Source: a virus
DNA length: 64,000 bases
IMG/VR virus record: IMGVR_UViG_3300031576_000021
Coordinates: 1-64,000 of that record
Reading direction: 5' to 3' (one strand)
Part shown: piece by piece, positions 1 through 64,000 of the stretch
How the letters are laid out: each line of letters begins with the position of its first letter
How positions within the stretch are numbered: position 1 is the first letter of the stretch
Position numbers and translations under genes: made by a program
Notes under the pieces: generated by a model
Database searches by the model: none
What the model saw: only the letters and a program-made list of their open reading frames with translations
What the model was told of the DNA's origin: nothing

Positions 1-119
1 CTGCGCCGACGGCCACCGCTCTCGTGACCGAAGACGATCAAGACGATCTGCCGGAGGATTTGGCTCCGGCGGTGCCCAGGCCACAGGCGCCGGAAGCAAC
101 GGAGTAGGAGGAGGGGACG

Positions 120-791
120 ATGAGCGATCCACTGCGGGTGCTACGGACCGAGGATTTCAGTGGTGGGGGCGGGCTCCCGCGTCTGCGCGGGGTGCTCAAT
201 CAGCTGCGTGGGATCAAGCTGGTACGGGTTGCCAGTGGCGCCGGCATCACGGCGCGCGTGCTCGGGACACTGACGCTGTCCGATGGGGTCAGCAACACCT
301 TGCGGGTCGATGCCCGGCTCGGCGGGCAGCACGGGAACAACATCCGCGTGACGCGCCTGCGCACGACTGCGGCCAACGGCAATCCCGTCTTCGATTTGAC
401 GGTGCACTATCCCAACGATGCGACGATCGTCGAGCGGTTCCTGGGCGTGTCGATGTTGAACACCCATGCCCGCTACGTCGTCAACGTCGTCAACACCGGA
501 CTCTTCGGCGATCCCGCCAGCGAGTACATCCGCGTGGCGGATCTGGCCAGTGTCAATGCCGAGGATCGTCCCGTGAACGGCGGCCCGACGGTGCTTGCCA
601 GTGGGGCGGGCGAGGCCGCGACGAGCGCGGCGGGTGTGGTGCGTGGGGATGCGATCCTGGGGATCTGGAACCACACGGGAGGCACGTTAATCGATCCGGT
701 GGATTTCAACGCAGTGGGGACCGATCTCGTCGTGTCGACAGCGGGCGTCGCCGCGACTCAGACGTTGCTGCTGCTCGTCGCGCCGAAGTGA
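120..791 (+). CDS. Virion-associated protein containing a tail-sheath-like insertion domain
   Basis: GGAGG RBS; central segment DARLGGQHGNNIRV...FDLTV...VERFLGVSM...YVVNVVN...SEYIRV resembles the protruding domain of contractile sheath proteins; lies in the head-neck region. Confidence 0.5.
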   Translation: MSDPLRVLRTEDFSGGGGLPRLRGVLNQLRGIKLVRVASGAGITARVLGTLTLSDGVSNTLRVDARLGGQHGNNIRVTRLRTTAANGNPVFDLTVHYPNDATIVERFLGVSMLNTHARYVVNVVNTGLFGDPASEYIRVADLASVNAEDRPVNGGPTVLASGAGEAATSAAGVVRGDAILGIWNHTGGTLIDPVDFNAVGTDLVVSTAGVAATQTLLLLVAPK

Positions 792-801
792 GAAAGGGCA
801 C

Positions 802-1464
802 GTGCAGGTCCAACTGCAAGCCAATGCGCTCGTCACCCTCGAAGCCTTCAAGGACTGGTTCGATCTGGGCGAAGAGGAGACGACCCGCGACGATACGTTG
901 CGGCTGCTGATCAACAGCGCGAGCGACGAGATCGAGCGGTATTGCCGGCGGACGATCAAGCGCGGCGCGGTCGTCAACGAGGCACATGATGGCGGCAGTC
1001 GCGCGATCTATCTGCGCCGGCCACCGATCGATCTCGCGCAGGCGATCACAGTGTCGATCTACGACGGCGTCTTCACGACGGCACTCGGCTCGGACTCGTT
1101 CGTCGTCAATGCCGAGACTGGGCTGCTCGTGTTGCGGTCGGTCGTCGGGCTCCCGGCAATCTATCGGCCACGCTACGGGGATGAAGGGGCGTTCCCCGAG
1201 GGGGACATGAACGTACTCGCGAGCTACACCGGCGGCTACACGACGGTGCCGTCGAGTGTGCAACTGGCCTGCAACATCGCGGTGGCGGGTGGGTACTACG
1301 AGACGCGTCGCGATCCAAACGTCGCCACGGAATCGGCTGGGAGCAGCTCGAAGACGGTGGCGGCCGTCGCGATCTTGCCGCCGCGGTCGCGGGCGATCCT
1401 CTCCTCCTACGTACAGCCAACCGTGCGCCGGGCGACCGGCGGCGCGGCGGCGATGGGGTTCTGA
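802..1464 (+). CDS. Head-tail connector/adaptor (gp6/gp15-like)
   Basis: LVTLEAFKDW...DDTLRLLINSASDEIERYCRR and YTGGYTTVPSSVQLAC motifs typical of adaptors; position before tail genes. Confidence 0.75.
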   Translation: MQVQLQANALVTLEAFKDWFDLGEEETTRDDTLRLLINSASDEIERYCRRTIKRGAVVNEAHDGGSRAIYLRRPPIDLAQAITVSIYDGVFTTALGSDSFVVNAETGLLVLRSVVGLPAIYRPRYGDEGAFPEGDMNVLASYTGGYTTVPSSVQLACNIAVAGGYYETRRDPNVATESAGSSSKTVAAVAILPPRSRAILSSYVQPTVRRATGGAAAMGF

Positions 1465-1465
1465 A

Positions 1466-1795
1466 ATGCACCAGGAAACGCTCCATGCGGCCACCGATGA
1501 GAACGCTTTCGAGGGCGCGTGGTTCCCAATCGCTCGCTGGCTGCACAAGACGATCCAAGTGGCCAACCTCGCCGGTGCCGGGACGGTGCAGATCGAAGTA
1601 TCGAGCGACAGCGTGAAACCAGCAGTCGGTGCCGACGGGTTCGTCTTCGCAACCGTGACGGCCGCAAACGTGCTGGAGCCGGTGGTCGTGAACAACTGCT
1701 ATGCCTGGATGCGGGTCGAAAAAACGGTGGGGGGGGCCGGGACCGGCCAGACCCGTGCGACGCTGACGGCCCCTGACTGGGAGGGCCGCGTCTAG
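1466..1795 (+). CDS. Small beta-rich virion protein, hypothetical
   Basis: ATG two bases after the upstream stop; GTVQIEVSSD...YAWMRV pattern; fills the gap to the next gene. Confidence 0.55.
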   Translation: MHQETLHAATDENAFEGAWFPIARWLHKTIQVANLAGAGTVQIEVSSDSVKPAVGADGFVFATVTAANVLEPVVVNNCYAWMRVEKTVGGAGTGQTRATLTAPDWEGRV

Positions 1796-1797
1796 CG

Positions 1798-2421
1798 ATG
1801 TTCACCGTGGCCGTCATCGTGCCGAGTCAACAGATGGCGCGGCTGGATCGCCGGCTGGCACAGCTGCCCGACCAGCTGAAGCGGGTGGGTCGCCGGACGT
1901 TGGAGCAGCAAGGAGCGCTGGCGCTGCGGCACTTGATCCGCACCCATCTCTCGGCGCCGCACCCGACGCGCACAGCGGTTTCGCGGCGGACAGGGGCCCT
2001 GATCCGCTCCTATCGCTACCGGGTGCGCCAGCGGGACCAGGCGCTAGAGCTGGCCTTCATTCAGCTCCGCAGCGTGCGGGGGCGGCTGGGGGCACGGCCG
2101 GCGGTCTACGGGCCGGTGCTGGAGCGTGGCGCGATCATCCGGGCCAAACATGGCGGCAACCTGACCATCCCACTGCATCCGCGGGCCGAGGCACGCCGGG
2201 CACGGACGGTAGTGGGGCTGTTCCCGATTACCTCACGACGGGGCAACCACCTGCTCGTCATGCGGCGCGGGGCGGGCATCGAGCCGTGGTACTTGCTGCG
2301 GAAGTCGGTCCGCATTCCCGGCCGGCACATGGTGCGGTCGACCGTGCGGTGGGCCCGGCCGCGTGCCGTGACGGCGCTCCGCGGTGCCTACCGCCGGACG
2401 CTCATGGTGCGCCGTGGCTAG
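1798..2421 (+). CDS. Neck/tail completion protein (HK97 gp10 / virion morphogenesis-like)
   Basis: Basic protein with RRTGALIRS, YGPVLERGAII, LTIP and LRKSVRIPGR motifs; synteny. Confidence 0.65.
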   Translation: MFTVAVIVPSQQMARLDRRLAQLPDQLKRVGRRTLEQQGALALRHLIRTHLSAPHPTRTAVSRRTGALIRSYRYRVRQRDQALELAFIQLRSVRGRLGARPAVYGPVLERGAIIRAKHGGNLTIPLHPRAEARRARTVVGLFPITSRRGNHLLVMRRGAGIEPWYLLRKSVRIPGRHMVRSTVRWARPRAVTALRGAYRRTLMVRRG

Positions 2422-2902
2422 CCCGAGTCGCGCCACGCCGGTCTCGCTGTCGCTTCGGGCGCAGGTCGAGACGACGCTTCGGAAGATCACACGCGCTAAC
2501 GGCTACAACCACGATTTCACGCCGGCCTCGTTCCATGACCAGGCGTTCGATGCGTTCCAGTCGAAGGTGCTGCCGGCGTGTGGGGTGATCATCGGGCCCG
2601 AGCTGGCAGACCCCGAGGCGACGGTCACGGCGAAGTCCGGACGTATCCTTACGGTGCAGATCGATTGGTGGCTGAACAAGAAGGGGTTTCCATCGCTCCT
2701 CGAAGCGAACGAACGGATGGCAGCCGACCTCGTCGTCGCGATGCTCGCCGACGTGAAGCGTGGCGGGCTCGCCTGGGACACGCGGCTGCAAGACATCGTG
2801 CGGGTCGAGGCCGAGACCGGGGTGATCGAGCGCGGCGGCAGTGCCTTCTTCGATGTGCATTTCCGCTATGCAGTCGGCGCGCCGACGGTGATTGCGGCAT
2901 GA
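2414..2902 (+). CDS. Tail terminator-like protein
   Basis: LRKITRANGYNHD N-terminus and RGGLAWDT motif; position between neck and tube genes; GTG overlaps the upstream gene end. Confidence 0.65.
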   Translation: MASPSRATPVSLSLRAQVETTLRKITRANGYNHDFTPASFHDQAFDAFQSKVLPACGVIIGPELADPEATVTAKSGRILTVQIDWWLNKKGFPSLLEANERMAADLVVAMLADVKRGGLAWDTRLQDIVRVEAETGVIERGGSAFFDVHFRYAVGAPTVIAA

Positions 2903-3954
2903 CGGCGGCGCAGGCACTCGCGCCCACCGCTGACGCTATCCGGGTCGCGTGGGCAGCCTCCACCGCCGAGACCGGCAACGGCATGGGCTACACGCGCATG
3001 AGTCGGGCGCTGCAAGCCGCGTTTGTCGAGGCCGGCGGCGTGATCGATCAGGACGCCGAGCTGGCGTTGCACGTCACCTACGCGCCGCATTTCCAGCCGA
3101 TCCCGGGCCGACGCAACGCTCTGATGACAATGTGGGAATCGGAGCCCGTGCCGGCGCCATTTGTCGCGGCCCTCCAGCGGGCCGATGCGATTATCGCGCC
3201 CTCGCGCTGGGTCGCCGACGTGATGCGCCGCGCGGCGCAAGTCCCCTGCGTCTGGATCGTGCCGCTCGGGATCGATCCGAAGCTCTGGCTGCGCGTGGTC
3301 CGCCACCCGCCGCAGAAGCGGCCATTCCGCTGGCTCTGGGTCGGCGCGCACAATCATCGGAAAGGGTGGCTGCACGTCACCGAAGCGTGGAAGCTCGGTT
3401 TCCTCGGGCGGACCGACTGCGAGCTGTACTTGAAGACGACGGAGATCGATCCCGAGTACGTCGCCGCGTTGGCGGCAGGGTACTCAATCCCCGCGGGCTC
3501 GGTGCGCCGCCAGAACAACGTGGTGCTGGACACGCGGAAGGTATCCGACGCCGAGCTGTTCCAGCTGTACGCGCAGGCCGATGGCTTCGTCTTGCCACAC
3601 ATGGGCGAGGGATACGGCTGCACCCTCAGCGAGGCGATGGCCACGGCGCTGCCGTGTGTGTCGATCTTGACAACCGGCGTGACGCAGTTTGCCGATGCGT
3701 CGGTGTGTCGTCCCGTGACGTGGCACTACGAAGACGTGCAGGTCTGTCCCGTTGCTGGCGACGCGATCGTCACCGTGCGGACGTGTTCGGCGGACATTCC
3801 CGACCTAGTTGCACAGATGGCCTGGGTCATGGCACATCCCATCAAGGCGCGTGAGCTGGGGCTCCGCGCGTCCAAGCGCGTCCACGGCCAGCACACGTGG
3901 GGCGAGGCAGGGCGGCGGTTACTGCGGGCGGTCGGCGAGATCACGAGCGGATGA
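2899..3954 (+). CDS. Glycosyltransferase family 4 (GT-B)
   Basis: TMWESEP, ADAIIAPS, VPLGID, VGAHNHRKG, ADGFVLPHMGEGYGCTLSEAMATALP (E-x7-E); ATGA-coupled to the upstream gene. Confidence 0.9.
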   Translation: MTAAQALAPTADAIRVAWAASTAETGNGMGYTRMSRALQAAFVEAGGVIDQDAELALHVTYAPHFQPIPGRRNALMTMWESEPVPAPFVAALQRADAIIAPSRWVADVMRRAAQVPCVWIVPLGIDPKLWLRVVRHPPQKRPFRWLWVGAHNHRKGWLHVTEAWKLGFLGRTDCELYLKTTEIDPEYVAALAAGYSIPAGSVRRQNNVVLDTRKVSDAELFQLYAQADGFVLPHMGEGYGCTLSEAMATALPCVSILTTGVTQFADASVCRPVTWHYEDVQVCPVAGDAIVTVRTCSADIPDLVAQMAWVMAHPIKARELGLRASKRVHGQHTWGEAGRRLLRAVGEITSG

Positions 3955-3979
3955 GGGGTAGGGCAAGGAGGAGAAGATC

Positions 3980-4969
3980 ATGCTGACCCGGAACAAGATT
4001 CTGCTGGCCAAGACTGAGGTGACGGAAGGGGTCGATTCCGTCCCGACCGCGGCGACGGATTCGATCTTGGTGATCGAACCCGAAGTCTCGCCCAACTCCG
4101 ACGTGCTGGCGCGGCAGGTGGTCGACGCGAGCTTCTCGCCGTTCGGCAACGTGGTGACCGTCCGCGAGCAAAGCTTCACGTTCGGGACGGAGATGCGTCC
4201 GATCGGCGCCATCCCCACTGCGGCGGCGCCGCTCCGGGAGAATCCCCTCTTCGTGGCGTGCGGCATGTCGCCGAGCTACGCTGCCAGCTCGTGCGTTTAC
4301 CGGCCTCGCACTACCTGGCCGGCGAACAACTCCGTGACGCTCTACGCGTTCATCGACGGCTTGCTGCACGTGGGCATCGGTTGCCGCGGCAATATGTCCC
4401 TCGCCGCCGAGGTGGGACAGTACGGCCGCTACAGTTGGACGATACGCGGCACCTTCGCGCCGCTCACGTTCCCCACGCCCGGGGCCGGCGATGGCATCCG
4501 GGACGCCGCGTTCCCGACGCCGACCTATCAGGCATTCGCCATCGATCCCTACCCGGTGCTCGGCACCGCACTCAGCGTGCTGGGCTACACCGGCTGTGCG
4601 GCGGCCATCAGCATCGACCTCCAGAACGACATTCAACGGCGGGTCTGCATGCAGAACGCCAACGGCGTGGCCAGCTTCATCATCGCCGGGCGCAACCCCA
4701 CGGGCGACGTCGACCCGGAAGCCGTCATCCGCGCCACGTTCGACATGTGGGGCCGGTGGGCGAACGGCACCAAGGGTATGGTCAGTTTCTCGATCGGGAC
4801 GACGATTGCCGCAGCCGGCAACGGCCGCATCCTCGTCGAGGCCCCCGCGTCGCAGATCGGCCAGATGGTCTACCGCGATCGCAACGGCATCCTCGTCTTC
4901 GGCATCCCGTTCGGCCTGAACCGACTCGCGTCTGCGGGCGATGATGAGTTGGCCATTACGTATTCATAA
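3980..4969 (+). CDS. Major tail tube protein
   Basis: AGGAG RBS; LLAKTEVTEGVDSVPT N-terminus, SVTLY, GCRGN, RNPTGDVDPE and GDDELAITY end; precedes chaperone and tape measure. Confidence 0.8.
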   Translation: MLTRNKILLAKTEVTEGVDSVPTAATDSILVIEPEVSPNSDVLARQVVDASFSPFGNVVTVREQSFTFGTEMRPIGAIPTAAAPLRENPLFVACGMSPSYAASSCVYRPRTTWPANNSVTLYAFIDGLLHVGIGCRGNMSLAAEVGQYGRYSWTIRGTFAPLTFPTPGAGDGIRDAAFPTPTYQAFAIDPYPVLGTALSVLGYTGCAAAISIDLQNDIQRRVCMQNANGVASFIIAGRNPTGDVDPEAVIRATFDMWGRWANGTKGMVSFSIGTTIAAAGNGRILVEAPASQIGQMVYRDRNGILVFGIPFGLNRLASAGDDELAITYS

Positions 4970-5133
4970 ACGATTCCCAATGGTTACGCTCACCTGCAAA
5001 GTCCGTAGTTCATCATTCCTGGTGAAGCCTTGCGAGGTGAAGCGGGCACGATTCACCGGAACGTAACTGTAGGCGCCGAGCACGCTGAATAGACCGGGCG
5101 GTGGACGCAAGGGCCACCGACCCGCAGGAGGGC

Positions 5134-5628
5134 ATGAGGATGCGAGGAACGAATATCGAGCGCGTGCGCGAGTACGTGCTCAAGGAGGAGCGCGACTCCT
5201 CTACCGACGAGCGGACCACGTTCCTGTATCGGTATCTCGACGCCGAGACGATGTGGGACATGCAGGACGAGCTGATGCAGTACAGCGTCCCGCGCGGTGC
5301 TGGGGCCGATGACGACAGCGACGTGAAGACGAGCGTGTTCCATGGCCGCAACGAGCGGAAGGCGCTCCTCAAGGGGCTCGTTGGCTACCGGAACGTCTAC
5401 GACGAAGACGGCGTGCGGTTGCCAGACGTCGAGAACGCCGACCAGACGCAGAAGAAGCTAGTGCTCTCGATGATGACGGCGACGCAGCGGACGGAGTTGT
5501 CCAGCGTGATTCTGCGCAGCGCGAAGCTGACGGAGAAGCAGAAGGGGGAATCACCTTCGCAGCCTGGGCTCTTGTCAATCGCCGAGCCAGCTGCGGACGC
5601 CCCGCGACCTGCGATTGCCGCAGCCTGA
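5134..5628 (+). CDS. Tail assembly chaperone (G-like)
   Basis: CAGGAGG RBS before ATG 5134; between tube and tape measure; in-phase slippery heptamer G GGG GAA at 5544-5550. Confidence 0.8.
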   Translation: MRMRGTNIERVREYVLKEERDSSTDERTTFLYRYLDAETMWDMQDELMQYSVPRGAGADDDSDVKTSVFHGRNERKALLKGLVGYRNVYDEDGVRLPDVENADQTQKKLVLSMMTATQRTELSSVILRSAKLTEKQKGESPSQPGLLSIAEPAADAPRPAIAAA

Positions 5629-5891
5629 CGGGCGGGTCGTTCTACACCTATGACGAGCCGCAGCCAGACGGGTCGATCAAGCGCCAGCGGCTCGATGGCT
5701 GCCCGCTCGATCGCATCACCCCGTTCGCAAACAAGGTGTTCCTGCTGCATTCGCACTTCGAGAATGGCGTCTTGCTGGACGAAGGAGGGCTAGGGGCACA
5801 GCGGTACTGGTACCTGGAGGCGATGACGGTGGCGGGGGGTGCGTTGCATGAGGCACAGGAGCGACGGCCCAAGCCGAAGCCGAAGTCGTAG
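5134..5891 (+). CDS. Tail assembly chaperone GT fusion via programmed -1 frameshift
   Basis: The -1 frame is open from 5547 to TAG 5889-5891 (GITFAAWAL...GCPLDRITP...GVLLDEGGLGAQRYWYLEAM...), directly abutting the tape measure ATG. Confidence 0.8.
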
Positions 5892-8800
5892 ATGGACGAG
5901 ACAATCCAGGTCATCCTCGAACTGAAAGCGCGCGGGCTCGACGAGATCCGTCGGGTCCGCGCGACGATCGGCGAGGTCTTCCGGTCCTTGCCGGCGACGG
6001 CCGATGCGGCAGTGCGCCGCGCGGCGCAAGCGATCCGGCAATTCGGGGCCGTAGGCGTAGCCTCCATGGCGGCGCTGGCGACGCAGGCCCGCGCGACTGG
6101 CACGCATCTCGCGACGCTACTTGGAGGGACCGGCGCGCTCGGCGTCGGCCTGGGTGCGTTGGCAGGCCATGCACGCAATGCGACGACCGTCGTGACCTCC
6201 TTCGCGGGGCGGATGGTCGCGGCGGGTGGGTCGATGCTCGCGTTCGTCGCCAAGTCGACGATCTTCAGCGTCATCTTCGCGCGGATCGTCGGCGTATTGG
6301 GTGGGGCACGCGCGGCCGTTGCCGGGTGGGGCACCGCTGTAGGCGCCACCGCCGCGCCGACGGCGGCCGCCGCCGCCAGTGTCGGCACGTTCGCCCGTGG
6401 CCTGTCCGTCGTCAGCCCACTCCTCGGCGTATTCGCCGCACGCGCCGGTGTTGCGTTCGGCCTCTTGAAGCCGCTGGCCCTTGGGTTGGGCATCATGGTC
6501 GGGGCCGTCGGGCTGCTGATCCCCGCGTACATCGGTGCGGTCCGTGCCTCGATTGCGTTCAACCAGTCCCTCGCGGATCTGTCCGCGATCACGGGGGCGA
6601 CCGGAGACGATCTCGAAGTGCTCCGGCATGAGGCGATCCGGCTCAGCGAGACGACGACGCAGAGTGCGACCGACGTCGCTCGCGCCTTCACGTTGATCGC
6701 CTCGAAGAAGCCGGAGCTGCTGGAGAGTAGTGCGGCGCTGGCCGATGTCACGGCGAAGGCGATCACGCTTGCAGAAGCGGCAGGACTCGATGTGCCCGCC
6801 GCAGCGACCGCGCTGACGTCGGCGCTCAACCAGTTCCAGGCGCCCGCGTCGGAAGCGGGGCGGTTCATCAACGTCATGGCGGCCGGGGCAAAGTTCGCGG
6901 CGGCCGAGATCCCCGAGTTGACACAGGCACTCGTGAAGTCCGGGACAGAGGCCAGCGGGGCGGGTCTTTCTTTTGAAGAGTTGAATGCGACGATTCAGGC
7001 GCTGGCCGGCTTTGGGACGCCGATCTCGAAGATCGGCACGAGTTTACGCAATCTCTTCCTGATTGTCGCCAAGGAAGGGCACGGCGCTACGCTGAGTAGC
7101 CAAGGGCTTGCCGCGGCACTCGAAGAGATGGGCATCGGCGTGAACAGTGGGGCACTAGCGGCCAAGCGATTCGGGACGGAAAACGCGACAGTGGCTGTGC
7201 AGGTAGTGCGAGCGAAAGGCGCCATCAAGACATTGCTGACCCAGCTCACCGGCACCAATGTCGCCTACGAGCAGGCGGCTATTCGCACCGACACCCTCGC
7301 GGGCGACATCACGCGGCTCGGTAACGCCTGGGACGCACTCAAGCTAAAGATCGGCTCGACCAACGAGGGCCTGGTCCGCACGGCCATTCAGGGATTCGAG
7401 AAGCTGGTCAAGCTGGCGGGTGATCTAGGCATCGCGCTCGGCTTGATTGGTGAGGCTCCCATCGAGGCGGCTAAAACGACGCTACTCCGACTTGGCGACG
7501 AGTTGAGACAGCTGCGACGTGAGGCGGCCGACGTCGCAAGCGGTGCGGCGGCTGGGGCCTTCACGGACTTTGCGCGAGAGATCGAAGCGAAAGAGCAAGT
7601 GCTCCGGGAGGCGAGTGAACGGTTGCGGCAGCTCATCCGTCCTGGACCTCCTGGCATCACGCCGCCTCAACCACCGGTGGTTGAGGAGCTAGCAGGGGAG
7701 GGGGAGGAATCGAAGATCAAGGCCTTGGCCGAAGCTGTTGAGGACCTGACACGTCGGCAGGAGGCGGCCCAGGCAGTCATCGCTGGCTATGGACAAGGGC
7801 TGAGCGAGGCGGCGATCAACGCGCTGAAGCTCGATGCCGAGGTCGTCAAGTTGACGGCCGATCTCACCGCCAAGGCCCAGGCGGCCGGCGCGTCGACTGT
7901 CGGGCTCGAAGCGATGGCGCGGGCAACGCTGGTGGCCGAGGACGCCGAGAAGCGGCTCGCCGACGCCCGGAAGTTCCAGCGCGATACGATTGGCGAGACG
8001 ACACGCGAAATCGCGTTGCTCAATAGTGGCCTCGACGAGAATGCCCTAGCCATCATCCGGGCCGGGGATGCGGCGGCGAAGGGGGCACCGACCCCGGAGC
8101 TGGCGACGCAAGCCCGTGCCTATGCCGAAGAATTGGAGCGGTTGCGGCAGCAGCAGCAAGCGACGGCGGAGAGTTCGCTGGATCTCGGCGAGACACTCCG
8201 CGAGAGCGTCGGGCAGGTGTTCGACTCGCTGGTCAGCGGCACGCGCAAGATCGGCGACACCCTACAAGGGCTCGGCCTGGCGCTGGGCAAGCGCGTGTTC
8301 GACACGTTCATCAAGTCAAAACTCAAGGACTTCGACGCGAAGATCAACGTCAACATCACCCGCGACGTGCCGAAGATGTTCGAGCGCGGCGGCACGGCTA
8401 TCGTCGCCGCGAATGCGAAAACGATGGGGACGGTGGCGCAGGACGCGACCACGGCGTTTGACACTGTGGGAACCGCCTCGACAGACGCCACGCAGGTGAT
8501 CGCCGATTCGGCGACGCAGGTGCAAGGGTCGTGGGGCGGGTTCTTCGGGTTCTTGTTGCAACTCGCGCAGTCGGTGATCGGGCAAGTAGTCGGGCTGTTC
8601 CAGGGGCTTGCCAGCGTGATCGGGCAGCTGCTCGGCTCGTTCTCCGGCGGCGGCATCCTGGGCGCGGTGGGGTCGGTGTTTGGGGCGATCGGGAGTTTGT
8701 TCGGTGGCAGCAGTGCTGCCGGGCTGAGCAGCTCCAGCAGTACCGGGGTTGGGAGCATCATCGGCGGGTTCGTCAGCGCGGCCAAGGTGTTCGGTGGGGA

Positions 8801-11800
8801 GCTGTTCGCCAGCGTGGCGGAAGTGTTCAAGCCGTTGACCGATGGCCTGAAGATGATCGGAACGAGCATCACCAACTCGCTCGGGAGCGGCGTGAAGACG
8901 CTCATTTCGACGGTGCGAGAAGTAGTGGGTGTCCTGGGCGGGCTGGCGAGCGTCGTTGGGGGCATCGTCGCTGCGGTGCAAGGGCAGGGAGCCCTGAACA
9001 AGGGGATCGGCGCGTTGGGCGCGCTGAGTGGCCTTCAGACGGTCGGCAGCTTTTTCTTCGGGGCGACCGACATCGGGATCGCCATCGCGGGCGCGTTGGC
9101 GCAGACGGGCAACCCCTTCCTCATCTCGCTGGCCAATGCGGTCGGGGCGGGGATTCAGGGACCGGGCGTGCTCGACGCGATCCGGGTCGCCGTGCAGACC
9201 GGCGCGGAAGTCGGCACGGCGGCCGGAGCGGAAGCGGGTGCCGAGGCCGCCGCCGCCGCCGCGCCAGCCGGCGCGAGTATTGTGAGCCTCATCGCGAACG
9301 TTGTTGCAGTCGCCGGCTTGGTCTACTCCGTTGCGACGGCCGCGCATCAGCTCGCGAAGAGCCACGCGGCGCTGACAGAACAAACGCGTGGGGATAGCTC
9401 CGCCGATGTGTTGACGGGGATTCAGGCGGCTATTCTCGCCGGCTTCATCGCGGGCGGGGCGCTGATCGGCTCCATCGTCCCCATCGTCGGCACCGTGGTC
9501 GGCGCGGCCATTGGCGCGGCAGTCGCCACGGCGGTGAACGCGGCACTCACGAAGGGGGTGAGTAAAGGCATCAGCGAGGCCACCAAGGGTGGAGTGCGCC
9601 ACGGACTGGTTCAGGCGGAAGTGGAGGATGCCATTATCGAAAACGTGCAAGGGAATCTCCTCCTGAACATTCTCAGTGGCGGCATGAACATCAAGATCGC
9701 GGAGGTGTTGGGGCCGCTGGTGACTCCAGACATCGAGCGTCTGCTCGATAAGTTCTTCGTCGAGTTCGTGCAGAAAACTACCGGGCAGCGGCTGAATCGG
9801 AACCAAAACGATTTCTTTGGGCAGGGCGTTGGCCCCGCGGGGCGCCCGTTCCTGGATCAGTTCCGTCGTCCTCCTAAGAATGTCGCACAGGTCAATGGGA
9901 CGCCGTTTGGCGGTGCCGCCGGGGAATCGTTTCAGGATGCCCGGGACATAGCGGCACTGATCGCGGGCATCGTCGGTGCGGGCTCCCGCAACGAGGAGCG
10001 CGTGCGGCGCTTCTTCCACATCTTCGCGAATGGGATGGCGACGGCGCGGAAGTCGGCCGAAGAGGTACGCAAGATCATCGACAAGATCGTCGTCAAGGGG
10101 GTCGGGAGTTTGGCTGGGGGACTCCGACTCGTCAATGTGCTGTTCGCCGTCACGGCAAAGCAACTCGCATCGGCGCAGGAGCGTGGGGGGGCGCATGCCG
10201 AGCGGGCGGCACGGCATATTGCGCAGGCCAAGAGGATCGGGGCGTTGGTGACGCGCGCCTTCCAGCCGTTCGTCCCCACGGTCGATCTCCAAGAGATTGT
10301 CGATCGCAACACGAAGGCTGGTGGGGGAATAAACGTCGAGGACGTGCGACGCGATCTGCGGATCGAAGTGCTCCAAGACGCCATCGCAGGCGATCTGGAG
10401 ATTACGAAGAAGCTCGGGCGGAAGCTCGGGGACGTCTTCTTGCTGACGATCAAGAAGATCAGCCGGGACCTCCCCGCCGCCATCGATCTCCTCGGGCTCG
10501 CCTTGGCGATTGCCACGCGCGACCTCAAGCACTCGGGCCGGGTACTCCGTGAGTCCCTGCGGGTGCAGCAGGCGTTGTTCCAGCGTGGGTTGCCGCAACT
10601 ATCCACGGAGCAGGCGGCCGACATCGGGGAGGCCGTGAAAGAGGAGCGACCTGGTCGGGCGCGACGGCGGCTGCGGGATGAGCTGACCCTGGCGGCCATC
10701 GCGGATCAGCTAATCGAGGTGTTCATCCAGTCGGTGACCGACGGCACCGTGGCGCATCTGGAGGCAGCGCAACGCGCCATCGAAGTATCGACGCACGGGT
10801 TTGAGGTCATCGCGTCGGATCTGCCCAAGGGCAAGAAGAAGCGCGAGGAGGCGTTGCAGCAGGCTGAAGAGGCGGCGCTGAAATCGATTGATGCGGTCCA
10901 GGCGTGGGGCGATGCGGTCCTCGCACTCATTCAGCAAGTCGCCGATGGCATCGTGGCGATCGAAGATTACGGGATCGCGCTCGATCAGGAGCTAGCGTCG
11001 CTGCGGGACGTCGAGATCGGGCTGGGCGGGTTCGACGCGGCGTTAGCGAGTGCAACGGAGCGGCTGGCGCTGGCCGTCTCTGCCACGGGGAAACTCGCGG
11101 CGACGGAACGGTTGATGACGCTGGAGCGGGAGAAGGCCGCGGCCCAGATCGAGAACCTGCAAGCCGAGTTGTCTGGCGTGAGTGCCCTCGCCGGGCTCCG
11201 CGATACGGTTCGGGCGCAGATTGCCGACCTGGAGGATCTGTCGTCCGCGGGGGGCTCGTCGCTGGATCTGTTGGCGGAACAGATTGCCGACGCGCGGGGG
11301 CGTTTCTTCGGGGCCGGCACGGACGAGGAGCGGGCCACCGCCGCGCAAGACCTGCAAGGGCTGCTCGCAGAGCAGGTGACGCTTGCGGGCGACACCTTCG
11401 GGCTCGCCTCGTCGGAGTTCGCGGCGATCCGCCAGGCGGCCCTCGATGATCTGCACTCGATCGAGCTGGCGGCCATCGATGCAGAGACGCGCGAGGAAGA
11501 GATTGCCGCCGACATCAAGGCGATTCGGGTAGCACTCGCCGACCGCCTGGAGGCGCTCGGCACGGCTGCGTTGGCGCTTCTCGGAACACAGCTCCAGGAG
11601 CAACGCGACATCCTCTCGACGATCTTTCCCGACCCGGAGGAATTGGACCGGATCTTGTCCGACCCGGCCATTGCCACGCTCGCTGTGCTCGGGAAGCAGA
11701 CGGAGTATCTCGAAGTCATCGCGACGTGGGCGCAGGAGGCCCTCGATGCGCTCGGCAAGAAGGAGCCCAATGGCGACGATGGCAGCGTGGATGTCGGCGG

Positions 11801-12089
11801 GCCGGATGTTGGGGTCTCCGCGGCGACCGGCGGGTACGTCATTCGTGCAGGAAACATCCGCGTGCATCCGCACGAAGTCATCGTGCCGCTCTCGGACAGT
11901 CGGGCGCAGCAAGCGTTGGCGCCGCGCGGGCCAGCGACGGTCATCCACATCAACGTGAATCCGCCGCCCCCGCCCGCTGGCATGACGCAAGCGGAGATGC
12001 TGCTCTACGGCCGCTTGCAAGGGCGGGGCATCGCCGCCGAGCTGGAGGCGTACGAGCAGAGCAAGTCCCGGCGGCGGCGGGCGGTCTAG
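5892..12089 (+). CDS. Tape measure protein (TP901-family core)
   Basis: 2065 aa, Ala/Gly-rich and helical; FNQSLADLSAITGATG...SATDVA core; C-terminal ATGGYV...VHPHEVIVP motif. Confidence 0.93.
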   Translation: MDETIQVILELKARGLDEIRRVRATIGEVFRSLPATADAAVRRAAQAIRQFGAVGVASMAALATQARATGTHLATLLGGTGALGVGLGALAGHARNATTVVTSFAGRMVAAGGSMLAFVAKSTIFSVIFARIVGVLGGARAAVAGWGTAVGATAAPTAAAAASVGTFARGLSVVSPLLGVFAARAGVAFGLLKPLALGLGIMVGAVGLLIPAYIGAVRASIAFNQSLADLSAITGATGDDLEVLRHEAIRLSETTTQSATDVARAFTLIASKKPELLESSAALADVTAKAITLAEAAGLDVPAAATALTSALNQFQAPASEAGRFINVMAAGAKFAAAEIPELTQALVKSGTEASGAGLSFEELNATIQALAGFGTPISKIGTSLRNLFLIVAKEGHGATLSSQGLAAALEEMGIGVNSGALAAKRFGTENATVAVQVVRAKGAIKTLLTQLTGTNVAYEQAAIRTDTLAGDITRLGNAWDALKLKIGSTNEGLVRTAIQGFEKLVKLAGDLGIALGLIGEAPIEAAKTTLLRLGDELRQLRREAADVASGAAAGAFTDFAREIEAKEQVLREASERLRQLIRPGPPGITPPQPPVVEELAGEGEESKIKALAEAVEDLTRRQEAAQAVIAGYGQGLSEAAINALKLDAEVVKLTADLTAKAQAAGASTVGLEAMARATLVAEDAEKRLADARKFQRDTIGETTREIALLNSGLDENALAIIRAGDAAAKGAPTPELATQARAYAEELERLRQQQQATAESSLDLGETLRESVGQVFDSLVSGTRKIGDTLQGLGLALGKRVFDTFIKSKLKDFDAKINVNITRDVPKMFERGGTAIVAANAKTMGTVAQDATTAFDTVGTASTDATQVIADSATQVQGSWGGFFGFLLQLAQSVIGQVVGLFQGLASVIGQLLGSFSGGGILGAVGSVFGAIGSLFGGSSAAGLSSSSSTGVGSIIGGFVSAAKVFGGELFASVAEVFKPLTDGLKMIGTSITNSLGSGVKTLISTVREVVGVLGGLASVVGGIVAAVQGQGALNKGIGALGALSGLQTVGSFFFGATDIGIAIAGALAQTGNPFLISLANAVGAGIQGPGVLDAIRVAVQTGAEVGTAAGAEAGAEAAAAAAPAGASIVSLIANVVAVAGLVYSVATAAHQLAKSHAALTEQTRGDSSADVLTGIQAAILAGFIAGGALIGSIVPIVGTVVGAAIGAAVATAVNAALTKGVSKGISEATKGGVRHGLVQAEVEDAIIENVQGNLLLNILSGGMNIKIAEVLGPLVTPDIERLLDKFFVEFVQKTTGQRLNRNQNDFFGQGVGPAGRPFLDQFRRPPKNVAQVNGTPFGGAAGESFQDARDIAALIAGIVGAGSRNEERVRRFFHIFANGMATARKSAEEVRKIIDKIVVKGVGSLAGGLRLVNVLFAVTAKQLASAQERGGAHAERAARHIAQAKRIGALVTRAFQPFVPTVDLQEIVDRNTKAGGGINVEDVRRDLRIEVLQDAIAGDLEITKKLGRKLGDVFLLTIKKISRDLPAAIDLLGLALAIATRDLKHSGRVLRESLRVQQALFQRGLPQLSTEQAADIGEAVKEERPGRARRRLRDELTLAAIADQLIEVFIQSVTDGTVAHLEAAQRAIEVSTHGFEVIASDLPKGKKKREEALQQAEEAALKSIDAVQAWGDAVLALIQQVADGIVAIEDYGIALDQELASLRDVEIGLGGFDAALASATERLALAVSATGKLAATERLMTLEREKAAAQIENLQAELSGVSALAGLRDTVRAQIADLEDLSSAGGSSLDLLAEQIADARGRFFGAGTDEERATAAQDLQGLLAEQVTLAGDTFGLASSEFAAIRQAALDDLHSIELAAIDAETREEEIAADIKAIRVALADRLEALGTAALALLGTQLQEQRDILSTIFPDPEELDRILSDPAIATLAVLGKQTEYLEVIATWAQEALDALGKKEPNGDDGSVDVGGPDVGVSAATGGYVIRAGNIRVHPHEVIVPLSDSRAQQALAPRGPATVIHINVNPPPPPAGMTQAEMLLYGRLQGRGIAAELEAYEQSKSRRRRAV

Positions 12090-15000
12090 ATGGCGCTTCC
12101 CGTGACACCGAATCTTGTCGTGCCGAACCCCTGGGTGGTCTGCTTTTTCGATCTCTACTTGCCCGGTGGCGTTCTTCGCGTCTCGTCAGGAGACGAGTAC
12201 GCCCCGGCGGCACTCGGCGGCTATCTCTACCACGCGCGGTTGCTGGAGGTGCCTGCACTCCCCACGCGACTCCCGCGGGATCTCGAAGCCCTCGATGAGC
12301 CGGTCACGATCAGTTTGCAGCTCGGCAACATCGATGGGGTGCTGGACCCGTTTTTCAGCAGCGACATTCGCGGGGCGCTTGCCGTGGGCCACTTGTGGGA
12401 AAAGACGACGGGCCTCGTGAAGCAGAATTACGTGACGGGGGCGATCGTCGGCGGCGCGCAGTCAGACGATTACTCCGCCATCACGCTCGCCGTGACGACG
12501 GACCCCATCGAAGTCGATACGATGACCTTTCCGCGGTGGATCGTCACCACGCCAAACTTCCCCCAGGCTCCGGCGGCTCCGCCGCCTTCCGGCGGGCTCG
12601 GGTCGGTGATCCCCTATCCCCTGGGCCTCGCGCTCCGCGTGCCATGCGTGTATGTGCGCGCGCCGCAGGAAGGCGATCCCGAGGGTGGCTGGGACTATCT
12701 CGTCGGCATCGACAACGTCGGTGTATCACGCCTCTATTCTGGCACCGCGACCATGCCGTTGCTGCGAGGCCGCGACTTCCGGCTCCTGACAACGCGCTAT
12801 CCCATCGCGGGGCTAGCCGGCCGCTACTATACGGCCATCCGGCTCCTCAACGGGCCGGCGCGGGATGGCGCGCGGCTCCTGCCGCTCACGGCCGACGTCG
12901 AAGCCTGTTACCCGCCGGTCAGTCTCACGGCCGATCTCGCGCAGTGGAAATTTCACGGGAGCTTCGCCGATGACATCGGCACGTACGATTTCGCGGTCGG
13001 GCGCACCGCGTTCGGCCCGTCCGATCTCACGACGGGCGATTTCGTCGCCGGGGTCACCGGGTTGCATGTCGGTGCCGTGCGGTTCTCCGGGCAGGCGACT
13101 CCGTATCTGGAGTCGCCGCCGATGGCGATCACGCAGAATTTCTCGCTCTCGTTCTGGATCATGCCGCCCGCATCGGGACAGGCAACGACAGAGTGGGGGA
13201 TCGTGCATGGCCCTGGCGCGGCGCACGGTACCGGGCTCGACGCGGGGGGCTGGGCGATCTCGGTCGATGGGGCAGTCGACCAGCTCATCGTCTGGGCGCG
13301 GCATGTCGGCGACGTCACCTTGATGCCCAAGCTGCTGGTCAACGCGATTTGGGTGCAGGGGTCTGGCGCGTGGTCGTTCTGGCATCTCGAACGCTCGGGG
13401 TCGACGTGGACACTGTATCGGGACGGTAGCAGTACGCCGATCGCCACCGCGACGGACGCGCGCCAGATTCACTATCCCAGTGGAACAAATCCGATGATCG
13501 CCGGGGCCTTCACCCGGACCACCGGCGCTGTCGGCTACTTCCGGGGCACCCTCGGGCCGATCCATTACGCCACGACCCCCAGAACACAGGACTGGGCGCT
13601 GGACTGGTACTGGCGCATGCGTCGGAACCCCGCGCGCTTCGCCCGGGTGGTGCTGACCGATATGGGCCGCGTAATCGACAACACGTCCTTCGCGGCTCTG
13701 GAGACTGCCTTCAATGCCTTGGGGCTGAAAGCCGATCTCTGCCTGACGACCTTGGTTCCTGCCCGGGCCGTCCTCGGCCACTTCGGGGTCTTTCGACGGA
13801 TGCGCTTTTGGCGCGGAGTGACTCTTGCCACGCATGTTGCCGCGATGACGACGGCCCCGACGGCGGCCATCGCGACCTTCGGCGTCGGAGACGCCATCTA
13901 CGCTAATGCGGCCTTACTGGAACGCTCCCGGCGGTCGCTGGCGGAAGCGATCTTGACGTTGACCGTCCAGTATCGACCACAACGGAACGAAGCGGGGGCG
14001 TTCCAGGCATTTATCGGCGGCCCGCTCCCGCCACGGGCGGTGCTCGATCGCGGCCGCCAGCTCGTCACGCGCGAGCTGTCGTTTGTGTACGATGCGTACA
14101 CGGCGGATGACGTGGCGGACTTCGAGGCCAAGATGGCACGGTTGGATGACGAGATCGTGCGCCTCCGGACGGACTTCGCCGGCTGGCCTGTCGAGCCTGG
14201 TGCCGTCGTGCGGGCGATACTCCCGGCGCTGTCGCAGACGGGGGTACAGTTGTCGGCGGCGATCGGGTTTAAGCCATCGGCCCCGGGAATGATCGGGTTC
14301 AAGCCCTCGGCGCCTGGACAAGTCGGCTTCGGCCCGCCGAGTAGCGTGCAGACGCTCGGGACAGCCGGGAGCGAGTACCTCGCGGTCGGACGGGAGCAGC
14401 GTGGGGTGGAGTCCGTACTCGATCTGATCCCCTATGGGCCGGCGCTCTTCATTCGCCAGCCGGGGGTGCTCCCCGTAGAGCCATTGCAGGACACGAGCGC
14501 GGCGCTCGATCTCGGCACTACGCAAACGCTCGCGACTGTCGACGTCGATCCGACGCTGCGGCGGCTGGTCTTTGAATTCCAGCTGCAAGTGTTGACCACG
14601 CTGACGCTCGGGACGCAGTTGTCGGCGATCGGGAGTTTCACCGTGGTTGGCGCGGCCACGGCACTGGACGCGCTCAACCCGACACTGCCCGATCAGCTGA
14701 CGTCGTATCTCGAAACGGCGCAACCCATCGCGACGAGCCCGTTGTTCGCCGGACGCTTCGCCGTCCCGTGGATGCCCGTTGGTATCATCCGCACCGTGAC
14801 TCTCGTTGCGCAGGCGACGCAGACCGGCAGCGGGGGCGACGTCGTGTTGTCCATTGGCCTGCCCGGGATCGTCTCCGGCCAGCAGACCTTCGTCCTGTCC
14901 GCGACGGCGGGCCAGATCAATACGCTGTTGATCGGGCCGCTCATGCGCCCTGATCCGAATAATACTTCCCGCGGCTGGGCGGCGGTGGACCTGGCACAGC

Positions 15001-15362
15001 TGACCGGCACGGTGCTCTGGTACTCGACCGGGGCACCGGCGGTCCGCGTCATGGCGCTCTATGCCACCGTGGTCCAAGATGTGACAGACCCCGGAGATTT
15101 TCGCTTTCTCCGCATCTGGCGTCTTGGCCCGAGTGATACGGCACCTGCCGCGCCGATCGAGACGCAGGAGGCCCTCATCGAAACGATCTCGTTGACGGGT
15201 ATCGAGGACATCGCGCCTGGGCCGGGCCGGTATTGGTATTGGGTCGGCGTCTACGACAGCCTCGGGCGGCTCGTGACGCCCACCCGTGGGATCTACGCTT
15301 CGGGCGGGGCGGCGTTCGCCAACGGGCTGATCGGTCCCGTATCATCGCCGACGTGGACGTGA
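12090..15362 (+). CDS. Tail tip/hub protein with LamG-like domain
   Basis: Immediately follows the tape measure; GSVIPYPLG hub motif; FSLSFWI...WSFWHLERSGSTWTLYRDG LamG-like segment. Confidence 0.7.
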   Translation: MALPVTPNLVVPNPWVVCFFDLYLPGGVLRVSSGDEYAPAALGGYLYHARLLEVPALPTRLPRDLEALDEPVTISLQLGNIDGVLDPFFSSDIRGALAVGHLWEKTTGLVKQNYVTGAIVGGAQSDDYSAITLAVTTDPIEVDTMTFPRWIVTTPNFPQAPAAPPPSGGLGSVIPYPLGLALRVPCVYVRAPQEGDPEGGWDYLVGIDNVGVSRLYSGTATMPLLRGRDFRLLTTRYPIAGLAGRYYTAIRLLNGPARDGARLLPLTADVEACYPPVSLTADLAQWKFHGSFADDIGTYDFAVGRTAFGPSDLTTGDFVAGVTGLHVGAVRFSGQATPYLESPPMAITQNFSLSFWIMPPASGQATTEWGIVHGPGAAHGTGLDAGGWAISVDGAVDQLIVWARHVGDVTLMPKLLVNAIWVQGSGAWSFWHLERSGSTWTLYRDGSSTPIATATDARQIHYPSGTNPMIAGAFTRTTGAVGYFRGTLGPIHYATTPRTQDWALDWYWRMRRNPARFARVVLTDMGRVIDNTSFAALETAFNALGLKADLCLTTLVPARAVLGHFGVFRRMRFWRGVTLATHVAAMTTAPTAAIATFGVGDAIYANAALLERSRRSLAEAILTLTVQYRPQRNEAGAFQAFIGGPLPPRAVLDRGRQLVTRELSFVYDAYTADDVADFEAKMARLDDEIVRLRTDFAGWPVEPGAVVRAILPALSQTGVQLSAAIGFKPSAPGMIGFKPSAPGQVGFGPPSSVQTLGTAGSEYLAVGREQRGVESVLDLIPYGPALFIRQPGVLPVEPLQDTSAALDLGTTQTLATVDVDPTLRRLVFEFQLQVLTTLTLGTQLSAIGSFTVVGAATALDALNPTLPDQLTSYLETAQPIATSPLFAGRFAVPWMPVGIIRTVTLVAQATQTGSGGDVVLSIGLPGIVSGQQTFVLSATAGQINTLLIGPLMRPDPNNTSRGWAAVDLAQLTGTVLWYSTGAPAVRVMALYATVVQDVTDPGDFRFLRIWRLGPSDTAPAAPIETQEALIETISLTGIEDIAPGPGRYWYWVGVYDSLGRLVTPTRGIYASGGAAFANGLIGPVSSPTWT
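14261..14336 (+). repeat. In-frame 30-bp tandem repeat (IGFKPSAPG, about 2.5 copies)
   Basis: gatcgggtttaagccatcggccccgggaat / gatcgggttcaagccctcggcgcctggaca / agtcggcttcggcccg. Confidence 0.8.
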
Positions 15363-15376
15363 GGAGGGGTAGGGGA

Positions 15377-16261
15377 ATGACACACCGATGGCTAGGCGCG
15401 CTGGCACTGCTCGTCGCAACGGCCGCGCAGGCGCAGTTTCCCGGCGGCATCTACGATTTCGTGCTGCAACGGCGCTGCATTACAGGCACGCTGAATCCCT
15501 GGGGCACGTGCACAATCGACGCGAACTGCGGGACCGGCGGGGTGTGTCTCGAAGCCTATGTCCCGTCCGACTTCGACTCGCTCGCGATCGAGGTGGAACA
15601 GGTAGAGATTTTCCTCGGCGTCAACGGCGGCAACATCATCCTCCGCTCGGCGCACAATACGGCCGCGGAAGTCCGGGCGCTCATGGACGCGGGGCAGTTC
15701 TCCGGCACGGGGCCGCTGCTCTTCGGGACGGGCCCGACCATCGATCGCCTGATTCCCGTTGCGTATACCATGGCGCAGCTCCCGGCGGCGGGGACGTCGA
15801 CCGGGTCCGTCTACTACGTGACCAATTCCGGCGGGGCGTGTACGGGGGCGACGGGGACCATGCGCGTCATCTGTGTCGACATCGGGACGGGCTACGCGAT
15901 CGTGGGTGGCACCGCGGGCGCGGCGTCCGACGAGCCGTATTGCCAGTCGATTGACCCGCTGCGCGCCACGACCGATCACAAAATGCTCGCGGCGTGGCCG
16001 ATCCTGCGCTCCGTCCGCAACTTCGGCTGCCGCTGTCGGGGGGTCTGCACGACCCCGGCGCAGATCGCACTGGAGGACTCCGCCCTGGCGCCGATCGGGG
16101 CGGCGTCGACCTGCGCGGCGAATGCCAACATGGTTTTTCTTGACGTGTCCACCGATGTCGATGGCGACCTCTCGATTGGCGAGCCCGTCATGTTCTTCGT
16201 CAATAACAATCCCGTGCCAGACGGAGCCGACGAGTACCTGATATGCGTCACCTTCGAGTAG
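15377..16261 (+). CDS. Cys-rich protein with Sec signal peptide, tail module
   Basis: MTHRWLGALALLVATAAQA-Q (AxA cleavage site); CTIDANCGTGGVC motif; purine-rich RBS upstream. Confidence 0.7.
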   Translation: MTHRWLGALALLVATAAQAQFPGGIYDFVLQRRCITGTLNPWGTCTIDANCGTGGVCLEAYVPSDFDSLAIEVEQVEIFLGVNGGNIILRSAHNTAAEVRALMDAGQFSGTGPLLFGTGPTIDRLIPVAYTMAQLPAAGTSTGSVYYVTNSGGACTGATGTMRVICVDIGTGYAIVGGTAGAASDEPYCQSIDPLRATTDHKMLAAWPILRSVRNFGCRCRGVCTTPAQIALEDSALAPIGAASTCAANANMVFLDVSTDVDGDLSIGEPVMFFVNNNPVPDGADEYLICVTFE

Positions 16262-19200
16262 TCGCATTCGTCCTGCTGCTCTGTGTCGAAGCGCTCGCGC
16301 ACATCAGCGCGCGTCGGGGGACGGGTCAGCTCTGCGCGGACTGCGCGCCGAATTGGTCGGGCTACTGCGAAAGTATCCACCCGTTCGAGCCACCGGATGC
16401 GATCGACACAAGCGGCTTCCGGGATCGGTCGGGCAACAGCCGGACGTTCTCCGCCTCGACCACGTGCGTGAACTGCCTCATGGATACGACGCTATTCCCG
16501 CACGGGCTGGTGAGCCTGTCGGTGCCAGCGACTGGCTCGCGGCAGGCGACCTGTGCGCATCCGAGCTGCCTGCCGCTGCGCTTTGGGGATGCGCTCGGCG
16601 ATTTCACGATGTTCATGTGGCTGCGCGTGCCGACGCTGCCGTCCCTGGCGCAGACGCTCTGGTCGAATAATCCAAGCGCCACGACGACGGATGGCTACGA
16701 GTTGTTGCTGAATCCTGTTGCCACGTTCACCTGGCGGCAGAACGTCGGCTCCAACCCATCGCCGCAAGACCTGACGTTGACGACGACCCAGACGTTCGCG
16801 ACGGGCCTGTGGCACGGGATCGCTCTGCGCGCCAATGCTGAGACGAACCTCGTGAACTTTTGGTACGACGGCGTGCTCGATGCCGGCTCAGTCCTTGCCT
16901 CGCCGCCGGGATGGGACGGGCTCACGGGGACCACGGGGCCGATCCTCGGCGACAATACCGGCACAACCGTCGCCTACAACGTCGACGAGATGGCCTGGTG
17001 CCTCGACGACTGGAGCGACGATTCGATCCGGCGTGCGTTGGCGTGCGGGCTCGATGGTGGCAGTTGCCGTTGTAGCGGGGCCGCCTATCTCGTCGCGGGG
17101 CAGCATGCGAACAACGGCGGGCCGATCGTTGGGACGCTCCCGCCGTGTAATCAGGAAGCGCCGCTCACGCTCGACGGCCCGCCACGCTACGCGACCGACT
17201 ACACGCCCCACGTCACGACGGCGGGGGGTGGCGGGGCGTGGCGGTTCGAGCACACCGTCGACACGCCGACGGGGATTGGGATCGACGGGATCGTGCGTGA
17301 CCAGACCGGGCGCGGGAACAATCTCGATTGCCAGGAGTGCACGCTCGATCGGGCCGCGCCGCGTACCCAGGGCGTCTCGTTCTATCGCGGCAACACGCTG
17401 GGCTCGGCCGCCTACTGCCGCAACCTGAGCGGGAATATCTGCACGTTCCAGACGGATTTTCGGACGGCGGTGCAGCAGTACACGGCGGCGTGCCGGCTGC
17501 GCTGGGGCGTCGACGAGGCGAATGCCCACCCGCTGATCTGGACGAATGCGGATGTCGCGACGACCGGTGGCCTGCGCTTGCTGTTGCAGAGTACGGCGGG
17601 GGGCGGGGTGTATCGCGTGGAGCATCGGACGGCCGCGGGCGTCGTCGGCTGTAACGGGACGACGAATCCTGGCGGGACGACGGAGCATCACGTCGCCATC
17701 CGGTACGACGGGATCAATCTCGGGCTCGTCGTCGATGGGGTCACGGAATGCTCGGTCGCCTCGGGACCCATGAACGACTACACGACGGGCGTCCTCACGT
17801 TCGATGACGGGAGCGGTGCGGCGCTCAGTCTCGATGACTGCTTTTTCACGCGCAATCAGGCGTGGGACAATGACACGCTGCGCCAGGTCGCCATCTGCAA
17901 TTCGGACGGGCGGTGGTGTGCGTGCTCCGCGTCGCTCCCCAGCTCCTATCTCGCAGCCTTCCGCCACTCGTCCCAGAATGGGCCGATCACGGGGACGCTG
18001 CGTGCGTGCAATGCCGCCGGGCCGGTCCTGCTGACGACGACCTCGACCACGTCGCCCACGACCTCGACGACTTCGACTAGCTCGACGACGAGCACCAGCA
18101 CCTCGACGAGTTCCACGACCACGACGACGCTGGTCACGGGGCTGCTCTGGATCGACGGCGGCTGCCCGACGAGTGGGACGGGCGCGTCGCAGAGTTGCGG
18201 GGCGACGGGGCCGTTCCTGACGCCCGGCGAGGCCGCGGCCGCGGGCGTCGCGGGCAACCGGGCGATTCAGCGCGGCGCACATGCGGCGCATGGGACGTGT
18301 CCCGGCCACAACGGGATCTACGAGGGCGAGATTTACATTGCCCCCGCGCGGCCGGCGGGGATCGCCACCGGCGACGTCTGGGCCTGTACACTCGGCGCTC
18401 CCTGCATCCTCGAAGGCTGCCGGGCGGCAGACTGTGGTGCGAATGAAGTGCCGGTCAATCGTGGCATGTGGCGGTTGACTGGCTGGACCGATCGGACGGG
18501 GGGCGTCTGGTCGCGCACCGACGTCGGGGCGGTTCCCCACGCCGTGAGCGACGGGAATGGGCGCGCGAACGATCCGGGGATTCTCGTGCAGAATGGGCTC
18601 CCGTTGCACTACTCGGGCGACAACATCACGACGCCGATGGATGGCTACTGGTCCTTCCAGAGCCAAACGCTTGAGGTCTACGTCAACCCGGTTGGCACGG
18701 CCGATCCTGCGAGCGCGGTGTATGTTCCCTTCGTCGATTTCGCCCTGTACGTGCGCGCCCCGTCGGCCTATCTGACGGTGCGGCACATGCTCTTCGAGGG
18801 CGCTCGGGGGAATACGGTCGACGTCGGCGCGGCAGGGGCTTCGGTGCTCGGCTATCAGCAGACGAACACCGAAATTCGCTTGAGCCGCCGTAACTGCTTC
18901 CACGCACACTCAGCGACGGCGCTTCGATTCAACGACAACGTGTGCGAGTGGATTGCCCGGGGCGGGAGCTGGTATCTCAACAGCGGGGATGGCGGCTTCG
19001 GCTTCCGCGCGTTTATCCTGAATGGCGGCGAGGCCCGCCGCAATACGGTGCGGCACATCGGGACGGAGGGGACTGTCCGGCTCTCCTCTGGGAATCGGTG
19101 CATCTGCCGGACGGCGGCCGACTGCGGCCTCGGGGACGTCTGCACGAGTGGTTCCTGCGTCGATCAATCGACCCCTGACAGTGTCTGCCCGGCCGGGGGC

Positions 19201-20301
19201 GGCACGGCCTGCACGGTCTGCACGGCGAATAGTCAATGCCTGCTCGGCGCGTGCGTGAACACGGCGACGCCCTGGCAGTGCTCCTGGTGCGACGCGACCT
19301 GGAATGCCCCGGCGGATACGTACTACTCGACGACGGGGATCGGCATGCAGATCAAGCAAACCGACACCTGGCTGTTCGAGGACAACGTCGTCAGCGACAT
19401 TCAAGGCGGTGCCTTTTCGATTGATACTTCCCGGCGCGTCATCGTGCAGGGGGCCACGGTCTCCCAGGTCGGCACCTGTATCGGGCAACGGAACTTTACG
19501 GCGGCTCCGCCCACGCTGTGCGACAACAGCAACGCGGCGCACTTCTGCGCAGCCGCCGGCAACATCTATCGGAACAACACCTGTATCGACGCAGGAGGAG
19601 ACGATCGCACGGGCTGCGCGATCGGCATCAACCAAGTCGATTCCTCGGTATGGCCGAGCGGGATCACCTTCGGGAACCAGACCTACAACAACACGCTGAT
19701 CCGCCCTGGCTTCTGCGGGGTCCTCCTCGCCTCCGATGCGGTCTGCCTGACGCCGACCTGTACGGCTACGTCAAGCGCCGTCACCGTCGAGCCGTCGGAT
19801 AGTTTGGTCGCGAACAATTCGCAAGACGGCGTGAAGATTAGCGCCGACGTGACGAACCTCACGCGCTGCCTGATCGCAGCCGATGCGTCGAGCACCGGAG
19901 GCGACAACCGATTCCGCAATAATATCTGCCGTGGCATGACTGACGAGGCACTTGTTGTCGGGAGTGGAGCCGTTGGCGATGTGACGTTTAACAACGATCT
20001 GATCGACGACCCTGGCGCCTCTCCACTGGTTCGGTGGAGTGCGACGCTGCCGACCAGCGGGCAGCCGACCGGGGGCACGCTCTACGATCTCCTCACGGGC
20101 ACGGGCAGTTTCTGCGAGGCGCAGGTGCAAGAGTGTCAGGGCGTGATGGGGTTGGCGAACTTCGTGTCGGCGACGGATCTCCATATTCAGGCGACGAGTG
20201 CCGCGCAAGGGATCGGGGCGACGCTGACCGAGTTCTCCGTCGATCGGGACGGGCAGACGCGCGTGCCGCCGTGGGACGCCGGAATGGATCAAGCGCCGTG
20301 A
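16243..20301 (+). CDS. Large Cys-rich putative secreted/receptor-binding protein: two LamG-like domains, T/S linker, parallel beta-helix
   Basis: MRHLRVVAFVLLLCVEALA signal; WHGIAL...FWYDG and HHVAIRYDG...LVVDG LamG motifs; TTTSTTS linker; YRNNT/YNNT/FRNNI beta-helix repeats; DLHIQATSAAQGIG...DRDGQTR...WDAG tail. Confidence 0.75.
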   Translation: MRHLRVVAFVLLLCVEALAHISARRGTGQLCADCAPNWSGYCESIHPFEPPDAIDTSGFRDRSGNSRTFSASTTCVNCLMDTTLFPHGLVSLSVPATGSRQATCAHPSCLPLRFGDALGDFTMFMWLRVPTLPSLAQTLWSNNPSATTTDGYELLLNPVATFTWRQNVGSNPSPQDLTLTTTQTFATGLWHGIALRANAETNLVNFWYDGVLDAGSVLASPPGWDGLTGTTGPILGDNTGTTVAYNVDEMAWCLDDWSDDSIRRALACGLDGGSCRCSGAAYLVAGQHANNGGPIVGTLPPCNQEAPLTLDGPPRYATDYTPHVTTAGGGGAWRFEHTVDTPTGIGIDGIVRDQTGRGNNLDCQECTLDRAAPRTQGVSFYRGNTLGSAAYCRNLSGNICTFQTDFRTAVQQYTAACRLRWGVDEANAHPLIWTNADVATTGGLRLLLQSTAGGGVYRVEHRTAAGVVGCNGTTNPGGTTEHHVAIRYDGINLGLVVDGVTECSVASGPMNDYTTGVLTFDDGSGAALSLDDCFFTRNQAWDNDTLRQVAICNSDGRWCACSASLPSSYLAAFRHSSQNGPITGTLRACNAAGPVLLTTTSTTSPTTSTTSTSSTTSTSTSTSSTTTTTLVTGLLWIDGGCPTSGTGASQSCGATGPFLTPGEAAAAGVAGNRAIQRGAHAAHGTCPGHNGIYEGEIYIAPARPAGIATGDVWACTLGAPCILEGCRAADCGANEVPVNRGMWRLTGWTDRTGGVWSRTDVGAVPHAVSDGNGRANDPGILVQNGLPLHYSGDNITTPMDGYWSFQSQTLEVYVNPVGTADPASAVYVPFVDFALYVRAPSAYLTVRHMLFEGARGNTVDVGAAGASVLGYQQTNTEIRLSRRNCFHAHSATALRFNDNVCEWIARGGSWYLNSGDGGFGFRAFILNGGEARRNTVRHIGTEGTVRLSSGNRCICRTAADCGLGDVCTSGSCVDQSTPDSVCPAGGGTACTVCTANSQCLLGACVNTATPWQCSWCDATWNAPADTYYSTTGIGMQIKQTDTWLFEDNVVSDIQGGAFSIDTSRRVIVQGATVSQVGTCIGQRNFTAAPPTLCDNSNAAHFCAAAGNIYRNNTCIDAGGDDRTGCAIGINQVDSSVWPSGITFGNQTYNNTLIRPGFCGVLLASDAVCLTPTCTATSSAVTVEPSDSLVANNSQDGVKISADVTNLTRCLIAADASSTGGDNRFRNNICRGMTDEALVVGSGAVGDVTFNNDLIDDPGASPLVRWSATLPTSGQPTGGTLYDLLTGTGSFCEAQVQECQGVMGLANFVSATDLHIQATSAAQGIGATLTEFSVDRDGQTRVPPWDAGMDQAP

Positions 20302-20310
20302 GGTGAGCCG

Positions 20311-21066
20311 ATGCCGAAATCCTACACGATAGCCACGAGTTTCCTGCCGTACACGCCAAGCGCACAGAGCGAGGCGAGTGCGGAGTACCCGGCCGCGAAC
20401 GTCGCGTTGGTCACGCGCCCGCGCATGCTTTGGCGGTCGACGGCCCCGCCGCACTACATCGAAGCCGATCTCGGGAGCGCGCAGTCCCCCACCGGGTTCT
20501 TCGTGCACAACACGAATGTATCGAGCTGGGTGGTGGCACTCTCGGATACGCCAGGGACGGGTGGGGATGTGCTCGGGGTGTTCATCACCGGCATGGACCC
20601 CCGGACGGGACGTGCCCGCGGCTGTTTCCGACTGACCCCGCCAACGCCGCGGCGGTACTTGCGGCTGACGCCATTCACGTTTTTCGCGGGAGCGTATGGC
20701 GAACTCGGCGCGTTGGCCGTGCCCGTGCTTGTCGATCTCGACGACTACGTCGGGGCGGAGCTTCAGTGGGAGCCGCGGCACGACATCCTCACGCATCGCT
20801 ACCCTGGGAGTGGGGTGCAACACGAGATCCGCGGGCCGCGCTATCTCGTGACGCGACTCGCGCACGACCAGGGGTGGGTGCAGGCGGGCTCGATCCAGTC
20901 GCAGTTGCTCACCGTCGTCGGCGCGAAACCGGGCCCTATTCTCGTGTGGGAGGCGTGGCGGAACACGGCGCTCCACGCCTATCTGTGCCATGCGAGCGAG
21001 CCGGTGGCGTTTCGGGAGGGGAATGCGCTGTTCAGCGCGGAGATTGCCCTTGAGGAGTACATCTGA
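20311..21066 (+). CDS. Tail protein (distal-tail/discoidin-like)
   Basis: SEASAEYPAANV...WRST...IEADLGSAQ...HN and RYLRL motifs; ends in LEEYI. Confidence 0.6.
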   Translation: MPKSYTIATSFLPYTPSAQSEASAEYPAANVALVTRPRMLWRSTAPPHYIEADLGSAQSPTGFFVHNTNVSSWVVALSDTPGTGGDVLGVFITGMDPRTGRARGCFRLTPPTPRRYLRLTPFTFFAGAYGELGALAVPVLVDLDDYVGAELQWEPRHDILTHRYPGSGVQHEIRGPRYLVTRLAHDQGWVQAGSIQSQLLTVVGAKPGPILVWEAWRNTALHAYLCHASEPVAFREGNALFSAEIALEEYI

Positions 21067-21122
21067 ATGTTGTACCTGGGCCGGGCATGCGCTAGGGGGA
21101 TTGTCAGGAAGGTGGGTGGGGG

Positions 21123-21338
21123 ATGAGGGCCATACGCATCGTGTCGTGTGTCTTGGTGGCGACTGGGATCGGCTGCGCCCGGCCGTTGCATCCCGACAGC
21201 GTGTCGCTGACCACGTTCCAGAGCGACGTCGCCTCGCAGAACGGCAAGACGAGCACGGGGGTGGGGGTCACGGCGACTTGGAATTTCTCGCCGGTGCCGG
21301 TGGTGATCGTCGCCCCGGTACCGAAAGCGGAGCCATGA
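21123..21338 (+). CDS. Small lipoprotein
   Basis: MRAIRIVSCVLVATGIG-C lipobox-like signal. Confidence 0.55.
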   Translation: MRAIRIVSCVLVATGIGCARPLHPDSVSLTTFQSDVASQNGKTSTGVGVTATWNFSPVPVVIVAPVPKAEP

Positions 21339-21739
21339 GACAGCGCTGGCGCGCGCTCCATCCCATCATCCGACTGACGGTGCTGACGCATCTCTGTTGG
21401 GCCATGCTCATTGTCGTGCAGGTGGGGCGCGGTGAGCCCATCAAGCTGATCACCGCGATGGCGTCATTCTCCGCTGCGCTCCCTAATCCCATGATGCAGG
21501 CGCTGGCGCTGAGCGGCATCGCCTTCATGGCACTCTGGGCGGGCGGCCCCGGGCGGCGGGCGTTCTGTTGGGCGCTGGGGCAGCAAGCCGTGATGACGCT
21601 CGGCTGCGTCGACATTCTCACGAGCGCGCTCACGGGGCGCTACCCCGATGGGTATGAAACGCACGGCCTCTTCATTCTCCGTGACCAGCTCCCGTGGGTG
21701 CTGCTTACGTACTACCACACCAAGGCGATGTTGCGATGA
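21335..21739 (+). CDS. Multi-pass membrane protein (holin candidate)
   Basis: About three hydrophobic segments; ATGA-coupled; in the lysis region. Confidence 0.5.
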   Translation: MRQRWRALHPIIRLTVLTHLCWAMLIVVQVGRGEPIKLITAMASFSAALPNPMMQALALSGIAFMALWAGGPGRRAFCWALGQQAVMTLGCVDILTSALTGRYPDGYETHGLFILRDQLPWVLLTYYHTKAMLR

Positions 21740-21778
21740 CGGACTACGCGATCTCGCGATGACGGACTACGCGATCTC
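21733..21778 (+). repeat. Perfect 23-bp tandem duplication spanning a stop/start junction
   Basis: gcgatgacggactacgcgatctc x2. Confidence 0.95.
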
Positions 21779-22058
21779 GCTCCCCGCGCTCTCGTTCCTC
21801 TTCACCGTCATCGTCTCCAGCCTGACCATCTATCTTGGCCAGCGAGCAACGCGCAGTGCCCAGCGCAGCCAAGAAGAGCTGCGGCTCGACACGGCCCGCC
21901 GTGGGCATGTGGATATGCTCGAAGGACGGGTGCAGCGGTTGGAGCGCGAGAACGAACGGTTGCAGGCAGGGCATGACGAGTGCCAACGCTCGCTGGCATT
22001 GGCCCACGAGCGCATCATCACGCTGCTCAGTACCCAAGCGACGAAAGGAACAACGTGA
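21759..22058 (+). CDS. N-terminal TM plus coiled-coil protein (holin/spanin-like)
   Basis: LSFLFTVIVSSLTIYLG TM followed by LEGRVQRLERENERL. Confidence 0.55.
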   Translation: MTDYAISLPALSFLFTVIVSSLTIYLGQRATRSAQRSQEELRLDTARRGHVDMLEGRVQRLERENERLQAGHDECQRSLALAHERIITLLSTQATKGTT

Positions 22059-22381
22059 TGGGCGCACACCTGTCCGCATGGACCGACACGCAGAAGGCGC
22101 TGGGCAAGGTCGGCGGGGCCAGCCTGGCAACGCTTGTGCTCGCCGGCGCGCTCCAGCAGAACACGTGGGCTGTGCAGTCGCTCGAAGCAACGATCGTGCG
22201 GCAGAACGAAACGCGCGTCGAGCAGCTTGAGGAACGGCAGAAGGCGCTTGATCGGGAACGCGAAGAACGTGAGAAGCGACAACGGGAGGAACTGGCCCTG
22301 GCGAAGGACTCGACCGACACGTTGCGGCGGCTGCTCGAATTGCGCGAGGCCGAGACCGCGCGGCTAGGGGGGAGCCGATGA
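22058..22381 (+). CDS. Hydrophobic N-terminus plus coiled-coil protein, lysis region
   Basis: TGATG coupling; hydrophobic stretch then E/R-rich coiled coil. Confidence 0.5.
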   Translation: MGAHLSAWTDTQKALGKVGGASLATLVLAGALQQNTWAVQSLEATIVRQNETRVEQLEERQKALDREREEREKRQREELALAKDSTDTLRRLLELREAETARLGGSR

Positions 22382-22538
22382 GCAAGAAGCAAACAGGTCG
22401 GATGGGATTGGCTCATGGTGATCGAAGCGCTGGTGGTCGCGGGCCTGCTATTCATGCTGATCGCGGTGTTGGTGGGGTGCACGTCGTGAGTAGCCCGATC
22501 ACTGGTCGACGCGCGCACCTGCGCCTGGAGCGTGGCAT

Positions 22539-22979
22539 ATGGAGGGCGGCATGATCGTCCCGCGGTTCGTCGGGCGAGTCGACACGCACCAGTGGCAGGA
22601 TTGGGACGTGTTCGACCAGGCGCTCGTGTACGAGGGGTCAGTTACGGTCGTGGTGCCCGCCGGATTTCTCACCGACTGGGCGAGCATTCCGCGAGTCTTG
22701 CGTACCATCTTCGAGCCGCGTGACCCGCGGTGGAGTGCCGCTGCGGCGGTGCACGACCGCTGTTACGAACAGGGCAAGGTGTCGCGCATGGTGGCTGATT
22801 GCCTGCTCTACGAAGCCATGAGTGCCGAACAGCCCACCGGCAAGCCCCCCGTGTGTGCGCCGATCCGGCGCGTGTTCTTCCACGGCGTGTGGCTTGCTGG
22901 CGCACGGTCGTATCGGACGGGAGCTGAGCGGCAGCGGGAACGCTTGCTGGCCTACGCGGCGTTTGAGCGGCGAGCTTAA
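22539..22979 (+). CDS. DUF1353-family protein
   Basis: VPAGFLTDWASIPR...AAAVHDRCY...SRMVADCLLYEAM; start could be 22551. Confidence 0.85.
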   Translation: MEGGMIVPRFVGRVDTHQWQDWDVFDQALVYEGSVTVVVPAGFLTDWASIPRVLRTIFEPRDPRWSAAAAVHDRCYEQGKVSRMVADCLLYEAMSAEQPTGKPPVCAPIRRVFFHGVWLAGARSYRTGAERQRERLLAYAAFERRA

Positions 22980-23021
22980 GCCGACGTGCTCCATGATCGA
23001 GCGGGATCGGCAGCTGCGACC

Positions 23022-24626
23022 ATGAGCGCTGCGCGGCTCATCACGATAGGAGAGCCACTCCCGCGTGGGCTTGCCGGGCTCGTCGAGCGCTTCGGCGATC
23101 CCCTGCCGTACGTCAATGACAAGCCCCGATGGGAGGCGCTGACGCTCGCGACGCGTCCATTACCAACGGCCCTCGTCTATGCGTACGGACCCCAGCGCAT
23201 CACGCGCGTGCGGGCGCATCGGCTGCTCGTCGATCATCTGGTGGAGACGCTCATGGCGTGCCTTGCCAGCGGCGTGTCGGCGGAACGGCTCGTCTACGGT
23301 GGCGCGTATTGCTGGCGAGCGAAACGTAGGGCGGAGATGCTCTCCACGCACTGCCTGGTTGGGGATTCCTTGGTCACGACGCCGGCCGGCCCGGTGCCAA
23401 TCGCCGAGCTACACGAGGGCGACTCGCTCTTTACATATCCAGCGGTCGAGACGCGCAGCGTGTCGCGCGTGTTCGCTCCGCGGCATGAGCCGACGCGCAC
23501 CATTCGCACTCGAACGCGGGCACTGACAGCCTCAGACGAGCACCCGTTCTTGGTACTCCGTGGCAATACGGTCGGAAGGGGCAAGAAGCATGATAAGCGA
23601 TACTGGACCGAGTGGGTAACGGCACAGAAGCTGCGGCTCGGTGATTGGTTGATTCTGGCGCAGCGGCTACCGACGCCATCGGCTACCGGGGAACTTGGTC
23701 CACTCGAAGCGGAGGTGATCGGCGCGTTCCTTGGTGATGGGAATGTAGTGCATCGCCGCACTGGCGTCTTGGCCGGAGTGGCCTTCTCAATTCCGGCGTC
23801 CGACGGCTATCGTGAGCGCGCCGCGGTCCTTTTGGAAGAATGCTTCAGGCTGCCGCCCCGAGTGAATGCCTACGGATTGTATTACGACCGTGCTGCGATT
23901 GCTCAATGGTTCGTAGACCGGGGCGTCGATCATCCGGCACGCGACAAATTCGTCCCCCCGGCGGTGTGGCGCGCATCGGAAGTGGCACAGTTAGCGTTCT
24001 TGCGCGGCTATATATGCACGGACGGCTGCGTGACCTCATCGGGAGGTCTGGCATTCAAGGCAGGTAGCGAACGATTGATCTGCGAAGTGCGCGCGCTGTG
24101 CCTGAGCCTCGGTTTTGGAGTCAGCAATGTGCAGGCCGAAGAGGGTGGACCACGCCTCATCAAGGGGGTCGCAACGGTATCGCGACGCCAGTGGCGTTTC
24201 TCTGCCCGCGATCGCCGCGGGGTGCTGACGCCCCTTCATCATGGTCGACATGACGCGAGACTTCTGGAGCGCCGCAGCCATCTACGGAGACATCGCCACG
24301 GCCGATCGCGTGGGCGCGGTAGCGCGTGGTTGCCGCAAGGGTTTGGCGTCGAGTCGGTTGCCGCGATTGCGGACGCAGGCCGTCGGGAGGTTTACGACCT
24401 GACAGTAGACGCAGACCACAACTTCATTGCCGAAGGGCTAGTAGTCTCGAATTGTTGGGGCATCGCAATCGATCTCGACCCGGCGAACAATCCGATGGGC
24501 ACACGTTGGCGCAACGATGGTAGCATGCTCGATGAGCGAATCATCTCGACGTTCCTGGCGCACGGCTGGTACTGGGGCGACACGTTTCGCGATCCCCAGC
24601 ACTGGCAGTTCTGTGTCGACTATTAG
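23022..24626 (+). CDS. Endolysin, M15-family Zn peptidase, intein-containing
   Basis: Spliced product reads R...LSTHCWGIAIDLD...GWYWG...DPQHWQ (SxHxxGxAxD plus downstream His). Confidence 0.85.
   Translation: MSAARLITIGEPLPRGLAGLVERFGDPLPYVNDKPRWEALTLATRPLPTALVYAYGPQRITRVRAHRLLVDHLVETLMACLASGVSAERLVYGGAYCWRAKRRAEMLSTHCLVGDSLVTTPAGPVPIAELHEGDSLFTYPAVETRSVSRVFAPRHEPTRTIRTRTRALTASDEHPFLVLRGNTVGRGKKHDKRYWTEWVTAQKLRLGDWLILAQRLPTPSATGELGPLEAEVIGAFLGDGNVVHRRTGVLAGVAFSIPASDGYRERAAVLLEECFRLPPRVNAYGLYYDRAAIAQWFVDRGVDHPARDKFVPPAVWRASEVAQLAFLRGYICTDGCVTSSGGLAFKAGSERLICEVRALCLSLGFGVSNVQAEEGGPRLIKGVATVSRRQWRFSARDRRGVLTPLHHGRHDARLLERRSHLRRHRHGRSRGRGSAWLPQGFGVESVAAIADAGRREVYDLTVDADHNFIAEGLVVSNCWGIAIDLDPANNPMGTRWRNDGSMLDERIISTFLAHGWYWGDTFRDPQHWQFCVDY
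23352..24452 (+). mobile_element. Intein (367 aa) with LAGLIDADG endonuclease, in the endolysin
   Basis: Starts CLVGDSLV; block B ASDEHPF; IGAFLGDG and FLRGYICTDG; VYDLTVDADHNFIAEGLVVSN/C end. Confidence 0.92.
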
Positions 24627-24632
24627 GTCGGG

Positions 24633-24663
24633 TTGACAGCCCCACGTTGCGGTCTGCTATAGG
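24633..24663 (+). promoter_or_regulatory. Sigma70-like promoter
   Basis: TTGACA...TGCTATAGG directly upstream of the AGGAGG RBS of 24675. Confidence 0.45.
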
Positions 24664-24674
24664 AGGGTTCCGTC

Positions 24675-25040
24675 ATGACGAAGGTCGAGGAAGCGTTGGC
24701 CGAGGTGAGGAATGCGCTGGCCGAGTTCGAGCCGCGTCTCGCCGGGCTGCGGGATTTCGAGCGATTGCTCACCGTGGCCGACGATGGGCAGGAAGCAAAG
24801 ACAGTCATCGGAAGCGCGATCGAGACGTACACCATTCGGATCGCGCGGTTGGCCGATGCCCGGAACACGCTCCAAGCGCTCCTCGCTGACGCGCATCCCA
24901 ACCCGATTGTCGTGCTGGTCCCCCCGACCGTCCATGCTGTCCTCGCGGGCAACGTGGGGACCGTCGAGGCGGCCTTCAGTCAGTTCCGTCCGCAGACCGA
25001 GGCCACCGCCGGATCGGTCGAGTTCGTAGAGCCCGCGTAA
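24675..25040 (+). CDS. Hypothetical helical protein
   Basis: Strong RBS and GC3-rich codon use. Confidence 0.65.
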   Translation: MTKVEEALAEVRNALAEFEPRLAGLRDFERLLTVADDGQEAKTVIGSAIETYTIRIARLADARNTLQALLADAHPNPIVVLVPPTVHAVLAGNVGTVEAAFSQFRPQTEATAGSVEFVEPA

Positions 25041-25059
25041 GGGCAAGAAGGAGTAGCGT

Positions 25060-25377
25060 ATGGCGACACAGATCCCGGTTGGTGGAGTCAAACATTTCCG
25101 GTCGGTGTGGCGGGACGCCGCCGGCAACGTGGCCACCGTCGACACCCGGACGAGTCCCGGGCTCGTGACGGTCAGCGACCCCGCGTTGGGGGCGATCGAG
25201 AACCTGTCGGCCGATGGGCTGGAAGGCGACCTGCGTGTGCTCGCGCTGGGGACCGGCCAAGTCTCGATCACGGTCGACGCCGATCTCGGCGATGGTGTCC
25301 GCGCGTTGATCGCGCTCGGCGACTTCGAGGGCGTTCCCGGCGAGGCCGTAGTCGGTACCGTCGAGTTCAGCGGCTAG
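25060..25377 (+). CDS. Small Ig-like beta protein
   Basis: AAGGAG RBS; WRDAAGN...GTGQVSITVDADLGDG. Confidence 0.6.
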   Translation: MATQIPVGGVKHFRSVWRDAAGNVATVDTRTSPGLVTVSDPALGAIENLSADGLEGDLRVLALGTGQVSITVDADLGDGVRALIALGDFEGVPGEAVVGTVEFSG

Positions 25378-25400
25378 GTCTGCTCCTTCCCCAGCCACGG

Positions 25401-25433
25401 GGCCCCGGATGGACTGAGCCACCATCCGGGGCC
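25401..25433 (+). terminator. Hairpin, likely end of the late operon
   Basis: ggccccggatgg / ccatccggggcc 12-bp stem; weak T tail; a promoter follows. Confidence 0.6.
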
Positions 25434-25447
25434 TTCCCATCCGCCAC

Positions 25448-25477
25448 TTGACACAAGCCCGAGCATGGGGCTATACG
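25448..25477 (+). promoter_or_regulatory. TTGACACAA-class promoter
   Basis: TTGACA-18-TATACG. Confidence 0.6.
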
Positions 25478-25484
25478 GCGCGAC

Positions 25485-25934
25485 ATGCTGACTCCCGAGG
25501 GGCTGACCGAGGACATGCAGGCCGCCATCGAGCGCCCCGGAGCGCCCTGCGTCGTCTGCAAAGCGCCGAACGACGAGGTGGGGCTGTGTCGCGACCCCTA
25601 CTGCCTGGCGTACGTGCCGGCCCCATGGCCGGTTGCGCCGCGCGGCTCTCTTTTCCAGCGGTGGCGGATGCGACGACGGGCGCGTCGGGTGGTAGCCGAC
25701 CTCACGAGCCGCGAAGGGACCGCCCGGCGGCTGCTCGCAAACACGCTGTCGCGGGTGGCGCTGCTCGTCCTGCTCGGTACGGGAGCATGCAGCACCGACC
25801 CATGCGCCGGCAGGTCGACGACGCCTGAACGACTCGCCGATGGAAGCTGGAGCATCGAGTGTATCCCGCCCGTCCTTTCTGTGGCATGTGCGATCATCTG
25901 GCTCGGCGCTGCTGCTGGGCTGTGGAAACCATGA
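25485..25934 (+). CDS. Hypothetical membrane protein
   Basis: CxxC motif and hydrophobic segments; ATGA-coupled to the next gene. Confidence 0.4.
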   Translation: MLTPEGLTEDMQAAIERPGAPCVVCKAPNDEVGLCRDPYCLAYVPAPWPVAPRGSLFQRWRMRRRARRVVADLTSREGTARRLLANTLSRVALLVLLGTGACSTDPCAGRSTTPERLADGSWSIECIPPVLSVACAIIWLGAAAGLWKP

Positions 25935-26791
25935 CCGACCTAAAGCAAGACGTGCGTGCCCTAGCCGATGCGTTGGCGATCGCGCGGCCGTTCGCGCTCC
26001 TCGATCTCGAAACGACTGGCACCGATCCGAAAGAGGATCGTATCGTCGAGGTGGCCGTCATCCGGTGCGTCCCCGTCGAGGCCGATGTGCCGGCCGTCGA
26101 AACCTACGTGCGGCGCGTGAACCCCGGTGTGCCGATCCCGGCCGAGGCGAGCGCCATCCACGGCATCACCGATGCCGACGTACGCGACGCGCCGACGTTC
26201 GTACAGATCGCGCCGGCTGTCCGCGGCATGCTCACCGGAGCCGATTTCGCGGGGTTCAATCTACTCAGATTCGACCTGCCACTCCTCGCGGCCGAGTTCG
26301 AGCGGGTCGGTATGCAGTTCGACCCACACCTCTCCGGCCGGCGCGTGATCGATGTGCAGCGGCTCTACCACCTAATGCATCCTCGCGATTTGTGCGCCGC
26401 GCGGCGCACCTATCTCGACGAAGATGCGGCCGACGCGCATGGCGCGCTCGCCGATGCGTCGGCGACGGGCCGGGTGCTCCTCGCCCAGCTGATCTATCAT
26501 CGCGAGGAATTCGCCGAGGGGGGTGCTTTCCTGCCGCGCGATCTCGATGCGCTCAATACGCTCAGCCGTGGCGCGCAGGCGAATTGGCTGGACCCCGAGG
26601 GCGCGCTCGTTTGGAGCACGGCCGGCGAGGTGGTGTTCACGTTCGGCAAGCACAAGGGGAAGACGCTGCGCGAGGTGGCGCAGACGACGGACTATCTGTC
26701 GTGGATCGTGCGGGAGCGGGTGAAGAACCGCGTGGTGCAGCAGGTCGCGAGTTCGGCGCTCGGTGGGGTGTTCCCCTGTCGGCCGACGTAG
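25931..26791 (+). CDS. DEDDh 3'-5' exonuclease (DNA Pol III epsilon-like)
   Basis: DLETTG, IHGIT, GFNLLRFDL, AHGALADA; C-terminal FGKHKG...YLSWI. Confidence 0.92.
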   Translation: MTDLKQDVRALADALAIARPFALLDLETTGTDPKEDRIVEVAVIRCVPVEADVPAVETYVRRVNPGVPIPAEASAIHGITDADVRDAPTFVQIAPAVRGMLTGADFAGFNLLRFDLPLLAAEFERVGMQFDPHLSGRRVIDVQRLYHLMHPRDLCAARRTYLDEDAADAHGALADASATGRVLLAQLIYHREEFAEGGAFLPRDLDALNTLSRGAQANWLDPEGALVWSTAGEVVFTFGKHKGKTLREVAQTTDYLSWIVRERVKNRVVQQVASSALGGVFPCRPT

Positions 26792-26793
26792 CC

Positions 26794-27513
26794 ATGCGCC
26801 TGTGCATCATCACCTGCATGCGGGACGCGCTGCCGTTCCTGCCGCTCTACCGGGAGCAGCTACGGCGGTGGACGCTCCAGCCGGCGGTGATCGTGGTCGG
26901 AGAGAACGGCTCGGACGATGGGACGCGCGCCTGGCTCGACCGCTGGGCGATCGACGACGACGCCCGCGTGGATGCGTTCTCGTTTGACCCGCCACCTGGA
27001 CCGAAGCTGGAGCGCGTGGCCACGGCCGAGCGCGCGGCGCACATGGCGCGCGTCTGGAACACCTGCCTGGAACGCGCCCTGGAGCACGACTGGACGCATG
27101 CCGTCGTGATGTCCATCCAGAAGTATGCCCCGGCGTCGGTGATTGCGCGGCTGGCGGCCCTAGATCGAGACATCGTAGCGCCCCTGATCATGTTCCCCAT
27201 GGGCGCGACGCGGATCTTCTACGATACGTGGTGCTTCCAGGCGCTCGACGGCACGCGTTTCTCCGCGCATGAACCGAGCGGCGATTCCGTGGAGGAAGTC
27301 GCGGGCGTCGGTGGCTGCTATCTGGTGCGCCGCGCCGTCTATGAAGCGGGCTGTCGGTTGGCGCCGACCGATGGCACGTTCTGCGAGTCGGTGGCGTTCT
27401 GCGAGCAGGCACGGGCGCGAGGATTCCAGGTCTGGGTGGATCGGCGGGAGCCGACCGCCTGGGCGTACTGGACGCCGGGGCCCTATCGCGCCAGGCTGGC
27501 TACGGATGGATGA
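26794..27513 (+). CDS. Glycosyltransferase, GT-A/GT2-like
   Basis: VVGENGSDDGTR, MARVWN, DIVAP, FYDTW, VGGCYLVRRAVY, FCEQARARGFQVWVD. Confidence 0.8.
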   Translation: MRLCIITCMRDALPFLPLYREQLRRWTLQPAVIVVGENGSDDGTRAWLDRWAIDDDARVDAFSFDPPPGPKLERVATAERAAHMARVWNTCLERALEHDWTHAVVMSIQKYAPASVIARLAALDRDIVAPLIMFPMGATRIFYDTWCFQALDGTRFSAHEPSGDSVEEVAGVGGCYLVRRAVYEAGCRLAPTDGTFCESVAFCEQARARGFQVWVDRREPTAWAYWTPGPYRARLATDG

Positions 27514-27724
27514 CAAGTACGAAGTCCCTGGCCTGGCCCGTGCGCTCCGCGAGACAAAAGGCGGCGCGCTGATCGTCGAAGTCACGGCCGACGACGGCGG
27601 CACCGAGGAGCTGTGCATCCCGCAGAGCCAGGTCCACGAAAACTCCGAAGTCTGGAAGCCCGGCGACGAGGGCACGCTCGTCGTGACGGGGTGGCTAGCG
27701 AGGCAACGCGAATGGATGGAATGA
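27506..27724 (+). CDS. Small phage protein
   Basis: ET..AL.V...IPQSQV...GTLVVTGWLA pattern. Confidence 0.6.
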   Translation: MDDKYEVPGLARALRETKGGALIVEVTADDGGTEELCIPQSQVHENSEVWKPGDEGTLVVTGWLARQREWME

Positions 27725-28041
27725 GGGGCTAAGATACGGCAAGAACGGGTCGAAGCGATCATTGAGGCCGAGACCGTCGGATTGCGCGACCGCGTGATCG
27801 TCCGACTCGCCGAGGAGTTTCCGGACGTACGGTGGAGCTCGGCGGTTGGGCATCCGCCGATGGTGCGGGTCCAGCACAGCGGGCCGCCATTGCTCATGCC
27901 GGAGCGTGGCGACGAGCACCCGCGGGTGGACAGATCAAAGCTGTCGATCACGTGGTCGTTGGAGCAGGTGACGGGCACGTGGAACGAAGACGATACATGA
28001 GACGTCGTGCCCGACCTGCCCGCCCCCTCAAAAGGCATCAC

Positions 28042-28070
28042 TTGACACAATCTCGCTAACAGGCTAAAAG
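28042..28070 (+). promoter_or_regulatory. TTGACACAA-class promoter
   Basis: TTGACA-17-TAAAAG. Confidence 0.6.
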
Positions 28071-28237
28071 GTGGGGCATGGCAAACCGCAATCTCGATCC
28101 GATGACCGCCGACTCCGACCGCGACTATCTGGACGCGATCGGTCATCCGGCAGACGCGCATCGCCCGGGGACACGCGAGCCGCGCGGCTGTCGTGCCCCC
28201 CTCCCCTGCGAGTGCTGGACGTGCGATCCGCGGGAGG

Positions 28238-28696
28238 ATGACGATGTCACCTTCTGAGGCGTTGCCCGCGCACCCTCGCCAGCCCGATCCGACGCGAGCG
28301 CATTGTCGGAACGGCGAAGAGCAGTGCCACGGCTGCGCCTGCTGCGTGAAGGCGGCGAGCGTCGGGCTCATGCGCCTCCTCTGGCGGTGCTGCTGTTGTG
28401 GCGTGTCGGCGACGACGGTCCGCCAGCGCGAAGGCCACACGTACTGTAGCGGCGACTGTTTCCAGACGGCGACGGTCGTGGCCGGCGGCACGGTGTACTA
28501 CCGCGACTGCGTCATCACGTACGAGCCGAAGCCGATCCCGACGACGTCGTGCGACTTCGGCTGGGCACACGACGACTACGACGGCGCGCCGATCGACTCG
28601 GAAGATGGCTACGCGGCCGATAGCCGGTCCGGGTACGCCGGGTCGGTCGCCGCGTGCAAGGCCGAGATCGACGCGATGCACGAGGCGTCGTCATGA
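28238..28696 (+). CDS. Hypothetical Cys-rich phage protein
   Basis: GGAGG just upstream; C-terminal YEPKPIP...HDDYDGAP...CKAEID segment. Confidence 0.5.
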   Translation: MTMSPSEALPAHPRQPDPTRAHCRNGEEQCHGCACCVKAASVGLMRLLWRCCCCGVSATTVRQREGHTYCSGDCFQTATVVAGGTVYYRDCVITYEPKPIPTTSCDFGWAHDDYDGAPIDSEDGYAADSRSGYAGSVAACKAEIDAMHEASS

Positions 28697-29089
28697 GGGC
28701 CACTCGCAGGGGGCTCGTGATCGCCGCATTGTTCGGGCTGGGCTGCGGCCACGTCCTGAGTCGCGTGCTCGATCAGGTGGCACGCTATCTCGGGACGCCA
28801 TGAGCCGCGCGGCGCAAGGGGGTGTGATGGACGACCAGGAAGACAAGCGGGACGCGGCACTCCGGGCCGTACTCCTGTTCTACGAAGCACCCTACTGGTC
28901 GGACAGCATCCAGAACCCGACGACAGCAATTCATCACCGCATCGCGGCCCAGCTCGTCGTCGAGAACGCCGATCAGGTGGCGACCTATCTCGTCGAGCAC
29001 ATGACTCCCGGCACGATCCGTGTGGCCTGCGTCGATGGCACGCTCGCGGTCCTGGCGCCAGACGGGACGGGGCTGCGGCTGGTGCAGGC

Positions 29090-31108
29090 ATGATCCTGCA
29101 CCGCGAAGAGGCGACCTGGGTGGCCGACTCCTCGTTCGAGGAGAAGGACGTGGTCAAGGCGGCGCGGTTCCGCTGGGACCCAGCGAAACGTCGCTGGTGG
29201 ACGGATCAGCTGGACCGCGCGGCGCTCCTCGCGGCGTACGCCGACGACGACTGCCGGTCTGAGCTGACCGCGCGGCGCGAAGCGATGGAAGCGGCGAAGG
29301 CGGCGAGTCGGGCGACTGATGCGGCGATCGACCTGCCCTGTCCCGATGGGCTCGCCTACCTGCCCTTCCAGCGGGCGGGCATCGCGTACCTGCTGGAACG
29401 GCCGGCGGCGCTCCTCGCGGACGAAATGGGGCTCGGGAAGACGGTCGAAATTCTCGGCGTCATCAACGCGGACAGCGCCGCGCGGCGCAACCTCGTAGTC
29501 TGCCCCGCGCATCTGCGGCTCAACTGGCAGCGCGAGGCCGAGCGGTGGCTGGTCCGCCCGACGCGCATCCTCGTCGCGACCGCGGCCTCATGGCCGGCGG
29601 ATGTCGAGCCCGACGATCGGGATGTCCTCGTGATCGGGCACTACGAGACGTGCGTGAAGCACGCCGCCACGATGCAAGCGATCGACTGGCATGTCGTGGC
29701 GATTGATGAAACCCACTACATCAAGAATCCAAAGGCGAAGCGCTCGATGGCCGTGTACGGCATCCCGGCGCGGCGCCGCATTCTGGCGACCGGCACACCG
29801 ATCGTGAACCGGCCGAAAGAATTGTGGCCGCTGCTCAACCAGCTCGACCCGACGGGGTGGCCCAAGTTTTTCTCGTTTGCGATGCGCTACTGCGCGGCGA
29901 CGCAGAACCGTTGGGGCTGGGATTTCTCCGGCGCATCAAACCTCGACGAGCTACAGGACCGGCTGCGCGAGACGATTATGGTCCGTCGGCTGAAGCGTGA
30001 CGTGCTGACTGAGTTGCCGGCGAAGACGCGGCAGATCATCGAGCTACCCGTCAACGGCTGCGCCAAGGCGGTTGCCAAGGAACGGGCGGCGCTCGCCAAG
30101 CTGCTCAAGTCGGACGATCCATACGCGGCGGCCGTCAACGCGCTCGACGATGGGCCCGGCGCGCTGTTCACCGAGATGGCGGCGATTCGGCACGCGACGG
30201 CCATCGCCAAGGTGCCGGCCGTGATCGAGCATGTGATCGACGCGCTCGATTCACACGCCAAGGTGGTTTTGTTTTGCCATCACCATGATGTCGCTGATGC
30301 GTTGGTCGCGGGACTCGCGGCGTTCAAGGCCATCCGGGCGACCGGCCAGGACAGCGTCGAGGAGCGCCAGGCGGCGGTCAACGTCTTCCAGTCGGATGTG
30401 AATGTGCGCGTCATCGTGTGCAGCCTGTACGGCGCGGGCACGGGATTCACCCTCACGGCCGCCAACCTCGTCGTCTTCGCGGAGTTGGACTGGGTGCCCG
30501 GCACGATCACGCAAGCCGAGGATCGGCTCCACCGGATCGGCCAGACGGGCAACGTGCTCGTGCATCATCTCGTGATCGACGGCACGCTCGACTGCCGGCT
30601 GGCGCGGGTGCTGGTGAGCAAGCAAAAGATCGCCGACGCGGCGCTCGACAACCCGCACGACGACCGGGTGGCGTTGGCCGAAGAGGCGGCGCGCGCGGCC
30701 ATCGTGGCGGCCGAGAAGCGCGACGGTGCCCGCCTAACCACCGAGCAGCGCGAGGCCACCCTAGGCCCCCTGCCCGACTGCCCGGAGGGCCGCTACGCGC
30801 TCCCAAGCGCCACCGGCGCCAACGATCTCGACTTCTACCGGGTGGATCGGCCGACGGAGGGGCAGTGGGCCGGGCGGGTGTTCGTGACCCGCGTCCTCGG
30901 CGGGCACTCGACGCTCGACCCCGCGCTCCGTGTCCCCCGCTGGGCAGTGCGCAGCGTGCTGGAGCGGATCGTGGCAGCTGGCCCGCGCGAGGCGGCGATG
31001 CGCTACGGGCAGGAGCTGGGACACTGCGGGCGCTGTGGACGCTCGCTCACGGACGATCAGAGTCGCACGATCGGCCTAGGGGCGACGTGCGCAGCAGCGT
31101 GGAGGTGA
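29090..31108 (+). CDS. SNF2/HARP-like helicase with C-terminal Zn-finger (DUF6011-like)
   Basis: LLADEMGLGKT, DETH, ATGTPIVNRP, QAEDRLHRIGQ; CGRCGRSLTD...GLGATC. Confidence 0.92.
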   Translation: MILHREEATWVADSSFEEKDVVKAARFRWDPAKRRWWTDQLDRAALLAAYADDDCRSELTARREAMEAAKAASRATDAAIDLPCPDGLAYLPFQRAGIAYLLERPAALLADEMGLGKTVEILGVINADSAARRNLVVCPAHLRLNWQREAERWLVRPTRILVATAASWPADVEPDDRDVLVIGHYETCVKHAATMQAIDWHVVAIDETHYIKNPKAKRSMAVYGIPARRRILATGTPIVNRPKELWPLLNQLDPTGWPKFFSFAMRYCAATQNRWGWDFSGASNLDELQDRLRETIMVRRLKRDVLTELPAKTRQIIELPVNGCAKAVAKERAALAKLLKSDDPYAAAVNALDDGPGALFTEMAAIRHATAIAKVPAVIEHVIDALDSHAKVVLFCHHHDVADALVAGLAAFKAIRATGQDSVEERQAAVNVFQSDVNVRVIVCSLYGAGTGFTLTAANLVVFAELDWVPGTITQAEDRLHRIGQTGNVLVHHLVIDGTLDCRLARVLVSKQKIADAALDNPHDDRVALAEEAARAAIVAAEKRDGARLTTEQREATLGPLPDCPEGRYALPSATGANDLDFYRVDRPTEGQWAGRVFVTRVLGGHSTLDPALRVPRWAVRSVLERIVAAGPREAAMRYGQELGHCGRCGRSLTDDQSRTIGLGATCAAAWR

Positions 31109-31111
31109 ATC

Positions 31112-31405
31112 ATGATCGACTACAGCCGGGTGCGTGTGGACATTCGCGAAGCCGTCTTGCGCTACATCAACGACGGGTGGCAGCCCGGTGGCTTCCTCAC
31201 GGCGGTGCTGAGTAACAATCTGCGCGACGCCTTCGGGCGCGCGGACGCAGAAAACTTCGCCACGCTCGGCGACCTCGTCGGCTGGCTCTACAACCACGCG
31301 CCGAGTCCCTGCTGGGGCTCGCCGGAAAAAGTGGCGGCGTGGCTGGCTCAAGAGCCGTCGTATGTCGCGGGGGGGATGCCGGTGATCACCTGGGACGGCG
31401 TGTGA
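31112..31405 (+). CDS. Phage hypothetical protein
   Basis: GAGGTG RBS; PGGFLTAVLSNNL...RAD..N...CWGSPEKV. Confidence 0.7.
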   Translation: MIDYSRVRVDIREAVLRYINDGWQPGGFLTAVLSNNLRDAFGRADAENFATLGDLVGWLYNHAPSPCWGSPEKVAAWLAQEPSYVAGGMPVITWDGV

Positions 31406-31996
31406 TGACCGGCTATCTCCACAGCGAGGAGCGGGACTTAGGAGCGTATCCGATCGGACAGCGCACATACTGGCGCATCGTGCAGCGATGGACGCGGCGC
31501 GCGTACTGGCACGGGGTCATCGTCGGGTCGCTCGCAACGACGATGGCGGTGCTCGTGCTCCTCGTGCTCGCGGTCTGGGTGGATTGATGGACTACGATCG
31601 AGAGGATCGGTGGGCGAGTCGCGGCGTCGCGGTGGCGACGCTCCACGGGACGCGGTTCTTCCTGACGGCCACCGGCTGCGGTACGGACGTGCCCGACAAC
31701 GCCAAGGTCTTCCGCTCGCTGGCGGACGCGCAGCAGGCGTGCGACGCGGCGAACATCGACCCGGCCTGGGGCGAGCTGCGCGGGAAGTGGGAGGCCCTCA
31801 TCCCGTACCTGGCGTTCCCACTTGACGACGCCCCCCGTTCGGGCGCATGACGGCCACCTACAAAAGAAAGGGGCCGCCCCCGGGGGAGGGAGCGACCCCA
31901 ACGCCTACAAAACGAAAGGCCGTAGGTGTTGGGGTAGCACCAGATGCGCTGCGCGTCAACCCTCCCGCACCGTGGGCGGTGGAAGGGTGTGGGTGC

Positions 31997-32908
31997 ATGC
32001 GGAACGACAAACGGCTGCGAGTCGAGAGGTTGCTCCGACTCTACCGTCGACATGCGGGTGGCTGGCGCGGGTACTCGACCGCCAGCCAGGCGACGTTGGC
32101 CCGGAGGCTCGGGGTATCCCGCCGGACGATCCGACGGCTCACCACCACACTTTCAGAGGCGTCTGCCGTGACCGTAACGCGGCGCGGCAAGATGCTCTCA
32201 AACCAGGTGGAAGTGATGGGACAATTCCAGGCCAAAGTGATGGGACAATTGTCCCCGGAGCGAACTCTTACGCTGAGCGGTGGCCATGCCAAGCAGTGCA
32301 ACGGGGTAGTAGTATCGAACAACAGAAGTGCGCCATGCGGCGCACGTTGGGGGGGACGGATGCCACCACGACCGATCGGAAACGCGATCCGGGCCGCAGA
32401 GTCGGCAGCAAAGGGCCGTGTCGAGGCCACCCGTGCCGCTGGAGGCACGAGCCGGGCGATAGCGGCCACCTGGGAGCGGGCCTGCCGGGCGGCCTTCCCT
32501 GACGCGCCCTTGCGGGTTCTGGTGACCGGGAAGGACCTGAAGCAGGCGAAGGGGCTGCTGGCTGAGTACGGCACGACGGCGCTTGGGCTGGTCGAGTGGG
32601 GGGTGACGCAGTGGGCCGTGTTGCGGGGCCTGGGGGCCTGGTGGGCACGGGGGCTATCCCCGACGCCGACGTGGGCTGAATTTTACCGGTACCGGGAGGC
32701 GATCGCTGCCCACATGGGAGCCGCGCGGCTCCCCGTCGATCCGGTGCAGGCGGGGTACGAGGCCGAGTACGAGCGGAGCAACGAGCGGCGTATCTGTGCC
32801 CTGCTGTTGCGCGACCCTACCCTGACGCCGGAGCATCGGGCCGAAGTAGAGCGCAGGGCGGCGGGATGTGGGATGACGCCGGCCGTCTCGAAAGCGATCG
32901 GTTGGTGA
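31997..32908 (+). CDS. Replication initiator (N-terminal HTH)
   Basis: ASQATLARRLGVSRRTIRR HTH; internal direct repeats; upstream of a DnaC-like gene; start uncertain. Confidence 0.6.
   Translation: MRNDKRLRVERLLRLYRRHAGGWRGYSTASQATLARRLGVSRRTIRRLTTTLSEASAVTVTRRGKMLSNQVEVMGQFQAKVMGQLSPERTLTLSGGHAKQCNGVVVSNNRSAPCGARWGGRMPPRPIGNAIRAAESAAKGRVEATRAAGGTSRAIAATWERACRAAFPDAPLRVLVTGKDLKQAKGLLAEYGTTALGLVEWGVTQWAVLRGLGAWWARGLSPTPTWAEFYRYREAIAAHMGAARLPVDPVQAGYEAEYERSNERRICALLLRDPTLTPEHRAEVERRAAGCGMTPAVSKAIGW
32211..32255. repeat. Putative origin iterons
   Basis: aagtgatgggacaatt at 32211 and 32235; palindrome gggacaattgtccc at 32242-32255. Confidence 0.6.
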
Positions 32909-33148
32909 TGATAATCACCGAGCGCGGCTACTGCGTCCGCGACGACTGCCACCATCAGCCCTGGTGGCATGAACCGTCGGGCATGGATCGCGCGACCGGG
33001 ATACCGACGTCGTGTGGCAAGTGTGAGCTGTGTCCGTGCGTCGAGTACGTGGAGGAGACCCAACCACGATCGGATGGTTTGTGCTGATCGGCTTCCAGGC
33101 GTCCGATGGTAGTTTGACTATGCGAGCTAACCAACATCCGGGGGACCG

Positions 33149-33796
33149 ATGGGGTGCGAAGACGGGGACTGCGTGCGGGGGTGTCATCGGGGGTTCGTCT
33201 TTGAGCGTCGCGAGGATGGGTCGCGCTACACGACGCGCTGCCCGGAATGGAGGCCCCGCGTTGCTGTCGATACGACGGGGCTCGGCGCGCTGCGTGCCAG
33301 GACCTTCGAGACCTACCACCCGCAGACGCCTAGCCAGCGGAACGCGCTCGCGACGGTACGCTCGGCGACGACGGCCGGCACGGGACTCGTGCTCTCTGGA
33401 CCGCCGGGCGTCGGTAAGACGCACCTCGTCGCGGCGGCAACCGCATGTGCGCCGCGCGGCGCACTCTTCCGGCGGGTGGCCGACGTGATCGATACGTTGC
33501 GGGCAGCCGAGATGGCAGACGATGGGGACCGGCGCGCGGCCCTGCGTGAGGTGATGGCCGCGCCATTCCTCGCGCTCGACGATCTCGGCGCGGAGCGACC
33601 GACACCGTTCGGGCTCGAACGGCTCTGCCTGCTCCTCGACAATCGCGTGAACGAAGCGCGGCAGACGTTCGTGACGACAAACTATGCAGCGAAGGATCTG
33701 GCGGCGACACTCAGTGGGGTGGCGGGCGCGCGGCTCGTGTCGCGGCTGCGGGCCGTCGGGGCGTGGGTGATGATCGATGGCCCAGACGGGCGGTGA
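33149..33796 (+). CDS. DnaC/IstB-like AAA+ helicase loader
   Basis: GPPGVGKT, LALDDLGAE, TTN, RLVSRL. Confidence 0.9.
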   Translation: MGCEDGDCVRGCHRGFVFERREDGSRYTTRCPEWRPRVAVDTTGLGALRARTFETYHPQTPSQRNALATVRSATTAGTGLVLSGPPGVGKTHLVAAATACAPRGALFRRVADVIDTLRAAEMADDGDRRAALREVMAAPFLALDDLGAERPTPFGLERLCLLLDNRVNEARQTFVTTNYAAKDLAATLSGVAGARLVSRLRAVGAWVMIDGPDGR

Positions 33797-34311
33797 CACC
33801 TGCCTCGAAGCGAAAGCGAACAGTCAGGCGACACTGGGCCGCGCGGCGCAACGTGGGTAGCTGAGCATCTGGCCGGCGGCGACTTCAGGGTCTGGGTTGA
33901 TGGGTTGCACATCATCGTCCGCTGTCTGGAGTGCAAAGCCGAAGTGCTGGTGCCGCCCGACGTACTGGCGGCGTGGCCGGAGGATGTGACGGTAGATGTC
34001 CATGGGCACTGGAACGATTGACCGCGCACGGGAGGTGGCAGCGTGAAAATCCACGGCATTGAGTATTCGCAGGAGGATCTAGATCGCATGGCCGGCGACT
34101 GCGTGACGCGGGTCGGCAACACGATCGAGGATGTGCTCGGGAAGATTGGGCACCTCGGGCCGGCATTCACGATCCGGGTGGCGCGAGGAATCCTGCGTGT
34201 GGCGCTCGTGCGTACTGTGCCACTGTGCCGCGGAGCGAAGGCAAGCTGAGTCTATGGATGTTCGCGGCGCTGTGCCTACGCTCACTGCCCGCGGAGAGGG
34301 AACATTAAACC

Positions 34312-34665
34312 ATGGCGATTGACCGGCTCGTCGCCGATCTCTCGCGGCTGCGCATCCGCTACCAGACGGAGCGCGAGCTACAGGAAGCGCTCGCTGAGGC
34401 GTTGCTCGAAGAAGGCTGGCCGGTCGAAGAGGAGCACGTCATCGCCGCCGGCCGCGTCGACCTCTGGTGCGACGGCATCGCCATCGAGATCAAATGCAAG
34501 GGGAGCCACGGCGAGGTGCTCCGCCAGGTGCATCGGTACGCCAGCGATCCGGCCGTGACCGGCGTGATCCTCGTGACCGACAAGCTCCAGCATGCGCGCG
34601 GCTACCCGGCGACGATGGCCGAGAAGCCGGTGCGGGTCGTGTGCCTCCTGGGCGGGATGCGATGA
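34312..34665 (+). CDS. PD-(D/E)XK nuclease-like protein
   Basis: E..LQ...EEH...GRVDLWCDGIAIEIK...QVHRY. Confidence 0.7.
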   Translation: MAIDRLVADLSRLRIRYQTERELQEALAEALLEEGWPVEEEHVIAAGRVDLWCDGIAIEIKCKGSHGEVLRQVHRYASDPAVTGVILVTDKLQHARGYPATMAEKPVRVVCLLGGMR

Positions 34666-37600
34666 GTGGGACAACTATAGGACAGATGGCGGATAACTGT
34701 CGGCCCGACGGTGCGCTTACCTACGTCGCCGGGAGCTGGGAAGTTACGGCACCGCCGCACATCCTGCAACGCCTGAAACGGGTGTTCGCCGGCATTCACG
34801 AGCGGAACATCCACATTGCCCGGCTCTCCGACACGCCGGCCGTCGCGTACGATCTGCAATGGTTCTTGCAGCGCCATCCGCTGACCATCTCGCGGGAGAA
34901 CAGCGCCCGGTTGACGCAGCGGGCGGCGGCCTACGCGCAGCGGCAAGAGGACGTGCAGGCCATCCTCACGCACGGGCCACGCGAGACGTTCCCGCTAGCG
35001 TTGCCGCCACGGGACTACCAGCGCGTCGCGGCCGAGCTGGTGCTGCGCACGGGTGGGTTACTCCTCAGTGACGACGTTGGCATTGGCAAAACGGCGGTGG
35101 GCATCTGTCTGCTTGTGCAGAAGGTTGCGCGGCCTGCTCTTGTGGTGACGCTCACGCACCTAACGCTCCAGTGGGCCGCTGAGATTCGGAAGTTCGCGCC
35201 ACAGCTGCGCACGCACATCGTGCGACGCGGGACGCCATATCGCATGGCCGATGCGCGTGGCGAGCCGGACGTCGTGATCATGAACTACCACAAACTCGCC
35301 GGATGGGCGGGAGCGCTGGCGCCCGTCATGCGCGCGATCGTGTTCGATGAAGTGCAAGAACTGCGGACGGGGGAGAACGCGAATGGCAACCCAGTCCAGA
35401 AGTACGTTGCGGCCAAACAGATCGCGCTGCGGTGTGCGTATCGGCTCGGACTGAGTGTTGGTCCGCGCAGCGTCGTGGAATTGCGTGGTGGACCGTTCGG
35501 GGACGGGTGGGTGGGCTCCATCGAGGATGCCTGGGGTCTGGCTCGCGACGCGGCACCGCACTTCAAATGGCGTACTGGAGGCTACGAGCTACTGACGGAG
35601 GTCGCGGCAGAATCGCGTGGATGGGACGATGCGCGCGGCGTCTTTTGCTGGAAACCCGTACGGACATTCATTCGGCATTTATGCGATCGTGGTGTGCGCG
35701 AAGTGCAGTGTGGTGGGCAGCGCTTAACGTTGACGGACGACCACGCAATCTATCGCGCAACGCAAGCCGGCTTCGAGTCTGTGAGGGCGGACGCACTCGC
35801 CCCTGGGGATATTGTGCCGGTCGACACGGGGGGCGGGTGGACGTCGGGCATGCATGAGCAGCCATTTGACGTGACGGCGCTGCACGTCGACCGCGCGCAG
35901 ATCAATGTCAACCTGTCGCGTGTCTCGCGACGCGTCGTGGGCATGCGTCCTTGGGAATGGCGGAATTGCCACACGGAGGCGACGTACGGCCCGCGGCTGC
36001 CGCTGCGGGTCTACCGGCAGCATCGTGAGCGATTCCCGGTAGTCGGGCCGGTCTATGTCGGTCGTGGTCGTGCAGCGGCGTTGCCTGCTGCCCTCCGACT
36101 GAGCGACATGGCATATGTCTTGGGATTTTATCTCGGGGACGGCTGGGTGAGCGGGCCGCGCGTATGCTTTGCGGTCGAGCAGGCTCGCGTCGCGGACTTC
36201 ACGGAGCGGCTGGAGGCGTTGCCATTCGGATTGCGTCCCAAGGTGCGCACGATGCGTGGCGCGTCGGTGGAAATTCGCTGCACGCACGTACTCCTTGCTG
36301 AAGTGCTTCGGCAGGTCGTGCCCGGCCGCTGCTATGACAAGGCCATTCCGGCGGAATGGATCATGACGTGGCCGGAAGCGGCGCGACGCGAGTTGGCGCG
36401 TGGGTTGGTTGATTCGGATGGCCATGTGTCGCGACCCGGACGGCGGTGGGGCGCAGCCTACTCCACGACGTCATCCATCCTAGCCATGGGGTTCATGACG
36501 CTGCTGCGCAGCCTCGGCGTTCGGCCCGGCCTGCATGTGCGCATTCCCATGGATGGAGGAGTGATCGATGGTCGACAGATTCGCGGGCGCCGCGTGAGCT
36601 ACCAGGTGTATTGGAGTTGGGCCGCGTTTGTCGGTGCGCATGGCCGATACGTCGGGCATCGTTACCGGCACGGCTCGCGGCTGACGTTTAACGAAGCGCG
36701 CGTCTCGGGATCGCACAGTGTGCCGCCACCGCGGTACGTCTATGACCTGGAAATGGATGGGCACCCGTCGTTCGTTGCGAACGGGTTGCTTGTGCACAAT
36801 TCGGCCACCCCATTCTACAACTACGGCGGCGAGCTGTGGAACGTCTTGAACGTCCTACAGCCGGGCTGCCTCGGCTCACGCCTGGAGTTCGACATCGCCT
36901 ACACGACGCGCGTCGGCAACGGCAAGACGGCGATCCGCGAGCCGCGCGCCTTCGGCACGTTCCTCCGCAGCGAGGGGATCATGCTCCGGCGCACGCGCGA
37001 AGACGTCGGCCGCGAGCTGCCGCCCGTGATTCGCATCCCGCACGTCATCGAGGCCGATGCGTCGGTCCTCGACAAGATCAAGACCAGTGCGGCCGAGCTG
37101 GCGCGAATCATTCTGGGAGCGAGCGAGCAATTCCGTGGGCAGAAGATGCAAGCAGCGGAGGAACTGTCGAGCCAGCTACGACAGCATACGGGGCTGGCAA
37201 AGGCCCCCTTTGTGGCTGCCTTCGTCCGCATGCTGGTCGAGCAGGGCGAGCAAGTCGTGCTCTTTGGATGGCACCATGCCTGCTACAGTCTCTGGCGAGA
37301 ATTACTCACGCCGTGCGGCGTGGTCTTCTACACGGGAGCGCAGTCCGTCCCGCAGAGGGAAGAGGCCCGCAAGACGTTTCTCGACGGCACGGCCAAAGTG
37401 CTGGTCATGTCGCTGCGGGCTGGCGCTGGTCTCGACGGATTGCAAGGTGCCTGCCGCACGGTCGTCTTCGGCGAGCTGGACTGGAGCCCGGGGGCCATGG
37501 AGCAGTGCCTCTCGGGAGATACCGAGATCCTGACGCCAGACGGATTCCGTGGACCGGACGACATCTCCGTCGGCGATCTGGTCTGTGGCTTCGAGCCAAG

Positions 37601-38945
37601 CACCGGCTCGATGCGATGGGTGCCGGCGCAGGCTAAGACCGACCGGCAGCGCGGACCAACGGAGCGCATGTACGCAACCGCCACCGAAAAGATCGACGTC
37701 CGCGTAACCGAAGACCACCAGATGTTGGTACGACGACAGCAGCGCACAACGCACGGGGTGCGCCGGTCCACATGGGCATTCTCGACCGCCCGTGACGTTG
37801 CCAACAGGCACCGTCGATATATCCCGACCTGTGGACAGCAAAACGCGGCCGGCGTGCCGTTAACAGCACATGAACTCCGGCTGATTGGGTGGTTCCTGTC
37901 TGACGGCAACCTGAATCTCCATTCACGCACGCTCACAATTTATCAGGCCGCCCACCAGCCGTGGAACGCTAACATCATCGACACGCTGGACGGATGTGGC
38001 CTTAAGTGGTCGCGATTCCAACGAACCAGCCCGAAAGGGACGTTGATGAACTGGTACATGGTGCCGCGCGGGACGTTGAGGCCCTGGTCACGACGAGACA
38101 CGATCACGATGCGCGACATGCTGGCCGATGGGGCAACCTATACCACGATCGCTGCGGCGCTCGGGCGTTCGGCTGCGGCGATTGGAAAGAAGGCAAGGCG
38201 CGTGGATTCCTGGCATCGTGGCGCAGAGCGCGTGGGCCGTGGCTGGGATCATCTGGGCGAATATCTCGACAAAGATTTGAGCCCCAGACTTGAGTTGGCG
38301 ACCTCTGAGCAGTTGGAGCACCTCATCGAAGGGATACATCTCGGAGATGGGAGCAAGAACGACAAGCACGTGCGGCGGATCTACAGCATCAACAAGCGAT
38401 TCCTTGACCGCCTCCAGTCGCTCTGCGTGCGACGCGGGCTCTCGGCGCATATCTCTCCTCCGCGCGGTGGCGGCAAACCAATCTATACGATCTTCATTTC
38501 ACGCAGCGCAGATGCCGTGCTCCCGCGCGGCGTAAAGCCAAATGCATTCGGGATCGTATCCAGCAGTCCCAGTGAGCGAGTCTGGTGCGTGACGAACGCT
38601 CTTGGCACGCTGGTTACACGGCGCCACGGAAAGGTCGCGATCGTCGGCAACTGTGTGGGGCGTGTGCATCGTGATGGGCAGGCCGAACCCGTACGGGCGT
38701 TCTTCCTCTACGCCGAAACCGGGTCCGATCCGATCATGATCGACGTGCTCGGCGTCAAGCGGCAGCAGATCGAGAACGTGCGGGACCCCGACGCCGATTT
38801 CATCGAGAAGCTAGAGGTGTCGGGCGACCACGTCCGGCGGCTGGCCGAGGCGTATCTGGCGGGACTTGACACAAGGGCCGCAATAGGCCATAACGGACCC
38901 AAAGCGGCGCCACGGAGCGCCATGGTGGCTGCACGGAAGGTATGA
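34662..38945 (+). CDS. SNF2-family helicase with two inteins
   Basis: [34 protein letters not shown]. Confidence 0.9.
35454..36800 (+). mobile_element. Intein (449 aa, Ser1) with LAGLIDADG endonuclease, in helicase motif III
   Basis: [10 protein letters not shown]...TDDH...LGFYLGDG...GLVDSDG...VYDLEM...LLVHN/SATP. Confidence 0.9.
37506..38651 (+). mobile_element. Intein (382 aa) with LAGLIDADG endonuclease and inserted HTH, in helicase motif VI
   Basis: [13 protein letters not shown]...TEDH...IGWFLSDG...GIHLGDG...VWCV...IVGN/CVGR. Confidence 0.9.
38866..38894 (+). promoter_or_regulatory. TTGACACAA-class promoter
   Basis: TTGACA-17-CATAAC inside the helicase 3' end. Confidence 0.55.
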
Positions 38946-39400
38946 GTGTTCTCAATCGGTGGGCAAACGCGGTGCTGCGCGAGAGTGTGGCCCGCGTCAT
39001 AGCGCGCCAGGAGGGCCGCATGATACGGGAAGCACAGGACGAAGATTCTCGGCGCGCACAGCTAGTGGCGCTGGTCGATCAGGCCGGCGACTTGCTGCGG
39101 GCCAAGGGCGAGGCCGAGCGGCACTACAACGATGCGCGGAGCGAGATCGCATCGCTTCTGGGGCTGCTCGATCTGACCGAGATCGAAGGCGAGCGGTTCG
39201 CCGCCAGCATGAAAGAGAAGATCGAGCACTACATCGACCCGGTGGCGTTCATCGCCGAGACGACGCAGAAGGTGCAGCGCCAGTGCTTGGCAGTCGTGAT
39301 GGTCAAGGCGAGGGAGGCGCTTGGTCCCGAGCGGTACTCCGCATTGGAGCGGAGCCGCGAGGGGCGGCCGTCGTTGCGGGTGACGGAGCGGAAGCTATGA
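38942..39400 (+). CDS. Hypothetical protein (recombination module)
   Basis: ATGA overlaps at both ends. Confidence 0.6.
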
Positions 39401-40068
39401 AAATTCTCAATCGGTGGACCCAGGCCGTGCTACGCGAGAGTGCGGCTGATACGCTCCGTGACGCAGTGCTGGAGGCGGTGGCGTGCGGCGCGGACCTCGG
39501 CGACGCGGACCTCCGCGACGCGGACCTCGGCGGCGCGGACCTCCGCGGCGCGGACCTCGGCGGCGCGGACCTCGGCGGCGCGGACCTCGGCGGCGCGAAC
39601 CTCGGCGGCGCGGACCTCGGCGGCGCGGACCTCCGCGGCGCGAACCTCCGCGGCGCGAACCTCCGCGGCGCGGACCTCCGCGGCGCGGACCTCGGCGACG
39701 CGAACCTCCGCGGCGCGGACCTCGGCGACGCGAACCACTCCGCGCCGCTCCGCATGGCGCGGAACGATTTATGGGCCGTACTCGACGCGGCCCCGAACGA
39801 AGTGGCGGGGCTCCTCGCCGCGGTGGAGGAGGGGCGGGTCAATGGATCTACCTACGAAGGGGACTGCGCGTGCTTACTCGGGACGATCGGCAACGTTCGT
39901 GGCTGCCGCTACGATGTACTCGGCATTCTGCCGGACAGCAGCCGGCCCGCCGAACGCTGGTTCCTGTCGCTCACGCCCGGTCACACGCCAGAAATCTCGG
40001 TGTACGCTGCCCTTACGGCCGCATGGATCAAGGAATGGCGGCTGCGACACACGGAGAGTGCTGGATGA
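39397..40068 (+). CDS. Pentapeptide-repeat protein
   Basis: A(D/N)L(G/R)(G/D) repeats encoded by a 15-bp tandem array at about 39487-39735; C-terminal [19 protein letters not shown] domain. Confidence 0.9.
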
Positions 40069-40255
40069 TCATGACGACGTTGTCACAGACGGCGGTGGCT
40101 GCCGTCGGCGACCTCGACCTGACGACCCGCGATGTCGTCGAGGAGTTGATCGCCGACGCAGACGACGGAGGAGCGCTCCTCGCGGAGCTAGAGGATCTAC
40201 GCGGGCAGCTGGCGAAGTCGGTGGAAGCCCTCGACGTGCTGCTGCGGGAGTTCGC

Positions 40256-41233
40256 ATGACGCTCGCGACGTCCGTCGCGGCCCAACCGCGTCAAGAGCTG
40301 GCCGAGGCCGAACGGGGTGTGGCGATCATCGAGCTGCGCTCGATCGATGTCCAGGCGGAAGCGGCCTTCCTCAAAGAGTTGCAGGCATTCGTGCAGGTCG
40401 TCATGCGCGAGGGGACCGACTACGGCGTTATCCCGGGCACGAAGAAGAAGTCGCTGTGGAGTGCCGGGGCCGACAAGCTGATTCAGGTCTATCACATGGC
40501 GCCGAAGTACGAGGAGATGGCGTCAGCCGAGCGTTGGCCTGCCGGGACCGACAACGGCTTCATCATGTACCGCTTCCGCTGCGACCTCTACGATCTCCAG
40601 AGCGGCCTCTATCTCGGCACGGGGTTCGGCGCGTGCAATTCGATGGAGGAGAAATACCGCTGGCGACGCGGCTACCCGAAGTGTCCGAAGTGCAGCAAAC
40701 CAGCGATCGTTTGGTCGCAGCGTGACAGCAATTACTGGTGCCACTACGAGCAAGGCGGATGCCGGCGGTCGTTCGACAAGGACGATGGCGTGATCCTCGC
40801 GCAGCTACCCGTCTGGGATGAGAACGACGACGTTGCCGGGTTGCAGAACACGATCTACAAGATGTCGGCCAAGCGGGCGAAGGTGGCGGCGGTGCAGTCG
40901 CGGACCCGATCCAGCGGCCTCTTCGACGAGCGCGGCGACCACGGCGACGAGCCGCGTGGGCGTGGCGATCTCCGCGACGGCGACCCAGGTGTGGACGCTG
41001 GCGGCGACGAGGGGAAGCCGCCTCCCGAGGGGAGTGTTCCGTCCGATGGGGAGATGCTGAACGATGCCGAGCGCCAGGAAATCAACCGTGGCCTTGGAGC
41101 CGCGCGGCTCACATTGCGCCATCTGATCGACTTCCTCGGGCCTCATGGCGTCGAGAGCATCGGGAATGGTATCCCTCGGCGGCTCAAGCCGGCGATCGAG
41201 CAATGGATGCACGACCATACCGAGAAACGATGA
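40256..41233 (+). CDS. Putative ssDNA-annealing/recombination protein with Zn-ribbon insert
   Basis: DYGVIPGTKKKSLWSAGADKL and NTIYKMSAKRA motifs; CPKC...C insert; function is inferred. Confidence 0.55.
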   Translation: MTLATSVAAQPRQELAEAERGVAIIELRSIDVQAEAAFLKELQAFVQVVMREGTDYGVIPGTKKKSLWSAGADKLIQVYHMAPKYEEMASAERWPAGTDNGFIMYRFRCDLYDLQSGLYLGTGFGACNSMEEKYRWRRGYPKCPKCSKPAIVWSQRDSNYWCHYEQGGCRRSFDKDDGVILAQLPVWDENDDVAGLQNTIYKMSAKRAKVAAVQSRTRSSGLFDERGDHGDEPRGRGDLRDGDPGVDAGGDEGKPPPEGSVPSDGEMLNDAERQEINRGLGAARLTLRHLIDFLGPHGVESIGNGIPRRLKPAIEQWMHDHTEKR

Positions 41234-41292
41234 CGTGCCGGCGTCGGCACGGCCGGGGGCTTCCGCTTACACCCGCCCCACCGCGAACCGGA

Positions 41293-41322
41293 GGCGGGCT
41301 GGCGACGGATCGCTAGCCCGCC
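41293..41322. other. 13-bp intergenic hairpin
   Basis: ggcgggctggcga-cgga-tcgctagcccgcc just upstream of the next RBS. Confidence 0.55.
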
Positions 41323-41334
41323 CCTGGGGATGAC

Positions 41335-41850
41335 ATGACAGACGAGCGACGACGACAGTATCAAGCCGCCTACTATCAGCGGACGAAGACGAAGCGCCGG
41401 GCGGCATGGCTCCATCGCTACCAGACGGACCCCACGTTTCGGAAGCGGCACCAGAAGTCCGCGCGGCTGCATAGCCGGCTCGTGACGTCGTTGCGGAAGC
41501 TGGAGCCCAAGCCGGAACGCCCGACCGGCCGAACGCGGGCCTTGCCGCGTGTGGTCACGATCGACGGACGGCAAGTGCGGGTCTACACGGTGGGCGACAT
41601 CGCCGTACTCGTGAACCGCGGCGTGAAGGCGGTCCGGTTCTGGGTGACGCAGGGTTCGTTACCCGCGCCAGCTTACCGGGACAAGGGCCGCGGCTGGTTT
41701 CTGTTTAGCGAGGCGCAGCGGGGCGTGATCGAGCGGGCGGCAACCGAGAGTGGAATCGGCGCGCTGCGCGGGGCCAACCCGTTCGCGCCGGAGACCCGTT
41801 CGGCGCTCGCGCAGTTCTTCGCGCTCGCACGCAAGCGGTGGCCAGCATGA
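41335..41850 (+). CDS. MerR-like HTH DNA-binding protein
   Basis: YTVGDIAVLVNRGVKAVRFWVTQGSLPAP. Confidence 0.65.
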   Translation: MTDERRRQYQAAYYQRTKTKRRAAWLHRYQTDPTFRKRHQKSARLHSRLVTSLRKLEPKPERPTGRTRALPRVVTIDGRQVRVYTVGDIAVLVNRGVKAVRFWVTQGSLPAPAYRDKGRGWFLFSEAQRGVIERAATESGIGALRGANPFAPETRSALAQFFALARKRWPA

Positions 41851-42162
41851 GCGCGCGTCGCCGCCGTATCGGTAGCCGGCCGTATCACATGGCCGACAAG
41901 ATCAGCGAGGACGGCCGCGTGTCGGCAGTCTGCTTCACGTCGCGCCGGGCAATCAACCTGAAGCTCGCCTATTGGACGAATCGGTGGGAAGCGGTGACGT
42001 GCAAGAAATGCCTGGCGCTGCGCCCTAGGGAGGGAACCATATGACGCTACTCGTGGCCTGTATTATTTCCGCTGGATTCACCATCCCGATCGGCTGGCGC
42101 TTCGTGCGGGTGGATGTCAGCCCCGCAGATCGTGGGAGGCTCGAAGCGGCAAGGGGGAGTGA

Positions 42163-42546
42163 ATGGCCGAACCAGAGATCGTGACTATCCGTGGGTTGGT
42201 GATGCCGGAGATCCTCGATCTCGGGGAGCAGCTGATTACCGTCCGAGCGTTGCCGACCAACGTGGCCCGCGCGACGGTGGGGATCGACTACACGTTGACC
42301 GTGAAGACGGGCGCCAGCGAAGACGTGGCCGGTGGGGTGCAGTTCATGAAGGTGAGCCACTCGCTACACGTCCAGTGCTTGCCCGAGGAGGAGCCGCTCG
42401 TACGGAAGGCCGCCTCGGAGTACCTCGCGCGGGTGTGTGCGGCCGAGCGCGACGCGATCGTGGCCGAGTACGGGCTCCCGGCACCGGGACGACCAATAGC
42501 GGAACGGTCGCCGGAGACCGATGGCGCGCAAGCCAAAGTCGGCTAA
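42163..42546 (+). CDS. Hypothetical protein
   Basis: GGGGAG RBS; codon bias. Confidence 0.55.
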   Translation: MAEPEIVTIRGLVMPEILDLGEQLITVRALPTNVARATVGIDYTLTVKTGASEDVAGGVQFMKVSHSLHVQCLPEEEPLVRKAASEYLARVCAAERDAIVAEYGLPAPGRPIAERSPETDGAQAKVG

Positions 42547-43720
42547 GGCGAAAGCCGAGAAAGCGCCCAAGGCGCCCAAAGCGAAGAAGCCGAAGAAGGT
42601 TGCTGCCGTCGCGGGCGAGACGATCGCCGACGTGGTCGTTGATCTGGAAGAGAAGCACGGGCCGAATCTCTTGATCCCGGCGTCGAAGATCGGGTCGCTG
42701 CGTCGGCATCCGACGGGCATCTTCGCACTCGACCTGGCGCTCGCGGGTGGATTCGCACAGGGGCGGTACTCGCTGATCTGGGGTCGGAAGGGCGGCGGCA
42801 AGACGACGTTGCTGCTCAAGCTGGTTGCCGAGTATCAGCGACGCTGCGGACTCTGTCTCCGAATAGACGAACGATGCGCTTGCAAGGGCGGCCCGCGCAA
42901 GCCGCGGATCTGGTGGGGCGACATCGAACGGGCCTGGGATAGTGACTGGGCGGTGGCGTGCGGCGTTCAGCTGATCCATCCCGACGGCGACGACTGGGTG
43001 CACATCACCCGACCCGACTACGCCGAGCAGGCAATCGATATCGCCCATGCGGTCATGCGCGTGCCCGAGGTGGGGATCGGCGTCATCGATTCGCTGGCGC
43101 AGATGAATCCGACGGCCGAGGTCGAAGAGTCGGCCATGCAGCAGTTCCAGGCGTTGAAGGCACGCACGATCAGCCGGCTCTTGACGAAGGTGTCGTCGGC
43201 GCTGAACCAACGCGGGCGGACGTGCGAGATTGCGCCATCGTTCTTCTGTATCAATCAGATGCGTGAGAAGCTGAGTGCGGGCCGGACCATCGAGATCCGG
43301 CCGGGGGGCCACTACCAAACCTTCGCCGCAAGCACGGTGCTACGCATCCGGCCACGGGTCGGCGAGCAGACGGCGGCCTACGAATGGGAGACCGAGAAGC
43401 CGAAGGAGCTGACGGCGCCGTCGCGGGTCGTGACGGCGTTCCTGGTCGAGGAGTCGAAGGTGTCACCGCCACGGATTCACGGCGAGTACGCCATGTTTCT
43501 GCGTGGGGAGCGGCAGGGACAGACCGACGATCTTGGGACCGTGATCGAGCAAGCCTACCGCTATGGGCTGATCCCGCGGGACGGCACGAAAATCCCGCTC
43601 CATGACCAAACGTTCGGCACGCGGGAGGAATTGTCCGCGCACTGGTTGCAGAATCCGGCAGACTTCGCTACAGCCCGCGAGCAGGTGATCGCCCTCGCCA
43701 ATGGGCCGGCACGAGTATGA
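42521..43720 (+). CDS. recA: RecA/UvsX-like recombinase
   Basis: TGIFALDLALAGG, GRKGGGKTT, VIDSLA, INQMREK, PGG. Confidence 0.88.
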   Translation: MARKPKSAKAKAEKAPKAPKAKKPKKVAAVAGETIADVVVDLEEKHGPNLLIPASKIGSLRRHPTGIFALDLALAGGFAQGRYSLIWGRKGGGKTTLLLKLVAEYQRRCGLCLRIDERCACKGGPRKPRIWWGDIERAWDSDWAVACGVQLIHPDGDDWVHITRPDYAEQAIDIAHAVMRVPEVGIGVIDSLAQMNPTAEVEESAMQQFQALKARTISRLLTKVSSALNQRGRTCEIAPSFFCINQMREKLSAGRTIEIRPGGHYQTFAASTVLRIRPRVGEQTAAYEWETEKPKELTAPSRVVTAFLVEESKVSPPRIHGEYAMFLRGERQGQTDDLGTVIEQAYRYGLIPRDGTKIPLHDQTFGTREELSAHWLQNPADFATAREQVIALANGPARV

Positions 43721-44035
43721 GGGCGAAGTGAGGGACGGGCGTGCGATGGAAGGTGGGCGAACGGGCGAGCATCCCGCGACGCATGACGCGGGAAGGGCGG
43801 CAGTGGCGCGACTGCCTACTCACGCTGGTCCGGGCGTATCAGGAATGGGACGGTACGCCGACGACGGAGCCGTCGGTCGAGATCGATCCGGGCAGTACCA
43901 GCGCCGAGATCGTCCGCAAGCGGCTGCAACGCTTCGTCGACTACCATCCCGACGTGCTGCGCGGCTGGAAGATTCGCACGGCGAATCGGGCTCGTGGAAA
44001 CGGGCAGTACCTGTTCGTCTGGCTGCGGAGGGCTC

Positions 44036-44491
44036 GTGGTAGCGGCGTCAAAGATCAGCCGGAGGCACGAGGAGCGGGTCGCTCGTGAGGTTGGGGGTCG
44101 CCGGCAGCCGGGGAGTGGCAACCGCTCCGGGTTCGAGGGCGACATCCGGACCGAGCGGTGGCTGATCGAGCACAAGTACACGACAACGGCGAGCTTTCGA
44201 GTGACTCCCGCCCTGCTCGCGAAGATCGAAGGCGAGGCGAGCCTGCGGTACCCGCCGCTCCAGCCGGCCGTCATCGTCGCCTATGTGCGCCGCGCGGCGC
44301 CCATCTATCCGATCGCCCGGTGGTGGCTCTGTCGAGCGTGTGACGTTGCGGACCCTCCATCGAGGGTGGTGGAAGTCATTGAAGGATGGGTAGTCACGCT
44401 CAGCGGCCTGTTGGAGTTACGGCGGGCGGGGCGCATGGTGGTTCTTCCCGACCAGCGGTGGGTGGCCATGCCCTTCGAGATGACATGCTAG
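44036..44491 (+). CDS. Holliday-junction resolvase-like PD-(D/E)XK nuclease
   Basis: HEERVAREVGGRRQPGSG...GDI...LIEHKYT; start uncertain. Confidence 0.75.
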   Translation: MVAASKISRRHEERVAREVGGRRQPGSGNRSGFEGDIRTERWLIEHKYTTTASFRVTPALLAKIEGEASLRYPPLQPAVIVAYVRRAAPIYPIARWWLCRACDVADPPSRVVEVIEGWVVTLSGLLELRRAGRMVVLPDQRWVAMPFEMTC

Positions 44492-45309
44492 CCAGCGCGC
44501 TCAGTCGTCGCGGCCAGATGCCCGGCCGCGCCAGCCAAGAGCGGCTCCGCGCGGCGCCGCGTATCCGCAGCGTCGGCAGCGGCGCGCTGTCCGAGGCGTT
44601 GACCAAGGCCCTCATCCTAGAGGAGCCGGACCGGATCGCCTCGAAGCGGATGCACGCGAGCATGCTCGCGGACCTGTGCACGCGCGAGCGAGTGCTGGTG
44701 AAGCAGCACGACGTGCATCCGACCAAGGTCTACCCGGCGTCACTGCGGGTGCGCTTCGATCTTGGGACGTTCGCCCATGACGTGGTCCGCAACAGCTATC
44801 TCGCGGACCAGCTGTGGGGCGACTGGCGCTGTCTCGCCTGTGGCTGGATGGCCGAAGGCTATCGACCCAGCGCGGAGCATGGCGATCACCGCTGTACGAG
44901 CGACGTCTGGCGGTACATCGAACGCGAGGTCGAGCGCGATGGCGTGGTCGGGCATCTCGACGCCATGGAGCACGATCGCCTGCTCGGACCCGGCGTGACC
45001 GAGATCAAGACCATGGAGAGCGCCCGATTCCAGCACGGCGCGTTGCCGCTGAAGGAGCACACGATCGTGCTGCAAGTGTATCTCTGGCTGACCGGCTTCC
45101 GTTGGGGGCGGCTCCTCTACGTGAGCACGGGAATCGAGAAGGTCTCGCCGTTTAAGGACTACGTGTTCCGGTACGATTTGCGCACCGCGCGGCGCATCGC
45201 GCAGATCGCGGCCGAGGAGTCTGCTGGCGGGAAGCGGGCGTGTCGGACCGCAACCGACGCGCGGGCGCTTGCCTGTCCCGTACGGCGGCCATGCTGGGAG
45301 GGGTCATGA
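44485..45309 (+). CDS. Cas4-like exonuclease
   Basis: HAS...C, GTFAH, GHLD, EIKT, QVYLW and three C-terminal Cys. Confidence 0.8.
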   Translation: MLASALSRRGQMPGRASQERLRAAPRIRSVGSGALSEALTKALILEEPDRIASKRMHASMLADLCTRERVLVKQHDVHPTKVYPASLRVRFDLGTFAHDVVRNSYLADQLWGDWRCLACGWMAEGYRPSAEHGDHRCTSDVWRYIEREVERDGVVGHLDAMEHDRLLGPGVTEIKTMESARFQHGALPLKEHTIVLQVYLWLTGFRWGRLLYVSTGIEKVSPFKDYVFRYDLRTARRIAQIAAEESAGGKRACRTATDARALACPVRRPCWEGS

Positions 45310-45869
45310 GGCGAGTAGCTACCCGGGTGGCACGACCGGAACCTGGGATGGGCGTCGGGATCGACCTCTCGTTTGCGCGTAGCGCGATAGCATGGCGCCG
45401 CGATGGAAAGGTCGAATGCCCAGTCTTCCTGACGCAGGTCAGCGACTGTGCATCGGAGCGCGAGAAAGCGGAGCGACTCTACGAGATCACGTCGTGGGTG
45501 ACGCGCACGGTGCGTGAGATCAATCCGGCGTGGATCGCGCTGGAAAACTACGCCTACGCGGGCCCGAAGCTGGTGCCGCTCGCGGAGTTGGGTGGTGCGG
45601 TGAAGCACGAGTTGCTCCGTATCCTCGGCATGGCGGTGATTCCTGTGCCGGTCACGACGGCGCGTCTGCTCGTCTTCGGCAAAGGGAACCTGAAGAAACC
45701 GGACGTCGTAAGGCTGGCACGCGATGCCGAGCCACGACTGCGCCAGGGTGGCGACGACGAGTGCGACGCCTGGGTGGTGCTCCGCGCCGTTGAGCGTGCC
45801 TACGAAATCACCACGGCACAGGAGCCCGAGAAGCGGCTGTACGCAAGCGCCGTACGGCTCCTTGGATGA
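45306..45869 (+). CDS. RuvC-like resolvase
   Basis: GIDLS, ALENY, LAELGG, GKGNLKK, DDECDA. Confidence 0.85.
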   Translation: MRRVATRVARPEPGMGVGIDLSFARSAIAWRRDGKVECPVFLTQVSDCASEREKAERLYEITSWVTRTVREINPAWIALENYAYAGPKLVPLAELGGAVKHELLRILGMAVIPVPVTTARLLVFGKGNLKKPDVVRLARDAEPRLRQGGDDECDAWVVLRAVERAYEITTAQEPEKRLYASAVRLLG

Positions 45870-46147
45870 GGGGACGGATCAACGTGCTCGTGCTAAGCGG
45901 TACGGTTGGCGACGGACCTTTTCAAAGCGAGATCCCCGACGAGACCGTGTTCCGCATGGATCAGGCCACCGACGCGCCCGCCGACCCGATCTTGAGCCTC
46001 TCAATCGTTGGGCGTGGTCCCCAAGCCGCGTACGCGCAGGAGCGGCTCAAGCGTGGCTCGCAGGTCGTGGTGCAGGGGCAGTTGATTCCATGGTATGGCG
46101 GGACGGTCGCGGTCGTAGCAGAGCGCATCAAGCTCGTAACCGGCTGA
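45866..46147 (+). CDS. SSB-like OB-fold protein (short, no acidic tail)
   Basis: INVLVLSGTVG...LKRGSQVVVQGQL...VVAERI. Confidence 0.6.
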   Translation: MRGRINVLVLSGTVGDGPFQSEIPDETVFRMDQATDAPADPILSLSIVGRGPQAAYAQERLKRGSQVVVQGQLIPWYGGTVAVVAERIKLVTG

Positions 46148-46167
46148 CAAGCCGATAGGGGGGTGGC

Positions 46168-46917
46168 ATGGGCTCAGACATCGGGACGCGGTTCGGCAAG
46201 CAGATTCAGCTGGCGCTGGAGTTCTGCTCGGGGGAGAAGACGCCGAAGACGGCACGCGCCGAGATCGTCAGGCTGGTGCAAGGGCTGCGGGATGCCGGAG
46301 AGTGCTCGCGCTACTTGCAAGGCGGGATCTTCGGGCGGGTCCGCGACGGCAAGTTGTGGCTCGGCCGGGACAACGAAGATCAGACATTCGGCGAGTGGGT
46401 CGAGGAGCAGTTCGGCATCCAGCGCAAGACGGCGGCACATTACATCGTGATGTACGAGCGTGCTACGCTGCTCGGGCTGGGACCCGACAAGATCGACACG
46501 CTGGGATGGACGAAGGCCCGCGCCGTCCTGCGCATCGCCACTCGCGAGAGCCTGGATGCGTGGCTGGACCGTGCCGAGAAGAAGACACAGAAAGAGCTGG
46601 AGCACGAGGTGTCCGACGCGCGAAAGTCTCGGCGCGCGACCCCATCAGATGACGCGCCCGCACGGCTCGATGTGCTGAAGTTCATGGTCACGGCCGATGA
46701 GCGTCAGAATATCGAAGGATGCGTCGAGACGGCGTGCGACACGCTGCGGGCCGGACAATCTGGTATCGTCTTCGCTCGTGGCACAGCGCTGAACGCGATT
46801 TGCAGCGAATGGACATTGAGTCGCATGGACGCGGAGCGAAGTCTCCAGTGGTTCGTCGAGCAAGTCGAGCGACGGTTCGGGGTCGAGATCACGGTGCGTG
46901 AGCGGAAGACGGGGTGA
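46168..46917 (+). CDS. Hypothetical DNA-binding protein
   Basis: TFGEWVEEQFGIQRKTAAHYI...LGWTKAR phage motif. Confidence 0.6.
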   Translation: MGSDIGTRFGKQIQLALEFCSGEKTPKTARAEIVRLVQGLRDAGECSRYLQGGIFGRVRDGKLWLGRDNEDQTFGEWVEEQFGIQRKTAAHYIVMYERATLLGLGPDKIDTLGWTKARAVLRIATRESLDAWLDRAEKKTQKELEHEVSDARKSRRATPSDDAPARLDVLKFMVTADERQNIEGCVETACDTLRAGQSGIVFARGTALNAICSEWTLSRMDAERSLQWFVEQVERRFGVEITVRERKTG

Positions 46918-46920
46918 TGC

Positions 46921-47406
46921 ATGCCGGTAGGCGACTGGAAGATTGATGTGGAGCTAGTGCTCGACCGACTGACGATCGAGCGCATCCGGACGCATCGGCA
47001 GACGGCCGTGATCGTCGACGAGAGTGTCGAGATCGCGGCCGAGACGTACGTGCGATTCATCGAATCACGCGACATGGATGCGGCCACTATCGAGTGCGCC
47101 GTGGCCTATGTGCAGCCGATCCCTGGCGTCGGCAAGATGGCGTGCGTCGCGACGAAGCATCACAAGATCCTCATGCCGTGGGAGTGCCAGTTCCTGTACG
47201 TGATCTGGGGGGCCCCGGGCCAGGCGGACCCGAGCCAGATCAACGGCTCGCACGAGCCGACCGTCGGGCAGCTTGCCGCACTCGCGTTTGGCCTTGAAGC
47301 CAAAGCGCGGTTTGAGCGGACGCACGATCTCGCCAAGGCCCTGCAACAGGGCCAGCACGTCGTCGGCGCGACACGTGTCCCGCCTGGGAACGGCCGGAGG
47401 CAGTGA
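46921..47406 (+). CDS. Hypothetical protein
   Basis: Tight packing with neighbours; codon bias. Confidence 0.55.
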   Translation: MPVGDWKIDVELVLDRLTIERIRTHRQTAVIVDESVEIAAETYVRFIESRDMDAATIECAVAYVQPIPGVGKMACVATKHHKILMPWECQFLYVIWGAPGQADPSQINGSHEPTVGQLAALAFGLEAKARFERTHDLAKALQQGQHVVGATRVPPGNGRRQ

Positions 47407-47566
47407 CGATGATCACGCCGCCGCCCGTGCGTCGGATTCGCCCCAGGCCGATGGCACGTCTGGTGGCCAGAGAGGAGCCAATAAGCAGGCTTCAGCCCGA
47501 TCGGTCTTCGACATGCCGTGCGATATCAACGCGGCAGCTACGCAAGGTGATGGAGATTCCGCGGCA

Positions 47567-48805
47567 ATGACGACGACATGGCAGAGTCGAATTGTCGAGC
47601 ACGGCGAGGTCGATCCGCGTCTGCTCATTCCGCATCCGAAGAACTGGAAGATTCACCCAGCGTTCCAGCGGGCGGTCATGGGCGATGCGCTTAGTGAAGT
47701 AGGGTGGTTGCAAACGGTTGTGGTGAATCGCCCGACGGGAAACATCATCGATGGGCACATGCGCGTGCAGCTCGCGATCGAAGGTGGAGAGCCAACAATC
47801 CCTGTCACCTACGTGGACCTGTCCGCACATGACGAAGCCAAGGCCCTGGCGCTCTTCGATCCAGTCGGCGCGCTCGCTCGCGAACACAACCCGATCATGG
47901 AGGAACTGATCAGGCAGGTGGATACGGATAGCATCAACATTCGGCGGATGCTCGATGCGTATGGACAACCAGCCCTGAAGGCGGGACAGACAGACCCCGA
48001 TGATGTCCCAACGGCCACCCGGCGCATCGTGCAGCCCGGGGACGTGTGGCAACTTGGCGAGCACCTCCTCTTGTGTGGGTCGTGTGAACAGTTGGGCTCC
48101 GTCGTCCCACCCGAGACTGCCACGCTTCTCGTGACCGATCCTCCCTATGGCGTGTCATATGGCGACAAGAATGCGTTCTTGAATGCGATTGCCCCGGGCA
48201 ATCGCATTCAAGAGCCCATCGAAGGAGACCATCAGACACCTGATGAGATGAGTGTGCTCTGGCGTGCCACGTTCGGCGCCATTCGCTGTCTGCTGGCACC
48301 TGGGGCGGCCTATTATGTCACGGGTCCGCAGGGCGGCGATCTCCTCCTCCTCCTCCTCCTCCTCCTCCTCCTCGCACTTCGCGACTCCGGCTTTCCGCTG
48401 CGGCATATGCTGGTGTGGGTCAAGAACGGGCATGTCTTGGGTCGTAGCGACTACCACTACCAGCATGAGCCGATTCTCTACGGATGGGTCGACGGAGGGG
48501 CGCATCACGCAGTCGCGGATCGTTCAGAGACGTCCACATGGTTCATTCCCAAACCGCAGGTCTCCGAGCTTCACCCGACGATGAAGCCCGTGGCCTTGTG
48601 GGCACGGGCCATCCAGAATAGCAGCGATGAGGGTGGGACGATCGTTGATCCGTTTCTCGGGAGCGGCACGGCCTTCATTGCGGCTGAGCAAACTCACCGA
48701 CGATGTGTCGGTGCCGAGATCAGTCCGGTGTACTGCGATGTGAGCATTCAGCGCTGGCAGTCATTCACCGGCCAGGTGGCGACGAGGGTAGCCCATGGCG
48801 GATGA
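47567..48805 (+). CDS. ParB-like N-domain fused to N6A/N4C DNA methyltransferase
   Basis: PHPKNWKIH...IIDGHMR; TDPPY, HPTMKPV, DPFLGSGT. Confidence 0.92.
   Translation: MTTTWQSRIVEHGEVDPRLLIPHPKNWKIHPAFQRAVMGDALSEVGWLQTVVVNRPTGNIIDGHMRVQLAIEGGEPTIPVTYVDLSAHDEAKALALFDPVGALAREHNPIMEELIRQVDTDSINIRRMLDAYGQPALKAGQTDPDDVPTATRRIVQPGDVWQLGEHLLLCGSCEQLGSVVPPETATLLVTDPPYGVSYGDKNAFLNAIAPGNRIQEPIEGDHQTPDEMSVLWRATFGAIRCLLAPGAAYYVTGPQGGDLLLLLLLLLLLALRDSGFPLRHMLVWVKNGHVLGRSDYHYQHEPILYGWVDGGAHHAVADRSETSTWFIPKPQVSELHPTMKPVALWARAIQNSSDEGGTIVDPFLGSGTAFIAAEQTHRRCVGAEISPVYCDVSIQRWQSFTGQVATRVAHGG
48341..48373 (+). repeat. (CTC)11 microsatellite encoding poly-Leu
   Basis: 33-nt perfect triplet run inside the methyltransferase. 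Confidence 0.95.
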
Positions 48806-49376
48806 TGCAGTCCGTGCAATCCCCCGCATCCTGCCGCTCGACTGGGACCCGCAGCGTCGACCAGAGGGTGGCGGACGGCCCCCGCGTCTGACAGAGGGGG
48901 TAGCGCAGGCCCTCTACAAAGGGCTTGTCTTCGGCTTGCCGCATCCCATTGCCGCAAGTCAGGCGCACATCCATCCCGACACATTCCAGACCTGGCTGCG
49001 ACGTGGGCGAATCGAGCAGGCTGATCCCACAAGCGCCTATGGCTGTTTCTATCTCGCAATGCAGCAAGCGAAGCGCGAGTGCGAAGCGGAACTCATCGGA
49101 CGTATTCGCGTGGCCGGCATCCGGCATTGGACGGCGAACGCCTGGCTATTGGAGCGGAAATGGCCGGAGCGCTGGGGCCGGCACTTCCGTGTCGAGGCGG
49201 ATCGTGGGGGCATCACCGTGGGGCAGGTCGCTCCGCTGGGCGAGCAAGTGCGAGCGTTGCGCAAGGAGCGCGGGCAGTTCCTTTCGGTCGTCGAGCGGGC
49301 GATGGCGTTGCTGACGGACCAGCGGGCGGACGTGACGGCAGAAGGGGAGTTGACACAAGAGACGGTAACGGGGTAA
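48795..49376 (+). CDS. Terminase small subunit-like protein
   Basis: HTH (IHPDTFQTWL) plus WTANAWLLERKWPERWG; follows the ParB-MTase as is common. Confidence 0.65.
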   Translation: MADDAVRAIPRILPLDWDPQRRPEGGGRPPRLTEGVAQALYKGLVFGLPHPIAASQAHIHPDTFQTWLRRGRIEQADPTSAYGCFYLAMQQAKRECEAELIGRIRVAGIRHWTANAWLLERKWPERWGRHFRVEADRGGITVGQVAPLGEQVRALRKERGQFLSVVERAMALLTDQRADVTAEGELTQETVTG

Positions 49377-49379
49377 AGT
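49350..49379 (+). promoter_or_regulatory. TTGACACAA-class promoter
   Basis: TTGACA-18-TAAAGT. Confidence 0.6.
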
Positions 49380-49396
49380 ATGGCCCTGGGGGCGTG

Positions 49397-49711
49397 ATGG
49401 CGAGTCGATGTCAGTATTGCCGCGGCGAGATCATCTTCGCGCGGACGAAAGCAGGGAAGGCGCTACCGATCGACCTCCATCCGTTGCCACGCGAAGCCGT
49501 CCCGCCCGCATACCGTTGGCAGATCGAGGTCCGCGGGCATGTGCGACGCGATCCCACCGGCACGCGGCCGACGGTCCTCGTGTCGCACTTCACGGTGTGT
49601 CCCGTGCGCCTGAAGCCGGAGACGCTGGCGCGTCTGTTGAGTGGCCGATGCTTGCCGAGCGGGCGAAGCGCCACGGAGGGACGGCATGGCACTGAGAACG
49701 CCCGAGCGTGA
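49397..49711 (+). CDS. Small Zn-finger protein
   Basis: CQYCRGEIIF...GKALPID...SHFTVCP. Confidence 0.65.
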   Translation: MASRCQYCRGEIIFARTKAGKALPIDLHPLPREAVPPAYRWQIEVRGHVRRDPTGTRPTVLVSHFTVCPVRLKPETLARLLSGRCLPSGRSATEGRHGTENARA

Positions 49712-49918
49712 ATCGTCTGGAAGCGCGGCACTTACGAAGCGACGACGGGGCTCGATGGACTGGTGCGTCGTCGAAGGCTCCACGATGCACTGCTGCCGCT
49801 GTGGCGCACGCAAGGACCTGAGCGACTACAACGGGAAAGAGATGCACGTCTTCCTGCTGTTCCTGAAGGCGCACGAGGAGGAGCATCGGCGCTGCCGGCC
49901 CAGAGAGGCGGGTGCGGC

Positions 49919-50845
49919 ATGACACGTGGGCAGCAAATCGTTGCGGGCTTCCGCGACTACTCGGACCCCGAGTTGCAGATACAACTCGCGCAGAAGATCG
50001 ACGAGGCGCTCGCCGTCACGGCCGTGTCGGTGAGTCACTACTGCTACCTGCCCCACTGCGGCTACATCTGCCCCAAGCATCGCGTGGTGCGCCAGTACGA
50101 GACCGTGCCGACCCCGCTCTCTGCGCTGCACCTCCCGACATGCAACGTCAACGGCTGCGGCGAGGTCCTGCTGTCGCTGTGTGCGTGTGACGACAAGGAG
50201 AATCGCGCCGAGATTGATCGCCTTGGGGCTGCCAGCCGCGAGGCCACTATACGCGCCGACCGTCTGGCCGAGCTGCTCTATCTCGAATCCAATGAGCGCG
50301 TGCTGGTGATGAAACGCCTACAGAATGCGGAAGCGGCGGCCCGGTGCTATCCGGGAGGCCCGGACGAGGTAGCGGATACGATCGACTCCCGCCGCGCCAA
50401 GCTCCCCGCGGGCCATTTGCCGTGCGGAGGGTGCGGCGGTCCGCACCGTTTTGATACGACGGTGCCGAGCGCAGCATGGAACGCCGTCATTCGGGCGGCC
50501 GGGCTCTCGGACTTCCTCTGCACAACCTGCATCGTCGAGCATTTCGTCACCGCCGGCATCAGCTTCACCGCCCAGCTATGGAGTACCGAGCCGGACTTCT
50601 ACGGCGTGCCGATCGAAGTGCGTGTGCGCGGGGAAGTGGCGCAGACGGCAGCGTTGGTGTCAGAAGAGAATACTGCACTGCGGTACGAGCGGAGCCAGCT
50701 TGTCGAGGAGCGCGACCGTCTGCGCTTCGCGGTGATTCAGACGCTAGGCGACGCACATCAGCTTGGGGAAGTATCGGATCGCTCCATCAAGTACTGCTCG
50801 GACGCCATCGCGAAGAAGCCGGCCGAGCCGACGGGAGGCGCATGA
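49919..50845 (+). CDS. Hypothetical Cys-rich/coiled-coil protein
   Basis: ATGA overlaps; several CxxC motifs. Confidence 0.5.
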   Translation: MTRGQQIVAGFRDYSDPELQIQLAQKIDEALAVTAVSVSHYCYLPHCGYICPKHRVVRQYETVPTPLSALHLPTCNVNGCGEVLLSLCACDDKENRAEIDRLGAASREATIRADRLAELLYLESNERVLVMKRLQNAEAAARCYPGGPDEVADTIDSRRAKLPAGHLPCGGCGGPHRFDTTVPSAAWNAVIRAAGLSDFLCTTCIVEHFVTAGISFTAQLWSTEPDFYGVPIEVRVRGEVAQTAALVSEENTALRYERSQLVEERDRLRFAVIQTLGDAHQLGEVSDRSIKYCSDAIAKKPAEPTGGA

Positions 50846-52521
50846 TCCACCTCGGCGCCGGGTTCCCGATCAATCTCGATCGCCTCATCAGCACGCGGCT
50901 CCTCGTCCAAGCGTCGAGTGGCGGCGGTAAGTCGTGGTGCCTCCGGCGCATCCTTGAGCAGACCCATGGGCATGTGCAGCAACTCGTGATCGATCCCGAG
51001 GGTGAGTTCGCGTCGCTCCGTGAGCGCTTCGACTATGTGCTGGCGTCCCCGAAGGGCGGCGACACGGCAGCGGACCCACGGACGGCCGCGTTGTTGGCCG
51101 AGCGGCTCCTTGAGCTGCGCGTCTCGGCGATCCTCGATCTCTACGACATGATGCCACGGGATCGCCCGGTCTTCGTACAGCGGTTCCTCGTGGCCATCAT
51201 CGAAGCCGACCGGAAGCTCTGGCACCCGGCACTCATCCTCCTCGACGAAGCACATGTGTTCGCGCCCGAGAAGGGTGACGCGGTGAGCGCCGACGCCGTC
51301 GCCGCGCTCATGTCCCGTGGGCGCAAGCGCGGATTCTGCGGCGGGCTCGCCACCCAACGGCTCTCGTCGCTCTCGAAGGACGCCGCCGCGCAGTGCCAGA
51401 ACGTGCTGATCGGCCGTACGACACTGGACACGGACATGAAGCGCGCGGCCTATTCCCTCGGCTTCACGGGCAAGCACAATGCGCAGCAGCTTCGTGACCT
51501 GGACGACGGGGAGTTCTTCGCCTACGGGCCCGCGCTCTCGCGCGCTGTGACGAAGGTGCGGGTAGGGCCCGTGCTGACGACGCACCCGAAGGCAGGCGGG
51601 AAGCAGGCGTTCAAGCCGCCGCCGCCGACCGCGCAAGTCAAGGCGCTCCTCCCCCAGCTCGCCGACCTCCCCGCCGAGGCCGAGGCCCGCGAGAAATCGG
51701 TAGCCGATCTGAAGGCCGAGCTAGCGCAGGCACGGCGGGAGATAGCCGCGGCCAAGCGGGCGCAGCCGACGCAACCCGTAGCGAAGGCCGAGCGGGTCGA
51801 GGTGCCCGTGGTGCTGCCTGCCGCCGTGAAGGCGCTCACGGCGGCCTGCGCCCAGCTCGAACGTGCCGCTGCGAAGCTCGCGCAGCACGGCGAAACCATA
51901 CGTGAGGATGGGCAGCGGGCGATGAGCGAAGGGAGCGCGATTCGCGTGGCTTTGATGAAAGCCACCCCGGCGCCGTCCCGCGCAGGTACGCCGCCGCCAG
52001 CTGTGCGAGTGGTGCCCCCTGCGCGACAACATGCCGTATCGCCCGGCAACGGAGACGCGCGCCTCGGTGGCGGCGAGCGTATCGTCCTCGTGGCTGTTGC
52101 GCAGTACACGCCCTCCAATGGAGGCGCCACCCGTGAGCAGGTGAGCGTCCTCACCGGCTACAAGCGATCGACGCGGGACGCCTATCTGAAACGGCTCGGT
52201 ACTCGTGGCTTCGTCGAGGTCGGCATCGATCGGGTGCTCGCCACCGACTCCGGGTTTGCCGTGCTCGGCAACGACTACACGCCACTCCCGATCGGCAATG
52301 CCCTGCGCGCCTACTGGCTGGCCCGGCTGCCCGAAGGCGAGCGGCGGTGCCTCGAAGCGCTGCCAGACCACCCGGTGGCCATTGAGCGCGAGGCCGTCGG
52401 CGACGTGACCGGGTACAAGCGCAGTACGCGCGATGCGTACCTCGGCCGGCTCGCGGCACGGCGACTCGTGGAGCCGGTTGGGCGCGGGCAGGTACGCGCC
52501 TGCGCGGAGCTGTTCGGATGA
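50842..52521 (+). CDS. HerA/DUF87-like ATPase with duplicated C-terminal winged-HTH
   Basis: ASSGGGKS, IDPEGEF, LLDEAH, RGRKRG, ATQR; TGYKRSTRDAYL x2. Confidence 0.8.
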   Translation: MIHLGAGFPINLDRLISTRLLVQASSGGGKSWCLRRILEQTHGHVQQLVIDPEGEFASLRERFDYVLASPKGGDTAADPRTAALLAERLLELRVSAILDLYDMMPRDRPVFVQRFLVAIIEADRKLWHPALILLDEAHVFAPEKGDAVSADAVAALMSRGRKRGFCGGLATQRLSSLSKDAAAQCQNVLIGRTTLDTDMKRAAYSLGFTGKHNAQQLRDLDDGEFFAYGPALSRAVTKVRVGPVLTTHPKAGGKQAFKPPPPTAQVKALLPQLADLPAEAEAREKSVADLKAELAQARREIAAAKRAQPTQPVAKAERVEVPVVLPAAVKALTAACAQLERAAAKLAQHGETIREDGQRAMSEGSAIRVALMKATPAPSRAGTPPPAVRVVPPARQHAVSPGNGDARLGGGERIVLVAVAQYTPSNGGATREQVSVLTGYKRSTRDAYLKRLGTRGFVEVGIDRVLATDSGFAVLGNDYTPLPIGNALRAYWLARLPEGERRCLEALPDHPVAIEREAVGDVTGYKRSTRDAYLGRLAARRLVEPVGRGQVRACAELFG

Positions 52522-52548
52522 GCGTGGGGTGGAGCATCCGCGGCGTCC

Positions 52549-52938
52549 GTGGTAGAGCGACCAGTGGAGGGGATGCGGATGGCGGATGGACGGGAGGGCG
52601 CAAGCAATGACCGGGTACGGGGTCCATGTCGCTACTGCCCGGCACAAATCATCTGGGGGTTCCACAAGCCGACGCGGCGGATGCTACTGTTCGACCAGGA
52701 ACTGTTCTGGCGCCGCGAGGTGCAGCCACGACGGCGGTGGTACCTCCTGCCCGATGCGCGTGGCTTCCGGGCGTACCTGGAGCACGAGGTGCCGGCCGGG
52801 AGCGACGTCAACCTCGATCGGGTCTATGTCGTCCACTTCGCGACCTGTCCCGGCCGCCGGCAGCAAAGCACTGAGCACCTGGAAGATGCCGTGCTGGCCC
52901 GCTACGAGGAGTATCGTCGGATGATGGTGACTCCATGA
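52549..52938 (+). CDS. Small Zn-finger protein, paralog of 49397-49711
   Basis: CRYCPAQIIW...VVHFATCP; true start may be further downstream. Confidence 0.6.
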   Translation: MVERPVEGMRMADGREGASNDRVRGPCRYCPAQIIWGFHKPTRRMLLFDQELFWRREVQPRRRWYLLPDARGFRAYLEHEVPAGSDVNLDRVYVVHFATCPGRRQQSTEHLEDAVLARYEEYRRMMVTP

Positions 52939-53072
52939 GCGTGATCCTGTGCGTGGCGGTAGTGACGGCTGCGGCCGTGTGGTGGGCAGCGCGATGATCC
53001 TGGCTAAGCGCGAGACCACGATGGGCATGGGCGTCACATGCGGACTCAAGTCGGTTGGCGAGGGGCGCGTCT

Positions 53073-53196
53073 ATGACGTCGCGCCATTGGTATCTGGTAT
53101 TCAGCACGCCGCGCGGCATCCTGCGGTACGCTGGGTCGATCACGCAGGCGAACCGAGCCGTGCTCGAGCGTAAGCGCAGCCTCACGCTCCACGTCT
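53073..53196 (+). pseudogene. 5' part of a 48-aa gene interrupted by the IS1-like element (3' part at 55799-55821)
   Basis: Removing the element and one TSD restores MTSRHWYLVF...LTLHVYGDVRYG*, whose end overlaps the next ATG at 55814. Confidence 0.65.
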
Positions 53197-53409
53197 GGTG
53201 CTGTCCTAATTCGGCGTGAAGTGTCCTAGTATGCGCGCCCATCGGCATGGACCCGATGGGCGACATCTCGGCGGAGCTGCTGACGGCCGACCAGATTGAG
53301 CCGGCGGGACTATCGGCAGACTTTCACGGGGTCTTTAGACGCCTCTCCTTATCACGCCATTCCGGGAAGCCAGGGGTGCTGTCCTACTTAGGACACTCCC
53401 GCATCGAAA

Positions 53410-54375
53410 TTAGGACAGTCCCCCCTTGATGACCCGCAAGTGGTTCGGGCGCGGTCCTCGCGGCCCGCGGAAGCTCCCCCGCCGCTCGCCCTTCGCCTGC
53501 GCGGCGGTGGACCCTGCCGGGATCGGCGCGGGCGCAGTCGGCTCCGGTGCCTCGAACGCGGCGTGCAGTAGCTCGGCGATCGACCACACGTGATCCGTCA
53601 GGCCCGCCTCCATGGCGGGAGTACACCGCAGCGTCTCGTGGACGCGGCAGAAGTTGAAGTGGGCGACGAACAGCCCCACGGCTGCTTCCAGGTTCCGCAG
53701 CCGCTTCGAATGCGAGATGGTCAACCGGGCGAAGCGCTTGAGCGACACGCGCACCGACAGATTCAGCCGCTCGCTGTAGGACGTGCTGATTTCCCCCCAG
53801 GCCGGATCGCCCAACACGGCAGTCTTGGTCACGCGACTGATCTTGCCGGGCGAGTAGCGCAACGCGGCCTGCTGCGCCTGGGGCACCGTGTAGTCCTTGT
53901 CCACGGTGCCGAAATCCACGTCGGCGCCGAAGTGCCGCGAGATGGCCTCGGGGTAGCCGTTCCATGCGTCGGTGCTGATCTGCGGACGGCCCAGCACCCG
54001 CAACCGGAGGTCCTGCGCGAACGCGTCGGCGTTGTCGCCCGTGCGCTTCCCGACCCGGTACGAGAGAATGAGCTTGGACACCGCGTCCATGGCGAGAAAG
54101 ACGTACTGGTCGCCGTACTCCCTCGGGTCGTCCTGCCGAAGCCGGCGCTGCTTCTTCTGCACGAACGTCCATAGCTCGTCGGCCTGGATGAGCGTCGCGC
54201 GCACGTCCCGCACGCGGGCATCGTGCAGCCGGGCGCACGCTTCGCCCACCGTGACGCCCAGCCGCATGATCGTGTCCCGGTGGACATCGAGCAGCCGCTC
54301 GGCCGCCCGAATGCTCACGCCGTCCACGAGGGCTGCGGCGACTTGGGCTTTCTTCTCAAATGGCAGCGTGTGCAT
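53410..54375 (-). CDS. IS1-family DDE transposase
   Basis: HTH (GVSIRAAERLL); ADELWTFV, ISTDAW, STSYSERLN, NFCRVH...TPAM. Confidence 0.9.
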   Translation of the reverse strand: MHTLPFEKKAQVAAALVDGVSIRAAERLLDVHRDTIMRLGVTVGEACARLHDARVRDVRATLIQADELWTFVQKKQRRLRQDDPREYGDQYVFLAMDAVSKLILSYRVGKRTGDNADAFAQDLRLRVLGRPQISTDAWNGYPEAISRHFGADVDFGTVDKDYTVPQAQQAALRYSPGKISRVTKTAVLGDPAWGEISTSYSERLNLSVRVSLKRFARLTISHSKRLRNLEAAVGLFVAHFNFCRVHETLRCTPAMEAGLTDHVWSIAELLHAAFEAPEPTAPAPIPAGSTAAQAKGERRGSFRGPRGPRPNHLRVIKGGLS

Positions 54376-54380
54376 GGGGA

Positions 54381-54446
54381 CATTTGTAGCTACAAACGCG
54401 CCACAAGTCAAGGGGTGGACTTCACGCCCATTTGTCGCTACAAACG
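54381..54446. promoter_or_regulatory. Divergent promoters with twin palindromic operators
   Basis: TTTGTAGCTACAAA at 54383-54396 and TTTGTCGCTACAAA at 54431-54444; TTGACT-17-TACAAA (-) and TGGACT-17-TACAAA (+). Confidence 0.75.
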
Positions 54447-54450
54447 GTTC

Positions 54451-54624
54451 ATGCCACGTCGCAAGGTCAAGGCCGAACGTAAGGAAGCGGTTGTCCGGTT
54501 GCGGGTGACGGAGGAACAGCGCCGCATGTTGTTCGCGGCAGCCCAGCACGCCGGGTTGGAGTTGAGCGCCTGGTTGCGTTCACTTGGGTTGCGGGAGGCC
54601 CGCCGAATCGAATCGTCCGCGTAG
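54451..54624 (+). CDS. Ribbon-helix-helix protein (MobC/DUF1778-like)
   Basis: RKEAVVRLRVTEEQRRMLFAAAQHAGLELSAWLR. Confidence 0.85.
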   Translation: MPRRKVKAERKEAVVRLRVTEEQRRMLFAAAQHAGLELSAWLRSLGLREARRIESSA

Positions 54625-54778
54625 GGGGGGGGCTTGCGGTCAAGGCTCGTGCGGATTAGGTGGCAGGGTCGCCGCCTGAAACCCTAAGCGCTTGGCTGAC
54701 TTGGGTGCGTCTTGGGTATGGCCTTGATCGCGGGAACGCGATAGGTAGGCCAAAGAGGGAAGAGAAGAGCCCCTTGGC

Positions 54779-54870
54779 GGCGAGGTGTGTGAGCCAGGTT
54801 GAAACAGTCGGACTCAAAATCCGGTGAGCGCTTACCCGCTCCGTCCGTTCGAATCGGACCCTCGCCGCCA
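54779..54870 (+). tRNA. Class II tRNA, anticodon CAA (nominally Leu) with a Ser-type body
   Basis: GGCGAGG/CCTCGCC acceptor, G73, encoded CCA; TCGGA-CT CAA AA-TCCGG; V arm GAGCG/CGCTC; GTCCG-TTCGAAT-CGGAC. Confidence 0.92.
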
Positions 54871-54957
54871 AGGCGCTTTTCTCTCGGTACGTGCCCCTTC
54901 TGCCCCTGCGCCAGCATGTGCTGCGTGCAAGCTGGCAGCGCGTGCTAGCTATCGCAT

Positions 54958-54986
54958 CTATTGGCCTGTTGCCGTCCTTGTGTCAA
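54958..54986 (-). promoter_or_regulatory. TTGACACAA-class promoter, antisense to the tRNA
   Basis: Reverse complement reads TTGACACAAGGACGGCAACAGGCCAATAG. Confidence 0.5.
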
Positions 54987-55283
54987 GCTGCGCTTGACTA
55001 GCCCGCGACCAACGGTCGCGCATGCTTGTTCGTGTTCCAACGCATTTCCCTAGGCTTAGCGGCGACCGTTCAACTTAGGACACTGGTTCATTCGACTTAG
55101 GACAGATAGCCCCTAATTCGGACAGCGTCAAGCCAGGCACCCGTTTGGGGCATTGGGGGGGGCTTGATCAATTGCGGTGCTTGATTAATTGTTAAGGGCC
55201 CCATATGTAGGGGGGGCAGGCCGCAGGGGCACTAGGGGGTCCAGGGAGGGGCCGTGGGGAAGTTGTAGGATTCGTAGCTCTGA

Positions 55284-55440
55284 GAGGCCGGATATTCCCC
55301 GACGATGCGTACTTTCGCGGCATGGCGCGATGCGGCCTCAAGCGATCGCGCCACACTCGCGTCGCGCCTCGTGCCATCCAGCTCGATGAAGAACATGTAC
55401 GTTTCCGGCTGCCCGTGAACCGGCCTGGAGATGATCACGG
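55284..55440 (-). pseudogene. pheA: Fragment of the prephenate dehydratase ACT domain
   Basis: VIISRPVHGQPETYMFFIELDG...VARSLE...VRIVGEYP matches the ESRP...Y.FF.D..G...LGSYP C-terminus of PheA. Confidence 0.7.
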
Positions 55441-55813
55441 AGGAGCTGCGTCTCGACGTCAAGCTCGCCCTGGTGGGCCATGATCGCGGCAGGATCAACG
55501 GGCCGCGCGGGGAATCGGTGCGTCGGATGAACACGACATCGACAGCTCGACGACGACAACCTCAACGGAGGACATATCTGGACGATTGCCGAGCTGGCGG
55601 ACGCGGCCCTGACTGCGTCCGACGCCGACGCCGCTCCCCACGCCAGATCAGCAGACGTTCCCCGGCATGAGCGCGGCACAGGCGAAGAACGATCCGAAGG
55701 GCGTCACGTTGCGGCGGCTCCGCCTCACGATAATAAGGGGCGGGCGGAAATGAAGACACGACGCGCGAGTGTCCTACTTAGGACAGCACCCCACGTCTAT
55801 GGGGACGTGCGGT

Positions 55814-56068
55814 ATGGGTGACGACCAGCTCCTCTATCGCGGACTCGGCGAGCGTCACGACGAGACGCACGAGTTCATCCGCAAGCGGATCGAGCTGGGG
55901 CTGTCCGTGGAAGGAGCCGCGCGGCGCATGGGACTATCGCCCGATGTTGTCGAGGCACTCGAAGCGGGCAATCTCGTGTGCCGGGACGCGGACGGCTGGA
56001 AGCGGGTCCTGGCCCTGCTCGACGATCCCGAGGCCGAAGACTTGACACAAGACGAGAGAACCGGCTAG
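55814..56068 (+). CDS. XRE-like HTH protein
   Basis: RKRIELGLSVEGAARRMGLSPDVVEALEAG. Confidence 0.75.
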   Translation: MGDDQLLYRGLGERHDETHEFIRKRIELGLSVEGAARRMGLSPDVVEALEAGNLVCRDADGWKRVLALLDDPEAEDLTQDERTG

Positions 56069-56071
56069 AGG
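56042..56071 (+). promoter_or_regulatory. TTGACACAA-class promoter
   Basis: TTGACA-18-TAGAGG. Confidence 0.5.
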
Positions 56072-56761
56072 GCAGCCCATGGGGTTCCTCTACATCGCGT
56101 CGCACGGCGAGGGTGACGAGCGGGAGTTCATCGGCGCGGTCGATCCCGTGACGCAAGAGTGGATGCCCTTTCTGGCCGAGACCGAGGATGACCTGGTGAC
56201 ACTGCGCGAGTATGCGCGGGCGTTTGCCGACCAGACCGGCGTGCGGGTGCTGCTCCGACGGTTCGAGACCGCCGCCGAGGAAATGATCGAGCCGTCGGGA
56301 GGGCATGATGGCGGAAGAGACGAGTCCGAAGCGCGGCCGGAAGCTGGTGAAGAATCGGCTACTGGCGCAGATCGACAAGGTGATGCGGGTCCTGGGCGAG
56401 ATGACGCCGGAGGAGCTGGCGTTGGCGAAGCCGCACCTGGAGAAGGAGTACCCAGCACTGTTCCGGTAGTATGCCGCATGGCCCCACTGGATCATCTTTG
56501 CGGGTGCGGCCACACCGCCGATCATCACATGTGGGCAACGGGATTCGGCCCATGTCTCACCGATCGTTACGAGCATCTGGGGGTTGAGCGGTCGTGCGTT
56601 TTCTTCGACGGTTGCAAACTGACCATCGCGTGTGTGATCGCCGTCGTGCATGAGCCCGGTGATTTGCCGGCCTTCATGACCGGCACCGCCGACGTGCTTC
56701 GGCATCCGTGCGGCCATGTTGCCCGAGGAGAGCGATGCCCTGGCGAGGTCGAGGTGCCAGT

Positions 56762-57121
56762 ATGACCGGCGCAGCGGCAGCGGCCCTGCTCGGGCTGGAA
56801 GCGGCGTACGTCGAGGCGATGGTGTCCCGCGACGCCGTGGCGTTGTGCGCGGCGGTGCCGGCCGCGTTCCGGGCGAAGGCTAAAGCAGCGCATCCGGATG
56901 CTGGCGGTACGGCGGGCGAGATGCGGCGCTTGATCGAGGCGCGCGACGTCCTGCTCGAATGGCGCCCGCGCCGGCCGATCCTTCGGCCGATCAAAGTCAA
57001 CGTGACCGAGGGCATGGCGATGCCGGTGGAGATGCGCGAGGCGCTTCACCGGGGATTCGTCGATGCGTGGGGCGAATACAAACGGACAGGACAACGGTCG
57101 AGAGTGACCGTGCGATGGTAA
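56762..57121 (+). CDS. Minimal J-domain protein
   Basis: AFRAKAKAAHPDAGGTAGEMRRLIEARDVL (HPD motif). Confidence 0.75.
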   Translation: MTGAAAAALLGLEAAYVEAMVSRDAVALCAAVPAAFRAKAKAAHPDAGGTAGEMRRLIEARDVLLEWRPRRPILRPIKVNVTEGMAMPVEMREALHRGFVDAWGEYKRTGQRSRVTVRW

Positions 57122-57131
57122 GGAGGGTCGG

Positions 57132-57410
57132 ATGAAGCCGAGACTGTATCTTCACGTGGTGTTCGATGCAGCGCAGAAGCTGTGGCAAGTGAAGCGGGCG
57201 AATCGGTCGCGGATGGCGCGTGCCGAGCGGGGCGCGATGCCCATCCGGCAGGAGCCGACGAAGTCCCTAGTGCTCGCGTGGGCGCGGATCTACGGCCGTG
57301 AGTGTTGGGACGTGCATCAGCAGCCCGTGCAGCTGGTCATTCACAATCGTAACGGTCGTTTCCAGCCGGATGCGACCTATGGGGCCGACCCCAGGAAGAG
57401 CAAGGGCTGA
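57132..57410 (+). CDS. DUF2188-like protein
   Basis: AAGGAGG RBS; WQVK...QLVIHNRNGRFQ...TYGADP...KG. Confidence 0.8.
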   Translation: MKPRLYLHVVFDAAQKLWQVKRANRSRMARAERGAMPIRQEPTKSLVLAWARIYGRECWDVHQQPVQLVIHNRNGRFQPDATYGADPRKSKG

Positions 57411-57982
57411 TGCTCGCCATCCTCGACAAGATCGCGGAGCTACGGCGCCGGCTCGTGTCGGAGGTATGGATCGAACGGGCAGCGGTAGCCCTCGCCGAAT
57501 CGTACTTGGCCGAAATGGCCGAGATCGCCGAGGTCGACGAGCAGCACCACAAGCTGGCGTGGGCCGAGCTACGGAACGTCGAGCGGGTGCTCGAAGGCAG
57601 TCAGACGGACCGGCAGGCCGAAGTCACAGGGAGTGCACCGGCCTACGGCCCCGGCTATACGCGCCCGTACCCGCCCGTCGTGGCGGAGAGGCTACTGACC
57701 GAGCTGGCGAAGCATCGGCGACTGTACGAAATGGAGCGCGGCGCGCGAGTCGACATGGAAAAGAAGGTGGCCGCAGTCGAAGCCACGATCCAGGCGCGCG
57801 TAGCGGAGGCGACGAAGACGATTCACGCGGCGATCGGCGCGTGCGAACTGCGCCTCGATGCGACGCAGGCGGCGCTCGCGAAGTCGCTGGCGGCTCACGA
57901 ATACGCGGTGCATCTCAAGACTTGTCGCCTAGCCCGAACCAAGCGGGGTCCGTGCAGCTGCGGACTGGCGGAACTGCTGTGA
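57410..57982 (+). CDS. Coiled-coil hypothetical protein
   Basis: TGATG coupling; C-terminal H..C...CSCG. Confidence 0.6.
   Translation: MLAILDKIAELRRRLVSEVWIERAAVALAESYLAEMAEIAEVDEQHHKLAWAELRNVERVLEGSQTDRQAEVTGSAPAYGPGYTRPYPPVVAERLLTELAKHRRLYEMERGARVDMEKKVAAVEATIQARVAEATKTIHAAIGACELRLDATQAALAKSLAAHEYAVHLKTCRLARTKRGPCSCGLAELL

Positions 57983-64000: not shown

What the first reader, a model, noticed from the sequence alone, without database searches (positions are those of the whole stretch)
53197..55790. IS1-like cargo transposon carrying an RHH repressor and the anomalous tRNA
Seen: exact boundaries (13-bp TIR, 8-bp TSD CCACGTCT) and an interrupted small gene that is restored on in-silico excision, so the insertion is recent. 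The transposase occupies under 40% of the element. RHH and tRNA are co-oriented and divergent from the transposase. Inference: RHH plus tRNA mirrors antitoxin/regulator plus toxin cargo, with an RNA as the effector, which would be an undescribed transposon-borne tRNA addiction or defence module.
Basis: partly seen in the sequence, partly recalled or inferred. Interest (0 to 1): 0.85.

Follow-up and report, generated by a model that had tools for sequence, protein, structure and literature searches.

The report
Nested IS1 transposon with own tRNA
A jumping gene of the IS1 family that landed in a phage carries its own repressor and an odd tRNA with a serine-type body and a leucine anticodon, and the repressor is written almost entirely in the one leucine codon that this tRNA reads, so the tRNA probably serves the element's own control.

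Summary
A 13-bp inverted repeat and the 8-bp duplication CCACGTCT bound 53197-55790, and transposase, ribbon-helix-helix (RHH) gene and tRNA lie as described.

The stretch is two nested elements. A complete 1755-bp IS1-family element (53375-55129, own duplication AAGCCAGG) sits in an 831-bp transposase-less shell of the same family.

The tRNA is not chance cargo. Of 243 related loci, 49 have a tRNA-like gene beside the transposase. In 19 of 21 loci with a cluster of rare GTA codons in the transposase, that tRNA has a UAC-type loop. After correction for shared descent this is only a trend (5 independent contrasts, p about 0.13).

Here the tRNA has a serine-type body, G73 and a leucine CAA anticodon arm. 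Six of seven leucine codons in the RHH gene are TTG, against 16% in the phage and 0 of 5 in the closest relative whose DNA I could read, which has no tRNA.

Best reading: the tRNA is tied by codon choice to the element's own genes. A toxin or defence role is unsupported but not excluded.

This scan has reported IS1-borne odd tRNAs on other DNA before. In print I found only a loose link between allo-tRNAs and mobile elements (Mukai 2017).

The parts
53073..53219 (+). Small phage ORF hit by the insertion; its last 7 codons are replaced
   Evidence: excision restores a 48-aa ORF whose stop overlaps the start codon of the next gene.
53189..53196 (.). Target-site duplication of the composite, copy 1 (CCACGTCT)
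   Evidence: read directly.
53197..53374 (.). Left arm of the 831-bp transposase-less shell; begins with a cargo-side ('b'-type) end
   Evidence: terminal 12-mer plus a direct GTGTCCTA repeat, as at the cargo-side ends of L091, L099, L102 and L211.
53367..53374 (.). Target-site duplication of the inner element, copy 1 (AAGCCAGG)
   Evidence: read directly; it abuts the inner left terminus.
53375..55129 (-). Inner complete IS1-family element, 1755 bp: transposase, operators, RHH gene, tRNA
   Evidence: transposase-side ('a'-type) end at 53375, b-type end at 55129, own 8-bp duplication.
53375..53424 (.). a-type end: terminal palindrome and a second TTAGGACAG motif
   Evidence: pair I1, 34 nt, 88%; same layout in L211, L099, L102.
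53410..54375 (-). IS1-family DDE transposase, 321 aa, single ORF
   Evidence: PF03400, 25.5 bits against 24.1; NCBIfam transpos_IS1, 55.8 bits, below its cut-off of 100; homologues of 318-323 aa up to 74% identical; invariant acidic residues kept.
54381..54446 (.). Two copies of an 18-bp near-palindromic operator-like site between the divergent start codons
   Evidence: D8, 94% identical, 48 bp apart; I6. Binding by the RHH protein is inferred.
54451..54624 (+). RHH regulator, 57 aa; 6 of its 7 Leu codons are TTG
54761..54884 (+). Leader/trailer stem that lengthens the acceptor stem to about 24 bp, followed by a T-rich run
   Evidence: I2, 25 nt, 92%; -67.5 kcal/mol, z -4.54; 17 extra pairs here, at most 8 in the 16 other tRNAs checked.
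54779..54870 (+). 92-nt class II tRNA: serine-type body, G73, encoded CCA, anticodon CAA
55068..55129 (.). b-type end of the inner element with three GTCCTAA-type repeats; its tip differs from the family consensus at 2 of the first 3 bases
   Evidence: (D1).
55130..55137 (.). Target-site duplication of the inner element, copy 2 (AAGCCAGG)
55138..55790 (.). Right arm of the shell; ends with an a-type end; holds a fragment of a prephenate dehydratase gene on the minus strand
   Evidence: residues 34-85 of ORF 55534..55232 match the C-terminal part of prephenate dehydratase, E 7e-7.
55791..55798 (.). Target-site duplication of the composite, copy 2 (CCACGTCT)

Best explanation
The stretch is a composite of two IS1-family elements. 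A complete 1755-bp element lies inside an 831-bp transposase-less shell of the same family, and the whole moved into the phage on the shell's intact ends.

The inner element carries a self-control module. An RHH repressor probably binds two operators between the divergent transposase and RHH start codons. A tRNA lies downstream of the RHH gene, on the same strand. It has a serine-type body and a leucine CAA anticodon arm.

The tRNA is tied to the element's own genes through codon choice. It reads UUG, and UUG encodes six of the seven leucines of the repressor, all at conserved positions. The tRNA level should therefore set how much repressor is made, or how faithfully it is made, and through the repressor how much transposase.

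Shown: the anatomy, the family membership, the shape of the tRNA, the codon bias, and the recurrence of tRNA and codon matches in relatives.

Inferred: operator binding, co-transcription, processing, charging with serine, and the direction of the effect. The tRNA could help translation. Or it could spoil the repressor by putting Ser where Leu belongs.
For: Nesting:
- Each element has one transposase-side and one cargo-side end of the family's two end types, and each has its own perfect 8-bp duplication.
- I read 8-bp duplications at 7 of the 8 relatives whose two ends were printed. L098 is unclear.

Family habit:
- 40 of 243 loci have recognisable end pairs, with a median length of 3346 bp (1966-5792). 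Of these, 11 hold a tRNA-like gene inside the ends.
- 49 of 243 loci have a tRNA-like gene within 2 kb upstream or 0.6 kb downstream of the transposase. Density is 0.102 per kb there against 0.021 per kb in the farther flanks.

Anticodon and codon match in relatives:
- 19 of 21 transposases with 3 or more GTA codons in one 14-codon stretch have a tRNA-like gene with a UAC-type loop. So do 7 of 211 without that cluster.
- UAC is invariant in 12 such genes, while 13 of 16 stem pairs show compensatory changes.
- The same cluster goes with two unrelated tRNA types: a 74-nt class I type, and a 90-nt serine type in L099 and L102.
- The five loci with UAU tRNAs have ATA at 25-44% of Ile codons (four of them) or 4 ATA in the 14-codon stretch (L185). 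The family mean is 10%.
- A shuffle test reached the observed value in 3 of 5000 shuffles.
- The divergent regulators of four GTA-group loci use GTA for 11 of 21 Val codons, against 46 of 234 in control HTH domains.

This window:
- RHH gene TTG 6 of 7, phage background 219 of 1372, P about 1e-4.
- 22 more distant RHH relatives use TTG for 28 of 126 Leu codons.
- The closest RHH relative with DNA, L281 (70% identical, same divergent layout, no tRNA found at E < 0.01), uses TTG 0 of 5 times at the same positions.
- The TTG leucines sit at invariant or nearly invariant columns of the RHH family.
- The layout matches L099 and L102: transposase, divergent regulator, then a serine-type tRNA pointing at the cargo-side end about 220-260 bp away.
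- tRNA profile scores are Ser 32.4, Leu 6.6 and Tyr 10.1 bits. An 18-nt stretch over the anticodon arm is identical to a canonical tRNA-Leu(CAA).
Against: - In this element the transposase itself shows no TTG enrichment (5 of 30) and no rare-codon cluster. The link rests on one 57-codon gene, and I noticed it before testing it.
- UUG is not rare here (16% of Leu codons), so the rare-codon logic seen in relatives does not carry over simply.
- No relative with a CAA tRNA was found, so the pairing of CAA tRNA and TTG codons is a single case.
- After correction for shared descent the GTA/UAC link rests on 5 independent contrasts. About 4.1 go the same way and the sign test gives a median p of 0.125. 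The ATA/UAU link has 1 of 7.
- Most related loci (194 of 243) show no tRNA-like gene, including the nearest ones L170, L041, L018 and L089.
- Many class I UAC genes have weak or irregular anticodon stems.
- The long leader/trailer stem could block normal tRNA processing.
- There are no data on expression, charging or function. The only run holding this DNA is its likely source.
- The covariance models were trained on the first hits, so detection favours similar tRNAs.
Confidence: 0.5

Rival explanations
1. The tRNA is a toxic effector: a serine-charged reader of UUG that mistranslates host proteins. The RHH protein holds it in check. Together they form an addiction or anti-phage module carried by the transposon.
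For: - Serine-type body with G73 and a Leu anticodon. SerRS does not read the anticodon (Mukai 2017, section 13 read; review PMC7609411, passages read).
- UUG is a common codon (16% of Leu), so mistranslation would be broad.
- Mukai 2017 (section 16) reports that two of six allo-tRNA(UAU) variants, after conversion to a CUA anticodon, killed E. coli.
- The RHH protein resembles TacA/DUF1778 antitoxins weakly: PF08681 at 18.9 bits, below its cut-off of 21, and source names.
- A TTG-rich repressor could act as a latch once the tRNA rises.
Against: - No toxin protein gene, and none of the 5 ORFs tested matches PADLOC.
- In relatives the anticodon follows codons in the element's own transposase and regulator, which a host-directed toxin does not need.
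- Relatives mostly use rare codons (GUA, AUA), which would keep damage to the host small.
- The same RHH family stands beside the transposase without any tRNA in L281, L089 and L018, so it is a transposon regulator first.
Confidence: 0.15
2. The tRNA is passive or decaying cargo. It is a captured or mutated tRNA-Ser gene with no present function, and the TTG bias of the small RHH gene is chance.
For: - The element also carries junk: the shell holds a fragment of a prephenate dehydratase gene.
- No other CAA example was found.
- The Rfam tRNA-clan score is below the gathering threshold, 38.7 against 47 for tRNA-Sec.
- The processing stem is unusual.
Against: - All four stems and the variable arm are fully paired, the T loop is canonical and CCA is encoded.
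- The anticodon arm equals that of a working tRNA-Leu(CAA) over 18 nt.
- The tRNA takes the same position and direction as the serine-type tRNAs of L099 and L102.
- tRNA-like genes are five-fold enriched next to these transposases.
- TTG 6 of 7 has P of about 1e-4 to 7e-4.
Confidence: 0.15
3. The tRNA works as an RNA processing or stability signal for the RHH transcript, through cleavage by RNase P, RNase Z or RNase III at the long stem. It does not work as a decoder.
For: - It lies 155 nt downstream of the RHH gene on the same strand, inside a stem of about 24 bp followed by a T-rich run.
- In 37 relatives a tRNA-like gene sits within 300 nt upstream of the transposase on the same strand, that is, in its leader.
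Against: - A processing signal needs no particular anticodon. Yet UAC is invariant across 12 diverged copies and matches the codon cluster.
- The long stem is found only here.
Confidence: 0.1
4. The tRNA serves the phage or the host as an extra decoder of UUG.
For: Phages often carry tRNAs (general knowledge). This one is the only tRNA in the 64-kb window.
Against: - It lies inside transposon ends, not among phage genes.
- Its serine-type identity would put the wrong amino acid at UUG.
- Relatives occur in bacterial chromosomes, plasmids and phages alike.
Confidence: 0.05

Closest known systems
IS1-family insertion sequences, single-ORF and passenger-carrying members
   Same: The transposase matches Pfam PF03400 and is annotated 'IS1 family transposase' in plasmid and JGI records. 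Terminal inverted repeats and 8-bp target duplications are present.
   Different: No two-ORF frameshift arrangement. The two ends are unlike, each with several repeats. The family routinely carries 1.5-3 kb of cargo that includes a divergent regulator and often a tRNA-like gene. That long passenger-carrying IS1 members are catalogued is my recollection of ISfinder. My search found two papers holding the terms and I read neither.
allo-tRNAs and irregular tRNA polycistrons (Mukai et al., Nucleic Acids Res 2017, PMC5389517; review PMC7609411)
   Same: Long variable arm, G73 and an anticodon that does not fit the serine-type body. [quoted passage not shown] Relatives here carry true 8/4 forms with UAU (L020, L059, my reading).
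   Different: This tRNA has the normal 7/5 acceptor/T arrangement and a normal D arm, so it is not an allo-tRNA in the strict sense. The tie to one transposase family, and the match between anticodon and the element's own codons, are not in the parts of those papers that I read. No paper in the library holds both 'allo-tRNA' and 'transposase'.
bldA tRNA-Leu(UAA) and TTA-codon genes in Streptomyces (recalled, not checked here)
   Same: One dedicated tRNA gates the translation of a few regulatory genes that contain its cognate codon.
   Different: bldA is a correctly charged chromosomal tRNA that reads a truly rare codon. Here the tRNA is transposon-borne, probably mischarged, and its codon is not rare.
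Ser-tRNA(CAG) of the CTG-clade yeasts (recalled; PMC6041473 seen only in the listing)
   Same: A serine-type tRNA that reads a leucine codon.
   Different: That case is a genome-wide change of the code in a eukaryote. This is a single gene on a bacterial mobile element.
Self-limiting controls of transposons, such as the IS1 InsA repressor and IS10 antisense RNA (recalled)
   Same: The element encodes a trans-acting brake on its own transposase.
   Different: Here the proposed control acts through a private pairing of tRNA and codon, together with an RHH repressor.

Membership tests
IS1 family insertion sequence | Transposase matches the IS1 DDE domain | tested here: met
   PF03400 at 25.5 bits against a cut-off of 24.1. 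NCBIfam transpos_IS1 is the best hit, but 55.8 bits is below its equivalog cut-off of 100. Homologues are named IS1 family transposase.
IS1 family insertion sequence | Terminal inverted repeats and an 8-9 bp target duplication | tested here: met
   13-bp outer repeat and a 34-nt inner/outer pair at 88%. Two perfect 8-bp duplications here, and 8-bp duplications in 7 of the 8 relatives whose ends I read.
IS1 family insertion sequence | Transposase made by a programmed -1 frameshift between two ORFs (classical IS1; recalled) | tested here: not met
   A single 321-aa ORF, colinear with 318-323-aa homologues. It is therefore a single-ORF variant.
allo-tRNA (Mukai 2017) | 12-bp acceptor branch in an 8/4 or 9/3 arrangement | tested here: not met
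   7-bp acceptor stem and 5-bp T stem. Rfam's tRNA-Sec alignment needs mismatches and stays below threshold.
allo-tRNA (Mukai 2017) | tRNA-Sec-like D arm (long stem, tetraloop) | tested here: not met
   3-bp D stem with a 13-nt loop, as in ordinary tRNA-Ser.
allo-tRNA (Mukai 2017) | Long variable arm, G73 or U73, and a non-serine anticodon | tested here: met
   5-bp variable stem, G73, anticodon CAA. Ser profile 32.4 bits against Leu 6.6.
Type II toxin-antitoxin pair with an RHH antitoxin (TacA-TacT type) | An adjacent toxin protein gene in the same operon | tested here: not met
   No ORF with a family match lies next to the RHH gene inside the element. The next feature is the tRNA.
Type II toxin-antitoxin pair with an RHH antitoxin (TacA-TacT type) | Toxicity that the partner relieves | not testable with these tools
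   Needs expression experiments.
Non-autonomous derivative of the same IS family (the 831-bp shell) | Family-type ends and a target duplication, without a transposase | tested here: met
   One end of each family type, an 8-bp duplication, no similarity to the transposase at E below 0.8, and it holds a fragment of a prephenate dehydratase gene.

The most novel reading that the evidence does not exclude
The element runs a private decoding switch. Its tRNA is charged with serine but reads UUG, and the element has written its own repressor in UUG. When the tRNA rises, the six conserved core leucines of the RHH repressor are replaced by serine and the repressor fails. Transposase, and more tRNA, are then released. 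Mistranslation of one chosen protein would be the control signal of a mobile element. Across the family the pairing of anticodon and codon has been swapped (UAC/GUA, UAU/AUA, CAA/UUG) while the logic stays.
Probability: 0.2. Interest if true: 0.9.

Novelty: new variant of a known kind. Interest (0 to 1): 0.68.

Why it matters
Allo-tRNAs and other irregular tRNAs with mismatched anticodons have been known since 2017 without a function. The authors could only suggest a link to mobile elements or toxin-antitoxin systems.

This locus and its relatives place many such tRNAs inside one IS1-type transposon family. They also show that the anticodon tends to match codons concentrated in the element's own transposase or regulator.

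If that holds, it would be a new way for a mobile element to control itself: a tRNA-codon pair of its own. It would also give a concrete test for what these tRNAs do.

This element is compact (1.75 kb) with only three genes. That makes it a convenient model: one repressor, one tRNA, one transposase, and six codons to recode.

Tried and rejected
Empty-site relatives of the phage:
- No match in INPHARED phages with a 6-kb query.
- The one distant IMG/VR relative (L168) has no homologue of the genes that flank the insertion.
- The only sequencing run that holds the stretch is its likely source, a cave metagenome. Its contigs show neither an empty site nor a shell without the inner element. No RNA holder was listed.

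Closer relatives of the element:
- The protein database holds transposases up to 74% identical and RHH proteins up to 75% identical.
- Matching contig sizes (6736, 188059, 2293, 1612) suggest that transposase and RHH gene share contigs. This is indirect evidence.

Other CAA tRNAs:
- None among 243 loci with ARAGORN at default settings or with the two covariance models.
- ARAGORN at lowered thresholds was too noisy to use: 326 calls at 85%.

Other checks that led nowhere:
- Idea that the TTG codons of the transposase mark Ser positions: rejected. Two of five TTG positions align to columns where Ser is the commonest residue, but one is an invariant Leu.
- Shared descent of the transposon-borne serine-type tRNAs: not seen. 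Each is closest to ordinary tRNA-Ser genes.
- Leader/trailer stem as a family feature: rejected. It occurs only here.
- Promoter scan: 0 sigma-70-like sites. Terminator-like sites: 2 found against 1.7 expected. Uninformative.
- Rfam on the five nearest loci: no match.
- RHH relative in another viral contig (L283): it precedes a DNA methyltransferase-like ORF (my reading), has no tRNA, and uses TTG for 2 of 9 Leu codons (read by eye).

Literature:
- Searches found no paper on a transposon-borne tRNA matched to transposase codons.
Figure 4A and Supplementary Figures S5 and S6 of Mukai 2017 may show transposase neighbours that I could not see.
Full report
WHAT IS THERE

The window is part of a complete 88,217-bp phage record with direct terminal repeats, and the element occurs in it once. 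The left end at 53197 and the reverse complement of the right end at 55790 agree for 13 bases, and CCACGTCT flanks both ends.

Removing the element and one copy of the duplication gives a 48-aa ORF whose stop overlaps the start codon of the next gene. Only its last seven codons differ from the interrupted form.

The minus-strand ORF 54375..53410 (321 aa) is an IS1-family transposase. It scores 25.5 bits on PF03400 against a cut-off of 24.1. NCBIfam transpos_IS1 is its best hit but lies below the equivalog cut-off. Homologues of 318-323 aa reach 74% identity, and 4130 proteins scored E <= 0.001 among the 8000 candidates scored.

The plus-strand gene 54451-54624 encodes a 57-aa ribbon-helix-helix protein (NikA-like, 32.4 bits against 27). 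Between the two divergent start codons lie two copies of an 18-bp near-palindrome, 48 bp apart. Each ends 6-7 bases before a start codon. I take them as operators of the RHH protein. That is inference.

TWO NESTED ELEMENTS

A second copy of the left terminus stands at 53375, and it pairs better with the right end (34 nt, 88%). An end-like sequence in the opposite direction stops at 55129. AAGCCAGG lies directly outside both, at 53367-53374 and 55130-55137.

The ends of relatives explain this. In this family the transposase-side end is a terminal palindrome followed by a second TTAGGACAG motif. The cargo-side end has the same terminal 12-mer followed by direct GTGTCCTAA repeats about 23 bp apart.

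The inner element (53375-55129, 1755 bp) has a transposase-side end next to the transposase stop, and a cargo-side end with three repeats. The outer shell (831 bp after removal of the inner element) has one end of each type in the opposite orientation, and no transposase (no similarity at E below 0.8). It holds a fragment of a prephenate dehydratase gene, so it has lived in a bacterial chromosome.

The register of the inner right end is fixed by the conserved core of the repeat. A perfect 8-of-8 match of its flanks is therefore unlikely by chance (about 1 in 65,000, before allowing for base composition).

The tip of the inner cargo-side end differs from the family consensus at two of its first three bases, while both shell ends are intact. 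This fits a last jump of the whole 2594-bp composite, powered by the inner transposase. I put the nested reading at about 85%.

A CARGO-CARRYING FAMILY

I collected 243 related loci:
- 4 plasmid loci;
- 80 from species-representative genomes (487 of 600 pattern matches confirmed, best 80 kept);
- 80 from metagenomes (592 of 600 confirmed, best 80 kept);
- 79 from IMG/VR viral contigs (170 of 186 confirmed).

All are 36-55% identical to the window's transposase.

With a strict search for the terminal 12-mer, 40 of the 243 have an end on each side of the transposase. These elements have a median length of 3346 bp (1966-5792). I read 8-bp duplications at seven of the eight relatives whose two ends were printed (L170, L091, L211, L099, L102, L028, L031); L098 is unclear. 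A transposase share under 40% is therefore normal for this family.

RHH relatives of the window's protein occur in 22 loci, mostly divergent and directly upstream of the transposase. Other loci have HTH proteins at that place.

THE tRNA

ARAGORN calls a 92-nt tRNA-Leu(CAA). All stems are fully paired, the T loop is canonical and CCA is encoded. Rfam's best clan member is tRNA-Sec at 38.7 bits, below its threshold of 47. The fold is nevertheless the normal 7/5 one, not 8/4 or 9/3.

I compared it with profiles built from 12 Ser, 14 Leu and 3 Tyr tRNAs taken from three unrelated genomes. It scores 32.4 bits as Ser, 6.6 as Leu and 10.1 as Tyr. It has G73, and its D arm and variable arm align with ordinary tRNA-Ser (64-69% identity).

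Its anticodon arm, in contrast, is identical over 18 nt to that of a canonical tRNA-Leu(CAA). So it is a serine-type body with a leucine anticodon arm.

SerRS ignores the anticodon (Mukai 2017, section 13, read). The expected product is therefore Ser-tRNA that reads UUG. This is inference.

A 25-nt inverted repeat lengthens the acceptor stem to about 24 bp and is followed by a T-rich run. This feature is peculiar to this copy: 17 extra pairs here against at most 8 in the 16 other tRNAs checked.

NOT CHANCE CARGO

ARAGORN and two covariance models were run over the 243 loci. R1 was built from class II tRNAs (17 of 20 pairs with compensatory changes). R2 was built from a 74-nt class (13 of 16 pairs). 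Together they find tRNA-like genes near the transposase in 49 of 243 loci. There are 57 hits in 559 kb near the transposase against 18 in 852 kb farther out, or 0.102 against 0.021 per kb. In 37 loci the gene lies within 300 nt upstream of the transposase on the same strand. Eleven of the 40 bounded elements hold one inside their ends.

The anticodons are unusual and follow the element's codons:
- Twenty-one transposases have three or more GTA codons in one 14-codon stretch. Nineteen of them have a tRNA-like gene with a UAC-type loop, against 7 of 211 others. Of the two exceptions, L136 has no upstream DNA in the locus and L211 has no hit.
- UAC is invariant in the alignment of 12 such genes although their stems have changed.
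- L099 and L102 have the same GTA cluster but a different tRNA. It is a 90-nt serine-type gene with UAC on the other strand near the cargo-side end.
- Five loci have UAU tRNAs. In four of them (L020, L052, L059, L145) ATA makes up 25-44% of Ile codons against a family mean of 10%. The fifth, L185, has 4 ATA in the 14-codon stretch. Their ATA codons fall in the same part of the protein.
- A shuffle of anticodons over loci reached the observed match in 3 of 5000 trials.

A caution applies. These loci are related to one another. On a tree built with the cluster columns masked there are only 5 independent contrasts for GTA. About 4.1 go the same way and 0.1 the other way, and the sign test gives a median p of 0.125. 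For ATA only 1 of 7 contrasts goes the same way. The pattern is strong in counts but rests on few events.

THE LINK IN THIS WINDOW

The transposase here has no cluster and an ordinary TTG share (5 of 30). The RHH gene uses TTG for 6 of its 7 leucines. The comparison values are:
- 219 of 1372 Leu codons in the phage's long ORFs, P about 1e-4;
- 28 of 126 in 22 more distant RHH relatives, P about 7e-4.

The six TTG leucines are at invariant or nearly invariant positions of a tightly conserved RHH family.

The closest relative whose DNA I could read is L281. Its RHH protein is 70% identical, its transposase 54% identical, and the divergent layout is the same. No tRNA was found there at E < 0.01. 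It writes the same leucines with CTG, CTC and CTT, so TTG is 0 of 5.

Regulators in the GTA group behave alike. The divergent HTH genes of L099, L102, L095 and L010 use GTA for 11 of 21 Val codons. HTH domains of loci without the cluster use it for 46 of 234. Other HTH genes farther from the transposase in GTA-group loci are not enriched (2 of 27).

The overall layout of the inner element equals that of L099 and L102: transposase, divergent regulator, then a serine-type tRNA pointing at the cargo-side end 220-260 bp away.

HOW IT MOST LIKELY WORKS

The RHH protein represses both divergent promoters (inferred). The tRNA is made with or just after the RHH transcript (inferred). It decodes the codon in which the repressor is written. 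The tRNA therefore feeds back on the repressor and, through it, on the transposase.

I cannot tell the direction of the effect. If the tRNA merely supplies decoding, more tRNA gives more repressor, which is a brake. If it inserts serine, more tRNA gives a faulty repressor, which is a release and perhaps a switch.

In relatives, GTA clusters go with two tRNA types. One is probably valine-accepting (A73 with UAC; my reading, not tested). The other is serine-type. That favours decoding as such over a particular amino acid.

My confidence that the tRNA is functionally tied to the element's own genes by codon choice is about 0.5.

RIVALS

But there is no toxin protein gene and no PADLOC match, and the family evidence points at the element's own genes. 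Confidence 0.15.
- Passive or decaying cargo: 0.15.
- Processing signal only: 0.1.
- Service to the phage or host: 0.05.

WHAT IS KNOWN

Mukai et al. 2017 (PMC5389517; abstract and sections 13, 14 and 16 read) described allo-tRNAs with 8/4 or 9/3 folds, serine identity and 35 different anticodons. [quoted passage not shown] The 2020 review (PMC7609411, passages read) repeats this.

No paper in the library holds both 'allo-tRNA' and 'transposase'. Three other searches gave nothing on transposon-borne tRNAs matched to transposase codons. I could not see the supplements of Mukai 2017.

Earlier reports of this scan had already noted IS1-borne odd tRNAs whose anticodons match rare codons in the transposase or regulator, on other DNA. 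I reached the same pattern before reading them. They are AI notes, not independent support.

VERDICT

The tRNA and the RHH gene belong together and to the element. The best-supported role is control of the element itself, not addiction or defence.

This copy adds three things to the picture:
- a normal-fold serine-type tRNA with a leucine anticodon arm;
- a repressor, not the transposase, as the codon-marked gene;
- a very compact three-gene element suited to experiments.

Noticed in passing
window 55232-55534 (minus strand): An ORF in the shell whose residues 34-85 match the C-terminal part of prephenate dehydratase (E 7e-7). It is a captured fragment of a host gene inside the transposase-less shell.
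   Followed up: partly
window 54761-54884: The tRNA's leader and trailer pair for 17 extra base pairs. They bury G73 and CCA in a stem of about 24 bp, followed by a T-rich run. This is found only in this copy. It could be an RNase III-type processing stalk or a terminator.
   Followed up: partly
L017:3344-3429; L232-L235 at about 3281-3366 (L233: 2646-2731): Leucine-type tRNAs (A73; Leu profile 29-48 bits) with an ochre-reading UUA anticodon. In L232-L235 they sit 135 nt upstream of the transposase, and in L017 569 nt upstream. They are candidate transposon-borne nonsense suppressors.
   Followed up: no
L091:3782-5183: Three tRNA-like genes lie around one element. A class I gene (ARAGORN anticodon UCC) is upstream of the transposase and a 73-nt GCG gene is downstream inside the ends. 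A 96-nt serine-type GCG gene lies 84 bp outside the end.
   Followed up: no
L091, L099, L102, L211, L098, L121 ends: The two ends of these IS1-like elements are systematically different. The transposase-side end is a palindrome with one further repeat. The cargo-side end has two or three direct repeats about 23 bp apart.
   Followed up: partly
L283:2834-3030: An RHH relative (58% identical) in another viral contig precedes an ORF that I read as a C5 DNA methyltransferase, not a transposase.
   Followed up: no
L004 and L006 (plasmids NZ_CP136863.1, NZ_CP041717.1): Plasmid relatives of the transposase lie next to annotated defence or toxin-antitoxin genes: a Shedu nuclease and a RES-Xre pair. 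Whether these lie inside the elements was not checked.
   Followed up: no
L008, L015, L090, L018, L041 (transposase codons): Some transposases have the pair ATA AGA, both rare codons, in the stretch where others have GTA or ATA clusters. No tRNA was found there with my models.
   Followed up: no

Follow-up and report, generated by a model that had tools for sequence, protein, structure and literature searches.

What does a tRNA gene with the anticodon of one amino acid and, apparently, the body of another do in a phage genome, and to which genetic element does it belong? The window, i.e. the whole 64,000-nt stretch of viral DNA analysed here, raises this question through the sole tRNA gene that ARAGORN detected in it and in the 88,217-bp tailed-phage contig:

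54779-54870, + strand: class II tRNA with a Ser-type body (assigned in silico), 92 nt, CCA encoded

ARAGORN assigned the anticodon CAA, for the leucine codon UUG, to 54815-54817. When 451 nt were searched, the Rfam tRNA model RF00005 gave 47.0 bits (cut-off 29), and all stem pairs were intact, which confirmed the complete 92-nt cloverleaf with anticodon CAA claimed in the first-pass annotation. The default Rfam filters skipped the gene when the whole window was searched, and the only Rfam listing in a 2.7-kb search was tRNA-Sec at 38.7 bits, under its cut-off of 47. The cloverleaf is of the canonical 7/5 type, with an acceptor stem of 7 bp and a T stem of 5 bp. Reading of the sequence gave G1:C72, G2:C71, C3:G70, G73 and an encoded CCA at the acceptor end, and a D arm with a 3-bp stem and a 13-nt loop GAGCCAGGTTGAA, with G15 and C48 present. 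The variable region of 18 nt consists of T44, a 5-bp stem GAGCG/CGCTC, a 6-nt loop and C48 directly 3' of the stem. Thus G1:C72, G2:C71, G73, G15, C48, the D loop and the lack of an unpaired base before C48, from which a serine body had been proposed, were all readable in the sequence. The four fixed stems contain 20 pairs, every one of them standard, although in seven both bases depart from the Ser consensus, which argues for selection on the fold.

SerRS reads the long variable arm and the acceptor end and ignores the anticodon, and bacterial LeuRS needs A73. We compared the CAA tRNA with 55 reference tRNA-Ser and 24 reference tRNA-Leu. Its G73 is found in 55/55 tRNA-Ser, whereas all 24 tRNA-Leu have A73. 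G2:C71 is present in 55/55 tRNA-Ser and in 1/24 tRNA-Leu, and G1:C72 in 53/55 tRNA-Ser. G15 (52/55) and C48 (55/55) are likewise shared with tRNA-Ser and occur in none of the tRNA-Leu, which all have A15 and T48. Four nucleotides follow G19, as in 48/55 tRNA-Ser and 0/24 tRNA-Leu (three in 24/24), and the length of the variable region (18 nt) falls within the range of tRNA-Ser (16-23) and outside that of tRNA-Leu (13-17). The layout of the variable arm, with one unpaired base on each side, is that of 55/55 tRNA-Ser. Since wobble pairs lengthen the variable-arm stem in 19/24 tRNA-Leu, an unpaired base of this arm was not relied on as a leucine criterion.

Model scores pointed the same way. A covariance model built from the tRNA at 54779-54870 gave 27 matches in five bacterial genomes, among them 17 tRNA-Ser (all at 60.5-85.7 bits), three tRNA-Tyr (53.5-60.6 bits) and two tRNA-Leu(CAA) (47.8-48.2 bits). 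On 151 genomes of one phylum, 42/42 long tRNAs in the 29 new best loci were tRNA-Ser. The best-matching natural tRNAs in the covariance searches were mostly tRNA-Ser(CGA), and CAA is, as had been pointed out, one transition away from CGA. Conversely, a covariance model of Leu(CAA) scored the 24 true tRNA-Leu at 68.3-111.6 bits and the CAA tRNA at 47.5. Profile HMMs gave the CAA tRNA 35.2 bits for Ser, 17.4 for Tyr and 6.8 for Leu, the last against 38.3-68.3 for reference tRNA-Leu; with the anticodon masked, the scores were 33.6 (Ser) and 3.9 (Leu), a gap of 29.7 bits. Covariance models, profile HMMs and identity features thus agree in silico with the earlier proposal of a serine rather than a leucine body: A73, A15 with U48, a leucine-type D loop and a score in the leucine range are all lacking.

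The fit to tRNA-Ser is imperfect. The masked Ser score of 33.6 lies below those of all 55 true tRNA-Ser (47.4-72.7, leave-one-out), which counts against a functional serine tRNA, and the anticodon is not one for serine. Two caveats had been raised, that C3:G70 and G11:C24 differ from E. coli tRNA-Ser. That on G11:C24 is weak, since this pair is present in 3/55 natural tRNA-Ser, whereas that on C3:G70 stands, since none of the 55 has it in place of A3:U70 (or G:U). C51:G63 and C52:G62 are likewise found in 0/55, and the three pairs could weaken the binding of SerRS or EF-Tu. Judged by its scores, the CAA tRNA would be a divergent member of normal tRNA-Ser. It shares with ordinary tRNA-Ser(CGA) G73, G2:C71, G15:C48 and the variable-arm layout, and with three of these (L153, L260 and L262) also an enlarged D loop and the D-arm motif GYGTGAGCCNGGTTGAAAC; it differs from them in being transposon-borne and in its predicted caging by a leader/trailer helix.

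To our knowledge, nature offers only a few tRNAs that misread sense codons by design, namely some allo-tRNAs, the tRNAProX family of Streptomyces and the tRNA-Ser(CAG) of fungi. The last of these decodes CUG and combines serine identity with the anticodon of another amino acid, in a system in which the code has changed throughout the genome. Allo-tRNAs come closest to the CAA tRNA, which shares with them a long variable arm, G73, a non-serine anticodon and a link to mobile genes; the discriminator of allo-tRNAs is G73 or U73. As first described, allo-tRNAs carry anticodons for non-serine codons, UUG being among those of the 9/3 type, and their long variable arm and G73 suggest serine identity; they occur in soil bacteria and phages, are linked to a transposon-related ORF and toxin-antitoxin genes, and some insert Ser or Ala in E. 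coli (PMC5389517). Two traits define them there, an acceptor/T branch of 8/4 or 9/3 and a long D stem capped by a tetraloop (PMC5389517). The branch of the CAA tRNA is instead the canonical 7/5, and its D arm is an ordinary Ser-type one, whose 3-bp stem and 13-nt loop differ from the tRNA-Sec-like D stem with tetraloop. An 8/4 or 9/3 fold was considered and rejected, because neither T8 nor G9 has a pairing partner among the bases 5' of the acceptor 3' strand. The tRNAProX of Streptomyces and Kitasatospora also join the identity of one amino acid to the anticodon of another (PMC11415595). The CAA tRNA differs from them in lying on a mobile element rather than a chromosome and in its amino acids and codons, and a dedicated synthetase paralogue of the tRNAProX type is not present in the transposon. 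The literature as far as accessible yielded no description of canonical Ser-type CAA tRNAs carried by an IS; 7/5 examples may be among those in the supplementary figures of Mukai 2017.

The tRNA gene is cargo of an IS1-family transposon inserted into the phage and not a gene of the phage itself. The features that define this element are as follows:

53189-53196, unstranded: target-site duplication, left copy CCACGTCT, one of two identical 8-mers outside the transposon ends
53197-55790, unstranded: IS1-family cargo transposon of 2,594 bp with inverted ends GGTGCTGTCCTAA...
53375-53406, unstranded: inner second copy of the left end, with a longer match to the right end than that of the outer copy
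53410-54375, - strand: IS1-family transposase, 321 aa, Pfam DDE_Tnp_IS1
54383-54444, unstranded: pair of palindromes, TTTGTAGCTACAAA and TTTGTCGCTACAAA, in the gap that separates the transposase gene from the divergent ribbon-helix-helix (RHH) gene
54451-54624, + strand: RHH protein, 57 aa, NikA-like and weakly TacA-like
55068-55125, unstranded: internal block of end-like TTAGGACA repeats
55759-55790, unstranded: right terminal inverted repeat
55791-55798, unstranded: target-site duplication, right copy CCACGTCT, identical 8-mer
55799-56068: phage HTH-like gene, 89 aa, its ATG directly after the right CCACGTCT

The outer ends are identical over 13 nt, and the inner left copy is 88% complementary to 55759-55792 over 34 nt. 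Nine of the ten TAGGACA motifs in the 88-kb contig lie within 53197-55800. The transposase matched DDE_Tnp_IS1 at 24.8 bits (Pfam cut-off 24.1), and its 4130 relatives, mostly PF03400, bear source names such as 'IS1 family transposase'. The closest non-self relative is 74% identical (P0002-P0007, 63-74%); a scan of genome and metagenome DNA with the transposase alignment reached at best 53% identity among the matches listed. The element thus has the DDE_Tnp_IS1 transposase, the terminal inverted repeats and the short (8-bp) target duplication of IS1-family insertion sequences. Classical IS1 is ~0.77 kb and carries no cargo; the present transposon differs in its size of 2.6 kb, in its single-ORF 321-aa transposase and in its cargo of an RHH gene and a tRNA. 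The transposase and RHH genes are its only recognisable genes, and ~0.9 kb lacks any; Pfam gave no match in 55232-55534. The first-pass annotation had suggested a mistranslation toxin or an effector against phage or host; this role found no support. The tRNA belongs to the transposon and not to the phage gene set.

The RHH protein matched PF21983 at 32.4 bits (cut-off 27). Its gene is divergent from that of the transposase, and the tRNA gene lies 154 nt downstream of it on the same strand. The two palindromes are likely operators, and a search of 54250-55250 found no sigma-70 consensus promoter. TTG accounts for 6/7 Leu codons of the RHH gene, compared with 5/30 of the transposase gene and 191/1433 of 36 phage genes; this bias was noticed post hoc, and an RHH homologue (L064) uses TTG for 6/10 Leu codons without a known CAA tRNA nearby. 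Decoding of UUG as serine would also strike the RHH protein and the transposase of the element itself: one of the five TTG codons of the transposase stands at a column that is Leu in 157/158 homologues.

The flanks of the tRNA gene form an inverted repeat:

54761-54778, + strand: leader arm, pairing with the trailer and the GCCA end of the tRNA
54871-54884, + strand: trailer arm of the leader/trailer helix

The arms are 25 nt long and 92% complementary; outward of the tRNA, 17 of the first 20 positions pair, and the z-score of the fold is -4.54. Such a helix was found for the CAA tRNA only, one of 13 tRNAs scored. The predicted 25-bp helix extends over the acceptor stem, and in it G73-C74-C75-A76 pair with the leader. 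If its CCA end is buried in this way, the RNA may never mature, which would speak against a decoding tRNA. Kept immature by the helix, it would then be an inert relic or serve the transposon as a structured regulatory RNA, an explanation that we consider rather unlikely. It agrees with the pairing of the acceptor end and with the Rfam filters treating the sequence as atypical, and there is a precedent: Mukai et al. suspected a non-translating role for most allo-tRNA(UAU), six variants of which gave no suppression in E. coli (PMC5389517). On the other hand, every conserved tRNA position that was checked is kept (U8, A14, G18G19, U33, A37, the T-loop GTTCGAATC and the encoded CCA), as are the four stems and the Ser-type variable arm, which fits constraint by a synthetase, EF-Tu and the ribosome.

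We favour, with moderate confidence, an intact tRNA of the tRNA-Ser(CGA) lineage that carries CAA as cargo of an IS1 transposon and that would be charged by SerRS and place serine instead of leucine at UUG. The transposon would have inserted recently into a siphophage genome. The RHH protein would repress the promoters of both the transposase and its own gene via the two palindromes. In the primary transcript, the tRNA would be held in the 25-bp helix, and maturation would be limited because the CCA end is buried. Tolerating any anticodon, SerRS would charge the matured tRNA with serine, and the resulting Ser-tRNA(CAA) would compete with the host tRNA-Leu(CAA) at UUG, leading to Leu-to-Ser substitution. 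The beneficiary is most likely the transposon, for which the tRNA may be a regulatory or addiction-like device, and no target may be more sensitive to it than the UUG-rich RHH regulator; the phage is less likely to profit.

We examined 240 related IS1-like loci drawn from the matches listed, with transposases at most 53% identical. Homologues with the same anticodon, which the first-pass annotation had proposed to look for in IS1-like elements, were not among them (0/240 with a CAA tRNA). A tRNA gene lies beside the transposase in 25 of the 240, and these are other odd tRNAs. Ser-bodied swapped tRNAs have the anticodons GCG (L181; Ser 52.7 / Leu 6.3), GUA (L369; 31.2 / 3.8) and AUA (L367; 21.1 / 4.8). 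Leu-bodied UUA tRNAs occur at eight loci; the transposases beside them contained no in-frame TAA at the six loci inspected, and 6/6 of these genes end in TGA. Two unrelated viral contigs carry G73 long-arm CAA tRNAs, one clearly Ser-like (L313; 36.4 / 11.0) and one leaning to Ser less clearly (L316; 27.1 / 17.7); the ORFs beside them show no striking TTG richness. No close homologue of the CAA tRNA or of the element was recovered. A 1-kb query had no match in plasmid or phage collections, the exact tRNA pattern with the anticodon left free was absent from viral contigs, BLAST of the tRNA against five genomes returned short chance-level pieces only, and five related large viral contigs contain only ordinary tRNAs of 72-73 nt. 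In 401 sampled genomes from the phylum of G008, there were four pattern matches, none recognised as a tRNA by ARAGORN; one (L324) resembles tRNA-Ser in its 3' half and has a CAA loop. No RNA run was among the sequencing runs listed for the element.

These surveys bear on the possibility that the gene is a hitch-hiking copy of tRNA-Ser(CGA), an ordinary gene acquired or carried for long by the transposon, with a recent, unselected G35A change, private to this element, neutral or harmful, and transient. The single transition from CGA, the resemblance to natural tRNA-Ser(CGA), the absence of CAA from the 240 loci listed and the presence of the element in one sample only are all in keeping with it. 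We nevertheless regard it as unlikely: anticodon-swapped tRNAs recur as cargo of IS1-like elements (25/240 loci listed with a tRNA beside the transposase), long-arm CAA tRNAs with G73 exist on the two unrelated viral contigs, the adjoining RHH gene is UUG-rich, and the fold is fully kept despite the seven two-sided stem changes. The CAA tRNA may instead be one of a wider anticodon-swapped set that rides such elements and misreads the code deliberately.

A private decoder, by which the tRNA supplies UUG decoding for the UUG-rich RHH gene, through leucine charging or through serine at tolerated sites, so that codon supply gates the element, seems very unlikely. The RHH codon usage (TTG in six of seven Leu codons) would suit it, as would the transposases beside other odd tRNAs, several of which are rich in the cognate codon when ranked among 130 GC-rich IS1 transposase genes: ATA in L087 (1st) and L055 (3rd), GTA in L047 (3rd) and L049 (7th), and GGA in L182 (4th). 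The cognate codon is, however, not enriched in four cases (GTA in L048, rank 82; GGA and CGC in L181, ranks 77 and 97; GTA in L051, rank 18, marginal), and the transposase of the present element ranks 43 of 130 for TTG. Moreover, hosts normally own a tRNA-Leu(CAA), and leucine charging is unlikely in view of G73, G15:C48 and the Leu profile score of 3.9-6.8. Finally, one base decides the anticodon and the data come from one sample, yet an assembly or sequencing error hiding a true CGA is extremely improbable, since the Logan assembly of the probable source run (a cave metagenome) spans 52900-56100 with a single contig (depth 16.7) that is identical over the 3.2 kb compared between contigs, an agreement that, coming from the same sample, is not independent confirmation.

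Returning to the putatively serine-charged tRNA, it would bring the idea of sense-codon misreading to an ordinary-shaped serine tRNA that is transposon-borne, with exact boundaries and a candidate regulator adjoining. A bolder extension, which we regard as quite unlikely, is that IS1-family transposons are a mobile platform for swapped tRNAs with Ser-, Leu- and other bodies, each wired by codon choice to the element that carries it. Matured Ser-tRNA(CAA) would first ruin the UUG-rich RHH protein and so create a bistable transposition switch; mistranslation would then de-repress the transposase and the tRNA and disturb the host or phage proteome. Taken with the related loci surveyed, the CAA tRNA suggests that elements of the IS1 type disperse suppressor tRNAs, nonsense as well as missense, through soil bacteria and their phages, which, if true, would bear on the stability of the natural genetic code, on phage-host conflicts and on parts for code engineering. 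The compact 2.6-kb cassette is clonable, so that charging, decoding and regulation are directly testable. As for the phage that received the transposon, the best named relatives of its major capsid protein are at most about 50% identical and belong to phages of Stenotrophomonas, Aeromonas, Rhodobacter, Agrobacterium, Rhizobium and Vibrio.

A single tRNA gene was detected by ARAGORN on the whole 88,217-bp contig (54779-54870, +, 92 nt), and its anticodon is CAA. It consists of a 7-bp acceptor stem (GGCGAGG/CCTCGCC), a D arm (3-bp stem, 13-nt loop), an anticodon arm (5-bp stem, loop CUCAAAA), a variable arm (5-bp stem, 6-nt loop), a T arm (5-bp stem, sequence GTTCGAATC), and G73 followed by an encoded CCA. 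The four fixed stems contain standard pairs at 20/20 positions although, compared with the tRNA-Ser consensus, seven stem pairs are changed on both sides and one on one side. The fold has thus been kept despite considerable divergence, and this conservation argues against a decaying pseudogene. The Rfam tRNA model RF00005 gave 47 bits in a 451-nt search. The default Rfam speed filters lost the gene in longer searches such as that of the 64-kb window, and a search of the surrounding 2.7 kb listed tRNA-Sec alone (38.7 bits). This loss marks the sequence as unusual, and such tRNA genes could escape routine annotation.

The body type was compared with natural class II tRNAs by a covariance model of the CAA tRNA alone (R1), a covariance model of tRNA-Leu(CAA) (R2), and profile HMMs, together with feature counts. 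R1 was run on five bacterial genomes reached via transposase homologues (labeled Alphaproteobacteria, Sorangium, Acidobacteriota, and two 'proteobacterium' MAGs). Among its 27 matches, the tRNA-Ser (17/17) scored 60.5-85.7 bits, three tRNA-Tyr 53.5-60.6 bits, and both tRNA-Leu(CAA) 47.8-48.2 bits, one of the latter having an anticodon stem-loop identical to that of the CAA tRNA. R1 was then extended to 151 genomes (phylum of the best match), of which 101 were matched at E <= 1e-12, and the long tRNAs at 29 new best loci were tRNA-Ser in 42/42 cases, mostly CGA. Several of these tRNA-Ser (L153, L260, L262) resemble the CAA tRNA in having an enlarged D loop and its D-arm motif. By R2, the CAA tRNA scored 47.5 bits, whereas true tRNA-Leu (n=24) scored 68.3-111.6; tRNA-Tyr gave 59.4-65.8 and the tRNA-Ser identifiable among the matches 52.4-64.0. 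Profile HMMs trained on 55 distinct tRNA-Ser, 24 tRNA-Leu, and 4 tRNA-Tyr gave 35.2 (Ser), 17.4 (Tyr), and 6.8 bits (Leu), or 33.6 (Ser) and 3.9 (Leu) with the anticodon masked. In leave-one-out runs, true tRNA-Ser scored 47.4-72.7 with the Ser profile and 5.3-15.8 with the Leu profile, and true tRNA-Leu 38.3-68.3 with their own profile.

Features of the CAA tRNA in tRNA-Ser (n=55) and tRNA-Leu (n=24)
Position 73: CAA tRNA, G; tRNA-Ser, G in 55/55; tRNA-Leu, A in 24/24
Pair 2:71: CAA tRNA, G:C; tRNA-Ser, 55/55; tRNA-Leu, 1/24
Position 15: CAA tRNA, G; tRNA-Ser, 52/55; tRNA-Leu, 0/24
Position 48: CAA tRNA, C; tRNA-Ser, 55/55; tRNA-Leu, 0/24
Bases after G19: CAA tRNA, 4; tRNA-Ser, 48/55; tRNA-Leu, 0/24
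Variable region: CAA tRNA, 18 nt; tRNA-Ser, 16-23 nt; tRNA-Leu, 13-17 nt

Counting against Ser membership are C3:G70, C51:G63, and C52:G62 (each in 0/55 tRNA-Ser) and G11:C24 (3/55). The scores of the three models thus indicate a body clearly of serine type, yet an outlier within tRNA-Ser. The first-pass annotation had described a 92-nt cloverleaf with anticodon CAA on a Ser-type rather than Leu-type body; the ARAGORN call and the intact stems confirm the former, and the models and features (G73, G2:C71, G15, C48) bear out the latter. It had also named two pairs as deviating from E. coli tRNA-Ser; this reservation holds for C3:G70 but is weak for G11:C24. SerRS recognizes the long arm and the acceptor end, not the anticodon, and LeuRS requires A73 and a Leu-type tertiary core, as established with E. 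coli and T. thermophilus. By these identity rules, SerRS would be expected to charge the CAA tRNA.

Of the tRNA kinds described so far, the allo-tRNAs come closest. According to Mukai 2017 (PMC5389517), these have a long arm, G73 or U73, and non-serine anticodons including UUG, are defined by an 8/4 or 9/3 branch and a Sec-like D arm, are loosely linked to a transposon-related ORF and toxin-antitoxin genes, and in some cases insert Ser or Ala in E. coli. The CAA tRNA shares the long arm, G73, a non-serine anticodon, and the link to a mobile element, but lacks the defining branch and D arm and is thus not an allo-tRNA; it may nevertheless act like one. A functional analogue is tRNAProX (PMC11415595), but its dedicated synthetase has no counterpart in the transposon. 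The literature searched, supplements aside, described neither Ser-type CAA tRNAs of canonical shape nor IS1-family elements with a tRNA as cargo.

The CAA tRNA is cargo of an IS1-family transposon and lies outside the phage's own gene set. The element (2,594 bp) begins with GGTGCTGTCCTAA... at 53197 and ends with the inverse copy at 55790, and an 8-bp duplication, CCACGTCT, borders both ends (53189-53196 and 55791-55798). Nine of the 10 TAGGACA-containing repeats on the contig lie within 53197-55800. The element has four parts:

53410-54375 (-), IS1-family transposase, 321 aa
54451-54624 (+), ribbon-helix-helix (RHH) protein, 57 aa, divergent from the transposase; NikA-like (32.4 bits), with a weak TacA-like match
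54779-54870 (+), CAA tRNA, co-oriented with the RHH gene, which ends 154 nt before it
Remaining ~0.9 kb, no credible match in searches for genes and RNA families

The interval between the divergent transposase and RHH genes contains two palindromes that are nearly identical. In-silico excision leaves CCACGTCT immediately upstream of the start codon (ATG) of a phage gene for an 89-aa HTH-like protein (55799-56068; weak HTH matches); the transposon adjoins this start codon, and the insertion may separate the gene from its promoter. The left end occurs twice, at 53197 and, 178 bp further in, at 53375 (region 53197-53440), and end-like TTAGGACA repeats also form an internal block at 55068-55125. 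The right end is matched better by the inner left copy, whereas the duplication borders the outer one; this could mean that the transposon is nested or composite. The translation of 55232-55534 (-) contains a PheA-like C-terminal motif by eye, with no Pfam family at E <= 1. A terminator-like hairpin (55004-55020) follows the tRNA at a distance of 134 nt, on the tRNA strand, and is at chance level (1 found, 1.5 expected).

No close copy of this transposon was recovered, and the family of IS1-like loci was tested instead. Among the matches listed, 240 loci were examined (80 each from species genomes, metagenomes, and viral contigs), and 25 of them (8, 3, and 14) carried a tRNA or tRNA-like gene called by ARAGORN within ~1 kb upstream of the transposase; L181 had one just downstream as well. 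The search for homologues with the same anticodon, proposed earlier as a check, gave CAA in 0/240. The anticodons at these loci were atypical. UUA was found on Leu-type bodies at eight loci (L393-L396, L341, L362, L052, L255), and that of L393-L396 is identical in four viral contigs (Leu 46.8, Ser 15.0). These ochre-reading tRNAs lie 130-750 nt upstream of the transposases. The transposases of six UUA loci (L052, L255, L341, L362, L393, and L363, whose tRNA is short, 76 nt) contain in-frame TAA in 0/6 and stop with TGA in 6/6. UAU occurred at four loci, of which L055 was drawn by ARAGORN with a clear 8/4 allo-tRNA shape, and ACU, GCU, UAC, and UCC on short bodies. Ser-type bodies carried GCG (L181; Ser 52.7, Leu 6.3), GUA (L369; 31.2, 3.8), and AUA (L367; 21.1, 4.8). 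On the metagenome contig L181 (2784-4183), three odd tRNAs surround the IS1 transposase (Gly-like UCC, 73-nt GCG, and 96-nt Ser-bodied GCG), resembling the irregular tRNA polycistrons of Mukai 2017 (PMC5389517).

When 2.9 million viral contigs were scanned by pattern, two further G73 long-arm CAA tRNAs emerged in non-IS1 contexts: L313, adjoining terminase and HNH genes (Ser 36.4, Leu 11.0), and L316, with acceptor GGCGGGG and a less clear body type (Ser 27.1, Leu 17.7). Six other pattern matches were rejected. G009, the MAG with the closest tRNA-Ser(CGA), also encodes a Ser-like tRNA whose anticodon, GAA, is that of Phe (L171; Ser 43.0, Leu 10.4), and a UUA tRNA (L177); no IS1 transposase was found in these two 3-kb loci. 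On each of two viral contigs, L317 and L319 (one is 180 kb long), a tRNA combines a CUA (amber) anticodon arm with a variable-region insertion. Anticodon swaps on Ser- and Leu-type bodies are thus recurrent cargo. This recurrence makes it less likely that the gene is an unselected G35A copy of tRNA-Ser(CGA) with a private mutation of no meaning, but is no proof that CAA is under selection here.

The 18 nt 5' of the tRNA pair with G73-C74-C75-A76 and the next 14 nt, giving, with the acceptor stem, 25-nt arms of 92% complementarity. Of the 20 positions that adjoin the acceptor stem on its outer side, 17 are paired, compared with only 3-10 of 20 in 12 comparison tRNAs (four from IS-linked or odd-anticodon genes). 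The predicted fold retains this helix (-67.5 kcal/mol, z -4.54, equally stable shuffles 0/200), which would impede RNase P and conceal the CCA end. A rival reading is that the RNA never matures. We think it most likely that the cassette yields a serine-charged, UUG-reading tRNA: charged by SerRS, it would place serine at UUG, the RHH protein and the leader/trailer helix would hold it in check, and the transposon would be the beneficiary.

It was noticed post hoc that TTG accounts for 6/7 Leu codons of the RHH gene, compared with 5/30 in its own transposase (Fisher p = 0.0012), 191/1433 in 36 phage genes (p = 3.8e-5), and 18/64 in ten RHH homologues of other IS1-like loci (p = 0.005). A less likely rival reading is that the tRNA is a private decoder serving the UUG-rich regulator. 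Judged from the sequence, TTG falls at what seem to be typical hydrophobic sites of RHH proteins. Cognate codons were also ranked among 130 transposase genes with GC3 >= 0.6.

Rank of transposases for the codon cognate to the adjoining tRNA
ATA: L087 1st (8 codons), L055 3rd
GTA: L047 3rd, L049 7th, L051 18th, L048 82nd
GGA: L182 4th, L181 77th
CGC: L181 97th
TTG: this element's transposase 43rd

The transposases of L087, L055, L047, L049, and L182, adjoining UAU, UAC, or UCC tRNAs, fall within the top 1-7 of 130; those of L048 and L181 are not likewise enriched. The ATA codons lie mostly at Val/Ile/Leu columns. These post-hoc and mixed results suggest, but do not show, that codon choice couples the tRNA to its element. 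A sequence error in the anticodon is unlikely because a second assembly agrees at depth 16.7. As for the proposed serine-inserting cassette, the first-pass annotation had its observation and the Ser-type body right, but no evidence was found for the toxin or anti-phage role it proposed. Since UUG makes up 13% of phage Leu codons (191 in 36 genes), an active CAA tRNA would harm phage proteins too.

The contig (66% G+C), of which the window is the first 64 kb, belongs to a siphophage-like tailed phage. It encodes a 2,065-aa tape measure protein, portal, head protease, and major capsid protein, as well as a helicase, a UvsX-like recombinase, and a ParB-methyltransferase fusion. The identity of the capsid protein does not exceed ~50% with named phages (of Stenotrophomonas, Aeromonas, Rhodobacter, Agrobacterium, Rhizobium, and Vibrio) and 55% with full-length matches in uncultured viral contigs. 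Phage DNA was found in one sequencing run, a cave metagenome, which is probably the source.
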